DNA of 64,000 bases from the IMG/VR virus record IMGVR_UViG_3300050014_000619; one strand, 5' to 3'. Under the pieces are notes generated by a model. The model was given only the letters and a program-made list of their open reading frames with translations. It did no database searches and had not been told where the DNA came from. Origin of the DNA: a virus. This document shows, piece after piece, positions 1 through 64,000 of the stretch. How positions within the stretch are numbered: position 1 is the stretch's first letter; every line of letters begins with the position of its first letter. Position numbers and translations under genes: made by a program.

Positions 1-112
1 TTTTCATTTTATGATGTTTTTAAATAAATTCTTTTGTATTTATTGTAAAGTAAACCGATCAGAAATGGTCGGATTGCTAATTAAGGGTACGGCTTATAAG
101 TTACGAGTTTTT

Positions 113-733
113 ATGAAAGAAATGTACACATATAATAAAAATTATAATTCATTTTTTGATGGTGAATTAAATGTTCTTGAAATTAATCGAGAAAAAAAGA
201 ACAAATCTTTAACTACAAATGAATTTATAAAAAAAGCAAAAGAAGTTCATGGAAATAAATATGATTATTCGTCATGCTCTTATATTGCTTTTTCAAAAAA
301 AGTATGTATTTTTTGTAATAAACACAAGTCTTTTTTTTGGCAAACACCTACAAATCATTTAAGTGGATATGGCTGTCCTGATTGTGGATATCATAGAACA
401 AATTTTTCTTCTGCGGAAGAAGAAATAAAAGAATATTTAATTAAAAACAATATTGAATTTATTCATCAAAAAAGATTTGATGATTGTAAAGCACAAAAGA
501 AACTAATTTTTGATTTTTATTTACCAAGGCATAATACATTAATTGAATATGATGGAGAACAACATTATATTGAAGTTTCAATTTGGGGTGGGAAACTTGG
601 ATTAGAAAAAAGACAATTTAACGATAAAATTAAAACAGAATATGCAACAAGTAAGGGTTATAAATTATTGCGTATTCCATATACTGAAAGATTATTTCTT
701 TCTGAAGTGTTAAAAAATAATATAGCAATTTAA
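113..733 (+). mobile_element. Free-standing homing-endonuclease-like gene (Zn-binding repeat + Vsr/DUF559-like PD-(D/E)XK domain)
   Basis: KAKEVHGNKYDYS..C..H..CPDC module, then FDFYLP..LIEYDGEQH..LLRIPY. Paralogue of 36253 and 56405. ATG 113 preferred over 11 because the GTATTTAT motif lies at 36-43. Confidence 0.75.
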
Positions 734-746
734 TAAATAAAAACAT

Positions 747-1868
747 ATGGCATTTTTCGCACGTCCAAATTTAGAAGACCTACAATTTAAGCAATTAGGC
801 GAAAGCACATTGACACTATCTGGTCAAACAAGAATATCAACACCGACTGGTTTAACGTTAACCGATGGCATTGGAGGTTATAGACCAATAGTTGCTACAG
901 GGGGAACACAGTATGATGTATTGACCTTAGTTGGTAGTAATATCGTATTAAAACCATCAAGTGCATCTGGTGGCACTGGTGTATATTTATGTGCCTCACC
1001 AACAACCTGCACTGTGGGTGGATTACCTGCAGGTACTGCAATTAGTGGTTGTACACTTAGCTACATTCTCCAAAAAATATTAGTTCCAACAGTACCACCA
1101 GCAGTAACACCACCTTCACATAGTGCATTTATTGTCAGTCCGTCAACAGCAGTTTATGAAGTGGGTACATCAATTTCACTTTGTGTTACTTCTTGTTTTG
1201 ATAGAGGTTGTATTTCACCACAATATTGTGGAGCTTGCTGTTTCAGAAGTGGATTACCAACTTCTTATTGTTATACAGATTTTGGTGTTCCAACAGGTAT
1301 TACGTCATCGGCTTGTTGTAATTGTCATGTATTAACTCCACATGCAGTTACTAATGGTAATAATTTAGTATCAGGTTCAGTTAGTTTTGCTTCTGGAGCA
1401 ACACCAGCTTATGATAGTACTGGTGGTACATTCTGTACAACCTTACCTGCAGGTACAACTACTCCTGCCAGAACATGTACTATTTGTGGTTTATATCCAT
1501 ACTTTTATGGCAGTAGTGTCGGTGCACCAGTTGTAGGTCAAGCACTTATTAACAGTGGTACTAAAGTAGTTTTCGATACTAATAACGACATTGCAGTAAA
1601 CTTTAATGTTTCAGGCACAACTAAATATTTATGGTTAGCTGTTCCATCGGGTTCGACATTAACAATTAAACACAAATGGGTCGGTTCAAATGCACCATCA
1701 ACAAACACCGAACCTATACCGGGTGGATTATTTAATGCACCAACTACATGTGTTATTAATGAACCAACCAGTTTATGGGTTACTTATCCATATAGATTTT
1801 ACGTTAGTAATTACGCAACAAATACTTATTCTTCAGGATTTTACTCATTAACATTTAAAAACAGTTAA
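747..1868 (+). CDS. Virion structural/tail-fibre-associated protein, Thr/Gly/Cys-rich
   Basis: Beta-rich composition; paralogue of 6331..7554 (CTVGGL, F.RG.I.PQYC...FRSG, G.YPY.(Y/W)G). Confidence 0.65.
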   Translation: MAFFARPNLEDLQFKQLGESTLTLSGQTRISTPTGLTLTDGIGGYRPIVATGGTQYDVLTLVGSNIVLKPSSASGGTGVYLCASPTTCTVGGLPAGTAISGCTLSYILQKILVPTVPPAVTPPSHSAFIVSPSTAVYEVGTSISLCVTSCFDRGCISPQYCGACCFRSGLPTSYCYTDFGVPTGITSSACCNCHVLTPHAVTNGNNLVSGSVSFASGATPAYDSTGGTFCTTLPAGTTTPARTCTICGLYPYFYGSSVGAPVVGQALINSGTKVVFDTNNDIAVNFNVSGTTKYLWLAVPSGSTLTIKHKWVGSNAPSTNTEPIPGGLFNAPTTCVINEPTSLWVTYPYRFYVSNYATNTYSSGFYSLTFKNS

Positions 1869-1870
1869 TT

Positions 1871-3598
1871 ATGTCAATACAATTAAACTCAAATTTAAAA
1901 ATAGCTGCACCTGCTTCCGCAGATAAGCGTTATCTAAGTGAAAGAACATTAAGTGGTTCTCCATTGCCATATTCAGCAACGACTGAAGTATTTTCTACAA
2001 TTCCATTAAGTGAGAGACACAGTGGATTAACTGTTTTTATTACCACAGGTGGAACAAATCTTGAATTTTGGTTTAAGGATGGTGTTAGTAATGGCAGTTT
2101 AATTCAAAAGAAATATGATTCAGTTATCCAAACGGCTTCTTTTGTTACTGGTGCAACAAACTTAGGATTTTTTACTGGACAGACAGGTATACAGGTATTA
2201 CCGATTACTCATTTAACGCTTCCTGCACAATATAGTGGTAACTATGCTTTATTATATAATTTTTATTACAGGGGAACTGATGGTATAATTCATATTGGCG
2301 TTCCAGCAGATAATATTCCCAAAAGAGGTTATGTTAAAACAACAGCACCTGTTCAATCATGGCTTTGGAATGACGATACAAGTGGTTCATTACAAGTTGG
2401 GTGGCTTTTAGTTAATGGTGATATTTCTTTGGAAATCGGACAGGCAATAAGTGGTGTAGCATATTATCCACCAGCAACTGCATATGTAAACACTTCTTGG
2501 ACAAATATTTCATATAATAATGGCTCAAATGTTGTTATAGGCACTGTTCTTGGTAGTTTAACTACTGGTAGTACAATTTCTATAGGTGGACCTCATTTTG
2601 CATTCAAAGAACATAATAATCTACACCTTAGAACATTAATGACAAAAACTCCGAACTTAATTGCCATTTCTTATGATGAGGCATTTATTTATTTATCTGG
2701 AACTACCGCAAATGCTGTTATTAATGCAAGCAATGGTCTGAACAAAATAGGCACTACTGTAAGACTTGGCGGTACATTAACTGGTACAACCACAATAACT
2801 GATGCACGTATTGCTTCTGGACGAACAGGTATTGAATATGGCGGTGATTATAGTGCATCATATACTGATCGTTCACTCGTTGATAGAGGCTATGTTAAGT
2901 CAGTTACCTCAACTAGTACTTCAGGTCAAAGGGTAACTAAATTCATTTGTCAGGTTGCTCATGGTTTCAACGTACAAAATGTTGTTGGTTGGAGTGGTGG
3001 AACATATAATAAAGCGATTGCTAATGGTTTATATGATGGTGAGGTTATTGGTTTGGTAACTAAATGTTATAATGCCGATTGTTTTGATTTAACACAAGAA
3101 GGCTATGTTACGGGTTTAACTGGATTAGCTACAAGCACCACATACTTTTTAAGTGATGTTACAGCAGGATTAATGACTTCTACACAACCAGTAGTCAATG
3201 GTCATATTGTTAAATCAGTTATGATTGCAGATTCAGCAGTAAGTGGCTGGGTATTACCATATGCTGGCTACATAATATCAAGTGGTACAGGCGGTCCACT
3301 CGTTAAGAGCGTTTGTAATCCAACAGGTGCAACATATCAAATGTTACAAAATGACTTTTATGTTGGTGCATGTTGTGGTACTCTTATTATATTACCATTA
3401 GCACCGCCAACTGGTATGGTAGCGGTAGTCGCTGACATTAGTTGTTTAGCTGCAGCAAATCCAATTACTATTGCAGGTCCGCTCAGTAATGGTCAGGTGC
3501 AATCACAAATTAATAGTAACTCAGGTTCATTATCGTATATCTTTAATGGTAATAAATGGAGCGTATTTGCATTTGTTGATACACCAGTACCTGTTTAA
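1871..3598 (+). CDS. Tail-fibre-like structural protein
   Basis: N-terminus paralogous to 7566; contains the NGL..LGG.LTG / YGGDYS..YT.RSLVD module; C-terminal IILPLAPPTG..V.D small beta domain. Confidence 0.65.
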   Translation: MSIQLNSNLKIAAPASADKRYLSERTLSGSPLPYSATTEVFSTIPLSERHSGLTVFITTGGTNLEFWFKDGVSNGSLIQKKYDSVIQTASFVTGATNLGFFTGQTGIQVLPITHLTLPAQYSGNYALLYNFYYRGTDGIIHIGVPADNIPKRGYVKTTAPVQSWLWNDDTSGSLQVGWLLVNGDISLEIGQAISGVAYYPPATAYVNTSWTNISYNNGSNVVIGTVLGSLTTGSTISIGGPHFAFKEHNNLHLRTLMTKTPNLIAISYDEAFIYLSGTTANAVINASNGLNKIGTTVRLGGTLTGTTTITDARIASGRTGIEYGGDYSASYTDRSLVDRGYVKSVTSTSTSGQRVTKFICQVAHGFNVQNVVGWSGGTYNKAIANGLYDGEVIGLVTKCYNADCFDLTQEGYVTGLTGLATSTTYFLSDVTAGLMTSTQPVVNGHIVKSVMIADSAVSGWVLPYAGYIISSGTGGPLVKSVCNPTGATYQMLQNDFYVGACCGTLIILPLAPPTGMVAVVADISCLAAANPITIAGPLSNGQVQSQINSNSGSLSYIFNGNKWSVFAFVDTPVPV

Positions 3599-3617
3599 TA
3601 TTAATTAATGTGATAAT

Positions 3618-4487
3618 ATGCCACCACTAATATTTAAAACATTACAGACTCTAGCTAATGCTGGATTTACACAGTTATCGGGTCAGACATTATCATTATC
3701 TGGTACTACGATAATTGGTAATTCAGGTAGATTCAAATATGCAACTGATCAGCACAGTATATATACTGCTCGTTCGATTGTTGACGCTTCTTATGTAACA
3801 GGGCAGACAGCAATTATTAAAAATATTGGGGCAAATCAACAAATAATCTTCAGAGATACTGGTGGAATTACTGGTGCTACGCATTTTCTATATAATAAAG
3901 TCTTACCGAGTTTGAGCTTTGGTAGCAATAATTGTGCACATGCAATTGATTCTGCAGTTATTGGTGGTAGAAATAATATCATTACTTCAGGAAATACTGG
4001 TTCAACGATCTTTGGGGGTAGTGATATTGTCCTGAGTGCTGCAACTTATTGCCGAACAGTTGTTGTGCCAAATCTGGTGATCTGGGAAACTCCACAAGGT
4101 TCTGGAACATTACTTAATTGGAATTCCCTAACCAAAAAAGTTTATCTTGCAAATTCAAGCGGTGGAACGGGTGGAGATAAAAACAATGTTTATTCAAAAA
4201 CAATAATTAGTGGTTCAACAGGATTGACCTCTGGAAGTACTTATGTAATTCTGGTCTCAGGAATTACTTCAACTACCATTACATTACCCACAACCCCAAT
4301 GCCTGATCAGGCATTTAAGATCAAAGATGCTTGTGGTAATGCATTAATTAATAACATTATAATCGATGCTGGTGTCGGTAGAACTATTGATGATTCACGA
4401 TGTGCGGTAATCAATACTGATTATGGTGCTGTTGAACTAATGTTAGGTAGTACTTGTAAATGGTTCACTCTGGGCTTTCTTAATTAA
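3618..4487 (+). CDS. Tail-fibre-like structural protein
   Basis: QLSGQTLSLSG N-terminal motif shared with 747 and 6331; SAVIGG.NN repeat; C-terminal TITLP..FKIKDACGNA..NI.I domain. Confidence 0.6.
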   Translation: MPPLIFKTLQTLANAGFTQLSGQTLSLSGTTIIGNSGRFKYATDQHSIYTARSIVDASYVTGQTAIIKNIGANQQIIFRDTGGITGATHFLYNKVLPSLSFGSNNCAHAIDSAVIGGRNNIITSGNTGSTIFGGSDIVLSAATYCRTVVVPNLVIWETPQGSGTLLNWNSLTKKVYLANSSGGTGGDKNNVYSKTIISGSTGLTSGSTYVILVSGITSTTITLPTTPMPDQAFKIKDACGNALINNIIIDAGVGRTIDDSRCAVINTDYGAVELMLGSTCKWFTLGFLN

Positions 4488-4550
4488 AAATTAAATTCAG
4501 AAATATTTTTTATTTTTTCCTTTTTATTTTGGTTTTTTACGTTTATATTA

Positions 4551-4558
4551 GTATTTAT
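4551..4558 (+). promoter_or_regulatory. Putative phage late promoter motif GTATTTAT
   Basis: One of about 22 strand-matched copies upstream of starts. Confidence 0.65.
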
Positions 4559-4581
4559 AAAAAAATATAAAAAATTATAAT

Positions 4582-5286
4582 ATGGCTGTTGTTTATATTT
4601 ACGGATTAATTGACCCCAGAAATAAATTAACTATTGAAAATGTTCGATATGTTGGAAAAACAAAGAATGAAATTAATCGTAGATTATCAAAACATGTTGA
4701 AGACAGTAAAACAGGAATCGCACCAATTCATAAATGGATTCGTAAAATGAAATTGGATGATCAAAGACCCGTTTATATTATACTCGAAGAATGTGACGAA
4801 AATACTTGGAAGAATAGTGAGAGAAAATATATTGAGTTGTTGCGTAAAACAAATCGTTTATTAAACGTTAGTGACGGTGGAGAAGAGGCTGGAAATTATT
4901 ATCACCCTTCGATTGAATTATATTGTTATGATGAAAATGGTGACTTTAAAATAAAATATTTGTCAATGACAGAAGCATGTAATGATGTTCATGTTAGTAT
5001 GTCTAAAATATCATTGGCTTTAAATCAAAAAACAAATAAAAGTTCCGCAGGTTATTATTGGTTTACAACACCACAAGAAAAAGAAAACATAGTATTTAGA
5101 AAAGCAGCAAGAAGAAATATACCAATTGTTCAAAAAACATTAAATGGTGAATTTATTGCTGACTTTAGTGGTCAAGGCGAAGCAGAAAAATTAACAGGTA
5201 TAAGTTCAAAATTAATAAATAAGTGTTTAAGAATACCAACATATTCACAAACTAATGGGTATGTGTGGGAATATAAAAATAATTAA
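4582..5286 (+). mobile_element. GIY-YIG homing endonuclease with C-terminal NUMOD1-like repeats
   Basis: YIYGLIDPR..RYVGKT..R..H, LLNVSDGG; two repeats ending SAGYYW and TNGYVW. Confidence 0.85.
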
Positions 5287-5304
5287 AATAAATAAATTCG
5301 CATT

Positions 5305-6216
5305 ATGAAAAATGATGGTTCAATAAAAGAAGGTGATAAATTTTGTGTATTTCATTCAGAAGGTGGTCATGGTAAGCAAGTTGCAGCAACTGCTGTTTGC
5401 AGAGCAATAAAAAAAGCATATCCAGATAGAAAATTAATAGTGGTAACGGCTTGGGACGGACCGTTCTTTTATAATCCTGATGTATGGCGTTTTTATACAT
5501 TTGGACAAATGCAGTACTTTTTTGATGATTATGTTAATGCAGATACAAAAATATTCAGACAGGAAGTTTACTTCAGCGAAGATCATATATTACAAAGAAA
5601 ACATCTTACACAATCTTGGTGTGATATGTATGGTATACCTTATGATGGTTATAAGCCAAAAATCTATTTGAATGCAAGAGAGCTTGAAATAGCAAGAGAT
5701 AAGATAAAACCAGATAACAGACCCATAATGTTATTACAAACGCATGGTGGCAGTCCTACGGGGCAATACAGCAAAAAATCATGGTACAGGGATATGCCAA
5801 TTGAAATAGCACAGAAACTCGTGAACTATTTCAGTAAATCATATAGAATATTACATGTTAAATCACCTGAACAACCGATCTTACAAGGCGTTGAACCTCT
5901 GACATTACCATATAGAGAACTTTATGCTTGTTTTCCTCTTTCAACCAAAAGACTTTTCATTGATAGTTTTGCACAACACGTAGCTGCTGCACTTGATCTT
6001 CAATCAACCGTTGTATGGATTGGAAATAAACCCGAAGTATTTGGTTATCCAGAACATATAAATGTACAGCCAAGCGCAAATTATATTCGTGAACTCAATA
6101 AATTCAGTTATCTCGAACAATTCGATATTTCAGGACAGATACAGCAATTTCCTTATGATACTGTAAATGTTTTTGATATTAATAAGATTATCGAAGCCGT
6201 TAACAAACAAAAATAG
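5305..6216 (+). CDS. GT-B glycosyltransferase, GT9 (heptosyltransferase)-like
   Basis: N-terminal EGGHGK..ATAVCRAIKKAYPDRKLIVVT and C-terminal FIDSFAQHVAAALDL.STVVW..PEVFGY resemble GT9 motifs. Confidence 0.75.
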   Translation: MKNDGSIKEGDKFCVFHSEGGHGKQVAATAVCRAIKKAYPDRKLIVVTAWDGPFFYNPDVWRFYTFGQMQYFFDDYVNADTKIFRQEVYFSEDHILQRKHLTQSWCDMYGIPYDGYKPKIYLNARELEIARDKIKPDNRPIMLLQTHGGSPTGQYSKKSWYRDMPIEIAQKLVNYFSKSYRILHVKSPEQPILQGVEPLTLPYRELYACFPLSTKRLFIDSFAQHVAAALDLQSTVVWIGNKPEVFGYPEHINVQPSANYIRELNKFSYLEQFDISGQIQQFPYDTVNVFDINKIIEAVNKQK

Positions 6217-6242
6217 TAGCCATATTTTTATTGTTTTTTTAG

Positions 6243-6272
6243 ACCCACCGAAATTCGGTGGGTTTTTCTTTT
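6243..6272 (+). terminator. Rho-independent terminator
   Basis: ACCCACCG-aaatt-CGGTGGGT followed by a T-tract. Confidence 0.85.
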
Positions 6273-6301
6273 GTACAGTACTAACTAACTTTATTTTAAA
6301 A

Positions 6302-6309
6302 GTATTTAT
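6302..6309 (+). promoter_or_regulatory. Putative late promoter GTATTTAT
   Basis: Between terminator and start 6331. Confidence 0.65.
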
Positions 6310-6330
6310 CAATAATACATATAAGATAAA

Positions 6331-7554
6331 ATGGCATTTGGTACAAAAATTAATCTAAACGATAGTAAATCGCAACAACTTTCAGGTCAAACACTGAGTT
6401 TATCTGGCATAACACATACCTATGGTCAATTAATTGTAAATAGTGGTGCAACATTAACCATATTACCAAATCACGCAGTAGGTAAAGTGCTGACTTCAGA
6501 TGCTCTGGGTGTTGCTACTTGGGAGATTTTAACTATACCATTTAGTGGAATTACTGGTGCAATTTCAGGTAATACAACATTACAGAATGAATTTAACACC
6601 AAAACAAACACAAGTACATTTAACACCTATACAGGCACAACTGCACCGAACACTTATGTATGTAAGGCAGATTATAACGCATTCACTGGTGTGACATATA
6701 AATATAATCTCGATAGTCCTTCGGTGTGTACCGTTGGTGGTTTATTGGCTGGAAGTATATTAACGGGCAAAACAGCATTTGAAATACTCTCAGCAATATT
6801 AGTTCCTGAATTATTTGGAGTATTAACGAATCCTTCAAGTTCAATAAGCGCAAGTCCATCAGGTACTTTTGAAATTGGTTGCACAATTGCTACATTATGT
6901 ATTACTGGTAGCTTTAATAGAGGTTCAATAACTCCACAATATTGTAGTGCATCTCCTTTCAGAAGTGGTGCTGCAAACACATATTGTTTCAGTGGTTGCC
7001 AAATTGTTGGTTCGTATTCATGCAGCACGTCACCAGTAATTAAATGTGCAACAAACTATGTTATATGTGCAACCCAAACTTGGGGAGTATGTGTGGCTTA
7101 TGACTGTGGTGTACAACCTAAAGGAAGTAAAGGTACAAACTTTAACTCACCATTAATCGCTGGTACATCAAATACTGCAGGTGTAACACTTTCAGGTATT
7201 TATCCATATTATTGGGGTAAACTTACAAGTGGTAGTCGTCCAGCAGTAACAAATAGTCTTGTGACAGGTGGAACTAAAGTAGTTGCTGTCAGTACAGGCG
7301 TGCTTCCAATTAATTACAATAGTGCATCAAACGAATATACATGGCTTGCAATACCAGCTACAACAGCATCAAAGACCTGTTGGTTTGTAAATGCCCTTGA
7401 TAATGGTAGAGTAAATAATTCTCCAAGTGATAAGTATCCAGATGAATGTCAATTATGTATTAGTTCTGGTCAGGGATGCTGGACAAATATATGTTATAAA
7501 GTTTATATGAGTGGAACTGTTGGTGCAATAAGTGCCACATTATGTTTTAGTTAA
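6331..7554 (+). CDS. Virion structural protein, paralogue of 747..1868
   Basis: Shared motifs with 747; GKVLTSDALGVATW fibre segment; TYTGTTAPN.YVCK shared with 14636. Confidence 0.65.
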   Translation: MAFGTKINLNDSKSQQLSGQTLSLSGITHTYGQLIVNSGATLTILPNHAVGKVLTSDALGVATWEILTIPFSGITGAISGNTTLQNEFNTKTNTSTFNTYTGTTAPNTYVCKADYNAFTGVTYKYNLDSPSVCTVGGLLAGSILTGKTAFEILSAILVPELFGVLTNPSSSISASPSGTFEIGCTIATLCITGSFNRGSITPQYCSASPFRSGAANTYCFSGCQIVGSYSCSTSPVIKCATNYVICATQTWGVCVAYDCGVQPKGSKGTNFNSPLIAGTSNTAGVTLSGIYPYYWGKLTSGSRPAVTNSLVTGGTKVVAVSTGVLPINYNSASNEYTWLAIPATTASKTCWFVNALDNGRVNNSPSDKYPDECQLCISSGQGCWTNICYKVYMSGTVGAISATLCFS

Positions 7555-7565
7555 AAGAATAAAAA

Positions 7566-9131
7566 ATGGCAATTAATTTAAGTGATAATATTCATGTTAG
7601 TGCTCCAAAGCCAGTTGAGAGTAAATATTTAAATATTACTCTTCCATATAGTACTTGTACTCAAGTTAATACATGTATTCCAGCAGGTGAAAGATACACT
7701 GGTTTAACTGTTAATATATTAGGAAGTGAATATTGGTATAAGAACGGTACTACAGATGCTTGTTTAGTTAGTAAATCTGGCGGTGGCGGTACAATAACTG
7801 GTGCAACAAATGGTTTGAGCACATCAGGTATGAATATTGCATTGGGTGGTGTATTAACTTGTCATACAAGTATTGATGGTAATTCAGGTACTTATAACTT
7901 GAATATTTGTAATTTAAATGCTTTCAACCTTGGATTCGATAACGTATCGTTAATAACTGATAATGGAAATAATGGTGGTATAAGATATGCTGCAGATTAT
8001 AGTGTATTTTATACTGATCGTTCACTTGTTGATAAAGCCTATGTTAATAGTGTTGCAACTGGATTGAATATTCACGCAGCAGTAGAAGTTGCAACAACAA
8101 CAGGTATTACTTTAAGTGGTACTTCTCAAACAATTGATGGCATTCCAGTTACTTCAATTATTGCCGTAAATAATAGAATTTTAGTTAAAAATCAAGTAAG
8201 TGGTCAAACCAATGGTATATATAGTGCTTCAACAGGTATGTGGGGTCGTACAAGTGATTATTATACCAATACTCAGGTAACAAATGGTGACTTGATTCCC
8301 GTTACAAGTGGTAATACTCAAAATAGCAGTATTTGGGCATTAACAACACTTGAACCAATTACGGTAGGTGTTACTCCGTTAATGTTTACGCAATTCTCAA
8401 CCGTTATTGATGTTCAAGAAGGACAGGGTATTGCTGTTACCCAAGTAGGCGGTGTGCATACAGTTTGTGTAAAATTAGGTACATGCACTGGAAGTGGTTG
8501 TGGTTTGGCTGTTGATGGAAATGGACTATGTGTAAGTGCAAGTATTGCTGGTACTGGATTAACATATAGTGGTGGTAAACTTAATATCAATGCTGCAAAC
8601 TGTGGTGCTGTCAGTGCAATCCCCGTGGGATATAATGTCGGTAATTGTCTCGTAGTTGCCAGTACGGACATCGCTACAGTTATTGATACTGAATGTTATA
8701 TTTGTTCAGCAGTAAATGGATTGTCAAAAATAGATAATCATACTGTATCGCTTGGTGGCACAATAACAGGCATAACCCAAATATGTGATTCACGTCTTTC
8801 ACCAGCAGGTATTGAATATGGTGCTGATTATAGTGCCACATATACTGCTCGATCATTGGTTGACTGTGGATTTGTATTTTCAAAAACATCTGGTGTTACT
8901 GGTTGTGCTTCAGTATCAGTGCTTACAATTACTGGTAATAGTACTAATACTGGATTTACAGTTACACATAATAAAAATAAAACATTTGTTGCTGTTGAGG
9001 TTGTGAAGAATACCAGTCCATATCCAACTATTTATACAAGTGTAAGCCGACCAACAACAAATACCGTTTGTGTAATGTTTGATACTGCACCATTGGCAGG
9101 TCAGCAATATAAAATATTAATAACGGGTTAA
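7566..9131 (+). CDS. Tail-fibre-like protein, N-terminus paralogous to 1871..3598
   Basis: VATT..ITLSG.QTIDG..RILVKNQ...NGIY fibre domain; two copies of the shared module; C-terminal VTHN..V.V...T.NTV.V.F domain. Confidence 0.7.
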   Translation: MAINLSDNIHVSAPKPVESKYLNITLPYSTCTQVNTCIPAGERYTGLTVNILGSEYWYKNGTTDACLVSKSGGGGTITGATNGLSTSGMNIALGGVLTCHTSIDGNSGTYNLNICNLNAFNLGFDNVSLITDNGNNGGIRYAADYSVFYTDRSLVDKAYVNSVATGLNIHAAVEVATTTGITLSGTSQTIDGIPVTSIIAVNNRILVKNQVSGQTNGIYSASTGMWGRTSDYYTNTQVTNGDLIPVTSGNTQNSSIWALTTLEPITVGVTPLMFTQFSTVIDVQEGQGIAVTQVGGVHTVCVKLGTCTGSGCGLAVDGNGLCVSASIAGTGLTYSGGKLNINAANCGAVSAIPVGYNVGNCLVVASTDIATVIDTECYICSAVNGLSKIDNHTVSLGGTITGITQICDSRLSPAGIEYGADYSATYTARSLVDCGFVFSKTSGVTGCASVSVLTITGNSTNTGFTVTHNKNKTFVAVEVVKNTSPYPTIYTSVSRPTTNTVCVMFDTAPLAGQQYKILITG

Positions 9132-9155
9132 TTAAAAACTAAGACAGATATTATA

Positions 9156-9163
9156 GTATTTAT
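9156..9163 (+). promoter_or_regulatory. Putative late promoter GTATTTAT
   Basis: Upstream of 9181. Confidence 0.65.
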
Positions 9164-9180
9164 ATAAAAACGAAACAAAA

Positions 9181-11622
9181 ATGTCAAACAGATCAAACAT
9201 AAATATCACTGGTAGTGCCGTAACTGGTGAAAATATTGGCGGTGGAATTAGCATATTCGCAGGTAAAACTTGTGGAACAAACATGCAATTCAAATCAATT
9301 TTTGCAACAGGTAGCTTATCTGTAATTAGTGGTGCAACAAGTCTGACTCTTCATGGGTCTGCATCAGGTGATACTGTAATAACTGGTGCTACAAATGGTT
9401 TAAGTACTTTTGGTACATTCATTGGTGGCTTAAATGTTGGTTTAGGTGGTACGTTAACTGGTGACACAATTTTTGATGGTACAGCATCAAAATTTCATTT
9501 ACAATATGCTGGCGATTATAGTTCAAACTTTACGGCACGTAGTATTCCAGACGTTGGTTGGGTAACTGGTAATACGGGCGGTGGTACAATAACTGGTGCA
9601 ACAAATGGCTTAAGTACTTCAGGTGCAAATATTGCTTTAGGTGGTGAATTGACTGGTGATACTACAATTGGCGGTGGTGGTGGTTTATATGGTTTACATC
9701 TTGGTGGTGCAAGTATGTTAAGTGGATTAACTGCTTGTGTGTTATCTTGTATTAATTTTCAAACAGCAAGTAATCAAAGTATATGTATTGCTCCTTCTGG
9801 CATGTATATCTTGGATAATCTTAATAATAAAGGTTTTGAATATGTTAGTGATTATGATGCTAATTTTACATGTCGTTCACTTGTTGATGCTCAATATGTA
9901 ACAGGTAAGACATCACAAGCAGATTGTGCAATAGCAATAGCACCTGTTGCAATAACTGGTGCAACAAATGGTTTAAGTAAAACAGATTGTCATAATGTTG
10001 GTCTTGGTGGTTGTTTATGCTGTAGTACAACAATTGATTTATTTGGAAATATACTCACAATATGTGGAGTACCCGGTTCTGCATTCATTCAATTAGATGA
10101 CCCGACAACTTCTGCATGTTTTGGCACTAATGTTGCTGGTTCTTCTACAGAACTTAGAAATGATATATATAACCTTAGTTTTTCACTTGCTGGTGGTGCA
10201 ACATTTAGTGATTGTAATTGTGTTGGTTTATGTTATGCTGGTGATTATAGTGCAAATTACCAATGTTTATCAATACCTAATGCTGGGTGGGTAACAGGTA
10301 ATACGGGTGGCGGTACAATAACTGGTGGAACAAATGGTTTACATGTGGAGGGAAAAAATATTACATTAGGTGGTGCATTAACAGGTGACACAGCATTAAC
10401 AGGTGTGTTTACATTAAATATTTGTAATGGTGCTCAATTAAACACAACATATGGTTATCAAATTAGTGGACAAACAATATTAAGAACATCTTCACAAAGT
10501 ATAAATAATTTATTTATTGGTAATGGTGCGGGTTCAACCGCAATTAATTTTGGCGATTTGAACATTGCAATTGGTATTCAAACATTACAATCAACTACAG
10601 ATGGTACTGGTAATATTGCAATTGGTACAACAGTAATGCCATTAAATACAGTTGGTGGTAATAACATTGCAATTGGTTCAAATTTATTATATCAAAACAC
10701 ATCTGGTAACACCAATATTGCTATTGGTAATCAAACAATGTTTCTGAATACAGTTGGTAGTAGTAACCTTGCAATGGGACAGAATGCAATGTATAGTAAT
10801 ATGACTGGTTCATTTAATATTGCTTTGGGTGATACTGCATTATATTGTAACGTGAATGGTGATAATAACATTGCAATTGGATGTCGTGCTGGTTATTTAT
10901 CAAGCGGTAGTTCAAATATTTTTATTGGTAAATGTGCTGGCTATTCTGAAGGTGGTTCAAATAAATTATACATTAGTAATTCATCTACTGCTCGTCCGTT
11001 GATTCATGGTGACTTTAGTGCAAAATGTATAACAATTAACGGTCAATTAGCAATAACTGGCGTAACGACCTGCAATACTGCTAACACCGCATTAATATGG
11101 AATTCTGGTACATCAGTAGTACACGGATTTCCAATAATTGATGAGTGGGTGGGTTCAGAGGTTGAATTACTTTTTGCTGGACAAAAATTTGCATATCCCA
11201 CACAAACAATTATGCAAACCGATGTAAGCACATGCATTACAATACCAAATTATATTCAGATTTGTAACATTAACCTACAGAACGTTGGTGATACTGCAAT
11301 ATTTACAATACCAAGTGGTAAAACCGCATTACTTAATCGTGCTAAACTGATTATTTTAAATAATGCATCACCAACATGTTTTTCTATAAGTATTGGAAAC
11401 AATGCATGTATACCAGTACCTAATTGCTCATATAATAATTTAGCAAACTTACAGCAAATCAGTGATGTATTACAAAATGAAACATATGAATTGGATTTAA
11501 GCACAAGACATCAAGCCGTTCCTGCGACTTCTGGCTCAACGGTATTCTTCCGTGTGGGAAGCGGTTCAACAAGTATATGTAATTTATGTGCGCATTTATT
11601 AATTGAAGGATTTGTTTATTAA
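9181..11622 (+). CDS. Tail fibre/adhesin with YadA-head-like 14-aa NIAIG repeats
   Basis: Four ITG.TNGL modules; about 10 NIAIG-type repeats at ~10510-10940 followed by NKLYISNS..PLIHGDF. Confidence 0.7.
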   Translation: MSNRSNINITGSAVTGENIGGGISIFAGKTCGTNMQFKSIFATGSLSVISGATSLTLHGSASGDTVITGATNGLSTFGTFIGGLNVGLGGTLTGDTIFDGTASKFHLQYAGDYSSNFTARSIPDVGWVTGNTGGGTITGATNGLSTSGANIALGGELTGDTTIGGGGGLYGLHLGGASMLSGLTACVLSCINFQTASNQSICIAPSGMYILDNLNNKGFEYVSDYDANFTCRSLVDAQYVTGKTSQADCAIAIAPVAITGATNGLSKTDCHNVGLGGCLCCSTTIDLFGNILTICGVPGSAFIQLDDPTTSACFGTNVAGSSTELRNDIYNLSFSLAGGATFSDCNCVGLCYAGDYSANYQCLSIPNAGWVTGNTGGGTITGGTNGLHVEGKNITLGGALTGDTALTGVFTLNICNGAQLNTTYGYQISGQTILRTSSQSINNLFIGNGAGSTAINFGDLNIAIGIQTLQSTTDGTGNIAIGTTVMPLNTVGGNNIAIGSNLLYQNTSGNTNIAIGNQTMFLNTVGSSNLAMGQNAMYSNMTGSFNIALGDTALYCNVNGDNNIAIGCRAGYLSSGSSNIFIGKCAGYSEGGSNKLYISNSSTARPLIHGDFSAKCITINGQLAITGVTTCNTANTALIWNSGTSVVHGFPIIDEWVGSEVELLFAGQKFAYPTQTIMQTDVSTCITIPNYIQICNINLQNVGDTAIFTIPSGKTALLNRAKLIILNNASPTCFSISIGNNACIPVPNCSYNNLANLQQISDVLQNETYELDLSTRHQAVPATSGSTVFFRVGSGSTSICNLCAHLLIEGFVY

Positions 11623-11631
11623 GAATTTTAT

Positions 11632-13941
11632 ATGATAGTCAATAACGGTAGAATATTAGGAAATGGTGGTAGAATATTTAGGGCACAAATCGTTCAGTCA
11701 TTTGTTCAACTTGATTCACCATATAATAACAATGTACTTTTTACTCTTAGTGGTGTAACTGGAGCTAATCCATTTCACCTATATCATGAAACGCCTACGG
11801 GTTTAACAATATATACATATACCACTGATGGTAGTTATAATGTATTTTTTGGTGCAACTGGCGAATATAGTTTTAAAGAATTTTATTTTGCTGGTGATGT
11901 AACTTCACTTAGATCACTTGAATTTTATAATCAATATGTCGGTTATGGCTTTGCATATAAAGGAGATTTAAGGAGATTATTAGATCAATTTCCGAATTTG
12001 CGTTCATTGAAAATGAATCAAACAAATAATACTTCATATAATTATTCACAATTTAATCAGGACATGGGCGGGACAACGTTTCCACAAAATATTGATATAT
12101 TCAGAATAGCCGATGGTACTATAACTGGTGACATTAATACAATGACAAATCTTGATAAGGTTAGTGATTTGGAATTAGTTCAACCACAATTTACTGGAAA
12201 TCTTGACAGTGGTTTTACAAATGTAATTAGACTATCCTTAGATTATTTAAATTATCTTAATGGTAATATTAATACTATTTTTACGAATAATCCAAATTTA
12301 AACCACTTAAATTTAACCCAATGTCCATTAATGGTTTGTAGTGCAACAACTTTGGATGTTCAGAGACTAAATTATTTATATCTGTACTTAATAAGTATGC
12401 CAAACGTAACAGGCAATATTAGCGGTTGGACATTTAATACTGGCTTAACGACACTTAGTATATATAATAACCCATATGTTGAAGGCGATTTAACTAATTG
12501 GAATATTGGTAATACCAAACTAAATTATTTCTTTATATATGATAATCAAAGTAGTTTTCCATTAAATACTAAATTCACTGGAAGCCTTTCTGGATGGACG
12601 TTGCCAAGCACACTTACTGATTTTTCATTATATTTTTCAAGTGGTATAACATCAGTACCAATAAGTTTTAGCGGTTGTAGTAATCTTACTTCAATTACAT
12701 TTTATTCAATGATTAGTGCAAATCAAGATATTAATGATTTTAAATTTAACAATCATCTTCAAAATCTCAGTATATATAATTTTTATGGAAAAGCAAAACT
12801 TTATGGAAATCTTAATACGGTTATGCTACCAACAAGTTTAGCTTCATTTTATATTCAAAATTCAAAAATAACTGGAGATATAGCATTAATAATATTTAGC
12901 GGTAGTACTAATCTTCAACAGGTTGATTTAAGCCAAAATTATCTTACTGGTAACGTGGTTGATATGTTCATTCCAAATACAATGAATTATTTTATTGTAG
13001 GCGGTAACACAGGTATGACAGCGAATTTTAGCAATACGCCATTTGTAAGCGGTAATACTGTTGGAGTTTTTCATACAAAAAATCTTACTCAATTAAATTT
13101 TAGTAATTTGAGTGGAATAACTGGTAATTTATCAAATTTTATTGTTGATAATCCATTTGGTCAGTTATATATAAATAGCAATAGTAATTTTAATTGTGAT
13201 TTATCCAAACTGGATTTAACTAAAGTACAATTTTTTAATGCGGTTCAATGTCCGAATCTATATGGCGATTTAACCAACTGGCTTACTGGTACAACTGCAC
13301 TTTATGAATTGGATTTAAGTAATGACTCTATGCTTTCTGGTGATACAACTGGTTGGAATGTGAATGGAATTAGCTCAATGAGAATCGAGTATACGAATTT
13401 AAGTGGTAAATTAAAATTAAATAATGTAAATTGGTTAATAGCAAACAACACTAAAATAAGCAGTAATATTGAAACAGATTTTAATTTTAGTAATCAAGGA
13501 TATTATGTTGATTTACATAACTGTGGTTACGTAACAGGAAATTTATCGGGTGTAACATTAGGTCATTTACAATATCAATTTGTTCTTGCAAATTGTACTG
13601 GCATTACTGGCTCAAATAGCTTTATTAATTATTTATTTATTAATAGAAAAAATTTCGGACAAAATGCATTATATGTTGATCTACAAAACACTGGAGAAGC
13701 AGTTACTGGTGGAACAAAAATGCTTGGTGACACAGGGACATTTCCAATTGGCACTGGTGGTACTGATCAATGGAATTTAACAGAATCTCAGGTTAATTTC
13801 TTAGTTGCTGGTCTTGATTATACTGGCACTGGCACAAGTATACCTTGGACAAATGGACAAAAAGCATATTGGATGGAAAATGCTGCAATTAGTAGTATTA
13901 ACTATAATCGAAGATACATATACTATCAAATATATTATTAA
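11632..13941 (+). CDS. Leucine-rich-repeat protein, putative receptor-binding protein
   Basis: Recurring LxxLxLxxN...(T/S)G(N/D)(L/I)xxW units; located in the tail-fibre cluster. Confidence 0.65.
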   Translation: MIVNNGRILGNGGRIFRAQIVQSFVQLDSPYNNNVLFTLSGVTGANPFHLYHETPTGLTIYTYTTDGSYNVFFGATGEYSFKEFYFAGDVTSLRSLEFYNQYVGYGFAYKGDLRRLLDQFPNLRSLKMNQTNNTSYNYSQFNQDMGGTTFPQNIDIFRIADGTITGDINTMTNLDKVSDLELVQPQFTGNLDSGFTNVIRLSLDYLNYLNGNINTIFTNNPNLNHLNLTQCPLMVCSATTLDVQRLNYLYLYLISMPNVTGNISGWTFNTGLTTLSIYNNPYVEGDLTNWNIGNTKLNYFFIYDNQSSFPLNTKFTGSLSGWTLPSTLTDFSLYFSSGITSVPISFSGCSNLTSITFYSMISANQDINDFKFNNHLQNLSIYNFYGKAKLYGNLNTVMLPTSLASFYIQNSKITGDIALIIFSGSTNLQQVDLSQNYLTGNVVDMFIPNTMNYFIVGGNTGMTANFSNTPFVSGNTVGVFHTKNLTQLNFSNLSGITGNLSNFIVDNPFGQLYINSNSNFNCDLSKLDLTKVQFFNAVQCPNLYGDLTNWLTGTTALYELDLSNDSMLSGDTTGWNVNGISSMRIEYTNLSGKLKLNNVNWLIANNTKISSNIETDFNFSNQGYYVDLHNCGYVTGNLSGVTLGHLQYQFVLANCTGITGSNSFINYLFINRKNFGQNALYVDLQNTGEAVTGGTKMLGDTGTFPIGTGGTDQWNLTESQVNFLVAGLDYTGTGTSIPWTNGQKAYWMENAAISSINYNRRYIYYQIYY

Positions 13942-13988
13942 CGGGCAATAATTGAAAATTAATTAGTATTTATGATAAATGAACAGAT

Positions 13989-14237
13989 ATGAGTGATTTC
14001 AATAACTTTAATGATAGTATCAAATTTTATAATCCTGAACCATATATATTAATCAGTGGTATAACAGGAGATACAAGATATACTGGTATTTCATTAATCT
14101 TTGGCGACACAAGTAAGCCAACGTGGAGAATAAAAAAGGAATGGGTAAGTGGGAATGTTAAATTAATGGGTTTTCCGAATGGTGATCAGTCGTATTCATA
14201 TATTTGGAACAGTGGTGGAACATACACTTATTATTAA
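13989..14237 (+). CDS. Small putative virion protein
   Basis: Own GTATTTAT motif; tandem paralogue of 14262. Confidence 0.6.
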   Translation: MSDFNNFNDSIKFYNPEPYILISGITGDTRYTGISLIFGDTSKPTWRIKKEWVSGNVKLMGFPNGDQSYSYIWNSGGTYTYY

Positions 14238-14261
14238 TATTTTTATTTAAAAACTACAACA

Positions 14262-14522
14262 ATGAGCGATTTTAATAATTTTAACGACAGTTATAATGGT
14301 CAACCACCAGCAGCAATTGAGCCGATTATGTTGGTTGATCAATTTTCACCCGGTGAGATATACATTGGAATTTCTGTAAATGGAAATGACGGTGCAGCAC
14401 CTGTTTGGAAAATAAAAAAGATTCTGCTTGATGGCACTGTGTGGAAATTTCAATTTCCTAACGGTGATCAATCATATTCTTTTGTTTGGGATGACAGAAT
14501 TAGTGGATATACATATCAATAA
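14262..14522 (+). CDS. Small putative virion protein
   Basis: MSDFNNFNDS..W(K/R)IKK..FPNGDQSYS shared with 13989. Confidence 0.6.
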   Translation: MSDFNNFNDSYNGQPPAAIEPIMLVDQFSPGEIYIGISVNGNDGAAPVWKIKKILLDGTVWKFQFPNGDQSYSFVWDDRISGYTYQ

Positions 14523-14548
14523 CCTGCTGTTATTTAAAAGATAATATT

Positions 14549-14579
14549 AAAAAGGATGAATTTATTTTCATCCTTTTTT
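14549..14579 (+). terminator. Rho-independent terminator
   Basis: AAAGGATGAA/TTCATCCTTT stem plus T-tract. Confidence 0.75.
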
Positions 14580-14612
14580 GTTTATAACCGATATTTAATT
14601 AGCTATTGTTTA

Positions 14613-14620
14613 GTATTTAT
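14613..14620 (+). promoter_or_regulatory. Putative late promoter GTATTTAT
   Basis: Between terminator and start 14636. Confidence 0.65.
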
Positions 14621-14635
14621 TAAAAATGGTATAAT

Positions 14636-15895
14636 ATGTCAACATTCGCAATAGATTTAATTACAGGCAAACAGTTTCTATTCAACGAAACTTTTATTAA
14701 TAGCGGTACTACTGTCTTTTCAGGTATTACTTCAGGAAATAACGGCTTAAGCTGTGGTGCTCCATTTCAACTTAAGCTCGGTGGTACATTAACTTGTTCT
14801 ACAGTATTAACCAGAGGCGTTGGAAACACTGCAGGTGTTGAATATGGTGGAGATTATTCTGCAAGTTATAGCAGCCGTTCTTTGGTGGATAAGGGGTATG
14901 CAGATACCAAATTAAAAATATCTGTATTTACTGGCTACAGTGCCAGCACATTAGTTAACATTAATACCAGAGCATTAAAAACAAGCATTGCAACATACAC
15001 TGGTACTACAGCAGTAGCAACTTATGTCTTAAAATCAAGTATCAATACTTATACTGGTACGACAGCACCGAATTTATATGTTTGTAAAACTAATTTCAAT
15101 ACATATACTGGTGCAACTCATACTTGTATGGACAGACATGCTTATTTAAGCGGTGCAACATTTACAGGTGTAGTTCGTGGTGTAACTCCTGCAATAAATG
15201 ATAACACCACATGTTTTGCAACAACAGCATATTACATTGGTCAGGCAGGTACTGCAAATCCACTTATGAATGCTGGTGTTTGTGTGGGTACATCAAATTT
15301 ATTTGCACGTCAAGATCACGTACATCCAAAAGACAGTACAAAATTATCACTGAGTGGTGGTACAATGACAGGTGCATTAGTAATCGATTCAAATCTTACA
15401 GTAACTGGTACAACTATTCTTCGTGGAACAACTTGTTTAGGAACTCCAGCAGCAGGTAGTATTGTAACAGATAGAACATTATTTTGGAATCCTACTACAT
15501 GTGCAGTTCATGCAGTTCATTTAACTGGTGGTAGTGATTCATATTTTTATACAGAAAAAACAACTACTGCAACTATTGCTGCAGGAGTTACAGTAACACC
15601 ATATTTATCAGGAACACCTTGGACTTTTCTCGCTGGTAGATATGAAATTTATTTTAACGCACAATTTGGTAATAGTGCTGCTGGTGGTACTTGCCTACAA
15701 TTTTTGTGTGACAATACAATAATTGGTACTCGTTATTTAAATGGTGGACAAACAGGAGGTTGGGTGTCAAGTGCATCATTATCAAGGGACGTTACAATGA
15801 CAGCAGGTTGTCACTGTTTAGAAATTAGATTTTCTCGTGATGCAAACACAGCATGTGTAACATATGGTATGATTAGAGCAAAGAGAATTTGTTAA
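14636..15895 (+). CDS. Tail-fibre-like protein
   Basis: Shared module; 18-aa TYTGTTA repeats; fibre motifs ATTAY, FARQDHVHP, LSLSGGTMTGAL. Confidence 0.7.
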   Translation: MSTFAIDLITGKQFLFNETFINSGTTVFSGITSGNNGLSCGAPFQLKLGGTLTCSTVLTRGVGNTAGVEYGGDYSASYSSRSLVDKGYADTKLKISVFTGYSASTLVNINTRALKTSIATYTGTTAVATYVLKSSINTYTGTTAPNLYVCKTNFNTYTGATHTCMDRHAYLSGATFTGVVRGVTPAINDNTTCFATTAYYIGQAGTANPLMNAGVCVGTSNLFARQDHVHPKDSTKLSLSGGTMTGALVIDSNLTVTGTTILRGTTCLGTPAAGSIVTDRTLFWNPTTCAVHAVHLTGGSDSYFYTEKTTTATIAAGVTVTPYLSGTPWTFLAGRYEIYFNAQFGNSAAGGTCLQFLCDNTIIGTRYLNGGQTGGWVSSASLSRDVTMTAGCHCLEIRFSRDANTACVTYGMIRAKRIC

Positions 15896-15921
15896 TATAG
15901 TATTTATATAAAAATATTATC

Positions 15922-16368
15922 ATGGGTGAGTTTTTTAATACAATTTTTGGAGAATATAGTACAGTTCAATTATTGGGATATTTGTGGTTCTTTGTTATTG
16001 GATATATTATTTATTTTTTAACCGAAGTAAGTGGTAGGGATGTTCATAGCTCACACACACCAATTAAATGGAGTTGGAAATTCTGGTTTTTTGATAACTG
16101 GCGCAGATATTTAGCAACAATTTTATGTACATATATACTTTTTAGATTTTATATTGAAATAAATGGTCATCCGTTCGGTAATTTTGATGCGGTTACATTG
16201 GGTCTTCTTGGTGATGGAATTGCAGCAACCGCTAAGAGAAGAATTGGTGGAATTGGTGGAGATCGAGATGAATTAATGAGAGAATATCATACAGATGAAT
16301 TCAGATCAGATCAAAAACAAATTGTAGATGAAGTTAAAGCTAATAGTAAAGAAGAACAAACAACATAA
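15922..16368 (+). CDS. Membrane protein, possible holin
   Basis: 2-3 hydrophobic segments and a charged C-terminal tail; no endolysin recognised nearby. Confidence 0.4.
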   Translation: MGEFFNTIFGEYSTVQLLGYLWFFVIGYIIYFLTEVSGRDVHSSHTPIKWSWKFWFFDNWRRYLATILCTYILFRFYIEINGHPFGNFDAVTLGLLGDGIAATAKRRIGGIGGDRDELMREYHTDEFRSDQKQIVDEVKANSKEEQTT

Positions 16369-16370
16369 TT

Positions 16371-16790
16371 ATGAATTATAGTACATTTGATATTAACAAT
16401 TTTTTTATTAAGAAAGACAGTACACTTCCCGAATTAGAATATCCACTTGTTCAACAAGTAATGGAAATGTATAATATTACGGAAGATATGCTTGAAAATG
16501 TAGCTGTTACATTTTCTATGATCGATGCTCAAACTGGTTTATATCGCATTGCAAACGTACCCGCAAGTCTTGTTATTAGAAATGACAGACCAGCTTTTCC
16601 TGCAGATGAAAAATATACCTTCACATATAGATTTACATTAAGAGATACAAAAAAAGCTGGTAGATACAATGCAGAATTTGTCATCGATTTTTTAGGTGAG
16701 CAAATTGGTTGCGGAAAAATTAAATTACCTGTAAATGGTTATATCAATGTATTAATAAGTGATTCAATTACTAAAACCACTGTCGTCTAA
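16371..16790 (+). CDS. Ig-like structural protein (BppU N-terminal-like)
   Basis: FFIKKDSTLP..VTFSM..Y.F...DT.KAGRY.AEF pattern. Confidence 0.5.
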   Translation: MNYSTFDINNFFIKKDSTLPELEYPLVQQVMEMYNITEDMLENVAVTFSMIDAQTGLYRIANVPASLVIRNDRPAFPADEKYTFTYRFTLRDTKKAGRYNAEFVIDFLGEQIGCGKIKLPVNGYINVLISDSITKTTVV

Positions 16791-17530
16791 CCAATTAACA
16801 TATGTGAACATATTGTATCAAGCCAATTCTTTTTAAATGCAGCAGAATAAGCACTAACTGATTTTTTTTGAAATTCATATCTTGTATTATACTTAAGTGC
16901 TTCGGTTTGACATTTTTCAATACTCCAATAACCAGTAGGTTTTTGAGTTTTAATCATGTGTGTTGTAATTATATCAAGCCAATTATTTTTTAGTGCCGAA
17001 TTATATGCAGAACCAGAGGTTTTTTCAAATTTATATTTCGTATTGTATTTTAATGCTTCTTCTTTACATTTTTCAAAAGTCCAATATATCTTATTTCCAC
17101 CTAAAGCACCAGTTTTTGCTTTATTTAAAAGTTTCCATCCATTTGTTTTATAATTATTATACCAATAATTTTCTAATATTTTTGCTTCATCAATATCGAC
17201 AAATTCATTAACTAATATTTTATGCGTTGGTATTATGTTAGTTTTTAAAATGTGTTTATAAACAGGACTTTTAATATCGGTTATATGTTCCCAATTTCTT
17301 TTTATAATATTATATGTTAAACCAACATATACATAATTATCTGAAAATTCATATGAATATATTAATTTTTTATGTTGATTACCCAAAGGTATCATATGTG
17401 TACATATTTCATTTAAAAAATTTTTTCTTCTTGCTGTTTGATATGCTGAACTTGATTGATTTTTAAAATCAATTTTCGTTATATATTTTAATGCTTCTTT
17501 TTTGCATGTTTCAAAATTCCATTTATTCAT
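16787..17530 (-). mobile_element. GIY-YIG homing endonuclease with W..E.C..EALKY repeats
   Basis: IYSYEF..VYVGLT..R..EH, LLNKAKTG; three WxxExCxxEALKY repeats; own GTATTTAT on the minus strand. Confidence 0.8.
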
Positions 17531-17547
17531 AGCAGATACAATTTATT

Positions 17548-17555
17548 ATAAATAC
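17548..17555 (-). promoter_or_regulatory. Putative late promoter GTATTTAT (minus strand)
   Basis: ATAAATAC 17 nt before minus-strand start 17530. Confidence 0.65.
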
Positions 17556-17576
17556 AGGGATATGTTTTAATAATCG

Positions 17577-17607
17577 TTGCAATTGAATTATTTATTATAT
17601 ATATTTG
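17577..17607 (+). promoter_or_regulatory. Bacteroidota sigmaA-type promoter (-33/-7)
   Basis: TTG-N20-TATATTTG upstream of the helicase. Confidence 0.7.
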
Positions 17608-17625
17608 TAAAAATTTTAAAATTTT

Positions 17626-19419
17626 ATGTCAGAACCAGTTTTTATTGTTCATTGTTTAAGAGTTCGCAAGACATCCTTATATCAGTTAAGATTTCCAATT
17701 AACGACCAACTTACTAATAGAATCAAAGAATTGCCACACGCTTCAAGAAGATGGGTTGCATTAGAATATGCATGGGAAGTTAATAGTGCAGGACTGCTCA
17801 GTTTAATTAAAAGATACAAAGGCTCAAATAAAATTCATTTTGATTTTGGTAATGACGAAAGTAAAAAAATTTTTATTAATCAAATTAAAAAGGTTGAAGC
17901 TGCCGAAGAAGAAAAACGTAAATTTATAGCCGATCTTAATATTAAAAAGGAGCATTGGGTTAAATATAAACAGGAGTTAGAAGCAACATACGAGAAGTAT
18001 AGCGATCAGTTACATGCATTGTTAAAACCAGAGATAAAACTTTATCCTCACCAAATTCAAGCAGCCTTATTTGCAAATGCTACACGTAATACGCTGATCT
18101 CTCACGAGATGGGACTCGGAAAAACTGCCGTTTCCATACTTTATGTTGAAATGAATAAATTTGAAAAAGTAATTGTAGTTACTCCTAATTCATTAAAATT
18201 TAACTACTATAATGAAATTGAAAAATTTACAAATAGTAATGCACACATTATTGGTTGGAGAAAAAATAAATGTGGTATTCAGGATGCTAAGTATGTGATT
18301 GTTAATTATGATTTCTTTAATCCAAGTAGTAAAGATAAGTTTTTAAAGAAGTGGCAAAAACTAAAGATTGAAGAAATTGATGCAGTTATTTGTGACGAAA
18401 GCCAGAAGTTAAAAAATACAAAAGCAAACACATATAAAAATTTCAACAGAACATTCAATAAACTTTTATTTAAAAGTGGTAAAATCAGCAAGATTTTCCT
18501 CTCTGGTACTCCTGCACCGAATAGAGCATATGAACTTTATACTGTCCTGAACCAGATATCTCCTGCAGATTTTGCAACAAAAGAATATTTTTATGAATAT
18601 TATTGTGGTATGATTTATGACCATGATAGTGGTTGGGGTTATGTTACAAATAGTGCAGAAGCAAAACTTGAAGAACTTTATCATAAAGCAGCACCATATA
18701 CTCACAGAAAACGTAAATTCGAAGTATTGACCGATCTTCCTGATAAAATTTATCAGAAGATTATGTTTGAAATGGATGATGACGAATATGCAGTTTATGA
18801 TGAAATTGAAGAAGGTGTTGCAAATGAATTTGTTGCACATCCAAATGGAAATCCGTTGACAACGATGTTGCGATTAAGACAATACACAGCTTCATTAAAG
18901 ATTAAGCATGTTATTGAATTGGTTGAAAATATTCTTGAAACAGGCGAAAAGGTTGTAATTGTTGATTATTTTAAAGATGCATTATATGAATTGAAAGAAA
19001 AACTTGGTGATGTTGCTGCACTTCATACTGGCGATCAAAAGGATGATGAAAGAGCAGAGATTGTAAAGAAATTTCAAGACCCAAATAGTGATTTAAAAGT
19101 ATTTTTAGGTACAGTACAGACATGTGGATACGGATTAACCCTTACAGCAGCCAGCAAATTGTTTTTTCTGACACTTCCTTATTCGGTAGGTGAATATGAT
19201 CAGGTAAGTGACAGACTTCATAGGATTGGTCAAAAAGCAGTTGTAAACATATATCCTTTGATGTTCAGGGATACTATTGATGATTATGTATTTAGTTCAA
19301 TTGAAAATAAAAGAAAAGAAATCGTGAAAGTGATTGATAATGAAGATTACAAATCTGATGTCAGCGAATCAGTGCTGAGTGAGGTTATTGCTAAAATTAA
19401 AGAAAAACATGGGAAGTGA
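17626..19419 (+). CDS. SNF2-family helicase (SMARCAL1/HARP-like)
   Basis: HEMGLGKT, DESQ, LSGTP, GLTLT, Q..DRLHRIGQ motifs. Confidence 0.9.
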   Translation: MSEPVFIVHCLRVRKTSLYQLRFPINDQLTNRIKELPHASRRWVALEYAWEVNSAGLLSLIKRYKGSNKIHFDFGNDESKKIFINQIKKVEAAEEEKRKFIADLNIKKEHWVKYKQELEATYEKYSDQLHALLKPEIKLYPHQIQAALFANATRNTLISHEMGLGKTAVSILYVEMNKFEKVIVVTPNSLKFNYYNEIEKFTNSNAHIIGWRKNKCGIQDAKYVIVNYDFFNPSSKDKFLKKWQKLKIEEIDAVICDESQKLKNTKANTYKNFNRTFNKLLFKSGKISKIFLSGTPAPNRAYELYTVLNQISPADFATKEYFYEYYCGMIYDHDSGWGYVTNSAEAKLEELYHKAAPYTHRKRKFEVLTDLPDKIYQKIMFEMDDDEYAVYDEIEEGVANEFVAHPNGNPLTTMLRLRQYTASLKIKHVIELVENILETGEKVVIVDYFKDALYELKEKLGDVAALHTGDQKDDERAEIVKKFQDPNSDLKVFLGTVQTCGYGLTLTAASKLFFLTLPYSVGEYDQVSDRLHRIGQKAVVNIYPLMFRDTIDDYVFSSIENKRKEIVKVIDNEDYKSDVSESVLSEVIAKIKEKHGK

Positions 19420-19780
19420 GTATATTTACGGGAGAAATCCGTTTAGAGATTTTTTGCTTGAGTCAATTATGACTGATGTTGATATATCAACAAAAGAAGC
19501 AAAAAGGGATATTGATAGTGCATTTAAATATATTTTAGGAAACATTTTGATTAATCGTGACGAGGTAGTATATTTGGATTTTGAAATAAAGAAAAATGAA
19601 GAGCATTATAAACTTCACGGAAAGAATTCAATAAGTGCCTTATGGTTAAGTGGATTTTTCCCAAGTGATGCTACATTGATTGTAAAAAGTACAACATTTT
19701 TAATTGGAAACAGAAAATATGTTTTCAATAAAGAAACAAATGAGTTAACATATACAGTGGTTTATGAGCAAAATGAATAA
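19409..19780 (+). CDS. Hypothetical protein
   Basis: Overlaps both neighbours; ATG 19409 is the likely start. Confidence 0.6.
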   Translation: MGSEYIYGRNPFRDFLLESIMTDVDISTKEAKRDIDSAFKYILGNILINRDEVVYLDFEIKKNEEHYKLHGKNSISALWLSGFFPSDATLIVKSTTFLIGNRKYVFNKETNELTYTVVYEQNE

Positions 19781-22700
19781 GTTACAGGTTTTAGCTGAAA
19801 TCAAAGGATTTCTTGAAGGCTATAATAATGACCTCAAGTATCTTGTAAATGTCGAGACCGACCCGACAACAAATATTGCCGATTGTATTATACACGAACC
19901 TAATAAGGAAAAGAAAATCGTTAAAATGCGATACGAACCTTTCGTGTATGTTAAGGACTTGGAAAAACTTGGTCGTACATTGTATGAAGGCTATTCTCAA
20001 GAATATATTGAAAGTAAAAAAATAAAATACGGAATAACAATTACCAAATTAAAAACTGGTAATCAAAAAAGACTCGTTGATGGTTATTGTTATAAAGTAA
20101 CAAGTAGTAAATCAAATAATGCCATTATTAATTATTTTAAAGATGGTGGTATCGACACATTCTTAAAAGTTGTTGATGCTGATGGTAATATAGTTAAGGA
20201 TAAAAAAACTGGTAAACCGAAGTATGTTAATCGTGAATTATTTCAGTCACCAAGCACAACAGAACAATTCTTTATTTCAACACAATCAAGGCTTTATAAG
20301 GGTTTTGAAGAATACAAACAAGTACATAAACTGACCTTTGACTGTGAAACAACTGGTTTGCGTTATGCAATGGCAAGATTATTTGCTATTGGTGTAAGAG
20401 ATAACAGAGGTTTTGAAACAATTCTGGAAGTCGAGAAGATTAACGATAATGATGCTGAGATTAAGTTAATCCAGATGTTTTTTAATCTTATACATGAATT
20501 AAAACCAGCAGTAATTGCAGGATTCAACTCAGAAATGTTTGACTTTGAATTTATTCTTGGTAGAGCAAAATTATTGGGAATGGATTTAACTCTGCTTCCA
20601 ACAGGACTTAAAGCTGATGTATCATTAAAAAGAAGACCAAACACCAGTGTAAAATACGGTAATACTGCCGACAAATACACCGCAACTCAAATGTGGGGTT
20701 ATTCTGTTATTGACATTCTGCATGCTGTAAGACGAACTGCTGCAGTTAATAGCGAGATAAAAGAAAACAAGTTAAAGTATATTGCAAAACTTGAAAAGAT
20801 CGCCAAACCCAACAGAACATATATTGCAGGGGAAGACAATCAAATCGGTAGGTTTTACAGTGAGAATAAAGTATTTGTTATTGATGAAAATAATAATTAC
20901 TGTCAAATACCCAATGAATATCAGGAAGTAGCAAAGAATCTCTATAAATTACAAGCAAATCGTGCTAAATTAACTGATGATGAATATAAAGCATACAGGA
21001 CTACATATTTAACTGGTTCTGAAAAGTTTATTAAGTGGTTCAGAGAAGAAGCATTAGTGAAAAAAATGAACAAGTTCATTGGTGGTAAAACACTTTTGAG
21101 ACAATATCTTCTTGATGACCTTTGGGAAACTGAACAGGTTGATGAACTTTACAATCAATCATCATTCATGTTAGCGAAGATAGTACCAACGACTTATCAG
21201 AGGATTTGTACAATGGGAACTGCTGCTATTTGGAATTTACTTATGACTGCTTGGAGTTATGAAAATGATATTGCCATACCCCATTGTGATGTCAACATGA
21301 AATTCTCTGGTGGTCTGGCAAGATGTTATAAATCTGGCTTTTCAAAGCGTATAATTAAGATTGACTATGCCAGTCTTTACCCAATGCTTCAATTAACATG
21401 GGACATCTTTCCAATATTTGATATCACTGGTGTTATGAAGAAAATTTTGTTGTATTTAACAACAACTCGTAATATCTATAAGAAATTAGCAAACATTACT
21501 GACCTGAATACTGAAGAGGTTGACTTATTAAGACAAATCGACCCTGAAATGTACGTGAAGTATGTACAAAAGGCATTTACACCTGAAGACATTGCAATGT
21601 TCAAGATTAAACAGTTGCCTATAAAGATTTTGAACAACTCATTATTTGGTGCTTTGGGTTCAGGTATATCGTTCAACTGGTCAGATAACGTTTGTGCTGC
21701 ACGTATCACCTGCTGTGGACGTATTGAGTTACGTCATGCTATTAATTGGTTTAGTAAATATAAGTGTGTGGCATTACTTGCCGTAACTGATGGTATAAAC
21801 TTTCAATATCCTGAAACCACAAATATCGGATTTAATGATAGTGGTGAAGTACCTGTGGGTGTTGATACTCCAATTGAGCAAGCATGGCAATATGGTGGAA
21901 AGACTGGTATAAATGCACTTATTTTAAAGTTCAATAAAGAAGAAATGCGTGCTCCTTATATGTCGGTTGATAATGACGGTGAATCAATTAGTTGTTTGAA
22001 CCTTTCAAGAATAAACTATGCTACACTTGCATTGGCTAAAGATAAGAAGAGTGGTGAAATGAAAGAGAAAATCAAATTAACTGGTAACACAATCAAATCG
22101 AAGGTCATGCCCGGGTACATACAGGAATTTATTGATAAAGGTTTGGAATTAATTCTTCACGATAAAGGTAAAGAATTTGTAGATTATTATAACGAATATG
22201 CTAAATTATTATATTATCGACAGATTCCCTTGAGAAAAATTGCAAGTAAGAGCAGGATAAAATCAACCATTAATCAATACAAAAAAAGAGGCAATGATAA
22301 GAATGGTAGAGCAAAAGGAAAACAAGCTCACATGGAACTTCTGATAGCTAAAAGAAATAAAATTGCTGAAGAAGTATTTCAAAAGTACAAAGGCAGTTTA
22401 TTATTTGTTAAGGCTGAAGAAAAACTGACCATTGAGGATAAGTTAAAACTCGTTAATGACTATATGCCACCAGAACCTGAACTTGATAGTGTTGTTTATT
22501 TTGTAAACACTGGAACTAAAATATCTGATAGTAATTCAGGTATTATGAAAGACAAGGTTACTGGCGAAGAAAAATTCTGTGCTGCAATTATTACTGCCGA
22601 TGATATGTTGGAGAATCCCGATATGAAGGGTGAATATAATATTGCTAAGTATTTGAATGCTTTTAATAAAAGGGTTAAATCATTACTGGTCGGCTTCGAA

Positions 22701-23456
22701 CCTGAAGTAAGCAAAGCAATACTTGCAAAGATCGTTAAGGATAAGAAAACCAAAGAAGTTGACTTGAAATGTGGTGGTGAGAACTACGCATCATATGATT
22801 TAAAACTTAAGAATTTCGATTTAAATGATTTGGATGAATCAATGTATTTGGAAACCAAAGAGGTTGAATTCTGGAATAGAACGGGTTATGACCCAAGAAA
22901 AGTCTGGACAGGTTTTAAGATGTATGATGACAATAGGGTTTATTATGAAATTTACGATCATGCACTCAATCATCTGAATACTTTAATGGCAGCAAAGAAT
23001 CTTCCAAAGATCAAGTCAATTAATGAAGAATATGGTGAAGGTGATATGGTCTTAATTAAAAATGAAAAGATTTTTAGTGTTGGAAAGCATAATGGAACAT
23101 TCATTGAAATCATCAGACCAGTGGTTGAGATACCAAAATGTGAACTGGAACTCGAACTCGATAAGAAAAAAGCCGAAGAAGAAGAGAAAATCAGAAATCT
23201 TGAAATGACGTTGATCGCCAAAACAGAGGAAGAGAAAAAAATCGAATTACAGAAGTTAAAACGTGAACAGTATTTTGATAGGTTCAAGAGACGAATGAAC
23301 GCACCTGAATTAATGACAATTGATGATTTTTTCCGTGATGAATCAGAAGCAGGTGATATGTTGGATTACTATATAAGTCAAATGGAAGGAGAGGATGAGG
23401 ATGATTCAGAAAATCCTGACGATGAAAATGATGATGGCGGTGACGGTGCATATTAA
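19764..23456 (+). CDS. polB: Family B DNA polymerase with 3'-5' exonuclease
   Basis: ExoI FDCET, ExoII FNSEMFD, ExoIII YLLDD; DYASLYP; KILNNSLFG; motif C AVTDG. Confidence 0.92.
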   Translation: MSKMNKLQVLAEIKGFLEGYNNDLKYLVNVETDPTTNIADCIIHEPNKEKKIVKMRYEPFVYVKDLEKLGRTLYEGYSQEYIESKKIKYGITITKLKTGNQKRLVDGYCYKVTSSKSNNAIINYFKDGGIDTFLKVVDADGNIVKDKKTGKPKYVNRELFQSPSTTEQFFISTQSRLYKGFEEYKQVHKLTFDCETTGLRYAMARLFAIGVRDNRGFETILEVEKINDNDAEIKLIQMFFNLIHELKPAVIAGFNSEMFDFEFILGRAKLLGMDLTLLPTGLKADVSLKRRPNTSVKYGNTADKYTATQMWGYSVIDILHAVRRTAAVNSEIKENKLKYIAKLEKIAKPNRTYIAGEDNQIGRFYSENKVFVIDENNNYCQIPNEYQEVAKNLYKLQANRAKLTDDEYKAYRTTYLTGSEKFIKWFREEALVKKMNKFIGGKTLLRQYLLDDLWETEQVDELYNQSSFMLAKIVPTTYQRICTMGTAAIWNLLMTAWSYENDIAIPHCDVNMKFSGGLARCYKSGFSKRIIKIDYASLYPMLQLTWDIFPIFDITGVMKKILLYLTTTRNIYKKLANITDLNTEEVDLLRQIDPEMYVKYVQKAFTPEDIAMFKIKQLPIKILNNSLFGALGSGISFNWSDNVCAARITCCGRIELRHAINWFSKYKCVALLAVTDGINFQYPETTNIGFNDSGEVPVGVDTPIEQAWQYGGKTGINALILKFNKEEMRAPYMSVDNDGESISCLNLSRINYATLALAKDKKSGEMKEKIKLTGNTIKSKVMPGYIQEFIDKGLELILHDKGKEFVDYYNEYAKLLYYRQIPLRKIASKSRIKSTINQYKKRGNDKNGRAKGKQAHMELLIAKRNKIAEEVFQKYKGSLLFVKAEEKLTIEDKLKLVNDYMPPEPELDSVVYFVNTGTKISDSNSGIMKDKVTGEEKFCAAIITADDMLENPDMKGEYNIAKYLNAFNKRVKSLLVGFEPEVSKAILAKIVKDKKTKEVDLKCGGENYASYDLKLKNFDLNDLDESMYLETKEVEFWNRTGYDPRKVWTGFKMYDDNRVYYEIYDHALNHLNTLMAAKNLPKIKSINEEYGEGDMVLIKNEKIFSVGKHNGTFIEIIRPVVEIPKCELELELDKKKAEEEEKIRNLEMTLIAKTEEEKKIELQKLKREQYFDRFKRRMNAPELMTIDDFFRDESEAGDMLDYYISQMEGEDEDDSENPDDENDDGGDGAY

Positions 23457-23465
23457 TATTTAATA

Positions 23466-23473
23466 GTATTTAT
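23466..23473 (+). promoter_or_regulatory. Putative late promoter GTATTTAT
   Basis: Upstream of 23490. Confidence 0.65.
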
Positions 23474-23489
23474 ATGAAAATATGTACTA

Positions 23490-24110
23490 ATGAAATTTAC
23501 AAAAGCTCAGATAAATGAGATCATCGATTCAAACGGTGAGCTAATTGGTAAAAATGACGTACCATCAACTGGTAGCGACTTAGAGTCAGCAGCAAATAAT
23601 ACAACAGACTATAACCAAAAAATTGGTCAGCAACCATTTAGGTATGACATGTTGGGTCGTTTCGGCTTCACAATGATGCCGTTTATGGAAGGTAAGGAAA
23701 GTCAGGAACAGCTTGAATTAGTGAAAGACCTGAAAGAACTTATGCATCAGAGATTTATGGATATCGCTGGATATTATTACAAAAATCCTGAGAAATTGAA
23801 ATCAGATTATAGAAGACAAGACGGTGGTGAACACACCAAAGAATGTGAAAAACTCGATGCGGAATACGCAAATAAGATTATGGCTGTAATACGCAAACAT
23901 TTCGAGAAAGCATTTGAACCTAACAATATTGATGAATCTGCTGTTGTTGAAGACAAGGTTGTTGACAAGAAAACTGAAGACGAAATGTCCAGCAAAGCTG
24001 AAGATAAAGAAGTACAGGAAAAAAAACTTGAAAAGATCGCTGGTTTAATTAGTAAACTCGATCAAGAAGCTAAAGATAAACTTAAAAACCTACTGGAAAG
24101 AAATGGCTAA
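23490..24110 (+). CDS. Acidic hypothetical protein, possible internal head protein
   Basis: GTATTTAT motif upstream; INE/IDE/LLE tripeptides. Confidence 0.55.
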   Translation: MKFTKAQINEIIDSNGELIGKNDVPSTGSDLESAANNTTDYNQKIGQQPFRYDMLGRFGFTMMPFMEGKESQEQLELVKDLKELMHQRFMDIAGYYYKNPEKLKSDYRRQDGGEHTKECEKLDAEYANKIMAVIRKHFEKAFEPNNIDESAVVEDKVVDKKTEDEMSSKAEDKEVQEKKLEKIAGLISKLDQEAKDKLKNLLERNG

Positions 24111-24879
24111 TCAACAATTGTACGATAAAACGTATACAATACCCCCAGAAGTGCTTAATGGCATACAGGTGGCAAAAGCATCGAGTTCTAATGGAAATGG
24201 TCTTAAACGAGCTAATTTCATCCTTAAAAACGGTGCAATGCCTTATACTGCATTGGTGAAACTCAAACATGATTTTGATAATAATAATTTTACGGATGCT
24301 AAACAATATGCTCTTGCTGGCGGTGATCAGATGAAAGCATTTATTGAAAAAACTCTTGCTGCAGATCGAAATGCTGTTGAACAGTCGAAAACAATTAAAC
24401 AGGACATGACTACTGACCCGAATTCAGAATTAGCACCATACCAAACGCCCAGACTGAATGAGGAAGATAAAAAGAAAAAGGAATTAACGAAGAATGTTTG
24501 TGCTGTAATTGTTGATAAAGACGATAAGATATTATTACTCAAACGTGCATCTACTCCAAAAATCTGGATGCCTTCGAAATGGGCATTAGTTGGTGGTGGC
24601 ATTGAAAAAGATGAAACACCTTTACAGGCAATCAAAAGAGAGATAATGGAAGAGATTGGTCTGGAGATCGATAAGTTTGTTAAAACCTTCACAATACAAA
24701 GACATGAAAGCAGTGTCGAACACATATTTGCATGTCGTTATGAGGGTGAACCAACTGATATTAAATTAAATGAAGAGAATACTAACTATGGATGGTATGA
24801 TGTGGATGAAATGCAGTATTTGGATACTGTACCGCATTTATTGGAATATATTACATTAACATTTGTAAAATACGATTAA
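24103..24879 (+). CDS. Two-domain protein with C-terminal NUDIX hydrolase
   Basis: Nudix box GGGIEKDETPLQAIKREIMEEIGL; RLNEE linker. Confidence 0.85.
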   Translation: MANQQLYDKTYTIPPEVLNGIQVAKASSSNGNGLKRANFILKNGAMPYTALVKLKHDFDNNNFTDAKQYALAGGDQMKAFIEKTLAADRNAVEQSKTIKQDMTTDPNSELAPYQTPRLNEEDKKKKELTKNVCAVIVDKDDKILLLKRASTPKIWMPSKWALVGGGIEKDETPLQAIKREIMEEIGLEIDKFVKTFTIQRHESSVEHIFACRYEGEPTDIKLNEENTNYGWYDVDEMQYLDTVPHLLEYITLTFVKYD

Positions 24880-24927
24880 TTCGTATTTATATATAAATAA
24901 TATTAACAAAATTAAAAACAAAATAAA

Positions 24928-25188
24928 ATGGCAGATAATACAACAGACCCAAGCAGACTTCTTGCTAATAGTGTACAGTTCAGAGATAAAAATGTTGCGA
25001 AGAATCGTTACAAAACCAACAACGAATATGTTGCTGGTCATCCAGACGCATTATCCACAGGTGATGAATTGGGTAAAGACGAATTAAATGGTAATACTGG
25101 TAGTGCAACTGATATTAAAGAAAGACAAAAAGAAATTGTCAAAAACAAATTTAATTCAAACAGAACATATAACGCAAGCAACGCATAA
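24928..25188 (+). CDS. Hypothetical protein
   Basis: GTATTTAT motif upstream; two NxY/F..N..Y repeats; HPDALSTGDELGK. Confidence 0.6.
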   Translation: MADNTTDPSRLLANSVQFRDKNVAKNRYKTNNEYVAGHPDALSTGDELGKDELNGNTGSATDIKERQKEIVKNKFNSNRTYNASNA

Positions 25189-26114
25189 TGTTGAGTGAGG
25201 CTAAAATACTGTTCGAGAATATCAGACATTTTCGCCAGCTTCTTAGCGAAGCTGTTAGCGATAGTGTAATCGTTGATGCAATTAACGAGCATAAATATCT
25301 TTATATTTATTATGAAGGTGAGACAACTCAAGAAACTGGTTATCGAACAATCAGACCATTCGTTTTAGGTAAATTGAAAAACGGTAATTTAGCACTGAGA
25401 GCTTGGCAGGATAAGGGTAGAAGTGATAGTCTCAGGGCAGATTCTCCAAGAAACAGATTACATCACGAACATGAATTTGATGAAGGCAAAACAAAACCGG
25501 GTTGGCGTTTATTCCTTGTTGATAACATTAAATCAGCATATCCTACTGGTGTGAAATTTAATAAAAAAGATGGTAGCGTAATGATACCGACTGGTTATAA
25601 AGAGCATGATAAGTCAATGACTGGTGGAATCGTTGCATTTATTTCGGCAAATGGTAGAGAAGAAATGCAAGCAAGTGGTACAACAGGTACAACTACACAA
25701 AAAATTCCGAGATACGAGAAGTTCAAGAATGCCGATATTAATAAGAGGAAACTCACGAAAGCTGATGTCATTGGTTTATACGATATTGCTACACGTGTTA
25801 TGAAAAAATCAATTAATAGGTTCTTTGTATCAATTGATGATCAGAATTATTATTACTTACAGGATAAGAATATTAAAGCCAGATTTCCACAGAATGCAAT
25901 TGTTGGTGATCTTGATGTATTATATGATCAGTTTGTAAGAAAACAGCCACAAGAGCCACAGCAATTGAGCCAGACTGATGCTTATATGAAACAGGAATTG
26001 GATAAACTTGCTAAGAGTACAGCAGCAAATAATGCAAAAACACCTGAAGAACAAAAAATGATGAAAGAAAATGAAAAATTCCCTGTTGACAAAAGGACCT
26101 TTTTCAAAATCTAA
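25188..26114 (+). CDS. WYL-like domain protein
   Basis: IYYEG..GYRTIRPFVLG..LRAWQ..GWRLFLVDNI. Confidence 0.65.
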   Translation: MLSEAKILFENIRHFRQLLSEAVSDSVIVDAINEHKYLYIYYEGETTQETGYRTIRPFVLGKLKNGNLALRAWQDKGRSDSLRADSPRNRLHHEHEFDEGKTKPGWRLFLVDNIKSAYPTGVKFNKKDGSVMIPTGYKEHDKSMTGGIVAFISANGREEMQASGTTGTTTQKIPRYEKFKNADINKRKLTKADVIGLYDIATRVMKKSINRFFVSIDDQNYYYLQDKNIKARFPQNAIVGDLDVLYDQFVRKQPQEPQQLSQTDAYMKQELDKLAKSTAANNAKTPEEQKMMKENEKFPVDKRTFFKI

Positions 26115-26146
26115 CGTATTTATAAAAAAATATAAAATTTTATAAA

Positions 26147-26812
26147 ATGGCAAAACCCGATTTAAATAAACTAAAAAACGAAATTGATAGTCGTAAAAGG
26201 GAAAGAAATACTACCTTAACACCTAATGGTGAAAATATTGCACCACGTGATGTATTTCTTAACGGCTTGCTTGAATCATATAAGACTGGTAGAGAAACTA
26301 CTGCAAGTGCATTAGTTAAGACCGTTAATAACAAAGCTGCTGCAAAGAGTGGTGAAAAAAATCTTCAAATTACTGAAGCACCAGTACAACAGCCACAGCA
26401 ACCACAAGGCACTCCAAGAAGAATAACTGATGTTGATATGTCACCTGAAAGGGATGAATTATTATGGGCAGAAGTTGAAAGAAAGAAAAAAATGACATTG
26501 GCTGAACAGATTGGTGATTTCAGGAATACACCACCAGTGGGCGCACCAATGAATAACAATGTTAAACAGCCATCTGCTCTCAATGAGGTATATTTAACAG
26601 AGAACATGAAGAAATACATGGATAATTATCTGGTTGAAAATCTGGGTCCTGTTTTCGAAGAAGCTATTAAAGGTACAATAATTGAAATGTACGCTGCAGA
26701 ACGAATCAAAGAAGTTCTGGCAGAGAATAAAGATATGATAAAAGAATTGGTCAAAGAAACCATTCGAGAAATTCAAAAAGCTAACGCAGATAAAAAGAAA
26801 GCACAATCTTAA
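26147..26812 (+). CDS. Hypothetical protein, possible head/scaffold-associated
   Basis: GTATTTAT motif upstream; LNE/LTE and C-terminal IKELVKETIREI. Confidence 0.55.
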   Translation: MAKPDLNKLKNEIDSRKRERNTTLTPNGENIAPRDVFLNGLLESYKTGRETTASALVKTVNNKAAAKSGEKNLQITEAPVQQPQQPQGTPRRITDVDMSPERDELLWAEVERKKKMTLAEQIGDFRNTPPVGAPMNNNVKQPSALNEVYLTENMKKYMDNYLVENLGPVFEEAIKGTIIEMYAAERIKEVLAENKDMIKELVKETIREIQKANADKKKAQS

Positions 26813-26828
26813 TTGTGCTTTCTTTTTT
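26794..26828 (+). terminator. Rho-independent terminator
   Basis: AAAGAAAGCACAA/TTGTGCTTTCTTT stem plus T-tract. Confidence 0.75.
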
Positions 26829-26840
26829 GATAGTAAGTTT

Positions 26841-26848
26841 GTATTTAT
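26841..26848 (+). promoter_or_regulatory. Putative late promoter GTATTTAT
   Basis: Between terminator and polyprotein start. Confidence 0.65.
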
Positions 26849-26871
26849 GAATATAGTATAAATCTTCGATA

Positions 26872-29800
26872 ATGGTTAAACTAAAAATATTCGAATTATA
26901 CAACAATGCCGATGGAAATGACGATATGCTTTCTGATATCGGTAATGTTGGCATGGAAGTAAGACAAGGCATGTGGACATTTATGCCTGATAGAGTTGGC
27001 GATAATAGTCCAGCAATTCAAGAAGACGAAAATTTTAAATCTCCACAGGTAGACCAAGGTGTGTTAAAAAATCACGCATATGCCAGAGAATTAGCATATA
27101 CTTTTGCAAGAAAAATTGGCATACAAATAACAAAAGATTTGGGTGGCGGTGGAAATGGACGTGCATTCGAAATTAGTCCAGAAGTTGTGCTAAAATTAAC
27201 TACCGATGTCAGTGAAGTAGATGCTGCAATTAAAACGCTTAGAGAAGAACCAAAACATCTTGCTGAGATTTATGGAATTTATAAACTCATTGATACTGAG
27301 AAAAATGCATCGTTATATGCCATACTTCAAGAGCACATTCAAGAAAAACCATTGGAAAAATTCAGGGAATATAATAAAATAATAAATGCTATTATGCCAA
27401 GTGGTCTGGGACTTGAAGATTTTTTTGGTTTAATGAGATTACCTAAAAAATTTAATTATAGTGATTTAGCTGAAAAAGCAAAATTACTTCTTACAGATAC
27501 TCCAGAAGCGAACATTAATGAACAAGATAGAAAGGAAGCATATAATTATCTTATTGCATTACTTGATATAAGACAGGAATTAATTGATTATGGTATTAAA
27601 TCAACTGACTATTGGACTATTGCAAATCTTGGATATGATAAAGGTATATTAAAATATTTTGATGTCGGTGGATATGTTGCACCAAAACCAGAAATTCCAA
27701 AAGATCATGTGGTAACGTTGCCTGAAGATGGTAGCGCAAAATTTAGCACAGATAATGGTATTGGTCAAGATGATGAACCACCATATGATAACAATGACAC
27801 TTCACCCTCAATAGAAAATGATCTCAATGCAAATTTAAATATGCGTGAAGATTTGGAATACAATCACGTTAGTGATGCAACACAAGATCAATACGAGCTT
27901 GATGAAAGACAATTATCTTCAATGGCTGGAAGCAGTACTGTTGAAGTTAAACAGAAATGCAGATTAGCTGGAAATGGCAATACTTCAACCGCTTGCAATC
28001 AGGGTGATATAAGAAATCTGAATATCAAGCCATTGCATGAAAGTGCAAGTCTTAATATACCCGAAAATCTCAGTGGATATGATTCACTTAAAATAATGAA
28101 TGGTGATCAGACTGTAGGTGAGGTTGGAATTATGGACAGAGGTGTACATGGTGGAAATCATTATATTGCAATTGACAAAATCTTTATTAATAAGGAATTT
28201 AGGGGTAACGATTATGCAAATGATGCAATGAAATTGATTTTTGCTTATGCTGATAAAAATAATTTAATTGTTACCTTGACACCAGATAATATCTGGGGTG
28301 CAAGTGTACCAAAGTTAAAAGCATGGTATAAATCACTGGGATTTATTGAAAATAAAGGCAAGAAAAAAGATTTCCAGACTATGCAGTTAATGTATAGATT
28401 ACCAAAAACTCCTACAAATCTCAATGAAGACATTGACCCTAAAACAATTAATACAAACAGAAGGGCAATATATTCCGTAATTACTGGCAAAAGAAAATTG
28501 GCATTTGGTGAAGTTGATAAGCCATTAGGACAGGCAATTGAGAAAAGAGGTTTTGGTATAATACCAGTGAGAATGACTTCACGTCATGGTATGATGAGCA
28601 TAGTTTATAATAAAGATTCATATGAAAATGCAAGAAAACTTTATGAAATAGCTAAGACGCATGGTGATTATCTTACAGATAATACGGCAAGTGAAGCTCG
28701 TGAAATAGGTAGATTATTAGAATATAAAGAAGAAAGTATTGCAGAATATATAAAACAGAAATATGGTGACAGAGCATTATCTACACATGAAAAATCACCA
28801 GAAGACTTCGATGATCTTTCTGAAGATATGGATTTTTGGGATTTGAATGATTTAAATGAAGAGAACTTTCCAGCATTCGAAAAACAAATCGAAAAAGATG
28901 AAATTACTCACGGTCTTGATAAAAAAGTTCTTTATGAACAAGATGATTTTAAAGTATGTGTAGTTAATGGCGATGCTGTCAGAGGTAATGGTTTTGATGA
29001 ATGGGTAGATGGTGGTCATCATTATGTAGATGCTGATTTACCGAAAGACGAACAAAAATACGCTAAATTTATTCCAGAGGATGAAATTTGGATTGATGAC
29101 GTATTTTTATCAAAACCAAATGATATGGCAGCAATTATACTTCATGAAAAACTCGAAAGATATTTAATGAAGAATTATGGTATTGAATACGAAAATGCAC
29201 ACACAGATTATGCAAATAAAGCAGAAGTTGTCTTCAGAAAATTAGTTAAGGATGGTACTGGCTCACTTATAAGCCAGAAAATTTTCGATGCATTTGTAAA
29301 TAAATTTATACAAGACCATTCCGATAAAAAAGTTCATGAAGGAGTAGCAGATGTAGCTGCAGATAAACAGTTTGGTATACAACAACCACATGCGGGTTTT
29401 GAAGACAAATTCAACAGGGAAGAAAATGAAGAAGATGTAGTCTTTGCTGGTGATACTGATGGTATGATAATAATAAGAAATCCCAAATCATGGAAAAACA
29501 TATATGGCTATGTTAGGGGAATTATTGACCCAGAAGGTAATCTTTATATTCAACAAAAACCCGTAGGCATTCACTTTGAAATGCTTGAGGAATTGAATAA
29601 ATTAGGACTTGTTGACAATGAAGCAGATTGGGATGAAAAATTACCAACGAACTTTCTTACAGTACAACGATATTTAAGGTCGAATAAAATTTTACTCGGT
29701 GAATCAAACTCACCAAGATATCCAGAACCAAGAGACCCAAATTCTATGTTTTGGAGCAAAATTCCACCAGTTGAGGTAGCTATCCCATATTATCAGGCTT

Positions 29801-31197
29801 TCTTAGATAAGGCTAAAAAGAAAAATCCCAGCATGGATTTTATTAATGAGATAATAAGTACATATAGGAAACAGCATGAGAATGATGAAACGTTTGGTGG
29901 TAATGATTTTAATGAAAATTTAAAAAATTCTGATAATCATAATGATTTATATGTAGAAAATGTTAACTTTGCAAAAAATGATTCGATGAATGAGAATGAA
30001 ATAATGTCATTAGATGATTTGCCTTTCAAAGATGATGTTGAACGTCAAGGCGGTAAGGTATATAGTGTTGGTGGTGCAGTAAGGGATAAATTTTTAGGTA
30101 AAGAATCTAAGGACTTGGATGTTATTGTTACTGGCATTCCACTTGATAAATTGGAGAGAATCATATCGAGATATGGTGTTGTTAACTCAGTTGGTAAATC
30201 ATATGGTGTGTTGAAGTTCAAGCCACGTGGTGCTCCTGAAGACAGTGAAGATATTGATATTGTTATTCCACGTACAGATACCCCAACAGGCGGTGGTGGA
30301 TATCAGGATTTTGATATTCAATCAGATCATACCATACCACTTGAAAAAGATTTGGAACGTAGGGACTTTACCATTAATGCAATGGCAAGAGATAGAAATG
30401 GCGAAATAATTGACCCTTATGGTGGTCAGGAAGACCTGAAGAATAAAATTATTCGTGCAGTTAATCCCGAAGCATTTAGTGATGACCCACTGAGAATGTT
30501 ACGTGCTGTGCAATTTGCATGCCGTTTCGGTTTTACTATTGAGCCACACACAATGAAAATGATCAAAGACAATGTTGCGGAAATCAAACGTATTTCTGCT
30601 GAAAGATACTTAATTGAATTTGATAAGATCATTAAAAAGGGCAATATAGTAATGGGTGTTGAACTACTTATGGAAACAGGCTTGTTTTCACAGATATTTA
30701 ATGCACAGCCAAAAAATGTTACTCCTTTATTTGCCAAAGTTAAGACAATGGCTGAATTTCTTTATTTGCTTATGACTGGTTCTGTAAATAATCCTGCAGA
30801 ATTCTATTTGGAACATTTTGCAAGTGATGAAGATGCAAAAAGAAGTAAGAACTACAAAGAGATTCGTGCACTTGAAACAGGATTTGAAAGCGGTGAAGCA
30901 ACAAACTTAATCGAAGCACGTTCAATTGCACATAATATGTATCTTATATTTCCACAAGTGTTGGAAAGCCAGATATTACCAAACATAATCAGGGTTGCAT
31001 CGCAGGAATTACTTCAAGGTAAATATCCTAAGACTGTGAATGAATTGGCGGTTAATGGTAATGATTTAATGGAACTTGGTTTACAAGGTAAAGCAGTTGG
31101 TGATATGCAAAAATCATTATTATTGAAGATTTATTCAAATAAAGTTATGAATAATAAAGAAGATTTACTATCTTTGGCGGGTCAAAATGGAAAATAA
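26872..31197 (+). CDS. Multidomain polyprotein: protein-kinase-like + GNAT acetyltransferase + unknown domains + class II CCA-adding tRNA nucleotidyltransferase
   Basis: Kinase GGGGNG..VLKLT..DYWTIAN..YFD (~27100-27680); GNAT FINKEFRGND..WYKSLGF (~28045-28420); HEKLE domain; CCA VGGAVRD..DLD, DLERRDFTINAM, DDPLRMLRA, LAVNGNDLM (~30000-31190). Confidence 0.85.
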   Translation: MVKLKIFELYNNADGNDDMLSDIGNVGMEVRQGMWTFMPDRVGDNSPAIQEDENFKSPQVDQGVLKNHAYARELAYTFARKIGIQITKDLGGGGNGRAFEISPEVVLKLTTDVSEVDAAIKTLREEPKHLAEIYGIYKLIDTEKNASLYAILQEHIQEKPLEKFREYNKIINAIMPSGLGLEDFFGLMRLPKKFNYSDLAEKAKLLLTDTPEANINEQDRKEAYNYLIALLDIRQELIDYGIKSTDYWTIANLGYDKGILKYFDVGGYVAPKPEIPKDHVVTLPEDGSAKFSTDNGIGQDDEPPYDNNDTSPSIENDLNANLNMREDLEYNHVSDATQDQYELDERQLSSMAGSSTVEVKQKCRLAGNGNTSTACNQGDIRNLNIKPLHESASLNIPENLSGYDSLKIMNGDQTVGEVGIMDRGVHGGNHYIAIDKIFINKEFRGNDYANDAMKLIFAYADKNNLIVTLTPDNIWGASVPKLKAWYKSLGFIENKGKKKDFQTMQLMYRLPKTPTNLNEDIDPKTINTNRRAIYSVITGKRKLAFGEVDKPLGQAIEKRGFGIIPVRMTSRHGMMSIVYNKDSYENARKLYEIAKTHGDYLTDNTASEAREIGRLLEYKEESIAEYIKQKYGDRALSTHEKSPEDFDDLSEDMDFWDLNDLNEENFPAFEKQIEKDEITHGLDKKVLYEQDDFKVCVVNGDAVRGNGFDEWVDGGHHYVDADLPKDEQKYAKFIPEDEIWIDDVFLSKPNDMAAIILHEKLERYLMKNYGIEYENAHTDYANKAEVVFRKLVKDGTGSLISQKIFDAFVNKFIQDHSDKKVHEGVADVAADKQFGIQQPHAGFEDKFNREENEEDVVFAGDTDGMIIIRNPKSWKNIYGYVRGIIDPEGNLYIQQKPVGIHFEMLEELNKLGLVDNEADWDEKLPTNFLTVQRYLRSNKILLGESNSPRYPEPRDPNSMFWSKIPPVEVAIPYYQAFLDKAKKKNPSMDFINEIISTYRKQHENDETFGGNDFNENLKNSDNHNDLYVENVNFAKNDSMNENEIMSLDDLPFKDDVERQGGKVYSVGGAVRDKFLGKESKDLDVIVTGIPLDKLERIISRYGVVNSVGKSYGVLKFKPRGAPEDSEDIDIVIPRTDTPTGGGGYQDFDIQSDHTIPLEKDLERRDFTINAMARDRNGEIIDPYGGQEDLKNKIIRAVNPEAFSDDPLRMLRAVQFACRFGFTIEPHTMKMIKDNVAEIKRISAERYLIEFDKIIKKGNIVMGVELLMETGLFSQIFNAQPKNVTPLFAKVKTMAEFLYLLMTGSVNNPAEFYLEHFASDEDAKRSKNYKEIRALETGFESGEATNLIEARSIAHNMYLIFPQVLESQILPNIIRVASQELLQGKYPKTVNELAVNGNDLMELGLQGKAVGDMQKSLLLKIYSNKVMNNKEDLLSLAGQNGK

Positions 31198-32128
31198 TAG
31201 AAAAGAAATATTGATTTGTAATGAATGTAATAAAGAATTTAATTCATTAAAAGGATTGAAAAATCATAATAGATACGGATGTAGTACCAAATTACATTCA
31301 AATTATTTTAAATATTGCCCAATATGTAATGAAATAATACATTATGAAAGTAAAACTAAATATGATTATGCAATTAAAAATGATTCAAAATGCCATAAAT
31401 GTGGTAATATTGGTAGAGAAGTGTCTGAAAACACAAAAATTAAAACATCTAAAACATTAAAAGAAAAATATGATAATGGCACACTAATTCCAAACATGAT
31501 AGGCGCACATTCAAATGAATCAAGAAAAAAACAATCTGCAAAGAGAAAGAATTGTAAGTTAACTGAATCGCATAAATTAAATATTTCGATTGGTTTAAAT
31601 AAATCTGAAAATTTTAAAATATCCGTACATTCAAAAGAAAGAGGTAATAAAATTTCAAAAAAATTAACAAATAAAAAATTTTCAAAAGAACATATCATTA
31701 AACTTTCTGAATCACATGCAAATGTTGCGAACGAAAATAATCCGTTTTATAATAAAAGTCATACTAATGAAGCTAAGAATAAAATGAGAATTAGTGCCAT
31801 TGAAAGAATTAGATTAAATAAGTTTGAAAATAATCAAATAGTGCCGTTTTATAACAAAAGAGGTTGTGAATATTTTAATAATCTAATGAAAATCAATAAT
31901 TGTTTCATACAACACGCTGAAAATGGTGGTGAATTTTATATTAAGAAATTAGGATATTTTGTTGATGGATATGACGAAAAAAACAATATTGTTTATGAAT
32001 GGGATGAAAAACGTCATTTTCAAAAAGGTAAATTAATTGAAAGGGATATTATTAGAGAAAATGAAATTACCAATTTACTAAAATGTGCTTTTATTAGAAT
32101 TAAAGAAAGTGAGGTAAATAATGATTAA
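31187..32128 (+). mobile_element. Homing-endonuclease-like gene (Zn fingers, NUMOD3-like repeats, PD-(D/E)XK C-terminus)
   Basis: CNEC, CPIC, CHKC; HS.E...K.S repeats; NPFYNKSHT; VDGYD..VYEWDE. Confidence 0.75.
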
Positions 32129-32726
32129 GAAAATTATAGTTGAGGAAATTAAAAAATTTTTCTTAAATGAATTTGCTTATCCTGAAATGAGACCAGAAGA
32201 AAAGAATACTTGGGACATAAATGGAGAAAATGTTGACATTAATTTCTTTGTACATAAATATGATGAATGGAATCATCAGGGTGGTGAAAATAGTGGTTAT
32301 AAAGACCCTTCAGAAGCATCAGTGTTAGAATTTATAGAGAATAACTATGAAGATTTTACACATGATGAAAAATTAAAAAAAGAGTTGCTTTGGGCATTGA
32401 CAGATCGAGAAGTTTTAAATGAGAATGAATCTAAATATAATAAAGAAAAAGAAGCATTAATGAAATCAAAAAGTATTGATGCTGAAATGAAAGAAAAGAT
32501 TCTAAAATATTTTACTGCTGGTTCAACATATAAAGAAGGTGGACATGTACATGGTTTAAGCAAGCCAAAAGAATTAATGGACAAAACATCTAAAACAGAA
32601 GGTGTTAGTATGGGTGCAGATAAAGACGGATTCTTTGTATATACACATCGTCAAAGGTCTAAGTCATATGAATCACCCGAAAAAATATCAATAAAAGACA
32701 TTGAATTTACTGAAAGTACTGGCTAA
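32121..32726 (+). CDS. Two-domain hypothetical protein, putative internal head protein
   Basis: N-terminal IKKIIVEEIKKFFLNE; internal VLNE linker. Confidence 0.55.
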   Translation: MIKKIIVEEIKKFFLNEFAYPEMRPEEKNTWDINGENVDINFFVHKYDEWNHQGGENSGYKDPSEASVLEFIENNYEDFTHDEKLKKELLWALTDREVLNENESKYNKEKEALMKSKSIDAEMKEKILKYFTAGSTYKEGGHVHGLSKPKELMDKTSKTEGVSMGADKDGFFVYTHRQRSKSYESPEKISIKDIEFTESTG

Positions 32727-33382
32727 TGAAAAAAGAAAAATTACTTAAAGAACAACAACGCAATAAATTACTCGAAGATTCGGGCATAAATCTTGTTCAA
32801 AATGCAAATTTATTGTCAATTGATATTCAACCAGAATATCAAAATGCATTTAATTTTCAATTGAGTAATTATATACGATTTTTAAATAGAAATTTTGATA
32901 CTATGAATTCTCTTACATTTTTATATAATGGTGAGAATACTGTTGGTGGCGTAAGTGAAGGAGAATATAAAATGTGGTTAATAGAAAATGGTATTAAAGA
33001 ATCAATACTTGATTATGCCAGATTTTACGATAAAGGTTATGCATTTTTCAGAAGCTGTATGGATGATGGTCATGATGAAAAAGAAATTGTTAACTTAGTA
33101 AAATATATGATTAAACATGACATTAACGATAGTAGAGACATTGATGAAGAAATGTGGCAAGGTTTTATGACAGAATATGGATATGATTCAAGTGATGTTC
33201 GTGATTTTCTTGAACCAGCACAGGATTGCATTAATATACCAGATTTAATGGATTACTTACAAAAATTTTCTGGAAAAATAGTTATATGTGGCGGTGGAAT
33301 AAACCAATGCTTTAAAGAAGTAGAAATTGCTTTAAATGCATTGGAAAAAATTTATAATGTTTTAACAAAATTTACTTATTAA
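32726..33382 (+). CDS. Cysteine hydrolase (isochorismatase/nicotinamidase fold)-like protein
   Basis: LLSIDIQ, DKGY, IVICGGGINQC give a plausible D-K-C triad. Confidence 0.55.
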   Translation: MKKEKLLKEQQRNKLLEDSGINLVQNANLLSIDIQPEYQNAFNFQLSNYIRFLNRNFDTMNSLTFLYNGENTVGGVSEGEYKMWLIENGIKESILDYARFYDKGYAFFRSCMDDGHDEKEIVNLVKYMIKHDINDSRDIDEEMWQGFMTEYGYDSSDVRDFLEPAQDCINIPDLMDYLQKFSGKIVICGGGINQCFKEVEIALNALEKIYNVLTKFTY

Positions 33383-33431
33383 TTTTATTATTGTATAAGT
33401 GTGAGTTACTAAATCCTATAAAGTATTTATT

Positions 33432-33575
33432 ATGAAAAGCAAAGACAAAACAAAAACAGTTACACCAATGGATGTAGCAAGATTTGTTGGTGCTGAAAAA
33501 GACTATCAAGATGTTTTAAATAAGAATAGGGGTGCTTTGGTTGAAAATTTTTATAGCTTATTGAAAAAATTATGA
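33432..33575 (+). CDS. 47-aa protein missing from the ORF track
   Basis: MKSKDKTKTVTPMDVARFVG...LVENFYSLLKKL; directly after GTATTTAT; ATGA overlap with the next gene. Confidence 0.55.
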   Translation: MKSKDKTKTVTPMDVARFVGAEKDYQDVLNKNRGALVENFYSLLKKL

Positions 33576-33955
33576 GTAATATTTCTTATAGTGCAGTAGT
33601 TCTTGATGAAAGTTCAAGAAACCGATTAATCAGAAGATTCGAGTCATTAATACCCGAAGGCTGGGAAGTTGTTGCACATCATGCCACAATAAAGTTGGGC
33701 GAACTTGACCCAAATGAAAAATGGATGATTAATGAAGAAATTACATTGAGTGTAAATGATTTTGCAATGGATGATAAGGTTATGGCAGTTGGTGTTAGTG
33801 GCTCTGAAAGCCACAATGCCAAGCCACATATAACCATTGCTGTAAATCGACAAGCGGGTGGTAAACCAATGATGTCGAATAAATTAATTGACTGGAAAAA
33901 AATAAGAGTTCCCTTGGTGATAAGAGGAATCGTGACTGAAGTTGAATATAAGTAA
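33572..33955 (+). CDS. 2H phosphoesterase (2',3'-cyclic phosphodiesterase, tRNA-ligase CPD-like)
   Basis: Two HxT motifs (HATI, HITI), YSAVVLD start, KPMMSN. Confidence 0.8.
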   Translation: MSNISYSAVVLDESSRNRLIRRFESLIPEGWEVVAHHATIKLGELDPNEKWMINEEITLSVNDFAMDDKVMAVGVSGSESHNAKPHITIAVNRQAGGKPMMSNKLIDWKKIRVPLVIRGIVTEVEYK

Positions 33956-33956
33956 A

Positions 33957-34553
33957 ATGAGTAATGATGAGTATGTTGCAAAAAAACAGCAAAAAGATTT
34001 TGAAGAAGGTAAAAAACCACAAAAATTATTCGCAGATTTAATGCAGAAGAACGGGTTTCGCTGTTATAGCGCAACCAGTTATCAAGATAAATATGAACAT
34101 TGGGATATCCTGACTGTTGAAGACCTTGGAAATGGTACGAAAGTTTTTGAACGTTCGGACATAAAAGGTCTAAAGAACTGTGTAAAAGAAGGTTTCGAAT
34201 GGATGGAATTACAAACAATCGATGGAAGAATGGGTTGGTTGTATTCGGAATTTACAGATAATATAATATTTGAAATTGAAGATTGCTTTCTTTTCATAAA
34301 AAGAGCAGAATTACTTCCAATCATTGTAGCAAATGTAGCAAAGATGGACAAATTGGATGAAGAAGATGGGGAACGTCCACCAGTAGTTCATGTGATAAAA
34401 GACGGTCTTAAATATTATCAGAGGTACTGTAGAATATTGTGGGGTAATACAGATATAACTGTTATGTCACCATTTACGGATTTTCAGCATTTAATTTATA
34501 TGAAACTATATAAAGCAGACGGTAAAATAGAAAAATTTAATAGAAAACAATGA
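33957..34553 (+). CDS. Putative PD-(D/E)XK nuclease
   Basis: DKYEHWD..DIKG..WMEL..GWLY. Confidence 0.55.
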   Translation: MSNDEYVAKKQQKDFEEGKKPQKLFADLMQKNGFRCYSATSYQDKYEHWDILTVEDLGNGTKVFERSDIKGLKNCVKEGFEWMELQTIDGRMGWLYSEFTDNIIFEIEDCFLFIKRAELLPIIVANVAKMDKLDEEDGERPPVVHVIKDGLKYYQRYCRILWGNTDITVMSPFTDFQHLIYMKLYKADGKIEKFNRKQ

Positions 34554-34573
34554 AAAGATTGGCAGTATTTGAT
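34550..34573 (+). pseudogene. Orphan 5' stub (MKRLAVFD) of the HAD phosphatase gene
   Basis: ATG AAA AGA TTG GCA GTA TTT GAT matches IKRLSVFD of ORF 35632 and ends at the endonuclease stop codon. Confidence 0.7.
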
Positions 34574-35583
34574 TATATGTACTTAAAAGAATATCCTTTA
34601 CAATGTTTTCTATCCCCCCTAGTAACTCTTTGTATACTTTCATATTTTACATTAATTTTATTGGATGCTTCATGTATATTATTAAATGTTTTAATATAAT
34701 TATTTGATATATAATCATACATTTCTATTTTACGTAAATTTGGGGTTCTATCATACGTTCCTATTTTATATTCTTTAAGTGTTTGGAATAAATTATATTT
34801 TCTTGTAAGTCTAAGATTTTCGGAATCTTCGTAAATATTATTTTTTAATATTAAAAGGTCTTTATATGAATTATATTTTAGTACTACAAGCCTATTATTA
34901 TTTGAAGAATATTTGGTGATACTTACTTTAGTGTTTGATAAACCATATAAATTAAAACTTTTCTTTATCTCAGTAATTAAATTTTCTGAACCGATAATTG
35001 AAAAACATAATGCACCATTCTTTCTCTTTTTTTCTTTATTAATTGATCCATCCCCATCGAAAACACCACGTATGAAGTGCCAAAAATATTCTTGAGGTAT
35101 GTCAGGCATTATACAATTAAATGACTTATTTGAGTGAACACCTAATTTATTGAGATCATTAACAATTTCTTTAGATGCTATTTGTAGAGAATAGCGTGTA
35201 TATGTTTTATTGGTTCTTTTATCAAAGACATTATATTTGGCTAATTTATGCTCGGATTTAATTTCCCTTTTTAACATATCAACTAACTCGATGTCTCTTG
35301 AAGTTAAAACTAACTTATATCGGTTATCAACATATCCATCAGATATAATCAAGCCCAATAAATATGCTTTATTTTTAGCATTAATAATTTTGAAAAATTC
35401 GGTATTAATTTTATATCTTCTATTATTACCGTCATGTGATTTATTGTTTATTGTGTATCCATGCTTTTTTAATTGATATTTAATGGTTGAATACGAAACA
35501 TTAATAATTTTTGAAATTTTTGTTATTGTATAATTTTCATTAAAATAATAATGAGCAATTTGATTAATATCATATTTATTCAT
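34573..35583 (-). mobile_element. Double-motif LAGLIDADG homing endonuclease with HTH/NUMOD1-like ends
   Basis: AYLLGLIISDG and FIRGVFDGDG; start at 35583 follows minus-strand GTATTTAT (35599-35606). Confidence 0.88.
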
Positions 35584-35589
35584 ATCTTT

Positions 35590-35606
35590 GTATTTATAAT
35601 AAATAC
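35590..35606. promoter_or_regulatory. Two oppositely oriented GTATTTAT motifs
   Basis: GTATTTAT (+) at 35590 upstream of 35632; ATAAATAC at 35599 upstream of the minus-strand endonuclease. Confidence 0.65.
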
Positions 35607-35631
35607 TTATAATTTCGAATAATATAACCTT

Positions 35632-36228
35632 ATGACTACGGAAAAACACAAAAATACAATTAAACGCCTCAGTGTCTTTGATCTGGATGCGACAATTCTT
35701 GACACTCCAACACCAGAAGAAGGAAAAAAAATATGGGAAAAATATTACAAAAAGCCATTTTCATATAAGGGTTGGTGGAGTAAGCCAGAGAGCCTTGATA
35801 CTGAAGTATTCGATATTAAACCTTTTCCAGCAGTTCTGGCAGAACTTAATAAAGAAAAAGCAACACCTGACACTGCTGTTATTATCTTAACATCAAGAGT
35901 GGAAAGATTACGTCCACAGGTTGAGAACGTGCTTAAACTCAATAATATTTCCGTAGATGATGTTCTATTGAAAAATAGTAATGAAGATAAGGGTGATATT
36001 ATTTTAAAAATCTCAGTTTATAATCCAGACCTTCGAGAAATCGTAGTGTATGATGACTTTATGGAAAAAAATGAAGCTAAGATTCAGGAATATACGAAAA
36101 TCATCGGTGAATTATCACCAGAGATTCAATATACTTTGTATTATGTTGACAACGGTAGGATTACTTTACTGGAATCCACTAATATAATATTGAAAATGAT
36201 ATCAGATGAAATTCGAAAATTAATTTAA
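35632..36228 (+). CDS. HAD-family phosphatase (RNA-repair 'Swiss Army knife'-like)
   Basis: VFDLDATILDTP, GWWSKPESL, ILTSR, K, VYDD. Confidence 0.8.
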   Translation: MTTEKHKNTIKRLSVFDLDATILDTPTPEEGKKIWEKYYKKPFSYKGWWSKPESLDTEVFDIKPFPAVLAELNKEKATPDTAVIILTSRVERLRPQVENVLKLNNISVDDVLLKNSNEDKGDIILKISVYNPDLREIVVYDDFMEKNEAKIQEYTKIIGELSPEIQYTLYYVDNGRITLLESTNIILKMISDEIRKLI

Positions 36229-36252
36229 ACGTATTTATAGTAAAATATTTGA

Positions 36253-36987
36253 ATGGGACTATGCTCAAATAAGGAAAAATTTATTATTGCTGCACAAATA
36301 AAGCATAATAGCAAATATGACTATTCCAAAGTAGTATATGTTGGTAACAAAGATAAAATAACAATTATTTGTCCTAAACATGGTGAATTTTCACAGAGAC
36401 CAAATGATCATTTAACTGGATATGGCTGTAAGAAATGCCAATACGAAAAAATCTCAAAAGAAAATAAATTTACAAATAATATTTTTATTGAAAAGGCAAA
36501 TAAAAAACATAATAATACATATGATTATTCATTAGTTAAATATAATGGATATGAAAATAAAATTACTATTATTTGTAAAAAGCATGGTGAGTTTAATCAA
36601 TCGCCACATGCACATTTGGGTGGCGCAGGATGCCCTAAATGTAAAGAATCTTTTGGTGAGAAAAAAATTGCAGAAATCTTATTAAAATATAATATTCAAT
36701 TTGAAAGAGAGAAAACATTTAAAGATTTAAAATACAGAGCTAACTTATATTATGATTTTTATTTACCAAATCATAAAGTATTTATTGAATATCATGGAAT
36801 ACAACATTTTGCGCCAGTAAAATTTTTTGGCGGTAAAAATGCGCTTATTGAAACAAGAAAACGTGATATAATTAAATTGAAGTATGCTATAAATAATAAT
36901 TATTTGTTAATTTCATTATATAATATTCCAATAAAACATATGGATGAATTATTAACGAAAGCATTAAACTATAAATCAATAATATGA
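36253..36987 (+). mobile_element. Homing-endonuclease-like gene (two Zn repeats + DUF559-like nuclease)
   Basis: Two KH...YDYS.V.Y....KITIIC.KHGEF.Q.P..HL.G.GC..C repeats; YDFYLP..IEYHG.QH. Confidence 0.78.
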
Positions 36988-37808
36988 GCAGGATATCACC
37001 AAAATATTTACCACAAGTGGGTGCACCAATTGATTTAATTTTTGAAAAACTTATTGAAAATGACTGTGAGTATATGAACATTCAAATGAATCCTAATGAA
37101 CTACAATCATCGCAACCATTTACATTATCCGATGATGTTCACACTGCAGTAAACGATGATATGCATCCTATATGGATTGATAATGAAATGAAAATTATTG
37201 ACGGTCATCATAAATGGGTTAAAGCACTACTTGATAACACACCAATATTTGTTGTTAAATTAAGTATGGATTTTAAAAATGCTGCAAGACTTTTAAATAA
37301 GATTCAAGATATATATGAATATGAACAGCATCAAGGAATGGAAGAAGTGGAAGCACAAGATGCAATCAACATGGATAATCAAGCAGATTCAGGCATTAGT
37401 GATAGTGAATTTCTTAATACATTAGAAGAAGATAATCTCAATGCACAATCAGGAGATACTTCAACTAACGGACAGGTAATCATTGGCTATAGAAAAGACC
37501 CAATAAAAGAAAATTCAGTTATTGGTAATTTTTTTATGTTGAAACCCGTTGAGGGTTTTGATAAATATGAAATTGAATTTGATAATTTACTTGATGTACA
37601 TTCTCTGGGAGTCGTATACAAAGATGGTCAGAATCCCATAGACATTCTTTCAAAGGTTTGGTTTCCACATGTGAATTTTGAAAAATTAAGTCAACAATAT
37701 AATATGCCAGTAGAAAACCTGAAGTGTAAAGCAATTGCAGAAAAAGCAGTTAAAATGGGCTATGATGGCATTAAATATGGCGATACATTAGTACAAGGAT
37801 TAAAATAA
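36984..37808 (+). CDS. ParB/Srx-like N-terminal domain protein
   Basis: PIWID..IIDGHHKW; acidic linker; C-terminal GYDGIKY. Confidence 0.6.
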   Translation: MSRISPKYLPQVGAPIDLIFEKLIENDCEYMNIQMNPNELQSSQPFTLSDDVHTAVNDDMHPIWIDNEMKIIDGHHKWVKALLDNTPIFVVKLSMDFKNAARLLNKIQDIYEYEQHQGMEEVEAQDAINMDNQADSGISDSEFLNTLEEDNLNAQSGDTSTNGQVIIGYRKDPIKENSVIGNFFMLKPVEGFDKYEIEFDNLLDVHSLGVVYKDGQNPIDILSKVWFPHVNFEKLSQQYNMPVENLKCKAIAEKAVKMGYDGIKYGDTLVQGLK

Positions 37809-37814
37809 AAAACT

Positions 37815-38168
37815 ATGAATACATACAAAATTACAAACATAACAAATTTCGCAGGTAAGCGTGATTATAAATTCAATTCCGATTTGGATATTGAGTACGT
37901 TGATAACATGATGAAAAAAACAGTTAAGGTTAAACCTAATCAAACAGTTTTCTTAACAGTTGAATCTCTTCCATTGTCTGTACACAGACTTAGGGTAAAA
38001 AATTTAGTAACAGTTACTGAAGTCAGCAAAAACGAATTGGCTGGATTGATGGCAGAACAGAAAAAGCCTGTGCCAGTAGCAGCAGTAGTTCAGGTGGAAG
38101 TTCCTGAAGAAATGTCAGCAAATGAGATAAAGCCTATAAAGAGAAAGAAAAAAGATAACGAAGAGTAA
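37815..38168 (+). CDS. Hypothetical protein
   Basis: Clean ORF in operon. Confidence 0.6.
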   Translation: MNTYKITNITNFAGKRDYKFNSDLDIEYVDNMMKKTVKVKPNQTVFLTVESLPLSVHRLRVKNLVTVTEVSKNELAGLMAEQKKPVPVAAVVQVEVPEEMSANEIKPIKRKKKDNEE

Positions 38169-38197
38169 ATCTTTGATTTTCTATATTTTAATTAATT

Positions 38198-38225
38198 GGT
38201 CGATATTTTTATCGACCTTTTTTTT
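38198..38225 (+). terminator. Rho-independent terminator
   Basis: GGTCGATA/TATCGACC plus T8. Confidence 0.8.
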
Positions 38226-38370
38226 ATTTATTATAGCTATTTTGATAATTATGCAGTATATTTGTTCCAATAAATATTGTATATTTTCATGGCAAGATTG
38301 ACTTTTGCAAAAATAATTCGTATTTATTTATAATTAATTACATAATTTTATAATAATTTATAAAGACAGT

Positions 38371-39753
38371 ATGAACGGAAAGATTAGAATTTTATTCTAC
38401 AACCTTGATTCAGCGGGAGTAAACTACTTCAGAACATTAACACCAGCACAAGAACTTCAAAGAAATCATTCAGACGAATTTTTCGTTGAAATTAATCCAC
38501 AAATTGATTTTAATGACCCAAAGTATATTGATTACTTAAGATCATTTCATATTATACATTATCATCGTCAATTTCTTGGTGAAACAAAGGACATGATAAA
38601 CTTAGCTACTGAATTAAGAAAATCGGGAACTATATTAATAGTGGATATTGATGACTACTGGCAGTTACATAAGAAACATCCGTTCTACACACTGAACCTT
38701 GAAAAGAAAATGCATATTCCAATAATGGAAAATCTTAAGATCGCTGATTACGTTACCACTACAACCGATTTATTTGCTGAAGAAATTCGCAAAGTAACTG
38801 GTAGAGATAATGTTGGGGTGTTTTATAACAGCATTGACCCTACATGGATGAAACAATTTCAGAATAACAGGAAGCCTGACCCTGATGGACTTGTAAGAAT
38901 TACATACATGGCTGGTTCTTCTCACATGGGCGACATGGAACAACTTGATGGCGTATTCAACGTATTATCAAATGACTCAGACCTTAAGGACAAATTTAAA
39001 GTAATACTTGCTGGTTGGGATACTGAAGGTAACACGACTGATATCACATTCAATCAGGAATTTGGAACAATACTTCAAAAGAAAGGCTTATGGACACCAC
39101 AGACTGTTAAGGCAATTAATAGATCGAGGGGTGATGTTGATAAAATTCCTAAATTACCAGAAGATTTAAAAGAAAAATTCAGAGGCAAAATATTTGATCA
39201 GAAACAACGTGATATCAAATCAACAGAAAGCGTATACCTTGTATATGAAAAAATCTTGACTGATAATCATCACATGATCAATAATCCCGACTATATTGAG
39301 TGGCTTAATAATTTTGAAAGAAATATTAAGTACGATAACGAAGGTAACTTTGCTCGTAGATGGACACAGAAAGCCAACACATATGCACAAGTTCTTGATG
39401 AAACTGATATAGTGATTGCACCGCTTGCTGACAATTCATTCAACTGGATGAAATCGAATTTGAAACAAGTAGAGTGTTGGACAAGAAAACTTCCAATTGT
39501 TTGTTCAGATATTCCACCATATAATGTTGATGGTAAGCATATGGAAAATTGTGTGTTGATTCCTGCAGAAAAGAATGCAAGAAAATACTGGCAGAAATAC
39601 TTAAAGAAACTCATACTTGATGCTGATCTCCGTAAACAACTTGGCGAACAACTATATGAAGACTTTAAAGATGAATATAACTTAGCAACGGTTACAAAAA
39701 AACGTGCTGACTTTTATAAAGCAGCAGTTGCAAAAACATTAGCAGTAGTTTAA
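38371..39753 (+). CDS. GT-B glycosyltransferase, GT4-like
   Basis: AGVNYFR..P, DIDDYW, ADYVTTTT, GSSHMGD, DIVIAPL..N.FN..KS.LK..E..PIVCSD. Confidence 0.85.
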   Translation: MNGKIRILFYNLDSAGVNYFRTLTPAQELQRNHSDEFFVEINPQIDFNDPKYIDYLRSFHIIHYHRQFLGETKDMINLATELRKSGTILIVDIDDYWQLHKKHPFYTLNLEKKMHIPIMENLKIADYVTTTTDLFAEEIRKVTGRDNVGVFYNSIDPTWMKQFQNNRKPDPDGLVRITYMAGSSHMGDMEQLDGVFNVLSNDSDLKDKFKVILAGWDTEGNTTDITFNQEFGTILQKKGLWTPQTVKAINRSRGDVDKIPKLPEDLKEKFRGKIFDQKQRDIKSTESVYLVYEKILTDNHHMINNPDYIEWLNNFERNIKYDNEGNFARRWTQKANTYAQVLDETDIVIAPLADNSFNWMKSNLKQVECWTRKLPIVCSDIPPYNVDGKHMENCVLIPAEKNARKYWQKYLKKLILDADLRKQLGEQLYEDFKDEYNLATVTKKRADFYKAAVAKTLAVV

Positions 39754-39765
39754 TATAAAAACAAA

Positions 39766-40179
39766 ATGAAAAAATCAAAAAAAGAGCAGAAGAAAGCTCG
39801 TAAAGAAGAAAAACAAGTTCGCTCAACAGTAATAGAAGCATTTGCTGGAAGAAATACCGAAAACGCAGATAAATTACAAAAAGCGAATAGGAAAAATAAA
39901 AAGATCGATAACGTCTTGATTCAAAGTTTAACTCAATCAGTTTTATTTAACAAGAGTATGATAAAAAGAGACAGAAATCAAACAAAAAAATGGCAAGAAT
40001 CTTATTATCAGCATTTATTTACTGAATTCAAGACCTTCATTGATAAATATAACGAAGGACTTCAGGTTAAGGGTGATAAATTATCTACCAGAGTGAACGA
40101 CTTAAAAATAACGAAGAGAAATCTTCAAAATGAAATTGATAAACTTGAATTAAAGAAGAAAGTGTTAGCCAATGTTTAA
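39766..40179 (+). CDS. Basic coiled-coil hypothetical protein
   Basis: ORF in operon. Confidence 0.55.
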   Translation: MKKSKKEQKKARKEEKQVRSTVIEAFAGRNTENADKLQKANRKNKKIDNVLIQSLTQSVLFNKSMIKRDRNQTKKWQESYYQHLFTEFKTFIDKYNEGLQVKGDKLSTRVNDLKITKRNLQNEIDKLELKKKVLANV

Positions 40180-41152
40180 TTTTTTAAAGAAAGCATATTT
40201 CTGGTGTTATATTAAGATACATACTATTTTAATAAGTATTAGCATTGCTTTGTATAATACTGAACAGGATATACTTAAAGCAGACCCTAATGATCTGACC
40301 GAAAAAGATAAAAGAACCACAAGAAAACTTCATAGGAATCCTACTCTTGAAAAATTTTACGCAGGTAAAACTGATGAAAAGTACGTACAGGAATATTATG
40401 AAATCCTGAAGAAAGCTGATAAATTCATGCGTACTGCAACGCCACATCAAATGGCACTCGCAGCAGATAAACGTGGTACTAATTACGGTATGAAAGATCA
40501 ATATGGTAGAAGATATGAGCATTATGGTTTCTATGACGACAAGCACAAACACGCAGGTAAAACAGTTGGTGAAATACTCGTAGCAGAATTTGAAGAAAGA
40601 CGTACTAAAGATGATGATTATGAAATTCTGCATATCTTTAACAATAAACCAATTGAAGTCGGTTTAGGAAGAATTTTTGATGTGGTTAAGAAAACCGACA
40701 AGGTTGAAACAGTACCAGTGATTTCGAGTATAACCAAAACTGAAAGTGCTGAGATAGCCAATGTTACTGATTATCAACAACAGAATGTATATGAGGTAAA
40801 TGATATGCTTGAGAGATCAAAGTCATTTGAATTTCCAATAAAAGTTTTGAGAGAAAATTATAGTAGTAAAAACAAAATCGAACAACTTACTGAATTTCTT
40901 CATGTAAAAAAGATTGGTTTTGAATACAGGCAATTGGAATTTTTTATACCTTTGAAATTTAAATCAACTGAGCTTACCGAAGACAGCGACATATTTAAAG
41001 AACTTATTGACATTAAAGAAGTTTATTTACATGGTGATTATGGTGAGCTTATTGGGTATGGAGTAATTAAATACATAAAAAGAATAACACATAATGAAAC
41101 TCACGATGTGCTGAAATTCGAAGCAATCGAAATGCAGAACGTGAGAACCTAA
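40172..41152 (+). CDS. Hypothetical protein with N-terminal hydrophobic segment
   Basis: IHTILISISIALY; long ORF. Confidence 0.6.
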   Translation: MFNFLKKAYFWCYIKIHTILISISIALYNTEQDILKADPNDLTEKDKRTTRKLHRNPTLEKFYAGKTDEKYVQEYYEILKKADKFMRTATPHQMALAADKRGTNYGMKDQYGRRYEHYGFYDDKHKHAGKTVGEILVAEFEERRTKDDDYEILHIFNNKPIEVGLGRIFDVVKKTDKVETVPVISSITKTESAEIANVTDYQQQNVYEVNDMLERSKSFEFPIKVLRENYSSKNKIEQLTEFLHVKKIGFEYRQLEFFIPLKFKSTELTEDSDIFKELIDIKEVYLHGDYGELIGYGVIKYIKRITHNETHDVLKFEAIEMQNVRT

Positions 41153-41165
41153 TAATCAAATTAAT

Positions 41166-41633
41166 ATGGGAAATTTTTTGGAAGACTTAAAAAAATCTGT
41201 AGAAACTGGTGAATTTAATTCCGAAGCAGCTAAAAAAATAATCGAAGTGAGTAAACTCGCTGACGAAAAAGCAAAAGGAAATGCTTTTAAGATGGTTCAA
41301 GATCGTCTTGAAAAAGCTGGATACAATGATGCAATTCCTGAAGAAGAAAGGATTGAACTTAATTCAGAATACGAACAGGAAATGGAAAAGATTAAAAAAC
41401 AGGATGCTGAAAATAAACGAATTGCGGATTTAACAAATTTAGCCGATAAACAAATTGCATTACTGATAGAAATGAACGACATGGTGATGGCAAGTATTAC
41501 CGATATGATGTCATTTGTTACTGAACTTGAAGAAAAATTCAAGAAAGAAATTGAAGATAAAAACCCGATTTTTATCAGCCTTACACAAGAAATAGCAAAA
41601 ATCAAAAACAAATATAATATTACTAACAATTAA
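41166..41633 (+). CDS. Coiled-coil hypothetical protein
   Basis: Helical, charged ORF. Confidence 0.6.
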   Translation: MGNFLEDLKKSVETGEFNSEAAKKIIEVSKLADEKAKGNAFKMVQDRLEKAGYNDAIPEEERIELNSEYEQEMEKIKKQDAENKRIADLTNLADKQIALLIEMNDMVMASITDMMSFVTELEEKFKKEIEDKNPIFISLTQEIAKIKNKYNITNN

Positions 41634-41646
41634 AAATTAATTATTT

Positions 41647-42126
41647 ATGGCAAAAATTCAAAAAGCATCTGAAGAGATGGAAAACCTTTTCGATGAGGTA
41701 AAAGACACTACAACAGTGAAAGAATGGCTTAAATTCGAAGTTCTTTGTAATAATAAACAAAAAGAACTGTACAAAATCGTCAAAGCAAATGAAATCGTTG
41801 AAATCCTTACTGATGGAGTAAACTTCGCAGTGATATTCAATGAAGAAATCTTTGATCAACTCCCTGAAGATATGAAAAGAATGGCAATTACTGAATGCCT
41901 TGCAGGTGTTTGTGTAAACGAAAATGATGTTGTATCATTGGAGAAGCCAAATTTCAGTACTTACAGAGGCATCTTACAGAAGTTCGGTCACGACCCGATA
42001 ATTGTACTGCATGAAAGCATTAAGAGTCTCTATGACGCTCAAAAGCAGAAAGCAGACGAAGAAAAGGCACAGAAGAAAGAAAAGAAAGGCAAAAAGGGTG
42101 CTTTTGCTAAAGCATTCGAAGAGTAA
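41647..42126 (+). CDS. Hypothetical protein (possibly degenerate phage metallopeptidase fold)
   Basis: AVIFNEEIFDQL...AITECL..KPNF; no HExxH. Confidence 0.5.
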   Translation: MAKIQKASEEMENLFDEVKDTTTVKEWLKFEVLCNNKQKELYKIVKANEIVEILTDGVNFAVIFNEEIFDQLPEDMKRMAITECLAGVCVNENDVVSLEKPNFSTYRGILQKFGHDPIIVLHESIKSLYDAQKQKADEEKAQKKEKKGKKGAFAKAFEE

Positions 42127-42144
42127 TTCATATTATTTTATTTG

Positions 42145-42175
42145 AAATCCCGATAATCACTTGTCGGGATTTTTT
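42145..42175 (+). terminator. Rho-independent terminator
   Basis: AAATCCCGATA/TGTCGGGATTT plus T-tract. Confidence 0.8.
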
Positions 42176-42183
42176 ATTTATAA

Positions 42184-42191
42184 GTATTTAT
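42184..42191 (+). promoter_or_regulatory. Putative late promoter GTATTTAT
   Basis: Between terminator and the gp25-like gene. Confidence 0.7.
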
Positions 42192-42207
42192 AGAAAAATC
42201 TTTTATA

Positions 42208-42606
42208 ATGCAATCATATAATATCAAATATCCGCTTCAAGATAACGTAGAGACAAATACTTATTTTAAAATGACTCAGGTAACTAAGGATGCATTTAGT
42301 TCTGACTTGCTTTTATTACTACTGACTCAAAAGGGTGAAAGATATTACGAACCAGATTATGGCACTGACTTACTAAAATACATATTTGAACCCAATGATA
42401 ATTTAACTGCAACTGATGTAGAACAAGATATAAAAAAAACTGTTTCGCTTTACATACCTGCACTTAAAATTACAAATGTTACATTTAATCAGAATACAGA
42501 TGATCAAGGACAACCAATCGATGCAAATCAATTGAATGTCAACATTAAATTCACATATAATGAAGATGCATTTACCGAAGCTGGTGAGATTGATTTAAAC
42601 TTTTAA
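42208..42606 (+). CDS. Baseplate protein, T4 gp25-like
   Basis: LLLTQKGERYYEPDYGTDL..YIFEP. Confidence 0.85.
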   Translation: MQSYNIKYPLQDNVETNTYFKMTQVTKDAFSSDLLLLLLTQKGERYYEPDYGTDLLKYIFEPNDNLTATDVEQDIKKTVSLYIPALKITNVTFNQNTDDQGQPIDANQLNVNIKFTYNEDAFTEAGEIDLNF

Positions 42607-42609
42607 AAT

Positions 42610-44451
42610 ATGGCAACAGATACAACAACAAACGTGATAAGATATGGTTCACGAACATTTGGCGAAATTCGCACAGACTTAATTTCATTAATTAAACAAA
42701 CCTACCCAGAAGTTCTTTCAGACTTTACGGATTCAAGCGTTGGTGCAATGCTTATTGATGTGAATGCAGGTATTGGTAACAACTTGGCAATTAATACCGA
42801 CAGAGCATTCCAAGAAACTCAATTGGAATACGCACAGCAACGTGCATCAATACTGAATATTGCAAAGAACATGGGTTTCAATATCCCAGCAAAACGTCCT
42901 TCAGTTACGGTAGTTGACTTCACAGTTACAGTGCCAGTACTTGGTGATGCTCCAGATGCAAGTTATTTTCCTGTATTAGCTGCTGGTGCACAGGTTATTG
43001 GTGGTGGTAAAATATTTGAAACAACAGATAAGATTGACTTCAGCACACCATTGAGTAATTTAGGCACACCAAATCGTGCATGGTATCCAAATAAAGACCC
43101 TAACGGTATAATTGTTAGTTACAGGGTGGTAAAAAGAGAAGTGGTGGTTAATGGTTCAAGCAATATATTTAAAAGAACAATTGCCAGCACAGACGTAGTT
43201 CCATTTTTTCAAGTAACACTGCCTGACCCAGATGTATTGGAAGTCAGTAATATTATCTTAATGGAAGGTACGAATTTTAGTTCAAACCCAACCGATGGCG
43301 ATTTTAATAATCCCAGCCTTCAGTATTATGAAGTTGATGCACTTGCACAACAGAGAGTTTTCACTATTGACCCTAACAACTCCAAACCAAATGCTGATGG
43401 TATCAAAGCAGCTACTTGGATAGACGTAACGAAGAAATTCATAAAAGAATTTACACCAAATGGTTTCTGTCGTATAACCTTCGGCTCTGGAGATTCTGAT
43501 GTTAATGCATTTAAACAAGGATTCTTAAAAGCAGGTGTTAGTAATATTTCATTTCTTGATAATTTCTTAAATAATACAGCTTTAGGTGAAAAGCTCAAAG
43601 CAAACTACACATTATTCATTAAATATAAAACTGGTGGTGGTAGCAATTCAAACGTTGGTGCTGCAACATTAACACAACTTGGCAATTATAATTTAACTGT
43701 TCAAGGTTCTCGTCAGGATTATAATCAATCAGTACAAAGGAGTTTAATTGTTAATAATCCAATACCTGCTATTGGTGGTAATGATGGTCTGAGCACAGAG
43801 CAAATCAGACAATTAATTAAATACAATTTTGCTAGTCAGAACAGGGATGTTACGTTAACTGACTATCTTCTACAGCTTTACAAGATGCCCGGGCAGTTTG
43901 GTTCACCATTTCGTGCAAATGCATTTAAATTAAATAATAAAGTTGTTATTTCAATGTTAGGTATTGGTGATGATGGTAAGTTGTCAAATACCAGCAACAC
44001 ATTATTACTGAGCAATATCAGCGAATATCTTAGTTATTATCGAATGATTAATGATTATGTTGAAATAAAAAATGGCAAAATATTCAATTTGGGATTTGAT
44101 ATTGATGTATACGTGCAGAATATCACGGATAATCAGATTGCCAATAGCATTATTAGTATAGTCAGGAACTATTTTGATATTAACAATTACGAAATGAATC
44201 AGGATATTTTCTTGGGTCCGCTTCAAAAGCAGATTCTGTCAGCAAATGGCGTTATTAACGTTATTAATATTGTTGCATATAATAAAGTCGGTGGTTTGTA
44301 TTCAAATAATGCAATTTCTCAGGCTGTTGACCCAAATACTGGTCAAATAACATTGATTAACAATACGATTTACTCAACAGATGATTCGATGTTTGAAATA
44401 AAATTTCCAGAAAAGGATATAAGAGTATTTTTAAGAAAGAATGTTAGTTAA
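42610..44451 (+). CDS. Baseplate wedge protein, T4 gp6/baseplate J-like
   Basis: DFTDSSVGAMLID, A..R.SILNIA..MG, YKTGGG..SNV, AIGG.D, QNRDVTLTDY. Confidence 0.85.
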   Translation: MATDTTTNVIRYGSRTFGEIRTDLISLIKQTYPEVLSDFTDSSVGAMLIDVNAGIGNNLAINTDRAFQETQLEYAQQRASILNIAKNMGFNIPAKRPSVTVVDFTVTVPVLGDAPDASYFPVLAAGAQVIGGGKIFETTDKIDFSTPLSNLGTPNRAWYPNKDPNGIIVSYRVVKREVVVNGSSNIFKRTIASTDVVPFFQVTLPDPDVLEVSNIILMEGTNFSSNPTDGDFNNPSLQYYEVDALAQQRVFTIDPNNSKPNADGIKAATWIDVTKKFIKEFTPNGFCRITFGSGDSDVNAFKQGFLKAGVSNISFLDNFLNNTALGEKLKANYTLFIKYKTGGGSNSNVGAATLTQLGNYNLTVQGSRQDYNQSVQRSLIVNNPIPAIGGNDGLSTEQIRQLIKYNFASQNRDVTLTDYLLQLYKMPGQFGSPFRANAFKLNNKVVISMLGIGDDGKLSNTSNTLLLSNISEYLSYYRMINDYVEIKNGKIFNLGFDIDVYVQNITDNQIANSIISIVRNYFDINNYEMNQDIFLGPLQKQILSANGVINVINIVAYNKVGGLYSNNAISQAVDPNTGQITLINNTIYSTDDSMFEIKFPEKDIRVFLRKNVS

Positions 44452-45284
44452 TGGAATTCATAAAGAAAAAAATACTGCGCATAATGACGACAGGAACTAC
44501 CACTGGTTGTACCGTTACTGGTATGACTACATATCAAGTTCCCAGCGAAAATCTTTATTATACTAAATTTGGTTGTACAAAGAATACAATTATTCCAGTA
44601 ACAAATTCAGGCTTTACATATGGCTTTCAGATTTTATTAACACAAAATATCACAGATATTGGATTTCTTGATGCATATCTGGTAGATGCTCCATATGATT
44701 ACATCAATATTGCAGCAACACCTGATGGTTTGAACAAATTTAAAAAGTTCCTCAGTGGTGGTACAACACTTGCTGCAAGTGGATTAATAATCAGTCATTC
44801 GAATGGCAATATTACTGGCACAACAGTACCAAACATTCCATATACAGTAACTGGTGTTTCTTCAAGCCGTTTACCTGAATTACGTAAATATAGTACAAGT
44901 CCAGTTTTCACCAATCAATATTTTGGTGGTGGAAGTCCAACAGTTGATGGTGTTGATTTTCCTAATTCAAATCCCCTCACACGAATTGTTTATTATCTCG
45001 GTGGAATTCAATATGTTGATTTATTAACTGGTTTTACTTCTGGCACAACATATAGTTTTGCTGGTGTAGGATATAATAGTCCGAATTTTATTAATAAACC
45101 TCTTTATAAGAATCCTAACAAAGAAAATATTATCAGCAACCCAAAAATTAACGATGATGTATTTATAGTAAGACAAGAAGTATCAGCATTTGATTCGAAT
45201 TACAGATTGGAGTACATAAAAAACATGATTGATTTGGAAACATATGCTGGTGGTAATTTCTTTAAAATAGTAAAAAATAGTTAA
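44451..45284 (+). CDS. Baseplate-region structural protein
   Basis: Context; [ST]GxT-rich; PKINDDVFIVR. Confidence 0.6.
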   Translation: MEFIKKKILRIMTTGTTTGCTVTGMTTYQVPSENLYYTKFGCTKNTIIPVTNSGFTYGFQILLTQNITDIGFLDAYLVDAPYDYINIAATPDGLNKFKKFLSGGTTLAASGLIISHSNGNITGTTVPNIPYTVTGVSSSRLPELRKYSTSPVFTNQYFGGGSPTVDGVDFPNSNPLTRIVYYLGGIQYVDLLTGFTSGTTYSFAGVGYNSPNFINKPLYKNPNKENIISNPKINDDVFIVRQEVSAFDSNYRLEYIKNMIDLETYAGGNFFKIVKNS

Positions 45285-45286
45285 TT

Positions 45287-46222
45287 ATGACAAACCAATA
45301 TTGTGAATCGGAAATTAATGAAATAATATCATTATATTCATCTGGAATGTCATTATCAAAAATGCGTGAAATTTTAAAAAGAAAAAAGGATAACATAAAG
45401 AAAATACTTATTGAAAATAACGTTTGGGTTGAAGAGAGAGATGTTCTAAAAAAATCATTTAATGAAAAGGAAATAATTTTAATTAAGAAAATGTATTTAA
45501 ATGAAAATCTTAGCACACAAAAAATAGCAAATAATTTTAATGTTAGTAAAGAACCAATAACACGAATATTGAAAGAACTACAGATATTAAGAAGAGGTAA
45601 TAGTAGTGGTATTAAAATTAATTTAACTGAAAAACAAAAAGAAAACATAAAAAATTTATATTTAAATGAATATAAAAGTGTAAAAGAAATTGGGAAAATT
45701 ATTGGTTGTTCGGATAATTTTATTAGTAAATATTTAGCAAAAAATAAATTATTAAGAAGTAGAGGTGAAGCAACCACATTATCAAAAACAGGAAAAAAAC
45801 TTTCAGAAAAAACAATAAAAAATATGAAACAAGGACAAAGAAATTTAGTCCTTAGTGGTAAGAGAAAACAAACTGGAGGTGTCTGTAAAACGTTTATTGT
45901 TGAAAATTTAACTTGTAAAGGTACATATGAAAAATCATATATTGAGTATTTATTAAAAAATAATAAAATATTGCCAGAAAATTGTAATATGATTATGACT
46001 CCGCATGGTGGATATTATCCAGATTTTAAATATCCTAATAAATTTATTGAAATAAAATCTCCATATACGTATGATATTTTATTGGGAATTAAAAAAAGTC
46101 GTTGGAGTAACCAATATGATTATAAACAATTAAAAAAAATAAAATGGGTTAATGAAAATATTATGCCTGTTGAAATTGTAGTTTTTGTTAAAAATAATAT
46201 TATGAAAATTAATACTCTATAA
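45287..46222 (+). mobile_element. Homing-endonuclease-like gene (HTH repeats + PD-(D/E)XK)
   Basis: Three HTH-like repeats; YYPDF..IEIKS; very AT-rich; interrupts the baseplate operon. Confidence 0.72.
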
Positions 46223-46223
46223 C

Positions 46224-47156
46224 GTGGCAGTTGGCACAATAGGCATAGTAAGACCCGCAGACGTTAGTATCGATGATATTGACATGTATTACAATTATAC
46301 TCCGAACAGGCAAACAAGCAACACTGTAATGCTTCCATTGGTAGCAACAGAAATATTATCATATGCTTATTTACCAGATGCAGACCCTCTTCGTCAACCA
46401 GTAACTAACCAGAGTTTACTTGAAAATTCCAACATATTGGAAGGAATTTATAATCTAAGATTGCCAGCATCAATTTTTAATCAATTGGGAATTTACACAA
46501 TTTACATCAAACCCAAAACATATAAATTACAAATTACCGATTGTAGCGTATTATCATCACTTCCAAGCGTTAATGGTATTACAATTAATGTGAATGATCT
46601 GCCTACGACCTTACAAGCCAATAATGCCTTACAGGGATTTAAGGTTGAATATCTTAATGCCGATGGTACTAAATTAAGAAATGTGGTTAGATATGTTGTT
46701 ACTTCAAATAAAGTCGTTCCAGTAAATGAAAATATTGGTAATACTACGCAAAAAGCCACACGTTATCGTTTTGATGATACTGGTAGTCTGATATTTTTAC
46801 AATTAACTCCAAGTAGTTCATCAGATGTGAAGCCTAATGTGTTGCCATTTATTGGCAATCCAACAGGAATTATTTTATTATCAAATACTTTCTTTTCACC
46901 ACTTGCAGTTGAAGTTGAAATGGTTGATACAACTCTTGAAACACTTGCTGATATCGTTGCTGGTGAGCAAATGAAAGATGTTCAGAATGGTATTTTGACA
47001 TACTATGATAAGAACAGAAATATAATCAAACAGTTCAATTTATTTGAAGCAAAAGATCAAGTTACGAACGTACCAGTATATGAATTAAAAGAATTACGAG
47101 ACACTATTGATACAACACAAGATATTACTACCGTATTGGGTGAAATACCACAATAA
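46224..47156 (+). CDS. Baseplate-region structural protein (GTG start)
   Basis: RPADVS, GIYNLRLP..F...GIYTIYIKP; context. Confidence 0.6.
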   Translation: MAVGTIGIVRPADVSIDDIDMYYNYTPNRQTSNTVMLPLVATEILSYAYLPDADPLRQPVTNQSLLENSNILEGIYNLRLPASIFNQLGIYTIYIKPKTYKLQITDCSVLSSLPSVNGITINVNDLPTTLQANNALQGFKVEYLNADGTKLRNVVRYVVTSNKVVPVNENIGNTTQKATRYRFDDTGSLIFLQLTPSSSSDVKPNVLPFIGNPTGIILLSNTFFSPLAVEVEMVDTTLETLADIVAGEQMKDVQNGILTYYDKNRNIIKQFNLFEAKDQVTNVPVYELKELRDTIDTTQDITTVLGEIPQ

Positions 47157-47182
47157 TTTTCCGTTGCGCAATTCAAATGCTA

Positions 47183-47217
47183 AAAAATTCCAATTCATGA
47201 GATTGGGATTTTTTTTT
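47183..47217 (+). terminator. Rho-independent terminator
   Basis: ATTCCAAT/ATTGGGAT stem plus T9. Confidence 0.65.
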
Positions 47218-47220
47218 GTC

Positions 47221-47228
47221 GTATTTAT
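47221..47228 (+). promoter_or_regulatory. Putative late promoter GTATTTAT
   Basis: Between terminator and start 47246. Confidence 0.7.
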
Positions 47229-47245
47229 AGTAAAATGTAAATCTT

Positions 47246-50200
47246 GTGGCAAATTTAGTAAAGGTAGTAAATAACAATCTTGATCAGAACCTGAACGGAA
47301 CGAATTTCACTCATACTGCATCAGAAACTATATTCACGTTTGGTGACTTTGCAGTTACATCGAACTTCGAAGGTAGAAAATTTATTGATTATACAAATAC
47401 TCTTAGCTCATTTGTGCGTCCAGTTACTCTTGAAACTCTGGGCGTAACATCTGGACAATCTGCAATTATGGATTTATTTACTAATAATGCAGTGCTGAAT
47501 CTCGATAGGTCTGACTTAAATACTTTTGTTAAATTTGGTAGTGCATATGAATTCCTTAGAGTGTCAATACAAAACATCATTGTAGCCTACCCGGGCAGCG
47601 TCTTCGCAAATTCTCAAACCAATAAAGTAAAACAAGCAACATTTACTAATTTCACCTATGACGTTGTTACAAATGTTTCAACATTTAGAGTACCAACAGG
47701 AATGACAGTTAACACGTTTGGAATAATAACAAACTTTGGAAATATGAGTATTCCTGACGGACAGCAGATAAAGAACCTGAACGTTTCATATAATAATTAT
47801 ATTGTCTGGTCGGCTTTAGCACCAAGTGGAAACTCTTTTACTATAATTGGATATACAGGAAATACAGCAAGTAGAAAATATTTAACAATTAAAACAACTG
47901 GTAATCCATTTCCATATAATACTGGAAGCACTGGTTCATTTGATTTTCACATCAAGCCAAGTAGTGCAGTATTTGAAGAGTTCAGAGCAACACTGAGTGA
48001 TTATGAAAGATATATTGTTTCACAGAGAAATGGTACGGATGGCTTTATGTTTACCATGAAAGACCCAACATTACTCGATGATGGCTCAATTGTATATTCA
48101 GACACCCAGATTGTTTGGACAACTGGTGATAAATATAATATCGATACAAATACACCAAAGTATAGAAACTTTTTAAGTGCTGTTCTGGGCATTGGTAATA
48201 AGTATGATACAATAAAAACAGATTTAATTGCAAGATTCCTGACTCCTGCATCACTCAAAACATATGACCTTACTGAAGAAGGTAAGATGACAAAATTATT
48301 GAGAATTTATGGTAGGGAATTTGATCAATTAAAGCAATTTATTGATTCTCTGGTTGATATTAATCGTGTAACATATGATAAGATTAACAACGTACCAGAT
48401 CAGCTTATAAGTAATATGGCAAGAACATTTGGATGGAATTACTTTTCATTGGTTAATGAAAATGAATTAGTTCAGAGCTTCTTAACCATTAGTGATGCTG
48501 AAAGAAATTTAAAACAAGATTTATTACCTGCGGAAATTGACATAGAACTTTGGAGAAGAATCTTATTGAATACCAGTTATTTCTGGAAGTCAAAGGGCAC
48601 ACGTGAAGCAATTAAATCAATGTTCCTGCTTATTGGTATCCCCGAACCTTTTATAAACATTACCGAATATGTATATACAGTTGAAGGCAAGATTGACCCA
48701 AACACTGTTGGTCTGACCCTTGCAGATTTTCCTTCAAATTCATTACCGTATGATACAGATGGTTATCCTCAAGCACCATTAGAAACTTCAGATTTTTTCT
48801 TTCAGATTAGTGGTGATACTGATGCTGGTCAGCATTACATGGATGTATTTCGTACTGCTGGTTTTGATTTAAGACAAAATGTTGATAATAGAAAATCTTG
48901 GGTACAAGCAGGTGCTGTTACAAGAGTTGATAGCACTACACCACAATATTTTCAACAGGATAGTAAATTGGTATTAAATACTAAAGAGGTTGATATTGCA
49001 CTCGATACTGCACGTGGAATTGAATTTGATGTATACGATTATATTAATGGCATAGATTTTCCAGCTAACTCAAGCGGTTTTACATTGCCTTTTTCATATG
49101 TTAATATTTCTTTGGGAGTAAGTGCAACACAAAGTACATTTAATCTTCCAGCTAAAACACAGGGTGACTTTGAAGTTCGTTACAATGGTATTTTATTAAA
49201 CGCACCAAAGACAGGGAGTACAACTGGTATTAGTACACAAGCTGATTATAGTATAAACTATATTGCTAATACCTTTACAATAACAAATCCAGCCATAAAC
49301 ACTGGCAATCGCAGGGATGTAATTCAAGTAACATATATTTATTCGGGTAACACTCATCCAGTTAGTGGAATAACAGTTGAATATATTGTAACTCGTGTTA
49401 GTGCAAATCCAAGTGGTACGGCTATTCCTTTACCAAGTTTTCCACGTGGTGACGTACAGGTAACAATTAATGGTATTGCTCTTACTAAAGGTACACCGCA
49501 ATTCGCAGCAGATTATGTTGTTGACCCAGCAAACACAAGTGGTTCAAGCCAAATTATCATAACAAATACCGATTTAATTAATTATTTAACAATTAATCCC
49601 GATATTCAGGTAGCATATGTTCAGGTGGTTGGCAGCAATGATATAAATGCAAGAAGTGAAGTCGTGAGAATTGATAGTTTTAATAGTAGTAAAATATATT
49701 TTAATAATAGTGCAAATAAATATGTTTATAAGCTCAATTATAAAGCAAATAATGCATCTGAAATTAAGGTACTTATAGATGGTATTGCATTAGAGCCATA
49801 TACGGACTACGATATAAACATACAAAATCAATATGAAGTATTCCTACCAAAAGGTCTGAGGTATGGTACGATTATTAGTGTATATTATCTCGTTGCTCTT
49901 AGTTCATTTTTTACTCCAATTGTAGGAAACACATTTGGCGTTGGCGATATAAGTACTTTATCATTTTTGGAATTTATTGAATTGATTCAGAGAAAAATGA
50001 TAAATGCAAGAACCAGAAAAACTGTTACGGATTTTAAAGGTGGTTGGTATCCTTCATTATTAAATGTTTATATTCAATATCTTAAAAGAGGTTTATTACC
50101 AGAAAGTGATCCCCTGCATTCAAATGGTTATACTTTTGAAAATCTTTATGGTTTTCTTAGTAAATATAATTCTTTCTTTCAGAGATTTGTTGATAAATTA

Positions 50201-51787
50201 CTTTCAGCAACGATTATTTTAAAAGAAAGCGGACTTTTAATTAGAAATACTGTTTTCACAAAACAAAAATTCACATATAAAAGAGGTGTGAATCTTTATT
50301 CTGGTGGTTCTTCAACTATTGATCTCAGAGGTAATGCAATGCTTCAGTATTTAGGTGATGATGGCAGCACATTTCAAATTTTACAAGGCGCACCAGCACC
50401 TTCAGCAACAATACCTACTGTGATAACAAGTAATATAATAAATATAACTCAAACTGGAGCAACAGGCGGTGGTAATGTTACATCAAACGGTGGATCACTC
50501 GTAACTTCACGTGGAATTTGCTGGGATACAGTACCAGCACCAACAATTGGTGATAGTAAAACAATTAACGGTAATGGGGTTGGTGTATTTACCAGTACAT
50601 TAACTGGATTATTACCGAACACCAGATATTATGTGAGGGCATATGCAATAAATGTTATTGGCGTAGCATATGGTAACGAAATTAGTTTCTTAACTGCAGA
50701 TATAGTACCAGCACCTATGATTTTAACAAAACCTGCAAGTAGTTTTGCACAGACCACAATTACTAATACTGGTGGTTATGGTATTACTGGTTTTACTGGT
50801 ATTGATTATTATGCAATGCAATATGCATTTAGTTCAATTACACCTATATGGCAGTTGTCACCTCCAGCACCATTAGTAGGACCGCTCGGAGTTAATAATT
50901 TTACTTTGAGTATTAGTGCTTTAGCACCAAATACAGATTATATGTATCGTGCATATATGGTTGTAAACGGAAGTCCATTCTATGGAAATATATTAAACGT
51001 ACATACTTTATCGTTCACACCTACATTACCTGTAGTTACAACAGCAGCAGTAACATCTATAACAACAAGTGATGCAACTACTGGTGGTGATGTAACATCA
51101 AGCGGTACTGATGCATCTGGCAATCCTGAAACAGTTACTGAACGTGGTATTGTATATGGATTAGCACCAAACCCAACAACAGGAAATACAAAAATCATTA
51201 GTGGTAGTGGTTTAGGTGCATTTGTGGTTAATTTAACTGGATTAGTATCAAATACAACATATTTTGTAAGAGCATATGCTATTAATGGTGCTGGACTTGT
51301 ATACGGAAATCAAATTACTTTTACAACTGTGGCATTACCAGTATTTAATATTGGTATTGTTCGTACTGGTAGTGGCGGTACTGGCGGTGGCGCACAAAGC
51401 AATGGTACTATAAATCCAAGTCCAGCATTAAGTGCAGGTCAAACCATTACATTAAGTCTTAATATTTGTCATGTAATATTTGGTACAACTTTTGGTCAGA
51501 ATTTAACAACAATTTATTGTAGTACAAATAATGGAGCAACTTATAGTATTATAAGTCCGTCACCATTTACTACTAATTCTCCATCATCACCATATCCAAA
51601 TAGAAATGTATCACAACACACTTTAGGTGTTACTTTACATCAGAATGAAAGATTGTGCTATGTTAATCAAGTAGGATCAGCAATGAACAGTACGGGCACT
51701 TGTGCTTGTTTGAGTATATCATCATACAGTAATAGTGGAAACATTAGTGTTATTGTAAGCAGTAATTGTGATTGTATTGTTATTTAA
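47246..51787 (+). CDS. Large baseplate/tail protein with C-terminal FN3-like repeats (GTG start)
   Basis: WKSKGTREAI wedge-type motif; V..NGI.L repeats; T.GG.VTS.G..V..RGI..L..NT.Y.VRAYAIN FN3-like repeats. Confidence 0.7.
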   Translation: MANLVKVVNNNLDQNLNGTNFTHTASETIFTFGDFAVTSNFEGRKFIDYTNTLSSFVRPVTLETLGVTSGQSAIMDLFTNNAVLNLDRSDLNTFVKFGSAYEFLRVSIQNIIVAYPGSVFANSQTNKVKQATFTNFTYDVVTNVSTFRVPTGMTVNTFGIITNFGNMSIPDGQQIKNLNVSYNNYIVWSALAPSGNSFTIIGYTGNTASRKYLTIKTTGNPFPYNTGSTGSFDFHIKPSSAVFEEFRATLSDYERYIVSQRNGTDGFMFTMKDPTLLDDGSIVYSDTQIVWTTGDKYNIDTNTPKYRNFLSAVLGIGNKYDTIKTDLIARFLTPASLKTYDLTEEGKMTKLLRIYGREFDQLKQFIDSLVDINRVTYDKINNVPDQLISNMARTFGWNYFSLVNENELVQSFLTISDAERNLKQDLLPAEIDIELWRRILLNTSYFWKSKGTREAIKSMFLLIGIPEPFINITEYVYTVEGKIDPNTVGLTLADFPSNSLPYDTDGYPQAPLETSDFFFQISGDTDAGQHYMDVFRTAGFDLRQNVDNRKSWVQAGAVTRVDSTTPQYFQQDSKLVLNTKEVDIALDTARGIEFDVYDYINGIDFPANSSGFTLPFSYVNISLGVSATQSTFNLPAKTQGDFEVRYNGILLNAPKTGSTTGISTQADYSINYIANTFTITNPAINTGNRRDVIQVTYIYSGNTHPVSGITVEYIVTRVSANPSGTAIPLPSFPRGDVQVTINGIALTKGTPQFAADYVVDPANTSGSSQIIITNTDLINYLTINPDIQVAYVQVVGSNDINARSEVVRIDSFNSSKIYFNNSANKYVYKLNYKANNASEIKVLIDGIALEPYTDYDINIQNQYEVFLPKGLRYGTIISVYYLVALSSFFTPIVGNTFGVGDISTLSFLEFIELIQRKMINARTRKTVTDFKGGWYPSLLNVYIQYLKRGLLPESDPLHSNGYTFENLYGFLSKYNSFFQRFVDKLLSATIILKESGLLIRNTVFTKQKFTYKRGVNLYSGGSSTIDLRGNAMLQYLGDDGSTFQILQGAPAPSATIPTVITSNIINITQTGATGGGNVTSNGGSLVTSRGICWDTVPAPTIGDSKTINGNGVGVFTSTLTGLLPNTRYYVRAYAINVIGVAYGNEISFLTADIVPAPMILTKPASSFAQTTITNTGGYGITGFTGIDYYAMQYAFSSITPIWQLSPPAPLVGPLGVNNFTLSISALAPNTDYMYRAYMVVNGSPFYGNILNVHTLSFTPTLPVVTTAAVTSITTSDATTGGDVTSSGTDASGNPETVTERGIVYGLAPNPTTGNTKIISGSGLGAFVVNLTGLVSNTTYFVRAYAINGAGLVYGNQITFTTVALPVFNIGIVRTGSGGTGGGAQSNGTINPSPALSAGQTITLSLNICHVIFGTTFGQNLTTIYCSTNNGATYSIISPSPFTTNSPSSPYPNRNVSQHTLGVTLHQNERLCYVNQVGSAMNSTGTCACLSISSYSNSGNISVIVSSNCDCIVI

Positions 51788-51801
51788 AAATTATATTATT
51801 A

Positions 51802-51809
51802 GTATTTAT
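51802..51809 (+). promoter_or_regulatory. Putative late promoter GTATTTAT
   Basis: Upstream of 51828. Confidence 0.65.
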
Positions 51810-51827
51810 ATTTAAATTGTTGTAAAA

Positions 51828-54671
51828 ATGGCATTCATTGAGAAAAAAGACCCCGTAGTTTTAAATATTAAGCTGACCACAAAGGGTAGAGAATTACTTT
51901 CTACTGGTAATTTATCGTTTAAATATTATGCTATTGGTGATAGTGAAATTGATTATAAATTTAATAACGATACTGGATTTAATCCCTTCAACGCAAATAT
52001 CTTAAGACCAGCAGATAACAGTCCAAAGATTATATCATTTATACCAAGGAATATGTCTGGCAGTACATTCAATGCAATACCAAGCATCCCTAATACAACA
52101 TATTTGGTCACTAATTCAACGCCAACAATTGGATTTTTTGACAGCACAACAGGTGCTACGTTTACATTTACAACCGATTCAAATCATGTTAAACAACCGA
52201 ATGTTTATGTCGATATGAGTGGAGTTACTGGCGGGACAAAATTACATTTGAGACTGATTCAGCCATTTAATGGTCAAGAACCTGCAACTGGTGACACAGT
52301 ATTAATTAAATGGACATTTACTGTAGATACAACTGGATTTACAACACAAAAGAATAAGCCAGTAGCAATGTTGGTATATAAAATTCAAGCCAAAACAGGT
52401 ACTTTGGCAGCAGATAATTTATGGATTACTGTTGACAGACCATTGCCTAATTATACTGGTCTTGGTGCAACAGGTAGAGCAGGTGCGCTGGTTTATTATA
52501 ATTTTATTAATTTTAGTGGTGACACGGTATTTAATATGAGTTCAACCGACTATATTGATCAGAGTGTAATAGATTTCTTTCAGAACAGTCAATGTCCGAC
52601 AATAATATTCCCATTTTGGAATCTTTCGATTATATTTACTGACGAAATAGCTGGTGTCACTGGAAATAATAAGACATATGGTCAATTTAACACCAATGGA
52701 TATGCTGGATTTGTTTCATATATTCAGACTCAACGACCTTTATATAAAAAATTAGGTGTTATACATTATACAAATGATTCACCTGCTAACGTATATGCTG
52801 AAGGTTTTTATTTAAATTCTGCAAAAATTGATATGCCAACAATAATGTGGCATAATAATAGTGGAACTACTATTGGTGCAAGTTTTATATCTGCCAGTGG
52901 AAATGGCTTTACATTGGTTGATCTGGGCATTCACTATTTTGATCTTGTTGATGTCAACAGACCCAATATAAAAGTAGGTAAAGTATTTGATGAATTAAAA
53001 ATATTTCTTATTGAAGATCAAGAATTATTATACGCAATGTCATATAAATCAAACAGGTCTTGGACTCTTCCACCATTTACAATAAATGGCGGTAGTGGTG
53101 GTTGTCCACCTTGCCCATCTATATCAGACGGACAAACATTATTCGTACAAACAATAATTGGTACACCCGGTTCTATTAAAAACACTGGTGGTAGAAATAT
53201 TGTTGGATATCAAAATGTTACAGAATATGGTGTAGAATATAAATTAACTGGTGCTACTGATTGGACACGTATAGTTATTGGTAATAGTTTAGCTGCCGAT
53301 AACTTCACTTACACTATTACTGGTACTACTCCAAGTGCATCATATAATTATCGTTCATATGTTAAAATCGGTAAGAACGAATTTATTGATCATTCAAATG
53401 ATAATAATGTAATTACAATGTTACCACCACCTGTAGTTCCACCTCCACCTCCACCTCCAATTATTCCTACTGTTGCAACAATTGTTGGTAATGCAGGTAT
53501 TGGTAGAATTATTAATACTGGTGGATTTAATATTGGTTGCACCAGTCCTATACCTCAAAGTGTATTTGTTGCTGTTGAAAAATACGGTATGCAATATAAA
53601 TTACATACAGATAGTGCTTGGTCATGTTCACCAGCAGTACTGAATGCAGGACCACTGGCTGTTGATAATTTCTCAACAACAATTGCTGGATTAACTGAAT
53701 GTGCTTGTTATGATTATGCAGCACTTATTCAAGTAGCTGGAATAAAATATTGTGGTGCATGTAATTCTCTTACAACTTGTGCTTCACCAGCACCAGTACT
53801 TTTTGTTCCTACTGTTACAACAGGTGTACCATTTAAATTACTTTCAACTTCTATGATTACCAAAAATAATTATGTTAATGATAATGGCGGTACTGCAATT
53901 CTGGAATATGGTGTACTTTATTCACAAAATCCAGCGACTCCATTAATTTATGGTAATGCTGGAGTAGGAAAAGCATCGATAGTTGGTGATTACCCAGACA
54001 CATCGCTTCCATTTACGATGACAATATCTCCGCTTACTGATTCATCTACTGTAAATTATAGAGCATTTGCAATAAACTCTGCTGGTATTGGATATGGTGA
54101 TACAGCAAATACTACAACACCAGCAATACCCGCACCACCACAACAGGCATTACTTTACATTACAAATTCAACACAGTTGGGAGCAAATACTGATGTAAGA
54201 AGTTGTATTTGTGGAAAACTTGCAGTAACAGTACCTTTAACAGCAGGACAAACTGTTAGATTATGTTTTACCGATTGCGCATATTCACAATCAAGCAGTC
54301 CGTTACAACGTCAAATCAGTGCATGCTCATGGATAACAACAAGTGGTGGCGTTGGTGCAACACAATGCAATCCAATAAGTTCAGTGTTACCAATTAATTC
54401 TGTTGATAGTTGTTCTAATGAAAGTACTTCATTTGTTGATATTACTTCTGATAACATTGCCAATATAACATTATGGACAGTAGCAACAAGTCATGCAAGT
54501 AATGTCAGTGTACAATATCATAACGTTGCATCAGTTAATTTAGCTGCTGTGGTTAATTCTGGTGGTGCTAATTATACTATTGGAACATCACTTTTACAAG
54601 CATATAATACTTCATGCTGTGTAGGTGGCGGTGGTGGCGCAACAGGCGGTGGAACTTCAATGATACAATAA
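51828..54671 (+). CDS. Baseplate/tail structural protein with FN3-like repeats and poly-Pro linker
   Basis: KLTTKGRELL..YAIGDSEIDY; NTGG..Y repeats shared with 47246; PPPVVPPPPPPP. Confidence 0.65.
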   Translation: MAFIEKKDPVVLNIKLTTKGRELLSTGNLSFKYYAIGDSEIDYKFNNDTGFNPFNANILRPADNSPKIISFIPRNMSGSTFNAIPSIPNTTYLVTNSTPTIGFFDSTTGATFTFTTDSNHVKQPNVYVDMSGVTGGTKLHLRLIQPFNGQEPATGDTVLIKWTFTVDTTGFTTQKNKPVAMLVYKIQAKTGTLAADNLWITVDRPLPNYTGLGATGRAGALVYYNFINFSGDTVFNMSSTDYIDQSVIDFFQNSQCPTIIFPFWNLSIIFTDEIAGVTGNNKTYGQFNTNGYAGFVSYIQTQRPLYKKLGVIHYTNDSPANVYAEGFYLNSAKIDMPTIMWHNNSGTTIGASFISASGNGFTLVDLGIHYFDLVDVNRPNIKVGKVFDELKIFLIEDQELLYAMSYKSNRSWTLPPFTINGGSGGCPPCPSISDGQTLFVQTIIGTPGSIKNTGGRNIVGYQNVTEYGVEYKLTGATDWTRIVIGNSLAADNFTYTITGTTPSASYNYRSYVKIGKNEFIDHSNDNNVITMLPPPVVPPPPPPPIIPTVATIVGNAGIGRIINTGGFNIGCTSPIPQSVFVAVEKYGMQYKLHTDSAWSCSPAVLNAGPLAVDNFSTTIAGLTECACYDYAALIQVAGIKYCGACNSLTTCASPAPVLFVPTVTTGVPFKLLSTSMITKNNYVNDNGGTAILEYGVLYSQNPATPLIYGNAGVGKASIVGDYPDTSLPFTMTISPLTDSSTVNYRAFAINSAGIGYGDTANTTTPAIPAPPQQALLYITNSTQLGANTDVRSCICGKLAVTVPLTAGQTVRLCFTDCAYSQSSSPLQRQISACSWITTSGGVGATQCNPISSVLPINSVDSCSNESTSFVDITSDNIANITLWTVATSHASNVSVQYHNVASVNLAAVVNSGGANYTIGTSLLQAYNTSCCVGGGGGATGGGTSMIQ

Positions 54672-54691
54672 AAATTTAAATAAATAAAAGA

Positions 54692-55453
54692 ATGATACAA
54701 GATTTTTCAATATTTGCCACATACATTTTAGTACCAATAAGCGGTAACAGCGAAGCAATACACTGTAATTACATTCAGAGATTGCCAATTGAAACCGATA
54801 ATCTTAGCATACAGGAAGTTCTTATGAATTTCTCTGGTGGAACTACTGGTGCAACTGCTGGTTTTAAATTTTTAAATAGCAGTATTACTGGTAGTACTGC
54901 AGGTACTGGATTTACTGCAAATAAAATATATGCACTGATTCAAACTGGATTAACTAATCTTACTGGCACTACCACACCAGACCCCGCTTTATGGAAAATG
55001 TATGATCTTACTTCCCAAATAACTAAGCCTACTCCACACATTGCAGGACAACCATTGACTGCAAAAGAATTAACACAGAATAATTTTAAAATTCCGTTAA
55101 GCGATTACAATACCACTGGTTTTACTGCATATACACTGACATATCTTAATTATCCTACAAATTTACCAGCCGATGCAGATAAATTATCATTTGGTGATGA
55201 AAAGTATTTTATGGGTAATGTTTCAGGAGAAATTCATGCTGATGTATTCGTAACTGATCTTTCAATTGTATTAAATCTTAACGAATTTAATTCAAGCACA
55301 AATCTTACATGGGATGGAGTATCAAAAGTGGCAATAACAGAAATTGGTGTATATGATGCCAATATGAATTTAGTTGCTATTGGTAAACTAAATGACCCAA
55401 TTGTAAAGGATTCAACTATCTCAAGAACAATCGTTTTTGATATAGATTTTTAA
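54692..55453 (+). CDS. Tail/baseplate structural protein
   Basis: C-terminal ITEIGVYD..NLVAIGKL..PI.K. Confidence 0.65.
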   Translation: MIQDFSIFATYILVPISGNSEAIHCNYIQRLPIETDNLSIQEVLMNFSGGTTGATAGFKFLNSSITGSTAGTGFTANKIYALIQTGLTNLTGTTTPDPALWKMYDLTSQITKPTPHIAGQPLTAKELTQNNFKIPLSDYNTTGFTAYTLTYLNYPTNLPADADKLSFGDEKYFMGNVSGEIHADVFVTDLSIVLNLNEFNSSTNLTWDGVSKVAITEIGVYDANMNLVAIGKLNDPIVKDSTISRTIVFDIDF

Positions 55454-55467
55454 TTGTTGAAAATAAT

Positions 55468-55530
55468 CATAAAAATTTATATTTTTTTATAAATTCTTAG
55501 TATTTATTATAAATTGTATAAAAATTTATA
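55468..55530 (+). repeat. Helically phased TATA array, candidate RHH operator
   Basis: CATA/TATA at 55468, 55478, 55488, 55508, 55517, 55527 around GTATTTAT (55500). Confidence 0.5.
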
Positions 55531-55536
55531 ATATAT

Positions 55537-55773
55537 ATGGGAAATAATAATGAAACAAAGCCTAAGTCAATTATAATTGATGGCGAACTACATAATAGGT
55601 TCAAAATATTATGTAAGGGTAAAAGTATGAAGATTGGCGGTATTATCGAAGACCTAATCAGGTTATATCTAAGATATCCGAAAGAAACTCAAAAACAGAT
55701 TGATGAAATTAAAGAAGAGGAATCTTCAAAATTACTTCGTGCTCAAATGTTTGAAGCAGTAACTAAAAAATAA
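55537..55773 (+). CDS. Ribbon-helix-helix DNA-binding protein
   Basis: KSIIID strand followed by two helices ELHNRFKILC / IGGIIEDLIRLYL. Confidence 0.7.
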   Translation: MGNNNETKPKSIIIDGELHNRFKILCKGKSMKIGGIIEDLIRLYLRYPKETQKQIDEIKEEESSKLLRAQMFEAVTKK

Positions 55774-55776
55774 TTT

Positions 55777-56424
55777 ATGGAAAAGTATATATGGTCGTTG
55801 GATATAAGCACCACCAACATTGGTAGTGCATTGTGGAGTACAGATGGAAAGCTAATTGAATTAAAGCACCTTGAATTAAAACTCGGTAAAGATATTAATA
55901 TTGATGATCGCATAATTCACAAATCAGAAATATTCAGAAAATATGTTGAAGATTTTAAAAAGAGAATATTGAATGAACTTAACGGTGAAATTAGTCATAT
56001 TGTTGTGGAAGAACCTCTGGGTGGTAGTAATAACAGCAACACTGTTTCACTACTGTATGGTTTTAATGGCATATGTAGGTATATTCTCTTCAGAATATTC
56101 GACATTTACCCCAAAAAGATCAGCGTATACGATTCACGAAAGTTGTTCTGTACTGAATTGGTTCATACTTCAAAAAAGAAGAATAGAAAGACTGGCGAAA
56201 TTGAGGTTGTTGAAACGCTCTCATTTCCACCAGAATATATAAAAGAAAAAAAGTTGTATATTTGGAAAAAAGTTTGTACCTTAGAACCCCAAATCGAGTG
56301 GTTTTATAAGAAAGACTCAAATGAACCTAAAGACATGTGTTTCGATCTAAGTGATTCATATGCAGTAGGTTACGCTGGTTTAAAATTATTGGGAATTATA
56401 AAAGATGGGAAAAAGAATATATAA
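55777..56424 (+). CDS. RuvC-like Holliday junction resolvase
   Basis: SLDISTTNIG, VVEEP, DLSDSYAVG. Confidence 0.75.
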   Translation: MEKYIWSLDISTTNIGSALWSTDGKLIELKHLELKLGKDINIDDRIIHKSEIFRKYVEDFKKRILNELNGEISHIVVEEPLGGSNNSNTVSLLYGFNGICRYILFRIFDIYPKKISVYDSRKLFCTELVHTSKKKNRKTGEIEVVETLSFPPEYIKEKKLYIWKKVCTLEPQIEWFYKKDSNEPKDMCFDLSDSYAVGYAGLKLLGIIKDGKKNI

Positions 56425-57298
56425 TTTAGAATTTTTTAAAAAATTGGCAATTAGTAAAAACGGTGAATGTTTATCAACAGAATACATTGCTTGTGATAAA
56501 AAATTAAAATTTAAATGTTCTTTTGGACATATCTGGGAAACAAAACCATACTATTTGGTTAACAACAATTCATGGTGTCCTCAATGTAACAAATCACATA
56601 AAGACAAGATTGAAACATTTCAAAAAATTGCCATAGAAAATGGTGGTGAATGTTTATCTACAGAATATATTAATGCTAAAAATAAATTAAAATTTAAATG
56701 TGGTAAAGGACATATTTGGGAAACAACAGCAAATGATATTAAATATTCAAAAGTATGGTGTCCTTATTGTTCAAATAATGCTAAGTTAACTATTGAAGAA
56801 ATGCAAGAAATTGCAAATAAAAGAGGTGGTAAATGTTTATCTGAAACATATATTGATTCACACACTAAATTATTATGGGAATGTAAACATGGACATCAAT
56901 GGATGGCTAAACCATGTCAAATAAAAAATTCAAATAATTGGTGTCCAATATGTAAAGAATCTTTAGGTGAAAGAACAATAAGTAATTATTTAAAACAAAA
57001 TAATATTCTTTTTGAAAGAGAAAAGAAATTTAATGATTGTAAAGGAAAAAGACAAGTGCTTCCCTTTGATTTTTATCTTCCAGAGTATAGTATTTTAATT
57101 GAATTTGATGGCAGACAGCACTATGTGCCAGTTAATTTTTATGGATGTTCTGATGAACAAGCACAAAAAACACATATTGAATTAATTGAAAATGATAAAT
57201 TAAAAAATAAATATTGTATTGAGAATAATATTCAACTAATAAGAATACCATACACAGTAAAAAATGTTGAAGAACACTTAAATAACGTTTTAAGATAA
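56405..57298 (+). mobile_element. Homing-endonuclease-like gene (three Zn-ribbon repeats + DUF559-like nuclease)
   Basis: G.CLS..Y.....L...C..GH.W...WCP.C x3; FDFYLP..IEFDGRQH..IRIPY. Confidence 0.78.
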
Positions 57299-57606
57299 TG
57301 AAATATGTTTATTTAATTCAATCACTGGAAAACGGATATTATAAGGTTGGTGTGTCAAAACACCCACAAAAGAGAATCGAACAGTTGCAAACAGGTAACA
57401 GTTCAGAATTAAAACTGGTTGAAATATATCAATCAGAAATTGCAAATAAAATTGAAAAAATTTTACAAAACAGACTATCCCCTTATCGCAAGACGGGGGA
57501 ATGGTTTGATATGCCTATGGAGAGTATTGCAAATTTTGGTCGTGAATGCCAGAGTATTGAGGAAATGATCGGCTTCCTTAAAAAAAATGATAATGTATTT
57601 ATATAA
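57298..57606 (+). CDS. GIY-YIG T5orf172/MUG113-like protein
   Basis: YVYLI..YKVGVS..P.KR..QLQTGN..GEWF. Confidence 0.8.
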   Translation: MKYVYLIQSLENGYYKVGVSKHPQKRIEQLQTGNSSELKLVEIYQSEIANKIEKILQNRLSPYRKTGEWFDMPMESIANFGRECQSIEEMIGFLKKNDNVFI

Positions 57607-57610
57607 AGTC

Positions 57611-57641
57611 TTGTCTTTATGACATTTTTGTTATAAGTTTG
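57611..57641 (+). promoter_or_regulatory. Bacteroidota sigmaA-type promoter
   Basis: TTG-N20-TAAGTTTG. Confidence 0.65.
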
Positions 57642-57677
57642 ACGCAAAATTAAATAATTTTATCTAAGTTATGTAAT

Positions 57678-59135
57678 ATGGAAAGAAAACGAATTGAAAA
57701 AGCAGTAGAAATTATCGATTATGCAATCAAAAATCAAATATCAGTTAAAGAGGCATCCAAACAATGCGGAATGGCTAATACGTATGTGAAAAACGTTAAA
57801 GCTCTCGTATATGAATTATATTCAGAAGGTGAACTTGACAAAGAATTGTTCCAGTTATTCGATGAAGCATATAAACTCTATGTAGAGAATAAAGGTTTCG
57901 GGTATAAAGAAGATCAAATAACCGAAACAAAAAAACCCTCAGACATTCCATCTGATACATCAAACGAAAAAACCGAATTTAGTGTTAATGGTAACACAGC
58001 CACAATTGAGTGGAAAAGCGGTTCAAATTATCCCGCAGATCACATTAGAACACTTAAGCAATTACTTAAACTTGCAGAAGTAGATCAAAACCTTTGGGAT
58101 GTCGCACAGTATACAGTAAATAAATGGGATGTTACTGCAGTTATTGATAAAATGCCCAGAACATTTCAGAATTTTCAGGTTAAAGCACGTCTGGATAAGA
58201 AACTCGCAGTTGTTAAAGAAAGAGCAATTGGCGAAATGTTTCTTGATATGGTGAAAAACTACAAAGCACCAGTACTTGAAATTAATCCAAAAATTAGTTC
58301 TGTTGAAGGAAAAGAGAGTAGTAATCTCTTCGAAGTAACAATTTTTGACCTGCACTTAGGCAAACTTGCATGGGGTGGTGAAACTGGCGAGAACTACGAT
58401 ACGAAGATTGCTCGTGAGAGATTTTTAACTACAATCAAAACACTTATAAAGAATGCCAGTGGATTTCAATACAATAGAATTCTTTTTCCAATCGGTAGTG
58501 ACTTCTTCAACAGTGATACCATATTCAATACAACAACCAAAGGTACTCCACAGGATGAAGACTTACGTTGGCAGAAAACATTCAATGTTGGTGTAAGACT
58601 TCTCATTGATGCAATCAGCTTATTGAAACAAACGGGTGTACCAATTGACGTGGTGAATATCCCGGGTAATCATGACTTTGAACGTAGTTTTTATTTGGGT
58701 TCATACCTTGAAGCATGGTTCAATCACGATTCTCAGGTGAGAATCAATAATGGTGCATCACCAAGAAAATATTATCGTTTTGGCAAGGTTCTTTTAGGAC
58801 TGACCCACGGAAGCGAAGAAAAAGAGGGTTCATTACCATTGCTTATGGCAAGTGATATTGAATCAAAACCAATGTGGAGTGATACGGTATATCATGAATG
58901 GCATGTTGGTCATATACACAGAAAAAGAGACGTGAAATACGTAGTTCTTGATAAATCAAGAATGACTAATGAAGATTTAGGCGTTACCGTAAGGTATCTG
59001 TCAAGTCTGACAGGTACGGAAGAATGGCATCACAAGAAAGGTTTTATTGGTTGTATTAAAGCAGGAGAAGGCTTTATATGGAACGATGAAGCAGGTCTGG
59101 TTGCACATTTAAATGCAAACTTAATAATAGATTAA
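57678..59135 (+). CDS. Calcineurin-like metallophosphoesterase with N-terminal HTH-like region
   Basis: DLHLG, GSDFF, PGNHD, THG, GHIH. Confidence 0.85.
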   Translation: MERKRIEKAVEIIDYAIKNQISVKEASKQCGMANTYVKNVKALVYELYSEGELDKELFQLFDEAYKLYVENKGFGYKEDQITETKKPSDIPSDTSNEKTEFSVNGNTATIEWKSGSNYPADHIRTLKQLLKLAEVDQNLWDVAQYTVNKWDVTAVIDKMPRTFQNFQVKARLDKKLAVVKERAIGEMFLDMVKNYKAPVLEINPKISSVEGKESSNLFEVTIFDLHLGKLAWGGETGENYDTKIARERFLTTIKTLIKNASGFQYNRILFPIGSDFFNSDTIFNTTTKGTPQDEDLRWQKTFNVGVRLLIDAISLLKQTGVPIDVVNIPGNHDFERSFYLGSYLEAWFNHDSQVRINNGASPRKYYRFGKVLLGLTHGSEEKEGSLPLLMASDIESKPMWSDTVYHEWHVGHIHRKRDVKYVVLDKSRMTNEDLGVTVRYLSSLTGTEEWHHKKGFIGCIKAGEGFIWNDEAGLVAHLNANLIID

Positions 59136-59139
59136 CAAT

Positions 59140-59691
59140 ATGACAGCACAAAAAGGAAAAAGTTTAGTAAAATTTGCGAAGGGTAAAGGAAAAGAAACTA
59201 AAATCCCAGCAAAACCAAAGGTAGTAGCACCAGTTGAAAAACCGCTTACTCCTGAAGAAGAACGTGATATCAAAGCAAAAGAAACAGTGGCTTCCTTATT
59301 GGAAGGTGTTGATTTGACTTTGAAGAAAGACCCAGAACTTCTTGAAGTAGCACCAGAGGAAGCCGAAGATGAGGTTTCGAATGATGTAGATTGGCTACAA
59401 GAACAGGTTCAAAAATTAGCTGAAGATAATGACAGACTGAAATCTGAAGCAGAAGTCGCAAAAGGTGATTATGCCAAAATTTACGATGCATATCAGCAAC
59501 TTAAAGGCGGTGTATCATTATCTGCTCCCGATGGAAATACTGAGGCAATAAGGTTAAAAGTAGTTCAGTTGTTTAATGAAATTCAAGCACAGCACCTTTC
59601 ATTGAGACACAACTTTATTATTTATCCTGAAGCATTCTTAAACAGGTTAATAGTGTTCTTTCCATTCTTGGATAGAGAGAAAAGATACTAA
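59140..59691 (+). CDS. Hypothetical coiled-coil protein
   Basis: ORF in operon. Confidence 0.6.
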   Translation: MTAQKGKSLVKFAKGKGKETKIPAKPKVVAPVEKPLTPEEERDIKAKETVASLLEGVDLTLKKDPELLEVAPEEAEDEVSNDVDWLQEQVQKLAEDNDRLKSEAEVAKGDYAKIYDAYQQLKGGVSLSAPDGNTEAIRLKVVQLFNEIQAQHLSLRHNFIIYPEAFLNRLIVFFPFLDREKRY

Positions 59692-59708
59692 TTTGAATTA
59701 AAATAACG

Positions 59709-59747
59709 AATTTGCTCTGAAACTGTTGTTTTGGAGCAAATTTTTTT
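59709..59747 (+). terminator. Rho-independent terminator overlapping the next promoter
   Basis: AATTTGCTC/GAGCAAATT stem plus T-tract. Confidence 0.7.
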
Positions 59748-59756
59748 ATATATTTG
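59726..59756 (+). promoter_or_regulatory. Bacteroidota sigmaA-type promoter
   Basis: TTG-N20-TATATTTG upstream of primase. Confidence 0.65.
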
Positions 59757-59780
59757 TCGTAATAATTATTGAATATATAA

Positions 59781-60860
59781 ATGAGTCATATTCGTGGTCA
59801 AGAGTTTCATGCTATAATTGAGAATGTATTTGGGGATGTCCAGAATTTAATGCAATCTGAACAGATACAGGTTTGTTGTCCACATTGCCAAGAGCGTGAA
59901 GGTCTTAGCGAACCCGATGGTAAATTCAATCTGGAGATCAATACAGCCAGACGACAATTTCGTTGTTGGAAATGTGATGAACCACAATTCAGTGGGTCTC
60001 TGGGTAGACTGATCAGAACATTTGGCACACATGCTGATTACGAAATGTATAAAGCATATGCAGGTTCATTTGATGACTATGAGTTTGAAGAAGATGAAAA
60101 AGAATATGTTGCAGTAAAACTTCCAGAAGAAATGATATTATTTTCACAAATGGAGGTTGGCAATCTTGAGCATTTTGAAGCATATAATTATTTAGTTAAT
60201 GAAAGAAAGATCAGCAGAGATATAATATTAAAATTTCGGCTTGGTTTTTGTACTACTGGAAAATATGCCAAAAGAATAATAGTACCGTCATACGATGCAA
60301 AAGGCGAGGTAAATTATTTTGTTGGCAGAACTTATGACCCAAAAGAAAAGAAAAGAAAATATTTAAATCCTTTTGCTGATAAGGATAAAATTATTTTTAA
60401 TGAGGGTCTTGTAAATTGGGACTCTACTGTATACCTTGTTGAAGGTGCGTTTGAAGTGTTATCATTTCCTGTTAATATCATACCGATGTTAGGAAAGACA
60501 TTATCAACCACATTATTTATGAAACTGAAAGATTTAAAACCAGATGTTGTTGTATTGTTAGACCCTGACGCATATAAAAGTAGTATCGAACTGTATTATA
60601 AATTACATAATATCTACATTGATTGCGAAGAAAGGGTACGATTAGTTAAATTACCCACAATGGATGATTTGGATGAACTCAGAAGACATGAAGGTCAGGA
60701 TGCTGTAATAAAAGCATTGCGTACCGCAAGGGGTTTAACTGTCGATGATTACTTTATTAATAAGTTGCAGAAACCCTATGATAGAAAAGGATACGGAAGA
60801 CGTGATGTTGATTCAAAATATTTTGAATGGAGATCGGGTAGCACAAGAAACGTTTTATAA
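59781..60860 (+). CDS. DNA primase (Zn finger + TOPRIM)
   Basis: CPHC..CWKC; RIIVP..YFVGR..KYLNP; VEGAF; LDPDA. Confidence 0.85.
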   Translation: MSHIRGQEFHAIIENVFGDVQNLMQSEQIQVCCPHCQEREGLSEPDGKFNLEINTARRQFRCWKCDEPQFSGSLGRLIRTFGTHADYEMYKAYAGSFDDYEFEEDEKEYVAVKLPEEMILFSQMEVGNLEHFEAYNYLVNERKISRDIILKFRLGFCTTGKYAKRIIVPSYDAKGEVNYFVGRTYDPKEKKRKYLNPFADKDKIIFNEGLVNWDSTVYLVEGAFEVLSFPVNIIPMLGKTLSTTLFMKLKDLKPDVVVLLDPDAYKSSIELYYKLHNIYIDCEERVRLVKLPTMDDLDELRRHEGQDAVIKALRTARGLTVDDYFINKLQKPYDRKGYGRRDVDSKYFEWRSGSTRNVL

Positions 60861-61428
60861 AAAATACGAAAAAATAATTAGAGATTTTATACGAAGCAAA
60901 TTTCCACCATTAAAACATCAAGACGATCTTGATGATTGTGTGCAAATGATCTTAATTCAAGTCTTTGAACATCTTAAAACATATGATCAGGAAAAATCCA
61001 GTGTGAAAACATGGGTATTAGCTATCACTAAACACTTCATGATTAGTGAATCAAGAAAGCCAGTCTCAATGTTTAATAACTGCACAATATCACTGAGTAA
61101 TAATTCTGGTCAGAATCTCGTATTCAACGGTGAATCTACAGTGTGGGCTAATGGTGGTGTTGTGACCTCAACAGGTATTGATGGCTCTGCAGTAATAGGT
61201 AATTCATCATTTAGTTGTAGTGGGATGGATTTTGAGAACTGTAATTCCGTATCATATATTTCCTCGCAACTTTCACCTGAAGACTTTAGTTTGTTGAATA
61301 TGAAGTATATTCAAGGCTATGATTATAATGAAATTGCACAAGAATTTAATCTCACCAGCAGTACAATCAGCAACAAAATAAATTACATAAAAAGCAAAAT
61401 CAAAAAGAATAATAAGGAAGAAATATAA
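60778..61428 (+). CDS. Phage RNA polymerase sigma factor (ECF-like, regions 2 and 4)
   Basis: DLDDCVQ..YDQEKSSVKTWV..I; LSPED..Y.EIA..NLTSSTI..KI..IK; ATG 60778 likely start. Confidence 0.8.
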   Translation: MIEKDTEDVMLIQNILNGDRVAQETFYKKYEKIIRDFIRSKFPPLKHQDDLDDCVQMILIQVFEHLKTYDQEKSSVKTWVLAITKHFMISESRKPVSMFNNCTISLSNNSGQNLVFNGESTVWANGGVVTSTGIDGSAVIGNSSFSCSGMDFENCNSVSYISSQLSPEDFSLLNMKYIQGYDYNEIAQEFNLTSSTISNKINYIKSKIKKNNKEEI

Positions 61429-61433
61429 AACCC

Positions 61434-61464
61434 TTGCATTTAACGTGTAAGATCGATATATTTG
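61434..61464 (+). promoter_or_regulatory. Bacteroidota sigmaA-type promoter
   Basis: TTG-N20-TATATTTG upstream of Mre11-Rad50. Confidence 0.7.
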
Positions 61465-61479
61465 TAAAAATTTTTATTA

Positions 61480-64000
61480 ATGATAGAAAAAATAGCACAC
61501 CTTGGTGACATTCATATCCGTAAAACACCCACCCGCAATGAAGAATATCAATTAGTATTCGACAGACTAATAAAATCATTAGAAGTATATAAACCTGATA
61601 GGATTGTAATCGTTGGTGATTTAAATCACGATTACATTGATATACAGGGCGAACACCTAATTTTGGCAAGCGAATTTCTTAATTCATTAAGTAAAATAGC
61701 ACCTGTACGTATAACCAGAGGTAATCATGATTGCAGAAAAAAGAATCTAAATAGGACTGATAGTATTAAAGCAATTGTGGAAACCCTGCATAATCCAAAC
61801 GTTAAATATTATGATGAAACGGGATTCTATTATGATGAAAATATTGCATGGGCAGTTTGGCATCATGGTGAATCAAAGAACAATCCTTGGAAAACTAAAG
61901 TTGGAAAAGAAAATTTAAGAATTAAAGAAGAAGGAACTGAAAAAATTACAATTGATTTATTTCATGACCCCGTTAGTGGCTGTAAATCCACAACAGGCTT
62001 TGAAATGAAAAGTAAGTCATATTACAAGATCGGTGATTTTAAAGGCGATTATTCTTTCTTTGGCGACATTCATAAAATGCAGTTCTTAGATAAGAAGCAT
62101 ACAAAAGCATATTGTGGGTCACTCATAGCACAGGATGTTTCGGAAGGTGATGATAACTTTCATGGCTTTCTACTTTGGAACATAAAGGATGGTTCTGTTG
62201 AAGAAATCCAGATACCAAACGACTGGTCATATAAAAATATTTTAATTTCACAATACACCGACTTTGATGATCTGGATTTTGAAATTCAGAATCCCACAGA
62301 TCATATGAAAATCAGATTCATCTGGAACACCTTGCCACAAACAAGAACAAAAGAGGCTGAAAGGAAATTAGCTGAATATGTCAAAGGTAAATATCCTAAA
62401 GACAGTATTCAAACAATCTCACAAGCAAATAATTTTATTGAAACCGACAAGATTGATATAAATGAAAATGTTACATTGGAAAATATTAGTGACAAAGGTG
62501 TTCAACACGAAATATTTAAAGAATACCTTAGTAAAATAGGTATTGAGGATAAAGTCATTACTGATGTTATTGCTCTGGATGAAGAAATTCTCAAAGAGAT
62601 TGAGATCACCGATGATCAGAGCATTGAATGGAATGTCGTGAAGTTTGGTGGTAAGAATTTCATGTCATATGAAACTCTGGATATCGACTGGCGTGATAAA
62701 GATGGATTATTTCAGATTGTCGGTGAAAACACCGCAGGAAAAACGACCATCATGAAGATTTTAACCTATATTCTCTTTGGCAAAGCATTGGAAACCGAAA
62801 CACGTGTTAAATATGGTGACATGCGTTTTGTTAATAACAGGAATGGTGCAAAAAGTTGTGAAGCATACCTTATTATTGAAGCTAATGGTGAGTATTTTGG
62901 AATCAAAAAGAAAACCGAAATAACCAGAACCAAAGGTGGTGAAATTAATGGTGCTCCAACTACATTAAGTTATTTTGCATTATCGAATCCTGATGAAGAA
63001 ATGGATGACAATACTTCATTGGAAAAACTCGATGAAGATCGTAGGGCAAAAACACAGCAGAAAATCGAAGCAATTATTGGCTCATATGATAACTTCATGC
63101 GAATTGTAATGACTACCAGTGATACGCTTAATAGAATACTATCAAATGATATGGCGATCTTTATTGATTCACTGCTCTTTGATAGTGGCTTGGATATCTT
63201 CGACAAGAAACTCGAAGGCTGGAAGATCGTTAATAAGCGTATCAATGAAAAAAGTAGAATAACTTGTGATGTTGATGGTGTGACTTTACAGAATACCGTA
63301 CTGAGACAGGAAATTCAAACACTTGAAAATGAAGTTGTGAATATTGAAGACGTTATATTACCAGACATACAAAAGAGAATTCTCACTGGTAGGAAGTACG
63401 TGGAAGACCTCACAAAGAAATTATTCAAAATAGACCCTGAAATCTACACGCTAAACACCGAAGACACAAATGAAGAGATTACCACTCATGAATTGTCTAT
63501 AGATGATCTAAACGCACGAGAAGCAGTTTTAAAGCAAAGCATAATTCCGTTGAAACAAAGCTATGATGTAGATAGGCTTAATGTGCTCATTCAAAAGAAA
63601 GATAGTCATAAAATTGTTGAGTACAATAAAAAATTACAAGTTAAAGCATTGGAACAAATTGTTCGTGATGAAGAGCATGCGATTGAAATCATTAATGGCG
63701 ATATCTTCAGAGCAAAACAAAAGGGTGCTGATTATAAAAAACAAATTCAGGAACTAAAGGAAAGCAAAACCTGTAGTCAATGTGGACAATTATTAACTGC
63801 AGAACATCAGGTACATATAACTGAAAAGATCAAATCAATAGAAGCACTCATGTTTCCTCTTGGTACAGACATTAAAAAATGGGATGGTGAAGATAAAAAA
63901 GTTCATCTGGATAAAATTATAGAAAAAAAGGGTGAAATTGGTCACATTAGGGTTGACATTGAAGCTCATTCCCTTGAAATGGAAGACATTCTTAAAGAAA
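61480..64000 (+). CDS. Fused Mre11/SbcD nuclease - Rad50/SbcC ATPase (3' end outside the window)
   Basis: Own translation: HLGDIH, VGDLNH, GNHD, GDIH; same-frame Walker A GENTAGKTT (~62722) and Zn hook CSQC (63772-63783). Confidence 0.85.
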   Translation, partial: MIEKIAHLGDIHIRKTPTRNEEYQLVFDRLIKSLEVYKPDRIVIVGDLNHDYIDIQGEHLILASEFLNSLSKIAPVRITRGNHDCRKKNLNRTDSIKAIVETLHNPNVKYYDETGFYYDENIAWAVWHHGESKNNPWKTKVGKENLRIKEEGTEKITIDLFHDPVSGCKSTTGFEMKSKSYYKIGDFKGDYSFFGDIHKMQFLDKKHTKAYCGSLIAQDVSEGDDNFHGFLLWNIKDGSVEEIQIPNDWSYKNILISQYTDFDDLDFEIQNPTDHMKIRFIWNTLPQTRTKEAERKLAEYVKGKYPKDSIQTISQANNFIETDKIDINENVTLENISDKGVQHEIFKEYLSKIGIEDKVITDVIALDEEILKEIEITDDQSIEWNVVKFGGKNFMSYETLDIDWRDKDGLFQIVGENTAGKTTIMKILTYILFGKALETETRVKYGDMRFVNNRNGAKSCEAYLIIEANGEYFGIKKKTEITRTKGGEINGAPTTLSYFALSNPDEEMDDNTSLEKLDEDRRAKTQQKIEAIIGSYDNFMRIVMTTSDTLNRILSNDMAIFIDSLLFDSGLDIFDKKLEGWKIVNKRINEKSRITCDVDGVTLQNTVLRQEIQTLENEVVNIEDVILPDIQKRILTGRKYVEDLTKKLFKIDPEIYTLNTEDTNEEITTHELSIDDLNAREAVLKQSIIPLKQSYDVDRLNVLIQKKDSHKIVEYNKKLQVKALEQIVRDEEHAIEIINGDIFRAKQKGADYKKQIQELKESKTCSQCGQLLTAEHQVHITEKIKSIEALMFPLGTDIKKWDGEDKKVHLDKIIEKKGEIGHIRVDIEAHSLEMEDILKE

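Follow-up and report, generated by a model that had tools for sequence, protein, structure and literature searches.

Short N-terminal leaders direct proteins into the head of phage T4, and the T4 protease gp21 cleaves after L/I-X-E (PMC9026906, PMC8442874). The capsid-targeting sequence is the 10-aa MKTYQEFIAE (PMC8442874), and the protease works inside the prohead core (PMC9026906). In phiKZ-like phages, gp21-related proteases (phiKZ gp175, SPN3US gp245) cleave inner-body and ejection proteins after the Glu of S/A/G-X-E; large sets of head-internal proteins are processed in this way, some into several fragments, and reach the host by ejection (PMC9026906, PMC5694885). The polyvalent proteins of phages and conjugative elements (Iyer, Burroughs, Anand, de Souza and Aravind, 2017; PMC5512222) join many disparate, extensively shuffled enzyme domains in one chain. 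These include GNAT, Pol-beta-type nucleotidyltransferase, ART-PolyVal, ParB and a protein kinase lacking the C-lobe. They are predicted to be delivered with the DNA and to be processed by peptidases of zincin-like (embedded) or assemblin-like (C-terminal) type.

The window analysed here, 64,000 nt of IMG/VR record IMGVR_UViG_3300050014_000619, comes from a giant uncultivated T4-like phage, a T4-superfamily jumbo phage of roughly 330 kb. It contains a single open frame of 1441 aa (P0001; 26872..31197; all features are on the + strand) in which at least six enzyme-like modules form one chain. The initial annotation read this protein as a cargo polyprotein that is packaged in the head, cut during maturation and injected. 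Our analysis supports that reading, in which we infer packaging, cleavage and injection, and every computational check suggested there turned out in favour of it.

P0001 shares with T4 IPI, IPII, IPIII and Alt a short N-terminal leader ending in hydrophobic-x-Glu and the L/I-X-E motif (PMC9026906), and its lineage encodes both a protease of the gp21 family and a capsid protein of the gp23 family. As in the T4 proteins, the payloads would be host-takeover or anti-defence enzymes, and ART modules, the enzyme class of Alt, occur in P0001 homologues. In sequence, P0001 resembles none of the T4 internal proteins. Whereas those are single-domain proteins with one or two terminal cuts, P0001 has six or more unrelated enzyme modules, about ten conserved internal candidate sites and a large conserved chassis. 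P0001 and its homologues share with polyvalent proteins the domain types listed above and their shuffling; P0001 differs from them in its separator, a T4-type head-protease motif, apparently read in trans, at every joint, which the consulted sections of PMC5512222 do not describe for them. Like the phiKZ-like proteins it would be cleaved after Glu by a gp21-related protease, but S/A/G-X-E is not associated with the breakpoints of its family (0.9 times expected), and the phiKZ-like proteins are for the most part structural, with no assigned activity, while P0001 is a string of recognisable enzymes. Its C-terminal 400 residues are an ordinary member of the family to which the tRNA nucleotidyltransferases that phages encode on their own belong (phrog_2244; jumbo-phage RNA-repair sets, PMC7824862). 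There were 511 phage records matching this part, at 22-43% identity, and none of the remaining polyprotein. The stand-alone enzymes are separate genes, whereas here the enzyme is the last polyprotein module, behind a conserved M/L/I-N-E junction.

Domain architecture of the polyprotein

The chassis comprises an 8-residue leader, a disordered peptide (A), a kinase fold without the C-lobe (B) and disordered peptides (C). The leader (MVKLKIFE, aa 1-8; 26872..26895) ends in hydrophobic-x-Glu and, by analogy with T4, is a candidate capsid-targeting or propeptide leader. E8 with a hydrophobic P3 was present in 98% of aligned homologues and E285 in 99%; both are conserved sites beyond those initially listed. 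All short-form homologues have a leader of 7-14 aa whose last residues are hydrophobic-x-E, followed by LYNxADGNDD, and 83 long forms start with MTYxEF, resembling T4 MKTYQEFIAE. Module A (aa 9-51; 26896..27024) is a conserved peptide predicted to be disordered (AF2 pLDDT about 25). It has invariant residues G15, N16, D17, D18, L20, R31, M34, W35 and P39 and terminates in IQE51, with 77 HSP ends at residues 51/52.

The protein-kinase-like domain of the initial annotation was recovered as module B (aa 52-285, ending LPE285; 27025..27726). The AF2 model has a pLDDT of about 90 for aa 57-288, and Foldseek gave 102 PDB matches at E<=0.001, to aminoglycoside phosphotransferases (APH) or protein kinases, with a probability of about 1.0. 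The catalytic residues are intact, K108, E115, N252 and D264 being invariant and D246 nearly so. Module C (aa 286-390; 27727..28041) is mostly disordered, with pLDDT below 50 for aa 289-352, and its sites MRE326, LDE345 and LHE390 are retained in 69%, 85% and 97% of homologues; E345 is the insertion point of other modules in some of them. The sites that had been placed in acidic linkers are present, but this segment is more than a flexible connection. No other part of the family is as well conserved: 119-120 of 120 homologues cover it, it occurs once per genome, and it bears a two-Cys motif (C363...C375-N-Q-G-D).

As payloads the chain carries a GNAT, then an NleE-like domain, a pair of domains without a named function and a CCA-adding-type nucleotidyltransferase. 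Module D (aa 391-519, ending LNE519, retained in 93%; 28042..28428) is the GNAT acetyltransferase, with a weak PF13508 match and phrog_11975/10691 at 1e-11. It lies under the Pfam cut-off in P0001, though the collinear homologue P0003 clears that of PF00583, in agreement with the first assignment. The three domains originally left unassigned are folded, at aa 520-638, 663-818 and 852-1005, but the first proved to have an NleE-like fold. This is module E (aa 520-651, followed by a 12-aa spacer, with sites LSE651 and LNE663; 28429..28860), with pLDDT about 90 for aa 520-638 and below 50 for aa 639-662. VIA-align superposed it on NleE (4r29_A) with Z 10.3 and an rmsd of 3.2 A over 114 residues at 23% identity, and on 2guk with Z 8.7. 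Foldseek concurred, and Pfam NleE scored 27.3 bits in P0003.

Module F (aa 664-823, ending VHE823; 28861..29340; pLDDT 70-92) is the alpha/beta 'HEKLE' domain and is probably metal-binding; its invariant residues are H758-E759-x-x-E762 ... H777 ... E785. A PDB sequence search with it gave no match. Module G (aa 824-1041; 29341..29994) starts with GVAD, has a folded core (pLDDT 91-98 for aa 852-1005) and a disordered tail (below 50 for aa 1006-1041) and ends in MNE1041. It had no match in Pfam, PDB or Atlas searches, and up to five repeats of it occur in homologue P0051, each after hydrophobic-x-E|GVADKYAEK. By sequence, the kinase module and modules E, F and G of P0001 match no Pfam family. 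The CCA-adding enzyme was confirmed as module H (aa 1042-1441; 29995..31194), a class II nucleotidyltransferase of the CCA-adding / poly(A) polymerase family, with PF01743 at 2e-20 and PF12627 at 1e-15 within aa 1064-1276 and phrog_2244 tRNA nucleotidyltransferase at 8e-64. The MNE1041 site ahead of it is kept in 92% of homologues, independent of the preceding module.

The hydrophobic-x-Glu motif at module junctions

Every joint between modules carries hydrophobic-x-Glu, and each of the motifs cited initially was found in place: IQE (aa 49-51), MRE (324-326), LDE (343-345), LHE (388-390; nt 28033-41), LNE (517-519; 28420-28), LSE (649-651) and LNE (661-663; the pair at 28816-60), VHE (821-823; 29332-40) and MNE (1039-1041; 29986-94). 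BLAST module borders in P0001 fell at 51/52, 285/286, 345, 390/391, 516/517, 820-823 and 1039, where HSPs end at P1 or P1' and begin at P3. AlphaFold boundaries coincide with [LIVM]xE.

The 124 homologues are 800-2400 aa long, and more than 100 metagenomic ones shuffle the modules of P0001 with others (2H/Acb1-like, ART-PolyVal, ParB); the chassis is absent from any cultured relative or GenBank phage. Whether such shuffling breaks at the motifs, a check suggested in the initial annotation, was examined family-wide by comparing 119 homologues all against all. HSP ends fell on the motif Glu 687 times versus 98 in a random control, and HSP starts on P3 563 times versus 81, these being non-independent events among 119 related homologues. 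At breakpoints [LIVM]xE occurred 7.5 times as often as expected, while control motifs gave 0.3-1.2 times ([AGS]xE 0.9, [LIVMF]xD 0.8, Q, K or N at P1 0.3-0.6). Among distinct homologue windows, 69-99% preserve hydrophobic-x-Glu at the ten junction Glu residues, against a median of 40% for all Glu. The pooled logo has L33 I28 V13 M12 at P3, N33 at P2 and E93 at P1, with Asp at P1 in only 2%, and the motif stays ahead of a module whichever module stands to its left. [LIVMF]xE was not enriched near protein N-termini in the whole window.

Genomic context and the proposed site of processing

A terminator-like hairpin with a T-run follows the upstream gene, and after it comes GTATTTAT (26841-26848; the whole element 26795..26848), the motif noted originally, 31 nt before the polyprotein ATG. 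Of its 24 plus-strand copies, 17 sit 15-60 nt 5' of a gene start, and in eight relatives it lies at equal spacing ahead of the polyprotein gene. It also precedes the scaffold-capsid operon in the two relatives examined; relatives have it ahead of a portal-like gene as well, and the window ahead of a gp25-like baseplate gene; helicase, DNA polymerase and primase genes have no preceding GTATTTAT. The prohead protease gene carries a different motif, CTATTTAT. Since endonuclease genes and small genes of no assigned function also have GTATTTAT in front of them, it can be called a late promoter only tentatively.

A gp21-like protease was sought. Peptidase_S77 (the T4 gp21 family) was above cut-off in all 11 polyprotein-carrying relatives at least 90% complete (299-365 kb). 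The record that contains the window is a 25% fragment in which the head module is missing; knowledge of the protease therefore comes from relatives only. All 11 have a gp23-type capsid, whose gene adjoins that of the prohead protease. Near its N-terminus the relatives' capsid protein carries a conserved M-I-N-E, and a scaffold-like neighbour protein has the top motif density (5.3-6.4 per 100 aa).

Around the polyprotein the genes are for replication and nucleotide metabolism rather than the head, and synteny with DNA polymerase and NUDIX is conserved across the loci of 66 relatives. Downstream, a homing-endonuclease-like gene with NUMOD3 and a zinc finger (31187..32128; PF07460 27.4 bits, above cut-off) separates the polyprotein from the next module, now detached, with a few bases of overlap on each side. 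That module (201 aa; 32121..32726) follows the CCA module in the same chain in 68 homologues, matches their C-terminal parts at 66-76% identity by blastp and retains a leader, MIKKIIVE..FFLNE. A 2H/CPD phosphoesterase module (127 aa; 33572..33955; PF08302 29.1 bits, above cut-off) is likewise detached here, being the polyprotein C-terminus in 42 homologues (blastp 58-64% identity). No leader was found on it, so at least this module may act without packaging.

These neighbours, the leaderless 2H module and the fact that modules work as separate genes would all suit a polyprotein that stays in the cytoplasm, its junction signal real but recognised away from the capsid, whether by a different Glu-specific protease or by free head protease, yielding RNA-repair and host-modifying enzymes in fixed ratio during infection. 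We consider this unlikely. The junction motif fits the T4 head-protease logo, unlike the control motifs, and in T4 it is the prohead core where the protease is active (PMC9026906). Pfam, AF2 and Foldseek found no other protease domain in the chassis, and the leader and promoter motif are common to head genes.

Proposed cleavage and delivery of the modules

A working chain that is never cut, like other fused RNA-repair enzymes, would leave hydrophobic-x-Glu as a property of linkers or of domain caps, or as a trace of module recombination. Unprocessed multi-domain RNA-repair and polyvalent proteins are known, an example being the N4 virion RNA polymerase, which is packaged whole (PMC5512222), and the motif total of P0001 exceeds that of shuffles only modestly (43 vs 32 +/- 4.6). 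The excess lies in the linkers, where [LIVMF]xE occurs 12 times in 247 residues rather than at the frequency set by linker composition (5.9 +/- 2.0, P=0.005); folded domains of P0001 have none. Junctions are segments of pLDDT below 50 between confidently folded domains, and the motif is kept in these disordered linkers, between unrelated folds and in all neighbour combinations. Each junction is encoded by 18-53 distinct DNA 9-mers with at least eight different P3 codons, which indicates selection on peptide, not nucleotides; such conservation of amino-acid class is contrary to recombination microhomology. Linker chemistry alone is insufficient to explain the preference for Glu over Asp at P1, and an inserted gene, that for NUMOD3, splits the chain at a junction and is tolerated. 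An uncut enzyme is an unlikely reading.

Self-processing by module F as a variant zincin-like metallopeptidase is highly improbable: although its topology (helix, three strands, H-E-x-x-E helix, helix with H and E) and nearest named ESM Atlas cluster (Peptidase_M78, 0.79; a lead only) would suit it, and zincin-like processing is predicted for polyvalent proteins (PMC5512222), the module occurs in about a third of homologues while the junction motif is universal, has HExxE, not HExxH, matches no peptidase structure outstandingly and gives as its sole sequence signal a weak DtxR-type metal-binding PF02742 (6 of 11 members, best E 1e-4).

A protease-type signal at every module joint makes capsid loading, cutting and delivery the most likely account, and we think it probable that the polyprotein is jumbo-phage head cargo, cut into separate enzymes that are delivered with the DNA. 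A constant N-terminal chassis would carry a variable string of enzyme payloads, transcribed from the promoter class that also serves scaffold and capsid. Leader and chassis together would bring the protein into the prohead core, where the gp21-type protease, assuming that the T4 cutting rule carries over to this lineage, would cut after the Glu of [L/I/V/M]-x-E at about ten exposed junctions, releasing separate enzymes and small acidic peptides. Retained in the head, the enzymes would enter the cell with the DNA ahead of any phage gene expression and, once inside, may restore the 3' ends of tRNAs and modify targets of the host. Such a protein would combine the polyvalent protein with the processing of T4-type internal proteins, a new combination.

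Module shuffling and the junction motif

The ORF at 26872-31197 on the + strand was open throughout and encoded a protein of 1441 residues, hereafter the polyprotein. A search with its residues 1-1050 recovered 124 proteins of 800-2400 residues, carried on metagenomic contigs of at most 355 kb, and an alignment-based scan of IMG/VR found 78 loci where a single-sequence scan had given none. In GenBank phages, neither megablast with the whole gene nor tblastn with residues 52-390 returned a match; relatives in these phages are confined to the CCA part. The relatives that carry the family are of the window's own lineage, with DNA polymerases 48-75% identical, and the DNA polymerase and NUDIX genes lay upstream of the polyprotein gene in 66 loci. 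Membership of the freshwater bS21 huge-phage clade was rejected, as Ribosomal_S21 was found in none of five relatives.

The homologues are mosaics. Their N-terminal modules A (aa 9-51), B (52-285) and C (286-390) are nearly universal, and are followed by varying sets of further modules, among them 2H/Acb1-like phosphoesterases, ART-PolyVal, ParB and CPD, in many orders. ART-PolyVal (PF18760) occurs in homologues such as P0074 and not in the polyprotein itself, where a kinase fold, a GNAT, an NleE-like domain and a nucleotidyltransferase share one chain. Such an architecture, with at least two domains of disparate activity in one phage polypeptide and with shuffled arrangements, is that of the polyvalent proteins (Iyer et al., PMC5512222), whose hallmark domains are ART-PolyVal, a zincin-like peptidase and a kinase without the C-lobe.

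Module boundaries coincided with a hydrophobic-x-Glu motif (P3-P2-P1). BLAST alignments of the query stopped at 51/52, 285/286, 345 and 390/391 and started at 343/344, 388, 516/517, 820-823 and 1039; that is, they ended on the Glu of the motif and began on the hydrophobic residue two positions earlier. The motif precedes a module regardless of its left neighbour and trails it regardless of its right neighbour. In an all-versus-all comparison of 119 homologues, which is independent of the query and in which a breakpoint was counted only if present in at least three comparisons, 687 breakpoints fell on the Glu of [LIVMF]xE as against 98 at random positions, confirming the proposal of the initial annotation that domain shuffling breaks at these sites. 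Alignment starts fell on P3 563 times, against 81 at random positions. The ratio to expectation was 7.5 for [LIVM]xE, 0.9 for the phiKZ-type [AGS]xE, 0.8 for [LIVMF]xD and 0.3-0.6 with Gln, Lys or Asn at P1. Enrichment of the motif in linkers, also anticipated from the sequence, held within this one protein (12 occurrences vs 5.9 expected from composition, P=0.005), with no excess in the folded parts.

The motif was kept in 69-99% of distinct homologue windows at ten sites (E51, E285, E326, E345, E390, E519, E651, E663, E823 and E1041), while the median Glu of the polyprotein is conserved in 40%. In the pooled logo (per cent), P3 was L33 I28 V13 M12, P2 was N33 D13 P10 and P1 was E93. The junction DNA was diverse, with 18-53 different 9-mers at each site and at least eight P3 codons, indicating that the constraint acts on the peptide and not on a recombination sequence; on account of this codon diversity, recombination microhomology was rejected as the source of the motif. 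T4 gp21 cleaves after L/I-X-E (PMC9026906). With ten conserved sites in segments of low pLDDT, L/I/V/M at P3 in 86% and Glu at P1 in 93%, a motif of this type is established in the polyprotein, and cleavage at it is predicted.

Predicted folds of the modules

Against Pfam, the polyprotein matched in its C-terminal nucleotidyltransferase (PF01743, PF12627) and weakly in its GNAT, and nowhere else; PHROGs concurred. AlphaFold2 with family alignments as input gave confident folds for residues 57-288, 520-638, 663-818 and 852-1005, and pLDDT below 50 for 1-56, 289-352, 390-400, 639-662, 819-851 and 1006-1041.

Residues 57-288 adopted a protein-kinase-like fold. All 102 Foldseek matches in the PDB at E<=0.001 were aminoglycoside phosphotransferases or protein kinases, and the conserved residues comprised G93 and G96 of a Gly-rich loop, K108, E115, D246, N252 and D264. 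No Pfam kinase family was matched by sequence, and a profile of the region run against PDB sequences gave only penicillin-binding-protein matches, which we judged spurious; a fold search was needed instead. The domain stops immediately after the DFG-like Asp264 and therefore has no C-lobe, as Iyer et al. (PMC5512222) likewise describe for polyvalent-protein kinases.

Module C, which the initial annotation had taken for an acidic linker, proved to be the most conserved part of the family (residues 286-390), occurring once per genome. Its end, aa 355-390 (window 27934-28041), is a small element of high conservation, V-x-V-K-x-K-C-x-L-x-G-x-G-N-T-S-x-A-C-N-Q-G-D-I, in which two Cys are invariant and a small beta structure is predicted at moderate confidence. 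This element was the best pattern for finding relatives.

The GNAT of module D (391-519) scored 16.7 bits with PF13508, under the cut-off of 27; in the collinear homologue P0003, PF00583 reached 25.4 bits against a cut-off of 20.7. The GNAT module of P0074 scored 46.7 bits, and is possibly another module than that of the polyprotein. Module E (520-651) resembled NleE: residues 520-638 aligned by VIA-align with Z 10.3 and an rmsd of 3.2 A over 114 residues at 23% identity, and Foldseek concurred. The alignment covered NleE residues 83-220, the first ~80 residues of NleE having no counterpart. Pfam NleE was matched in P0003 at 27.3 bits, against a cut-off of 27.

Module F (664-823) carries HEKLE. 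Its invariant residues H758, E759, E762, H777 and E785 lie on two successive helices behind a sheet of three strands, and a zincin-like peptidase is a possible assignment for it. Its sole sequence signal was a weak match to the DtxR-type metal-binding family PF02742 (DtxR/IdeR) in 6 of 11 members. Accompanying these weak matches was the invariant spacing H758-x3-E762-x14-H777 (window 28861-29340), which we take to be that of the DtxR His-Glu-His site. Module G (824-1041; fold 852-1005) matched no Pfam family and had no detectable relatives in Pfam, the PDB or the ESM Atlas. Profiles of F and G gave no match to PDB sequences, and the ESM Atlas returned only unnamed clusters for F and nothing usable for G; Foldseek and VIA-align were run on a three-domain model in which module E dominated the results, and so bear little on how F and G fold. 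In P0051 and other homologues, G-type modules form arrays of up to five paralogous copies per protein, each copy following hydrophobic-x-E and then GVADKYAEK.

Module H (1042-1441) matched PF01743 at 73.7 bits (cut-off 23) and PF12627 at 57.2 bits (cut-off 22). It combines a PolyA_pol head domain, an RNA-binding neck and the catalytic carboxylates of class II nucleotidyltransferases, with family-invariant G1067-G-x-x-R1071-D, D1081-x-D1083 and R1163-R-D1165. The nucleotide-selecting motif reads D1204-D-x-x-R1208, where that of the CCA-adding/poly(A) polymerase family is presumably E-D-x-x-R. We predict a CCA-adding-type nucleotidyltransferase, a term that here takes in CCA, A-only, CC-only and poly(A) activities alike.

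The leader and the promoter-like motif

The polyprotein begins MVKLKIFE, followed by LYNNADGNDD, and E8 and its hydrophobic residue were kept in 98% of homologues. All short-form homologues had a leader of 7-14 aa ending in hydrophobic-x-Glu. Head targeting in T4 relies on 10-residue N-terminal leaders that are removed at an L/I-X-E site (PMC9026906), and 83 long-form homologues (e.g. L011:9380, L002:9374) start M-T-Y-x-E/D-F, resembling the T4 capsid-targeting sequence MKTYQEFIAE (PMC8442874). Ending as it does in hydrophobic-x-Glu, MVKLKIFE is a candidate head-targeting leader. Across the window, [LIVMF]xE near protein N-termini was by our count about as frequent as composition predicts. The long forms also have a further domain at the N-terminus, marked by a second Gly-loop/VLK signature and absent from the polyprotein; the upstream ORF at 26147-26812 was considered as this missing domain and rejected, having no similarity to any homologue.

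The polyprotein gene stands alone as a transcription unit. A hairpin with a T-run comes after the end of the upstream gene at 26812, and next comes the promoter-like motif GTATTTAT at 26841, with the ATG of the polyprotein gene 31 nt downstream of it. There were 24 copies of GTATTTAT on the + strand of the window, 17 of them 15-60 nt upstream of gene starts; GTATTTAT(A), with copies on this strand at, for example, 4551, 9156, 23466, 26116, 26841, 42184, 47221 and 51802, lay 22-51 nt before many gene starts. Within the window the motif preceded a gp25-like baseplate gene and some large genes that have no annotation and may be structural, and did not precede helicase, polymerase or primase genes. 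It was found before the polyprotein gene in eight relatives, before the scaffold-capsid operon in the two relatives examined and before a portal-like gene in one of these two, and also before endonuclease genes; the head protease gene in these two relatives carries CTATTTAT (CTATTTATA) in place of GTATTTAT. This pattern is compatible with late co-expression with head genes, the motif being a candidate late or middle promoter. The T4 late promoter TATAAATA showed no association with gene starts in the window, and the TATAAAT at 26857 is probably incidental.

Helicase, DNA polymerase and NUDIX hydrolase genes lie upstream of the polyprotein gene, and baseplate genes farther downstream. Two genes upstream, at 25188-26114, a protein of 308 aa has four hydrophobic-x-Glu in its first 35 residues (MLSE, ILFE, LLSE and AINE). 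It matched no family, and may be a further head-processed protein.

Head protease, and proposed processing and delivery

The gp21-like protease that the initial annotation had led us to seek was not found in the window's own record but was present in all near-complete relatives that carry the polyprotein. The parent record is 83 kb long with a CheckV completeness of 25%, giving a full genome of roughly 330 kb; Peptidase_S77 had no match in this fragment, which lacks the head module altogether. It exceeded the Pfam cut-off in all 11 polyprotein-carrying relatives with a completeness of 90% or more (299-365 kb). A gp23-family capsid gene was sought in five relatives, and in each it lay no more than a few kb from the protease gene. 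Distant relatives of this capsid protein occur in more than 2500 records of T4-like phages. A conserved M-I-N-E stands ~25 residues before its folded core; the N-terminal propeptide gave no BLAST alignment with T4-like capsids, and M-I-N-E is not placeable on the T4 cleavage site. The motif was densest, at 5.3-6.4 per 100 residues, in a scaffold-like protein of 512-551 residues between protease and capsid. Processing of the polyprotein in the cytoplasm by another protease appears unlikely.

In two relatives (L084/L085, G002:C1:63143-64738; G006:C1:295747-297414) the protease match was in halves ~1 kb apart within a single open frame of 615-653 aa, as against 235-265 aa elsewhere, an in-frame insertion that is possibly an intein or an added domain.

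Two modules that are fused in homologues are detached in the window. One, at 32121-32726, is a C-terminal module in 68 homologues and here retains a leader in which hydrophobic-x-Glu occurs twice (MIKKIIVE, FFLNE); the other, a CPD/2H phosphoesterase at 33572-33955, is the C-terminal module in 42 homologues and here has no leader. A gene with NUMOD3 and a C2H2-like zinc finger (31187-32128) lies between the polyprotein and the first of these modules and overlaps both by 8-11 nt, the simplest reading being that insertion of a homing-endonuclease-like gene broke the polyprotein in two where modules meet. Since modules that are separate here are fused elsewhere, covalent linkage is not needed for function. 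That the polyprotein is not processed at all seems quite improbable. Self-processing by the HEKLE domain is very improbable, as only about one third of homologues have the domain.

From the motif, its placement and its conservation, together with the protease in relatives, we infer that the polyprotein is probably a head-loaded cargo, cut by a gp21-type protease at about ten sites, its folded pieces being delivered with the DNA. It would be loaded into the head and cut into predicted products of ~8, 43, 234, 41, 19, 45, 129, 132, 12, 160, 218 and 400 residues, and the folded pieces would travel with the DNA into the host and to their putative substrates. The proposed mode of action is like that of the T4 internal proteins and Alt, and of the ejection proteins of phiKZ-like phages. 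For polyvalent proteins, the sections consulted of Iyer et al. (PMC5512222) predict that zincin-like or assemblin-like peptidases embedded in the chain do the processing; they describe no motifs at junctions for a head protease acting in trans, such as those proposed for the polyprotein. Our literature searches turned up no account of the polyprotein family, nor of polyvalent proteins whose modules are bounded by protease sites. So far, polyvalent proteins and the processing of internal proteins by T4-type head proteases have been described apart from each other; here a single readable rule would cover both, with protease sites marking off interchangeable cargo modules.

More broadly, we see an even chance that a large, uncultivated clade of T4-superfamily jumbo phages uses plug-and-play effector delivery. 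The chassis (leader and modules A, B and C) would load the polyprotein into the prohead, and the modules between [L/I/V/M]-x-E sites would be freed by the head protease and injected in finished form. Among the payloads would be a CCA-adding enzyme, a kinase, an acetyltransferase, NleE-like and 2H/Acb1-like domains, an ADP-ribosyltransferase and two families without known relatives. T4 leaders already serve to package proteins for delivery, and a natural system with several cargoes could be a useful protein-delivery design.

The enzyme that repairs tRNA 3' ends may reach the host already made; if so, tRNA repair would begin ahead of any phage gene expression. The truncated kinase, the NleE-like domain and the two uncharacterized domains are candidate early-acting counter-defence enzymes. 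If plug-and-play delivery holds, the set of effectors that such phages inject could be read directly from their sequence. Which proteins are injected by uncultivated giant phages, and in which form, is a hard question that here becomes testable from sequence.

Follow-up and report, generated by a model that had tools for sequence, protein, structure and literature searches.

The window analyzed here is a stretch of 64,000 nucleotides (64 kb), which is part of an 83-kb contig of an A/T-rich phage from peat metagenomes. It carries an RNA-repair cluster, in which the genes of a CCA-adding enzyme, a 2H phosphodiesterase and a HAD phosphatase are present with endonuclease-like genes in between, and this cluster is an endonuclease hotspot. 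The HAD gene lies head-to-head with a LAGLIDADG endonuclease gene, and on the other side of the endonuclease there is a stub which carries the old start of the HAD gene. The positions of all features are given in Table 1.

Table 1. Features of the RNA-repair cluster and the HAD/endonuclease locus (positions in the window unless a locus is named)
Feature	Position	Strand	Remark
CCA-adding enzyme	26872-31197		
2H phosphodiesterase	33572-33955		
Upstream gene	33957-34553	+	PD-(D/E)XK-like fold, lead only
Small PD-(D/E)XK-like genes between 2H phosphodiesterase and HAD	window 33957-34553; L005:2961-4007; L002:3387-3989		
Stub MKRLAVFD, 8 codons, old HAD start up to first catalytic Asp	34550-34573	+	
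Endonuclease stop codon	34573-34575	-	
LAGLIDADG endonuclease, 336 aa	35583 to 34573	-	ATG 35583; intact, free-standing
Predicted Bacteroidota host-type HAD promoter (-33/-7)	35559-35590	+	
GTATTTAT phage promoter-like motif facing HAD	35590-35597	+	perfect in 6/15 loci
GTATTTAT phage promoter-like motif facing endonuclease	35599-35606	-	perfect in 12/15 loci
HAD phosphatase, complete, HAD_SAK_1 / PNK-like	35632-36228	+	catalytic residues kept
Putative cassette-borne HAD 5′ end: 9-aa extension, off-consensus codons, DxD	35632-35770	+	mosaic identity

The source lineage is an uncultured jumbo phage, and viral contigs with related loci reach approximately 350-365 kb. No cultured phage relative was found; the best HAD matches were in uncultured phages of 595-642 kb at 30-34% identity. 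The host is probably a member of Bacteroidota, because the element TTG-N-TAnnTTTG is enriched 12-fold in the plus-strand non-coding DNA (promoter consensus from PMC6847099).

The neighbourhood of the locus is variable. The upstream gene is one of several genes which are swapped at that position among relatives. In many relatives the gap between the 2H phosphodiesterase and the HAD gene holds small PD-(D/E)XK-like genes, one or two in number and interchangeable, which are absent in others and are possibly a second free-standing homing family at the same junction. The cluster is flanked by two further endonuclease-like genes (31187-32128 and 36253-36987), of NUMOD3-bearing and of DUF723/HNH-like type, the latter with its own GTATTTAT. 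Different LAGLIDADG genes were seen just 3′ of the cluster in L003, L106 and L335. The CCA-adding enzyme, the 2H phosphodiesterase and their neighbours are fused or split in various ways (window 26872-33955; L002, L003, L005, L177), giving proteins of 619 to more than 2200 aa among relatives, some of them with Acb1 or ART domains.

The layout of the locus is repeated in IMG/VR contig L001, and a contig from an independent study covers 34454-35746 with 0 differences; an assembly error as the source of the layout is ruled out by these two contigs. The DNA pattern scans of viral contigs gave L001's contig or no match.

The restart codon of the HAD gene is at 35632 and the first Asp codon at 35680, the DxD being encoded at 35680-35688. 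HAD motifs I-IV are present and the catalytic residues D17, D19, K120 and D142 are kept. The HAD_SAK_1 profile scored 22.2 bits against a cut-off of 25.6 and many homologs carry PF10307; the product is predicted to be an RNA-repair phosphatase of HAD_SAK_1 type. The stub begins with an ATG at 34550 which shares bases with the TGA of the upstream ORF (ATGA coupling). At its other end, the final T of the Asp codon also serves as the final base of the endonuclease stop codon, an overlap of 1 nt, and beyond it the reading frame of the stub runs on as 49 aa of antisense junk. All these parts (stub, coupling, endonuclease stop and HAD restart) had been described in a first-pass annotation and are present. 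When compared with the consensus start of empty alleles, i.e. those lacking the endonuclease, the stub is mismatched at 1/24 nt, and it is not a chance match because the next-best site in the 83-kb contig has 6 mismatches.

The endonuclease has an N-terminal HTH, two LAGLIDADG motifs and a C-terminal NUMOD1/I-HmuI-like domain, and matched PF14528 in a profile search (E 5e-9). A GTG start at 35649 was rejected as a spurious extension of the ORF, as the homologs begin at the ATG. Its structure model has a pLDDT of 90.7 with I-Tsp061I as the top fold match (E 3.8e-9), and the catalytic residues D82 and D178 are invariant in 34 homologs. By its fold and its two acidic motifs the protein belongs to the LAGLIDADG homing endonucleases, with a predicted cleavage target which is drawn from the stub ends and the codon contrast described below. 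Comparison with nine relatives gave dN/dS values of 0.18-0.30, which show, at the level of codon substitutions, an intact gene under purifying selection.

The gene is a separate antisense ORF outside any intron or intein, and the arrangement is intronless (free-standing). The first-pass annotation had seen no room for an intron, and the searches agree: the Rfam search found no intron at the locus, the ORF has 0 free nt on its left and 48 nt on its right, and the bases at the would-be splice sites are wrong. A group I intron with endonuclease was rejected, as there is neither a catalytic RNA core (Rfam) nor the U and G of the splice sites, and the MFE fold of the insert was uninformative. It could be supposed that stub and HAD body are brought together again by ribosomal bypass or by a self-splicing intron which is degenerate or escaped recognition, since an in-frame joint with the downstream copy is possible at the very Asp where the stub ends. 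However, no register of the repeated TTTGAT yields a U-ending exon together with a G-ending intron, the ORF is antisense, and the stub is missing in 10/15 loci, so that along with the Rfam result and the lack of space such a rejoining is very improbable.

For the distribution of the endonuclease, 75 distinct HAD alleles with flanks, plus L335, were compared, of which 54 were empty, 15 carried the endonuclease and 6 were relic candidates. Nearly all empty alleles have a short start (MKRL or MIKRL) which immediately follows, or overlaps with, an upstream gene that varies, and a contiguous MKRLAVFD-F-D is found in endonuclease-free relatives, as the first-pass annotation had expected. All 15 endonuclease-bearing alleles have the enzyme antisense and head-to-head with the HAD gene, mostly with a spacer of 40-75 nt.

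On the HAD tree (FastTree) the 15 endonuclease-bearing tips are scattered: they need 13 changes, where shuffling gave a mean of 14.0. The window enzyme is 70-74% identical to the enzymes of L012, L171, L334 and L176, with HAD cores only 42-52% identical, and the HAD core of the empty allele L003 is 77% identical to that of the window. These comparisons point to a patchy spread across HAD lineages with a co-converted flank, as in free-standing homing. The identities of enzyme and HAD core are correlated (rho 0.61), and a Mantel test gave no significant sign that the 5′ piece follows the enzyme (rho 0.16, p 0.15). The correlation, the extra HTH and NUMOD DNA-binding domains and the relics, which are evidence of loss, would also fit a domesticated regulator, or a passive passenger left by an ancestral insertion with repeated loss. 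Such a protein is nevertheless improbable here: both catalytic Asp are invariant among the homologs, the stubs are copies of a resident-type start but are not alike from locus to locus, so that insertion must have occurred repeatedly, the HAD gene is mosaic, and the same geometry is present beside unrelated HAD families.

The stub is found in 5 of the 15 endonuclease-bearing loci, i.e. the window, L014, L172, L177 and, in shorter form, L176. In the other ten the junction coincides with the HAD start codon or falls within the final codons of the upstream gene, so the left junctions range from these codons up to the first Asp codon. The longest stubs (window, L014, L177) end at TTT-GA, and in L172 and L177 the stub read in reverse provides the last codons and the stop of the endonuclease. 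Because only this minority of loci has a stub, ending at or near the first Asp codon, the stub appears to be a scar of the recipient allele, a rough mark of the cut rather than an insertion site that is fixed. The cut is predicted at or just 3′ of the first Asp codon, since the stubs end there as if a break had been resected and joined on the side without homology, in the manner of one-sided homing in T4. The first-pass annotation had placed the endonuclease inside the catalytic motif; its tie to DxD genes stands, but a stub which is missing in most loci and varies in length indicates instead an upstream cassette which overwrites the HAD 5′ end.

Such an overwriting is also seen in the HAD gene itself. 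Its nucleotide identity to the closest empty allele, L003, is 43-67% up to 90 nt past the Asp codon and mostly 77-100% beyond, and around the Asp it is 73-80% identical to the relic L335, whose body is distant. By this identity pattern the HAD gene of the window is a mosaic with a predicted crossover to the resident allele near 35770, and the replacement would be a foreign 5′ piece of approximately 140 nt reaching about 90 nt past the Asp. The N-terminus had earlier been described as recoded; the 5′ end is indeed replaced, but by a foreign allele of this length and not by just a few recoded codons. The element ATGAYTAYG (35632-35640 in the window, and in relatives) is conserved at a distance of approximately 39-48 nt from the Asp codon, on its 5′ side. 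As this also holds in L013 and L177, where the element is not in the HAD frame, it may act as DNA or RNA, for example as an operator. The analysis gave no support for reading it as another genome-wide promoter copied in antisense.

The codon contrast itself was recovered, the endonuclease-linked alleles being GC-richer and off-consensus just before the Asp. Against the 26-nt consensus of the empty alleles, endonuclease-bearing alleles have a median of 9 mismatches and empty ones 5 (p 1.9e-6; 11 in the window), the p-values of these comparisons being optimistic as the tips are related and share cassette ancestry. The departure from the empty profile is greatest at Asp-18 to -4 (p 6e-7) and +12 to +26 (p 1e-4), and weaker or absent over the rest of the gene. 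Val is encoded by GTA in 0/8 cases in endonuclease-bearing alleles versus 20/24 in empty ones, and Leu by CTN in 10/12 versus 12/50. GC3 before the Asp is 0.41 in endonuclease-bearing alleles against 0.21 in the gene body (p 7e-5), and in empty alleles it is 0.12 against 0.21. The contrast is not one inherited variant, because the 15 alleles are only 46% alike before the Asp. Immunity of the donor allele through diverged target codons is likely on these figures; the mismatch ranges overlap (5-13 in endonuclease-bearing, 0-13 in empty alleles), so sequence alone is no proof of it, and an A/T-rich start ramp of the empty alleles may account for some of the contrast.

It is also conceivable, although unlikely, that a homing cassette is present but the codon differences reflect separate ancestry of the 5′ end and release from the A/T-rich start constraint, with protection coming from elsewhere (timing, DNA modification or a target spanning the old upstream junction). 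The low GC3 of the empty alleles before the Asp is as expected for a start ramp, and some endonuclease-bearing alleles are only 5-6 mismatches off consensus. However, GC3 in the endonuclease-bearing alleles rises above the gene-body level and is not relaxed to it, the short-start alleles L013, L177 and L019 are off-consensus too, and the low likeness among the 15 alleles leaves no single inherited variant. The upstream gene is also too variable to hold a conserved target across that junction.

The spacer between the two genes was analyzed for promoters. Two GTATTTAT copies in opposite orientation form a palindrome at 35590-35606, which occurs nowhere else in the window (0.01 expected by chance). 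Genome-wide GTATTTAT is a sense-strand motif (31 plus, 3 minus), and 2/3 of the minus copies precede the two antisense endonuclease genes. The other predicted promoter has its -33 box TTTG (35559-35562) in the endonuclease coding region, followed after 20 nt by TAnnTTTG (35583-35590), which begins on the complement of the endonuclease ATG. At this place TAnnTTTG is perfect in 11/15 spacers, against a background of 12/581 gene starts, and TTG is present 19-20 nt 5′ of it, within the enzyme coding region, in 13/15 loci. The HAD promoter had earlier been assigned to GTATTTAT; the motif is there in the window, but as its plus-strand copy is perfect in fewer loci (Table 1), TAnnTTTG is the better-conserved candidate, to which shared ancestry and the initiation region of the enzyme may also add conservation. 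A sigma-70 scan stayed at chance level (19 vs 20.9). Elsewhere in the window an antisense GIY-YIG gene with its own GTATTTAT (16787-17530, minus strand) lies head-to-head with an SNF2 helicase gene (17626, plus strand) which has a TTG-N-TAnnTTTG promoter at 17600, the same geometry as at the HAD locus with a different enzyme family; no stub was seen at that locus.

Long MTT-type starts without endonuclease, which the first-pass annotation had counted against its own reading, are literally present in six loci (L335, L002, L107, L108, L112, L115). But L108, L115 and L335 are to be regarded as relics of the cassette, because the first codons of the endonuclease and the promoter persist in them, L335 keeping 36 endonuclease codons. 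In the relics L010 and L115 the stub is joined at short microhomology to the cassette spacer or the first codons of the enzyme, and these joints may be deletions or partial conversions. In L010:3001-3615 (P0024) the stub is fused in frame to the replacement start with no endonuclease, giving a HAD protein with a doubled N-terminus.

Taken as a whole, the locus is probably a free-standing homing cassette which brings a replacement for the HAD 5′ end, and this replacement would be protected. The cassette would consist of the endonuclease gene, the divergent promoters and its own 5′ piece of the HAD gene. During co-infection, a HAD allele that lacks the cassette would be cut by the enzyme in its conserved motif-I sequence, at the first Asp codon or immediately 3′ of it (about TTT GAT TTT GAT). 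The right end would be repaired by homologous recombination within the HAD body (near 35770 in the window), and the left end, facing the variable upstream gene, by variable resection and joining at little or no homology, so that the old start may sometimes survive as a stub. With the antisense insertion the HAD gene is severed from its operon and translational coupling, and the cassette would make up for this with a new start codon and a promoter, part of the latter within the first codons of the endonuclease. The carried 5′ piece would protect the donor by differing at the target, and later decay of the cassette or partial conversion of recipients could leave promoter and replacement start without the enzyme. 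In four peat runs no empty allele was found among near-identical strains, and the cassette pieces showed 0 differences with some in the flanks; but L001 is also identical over 35843-38117, and a sweep is not claimed for that reason.

The usual view is that a homing endonuclease can sit at an active-site codon only within an intron or intein, and otherwise stays at a distance. The present family lies approximately 100 nt from its predicted target, and the damage would be met by bringing the front of the gene and a promoter.

Mobile endonuclease ORFs (mORFs) with a replacement gene terminus are known in fungal mitochondria, in atp6 of Allomyces macrogynus and in atp6, atp9, cox2 and nad3 of Glomus (PMC3630166). 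They are alike in being splicing-free endonuclease elements in a conserved gene which bring a diverged foreign gene end and strand the native end, and the duplicated end is also seen here in 5/15 loci (in the window, 1/24 mismatches in the stranded stub and 11/26 in the carried copy). The mORFs replace the C-terminus, are co-transcribed and often in phase, whereas the phage cassette replaces the N-terminus, is antisense and brings a new promoter and start; it works like an mORF but, being N-terminal, antisense and from a phage, is not a member. Intronless homing by free-standing endonucleases is represented by SegF, SegG and MobE of T4 (PMC2988022; PMC13565253), and one-sided homing with microhomology joints is known for T4 (PMC2988022). 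Here too an endonuclease stands beside a conserved gene, with donor substitutions and co-conversion of flanks. The T4 enzymes, however, are GIY-YIG or HNH, cut hundreds to thousands of bp away and have no stub or supplied start, whereas the phage enzyme is a LAGLIDADG with a predicted cut approximately 100 nt from its own start. The cassette is therefore a member of neither set. I-Tsp061I, I-DmoI and the intein-type PI-PfuI (PF14528) have the fold and the two catalytic motifs in common with the window enzyme, which differs in lying outside an intron or intein, in its added HTH and NUMOD and in an identity of only 16-20%. The HEG islands of ICP1 and other phages, as outlined in PMC10448857, are similar in that several endonuclease genes are grouped about one conserved module, which in the window comprises CCA enzyme, 2H phosphodiesterase and HAD; a term search of that paper gave no passage on carried replacement starts. 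The literature search, which covered few subscription papers, gave no phage paper on N-terminal replacement cassettes, and this is no proof of novelty.

The series of empty, full, stub, fused and relic alleles narrows the predicted cut site down to a few bases and provides ready donor and recipient substrates for the target and the immunity rule, and an uncharacterised meganuclease scaffold with extra DNA-binding domains is on offer. Annotators are also warned by it, since homing can be the origin of a long N-terminus or of a short duplicated start in a phage gene.

When the closest endonuclease loci were fetched by the enzyme alone (L022 included), 17/18 faced a gene with DxD near its start. 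At 34-40% enzyme identity the partners were a HAD_SAK_2 gene (L024), a hydrolase-like HAD (L023) and NT5C-type genes (L027, L252); other more distant LAGLIDADGs, among the matches listed, had no link to such genes. A tentative and rather doubtful extension is that this LAGLIDADG clade is specialised on HAD motif I DNA and has moved among HAD_SAK_1, HAD_SAK_2 and NT5C genes as an N-terminal cassette with a promoter partly in its own coding sequence, in which case each homing would re-time the phosphatase from operon-coupled to independent expression, a change which could outlast loss of the enzyme. The L015 group is an exception, its enzyme (60% identical) being located approximately 4.8 kb from the HAD gene and facing another gene. 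At L015:2335-2500 the enzyme is still antisense with TAnnTTTG still at its start codon, and the gene it faces is a large one of the CCA region.
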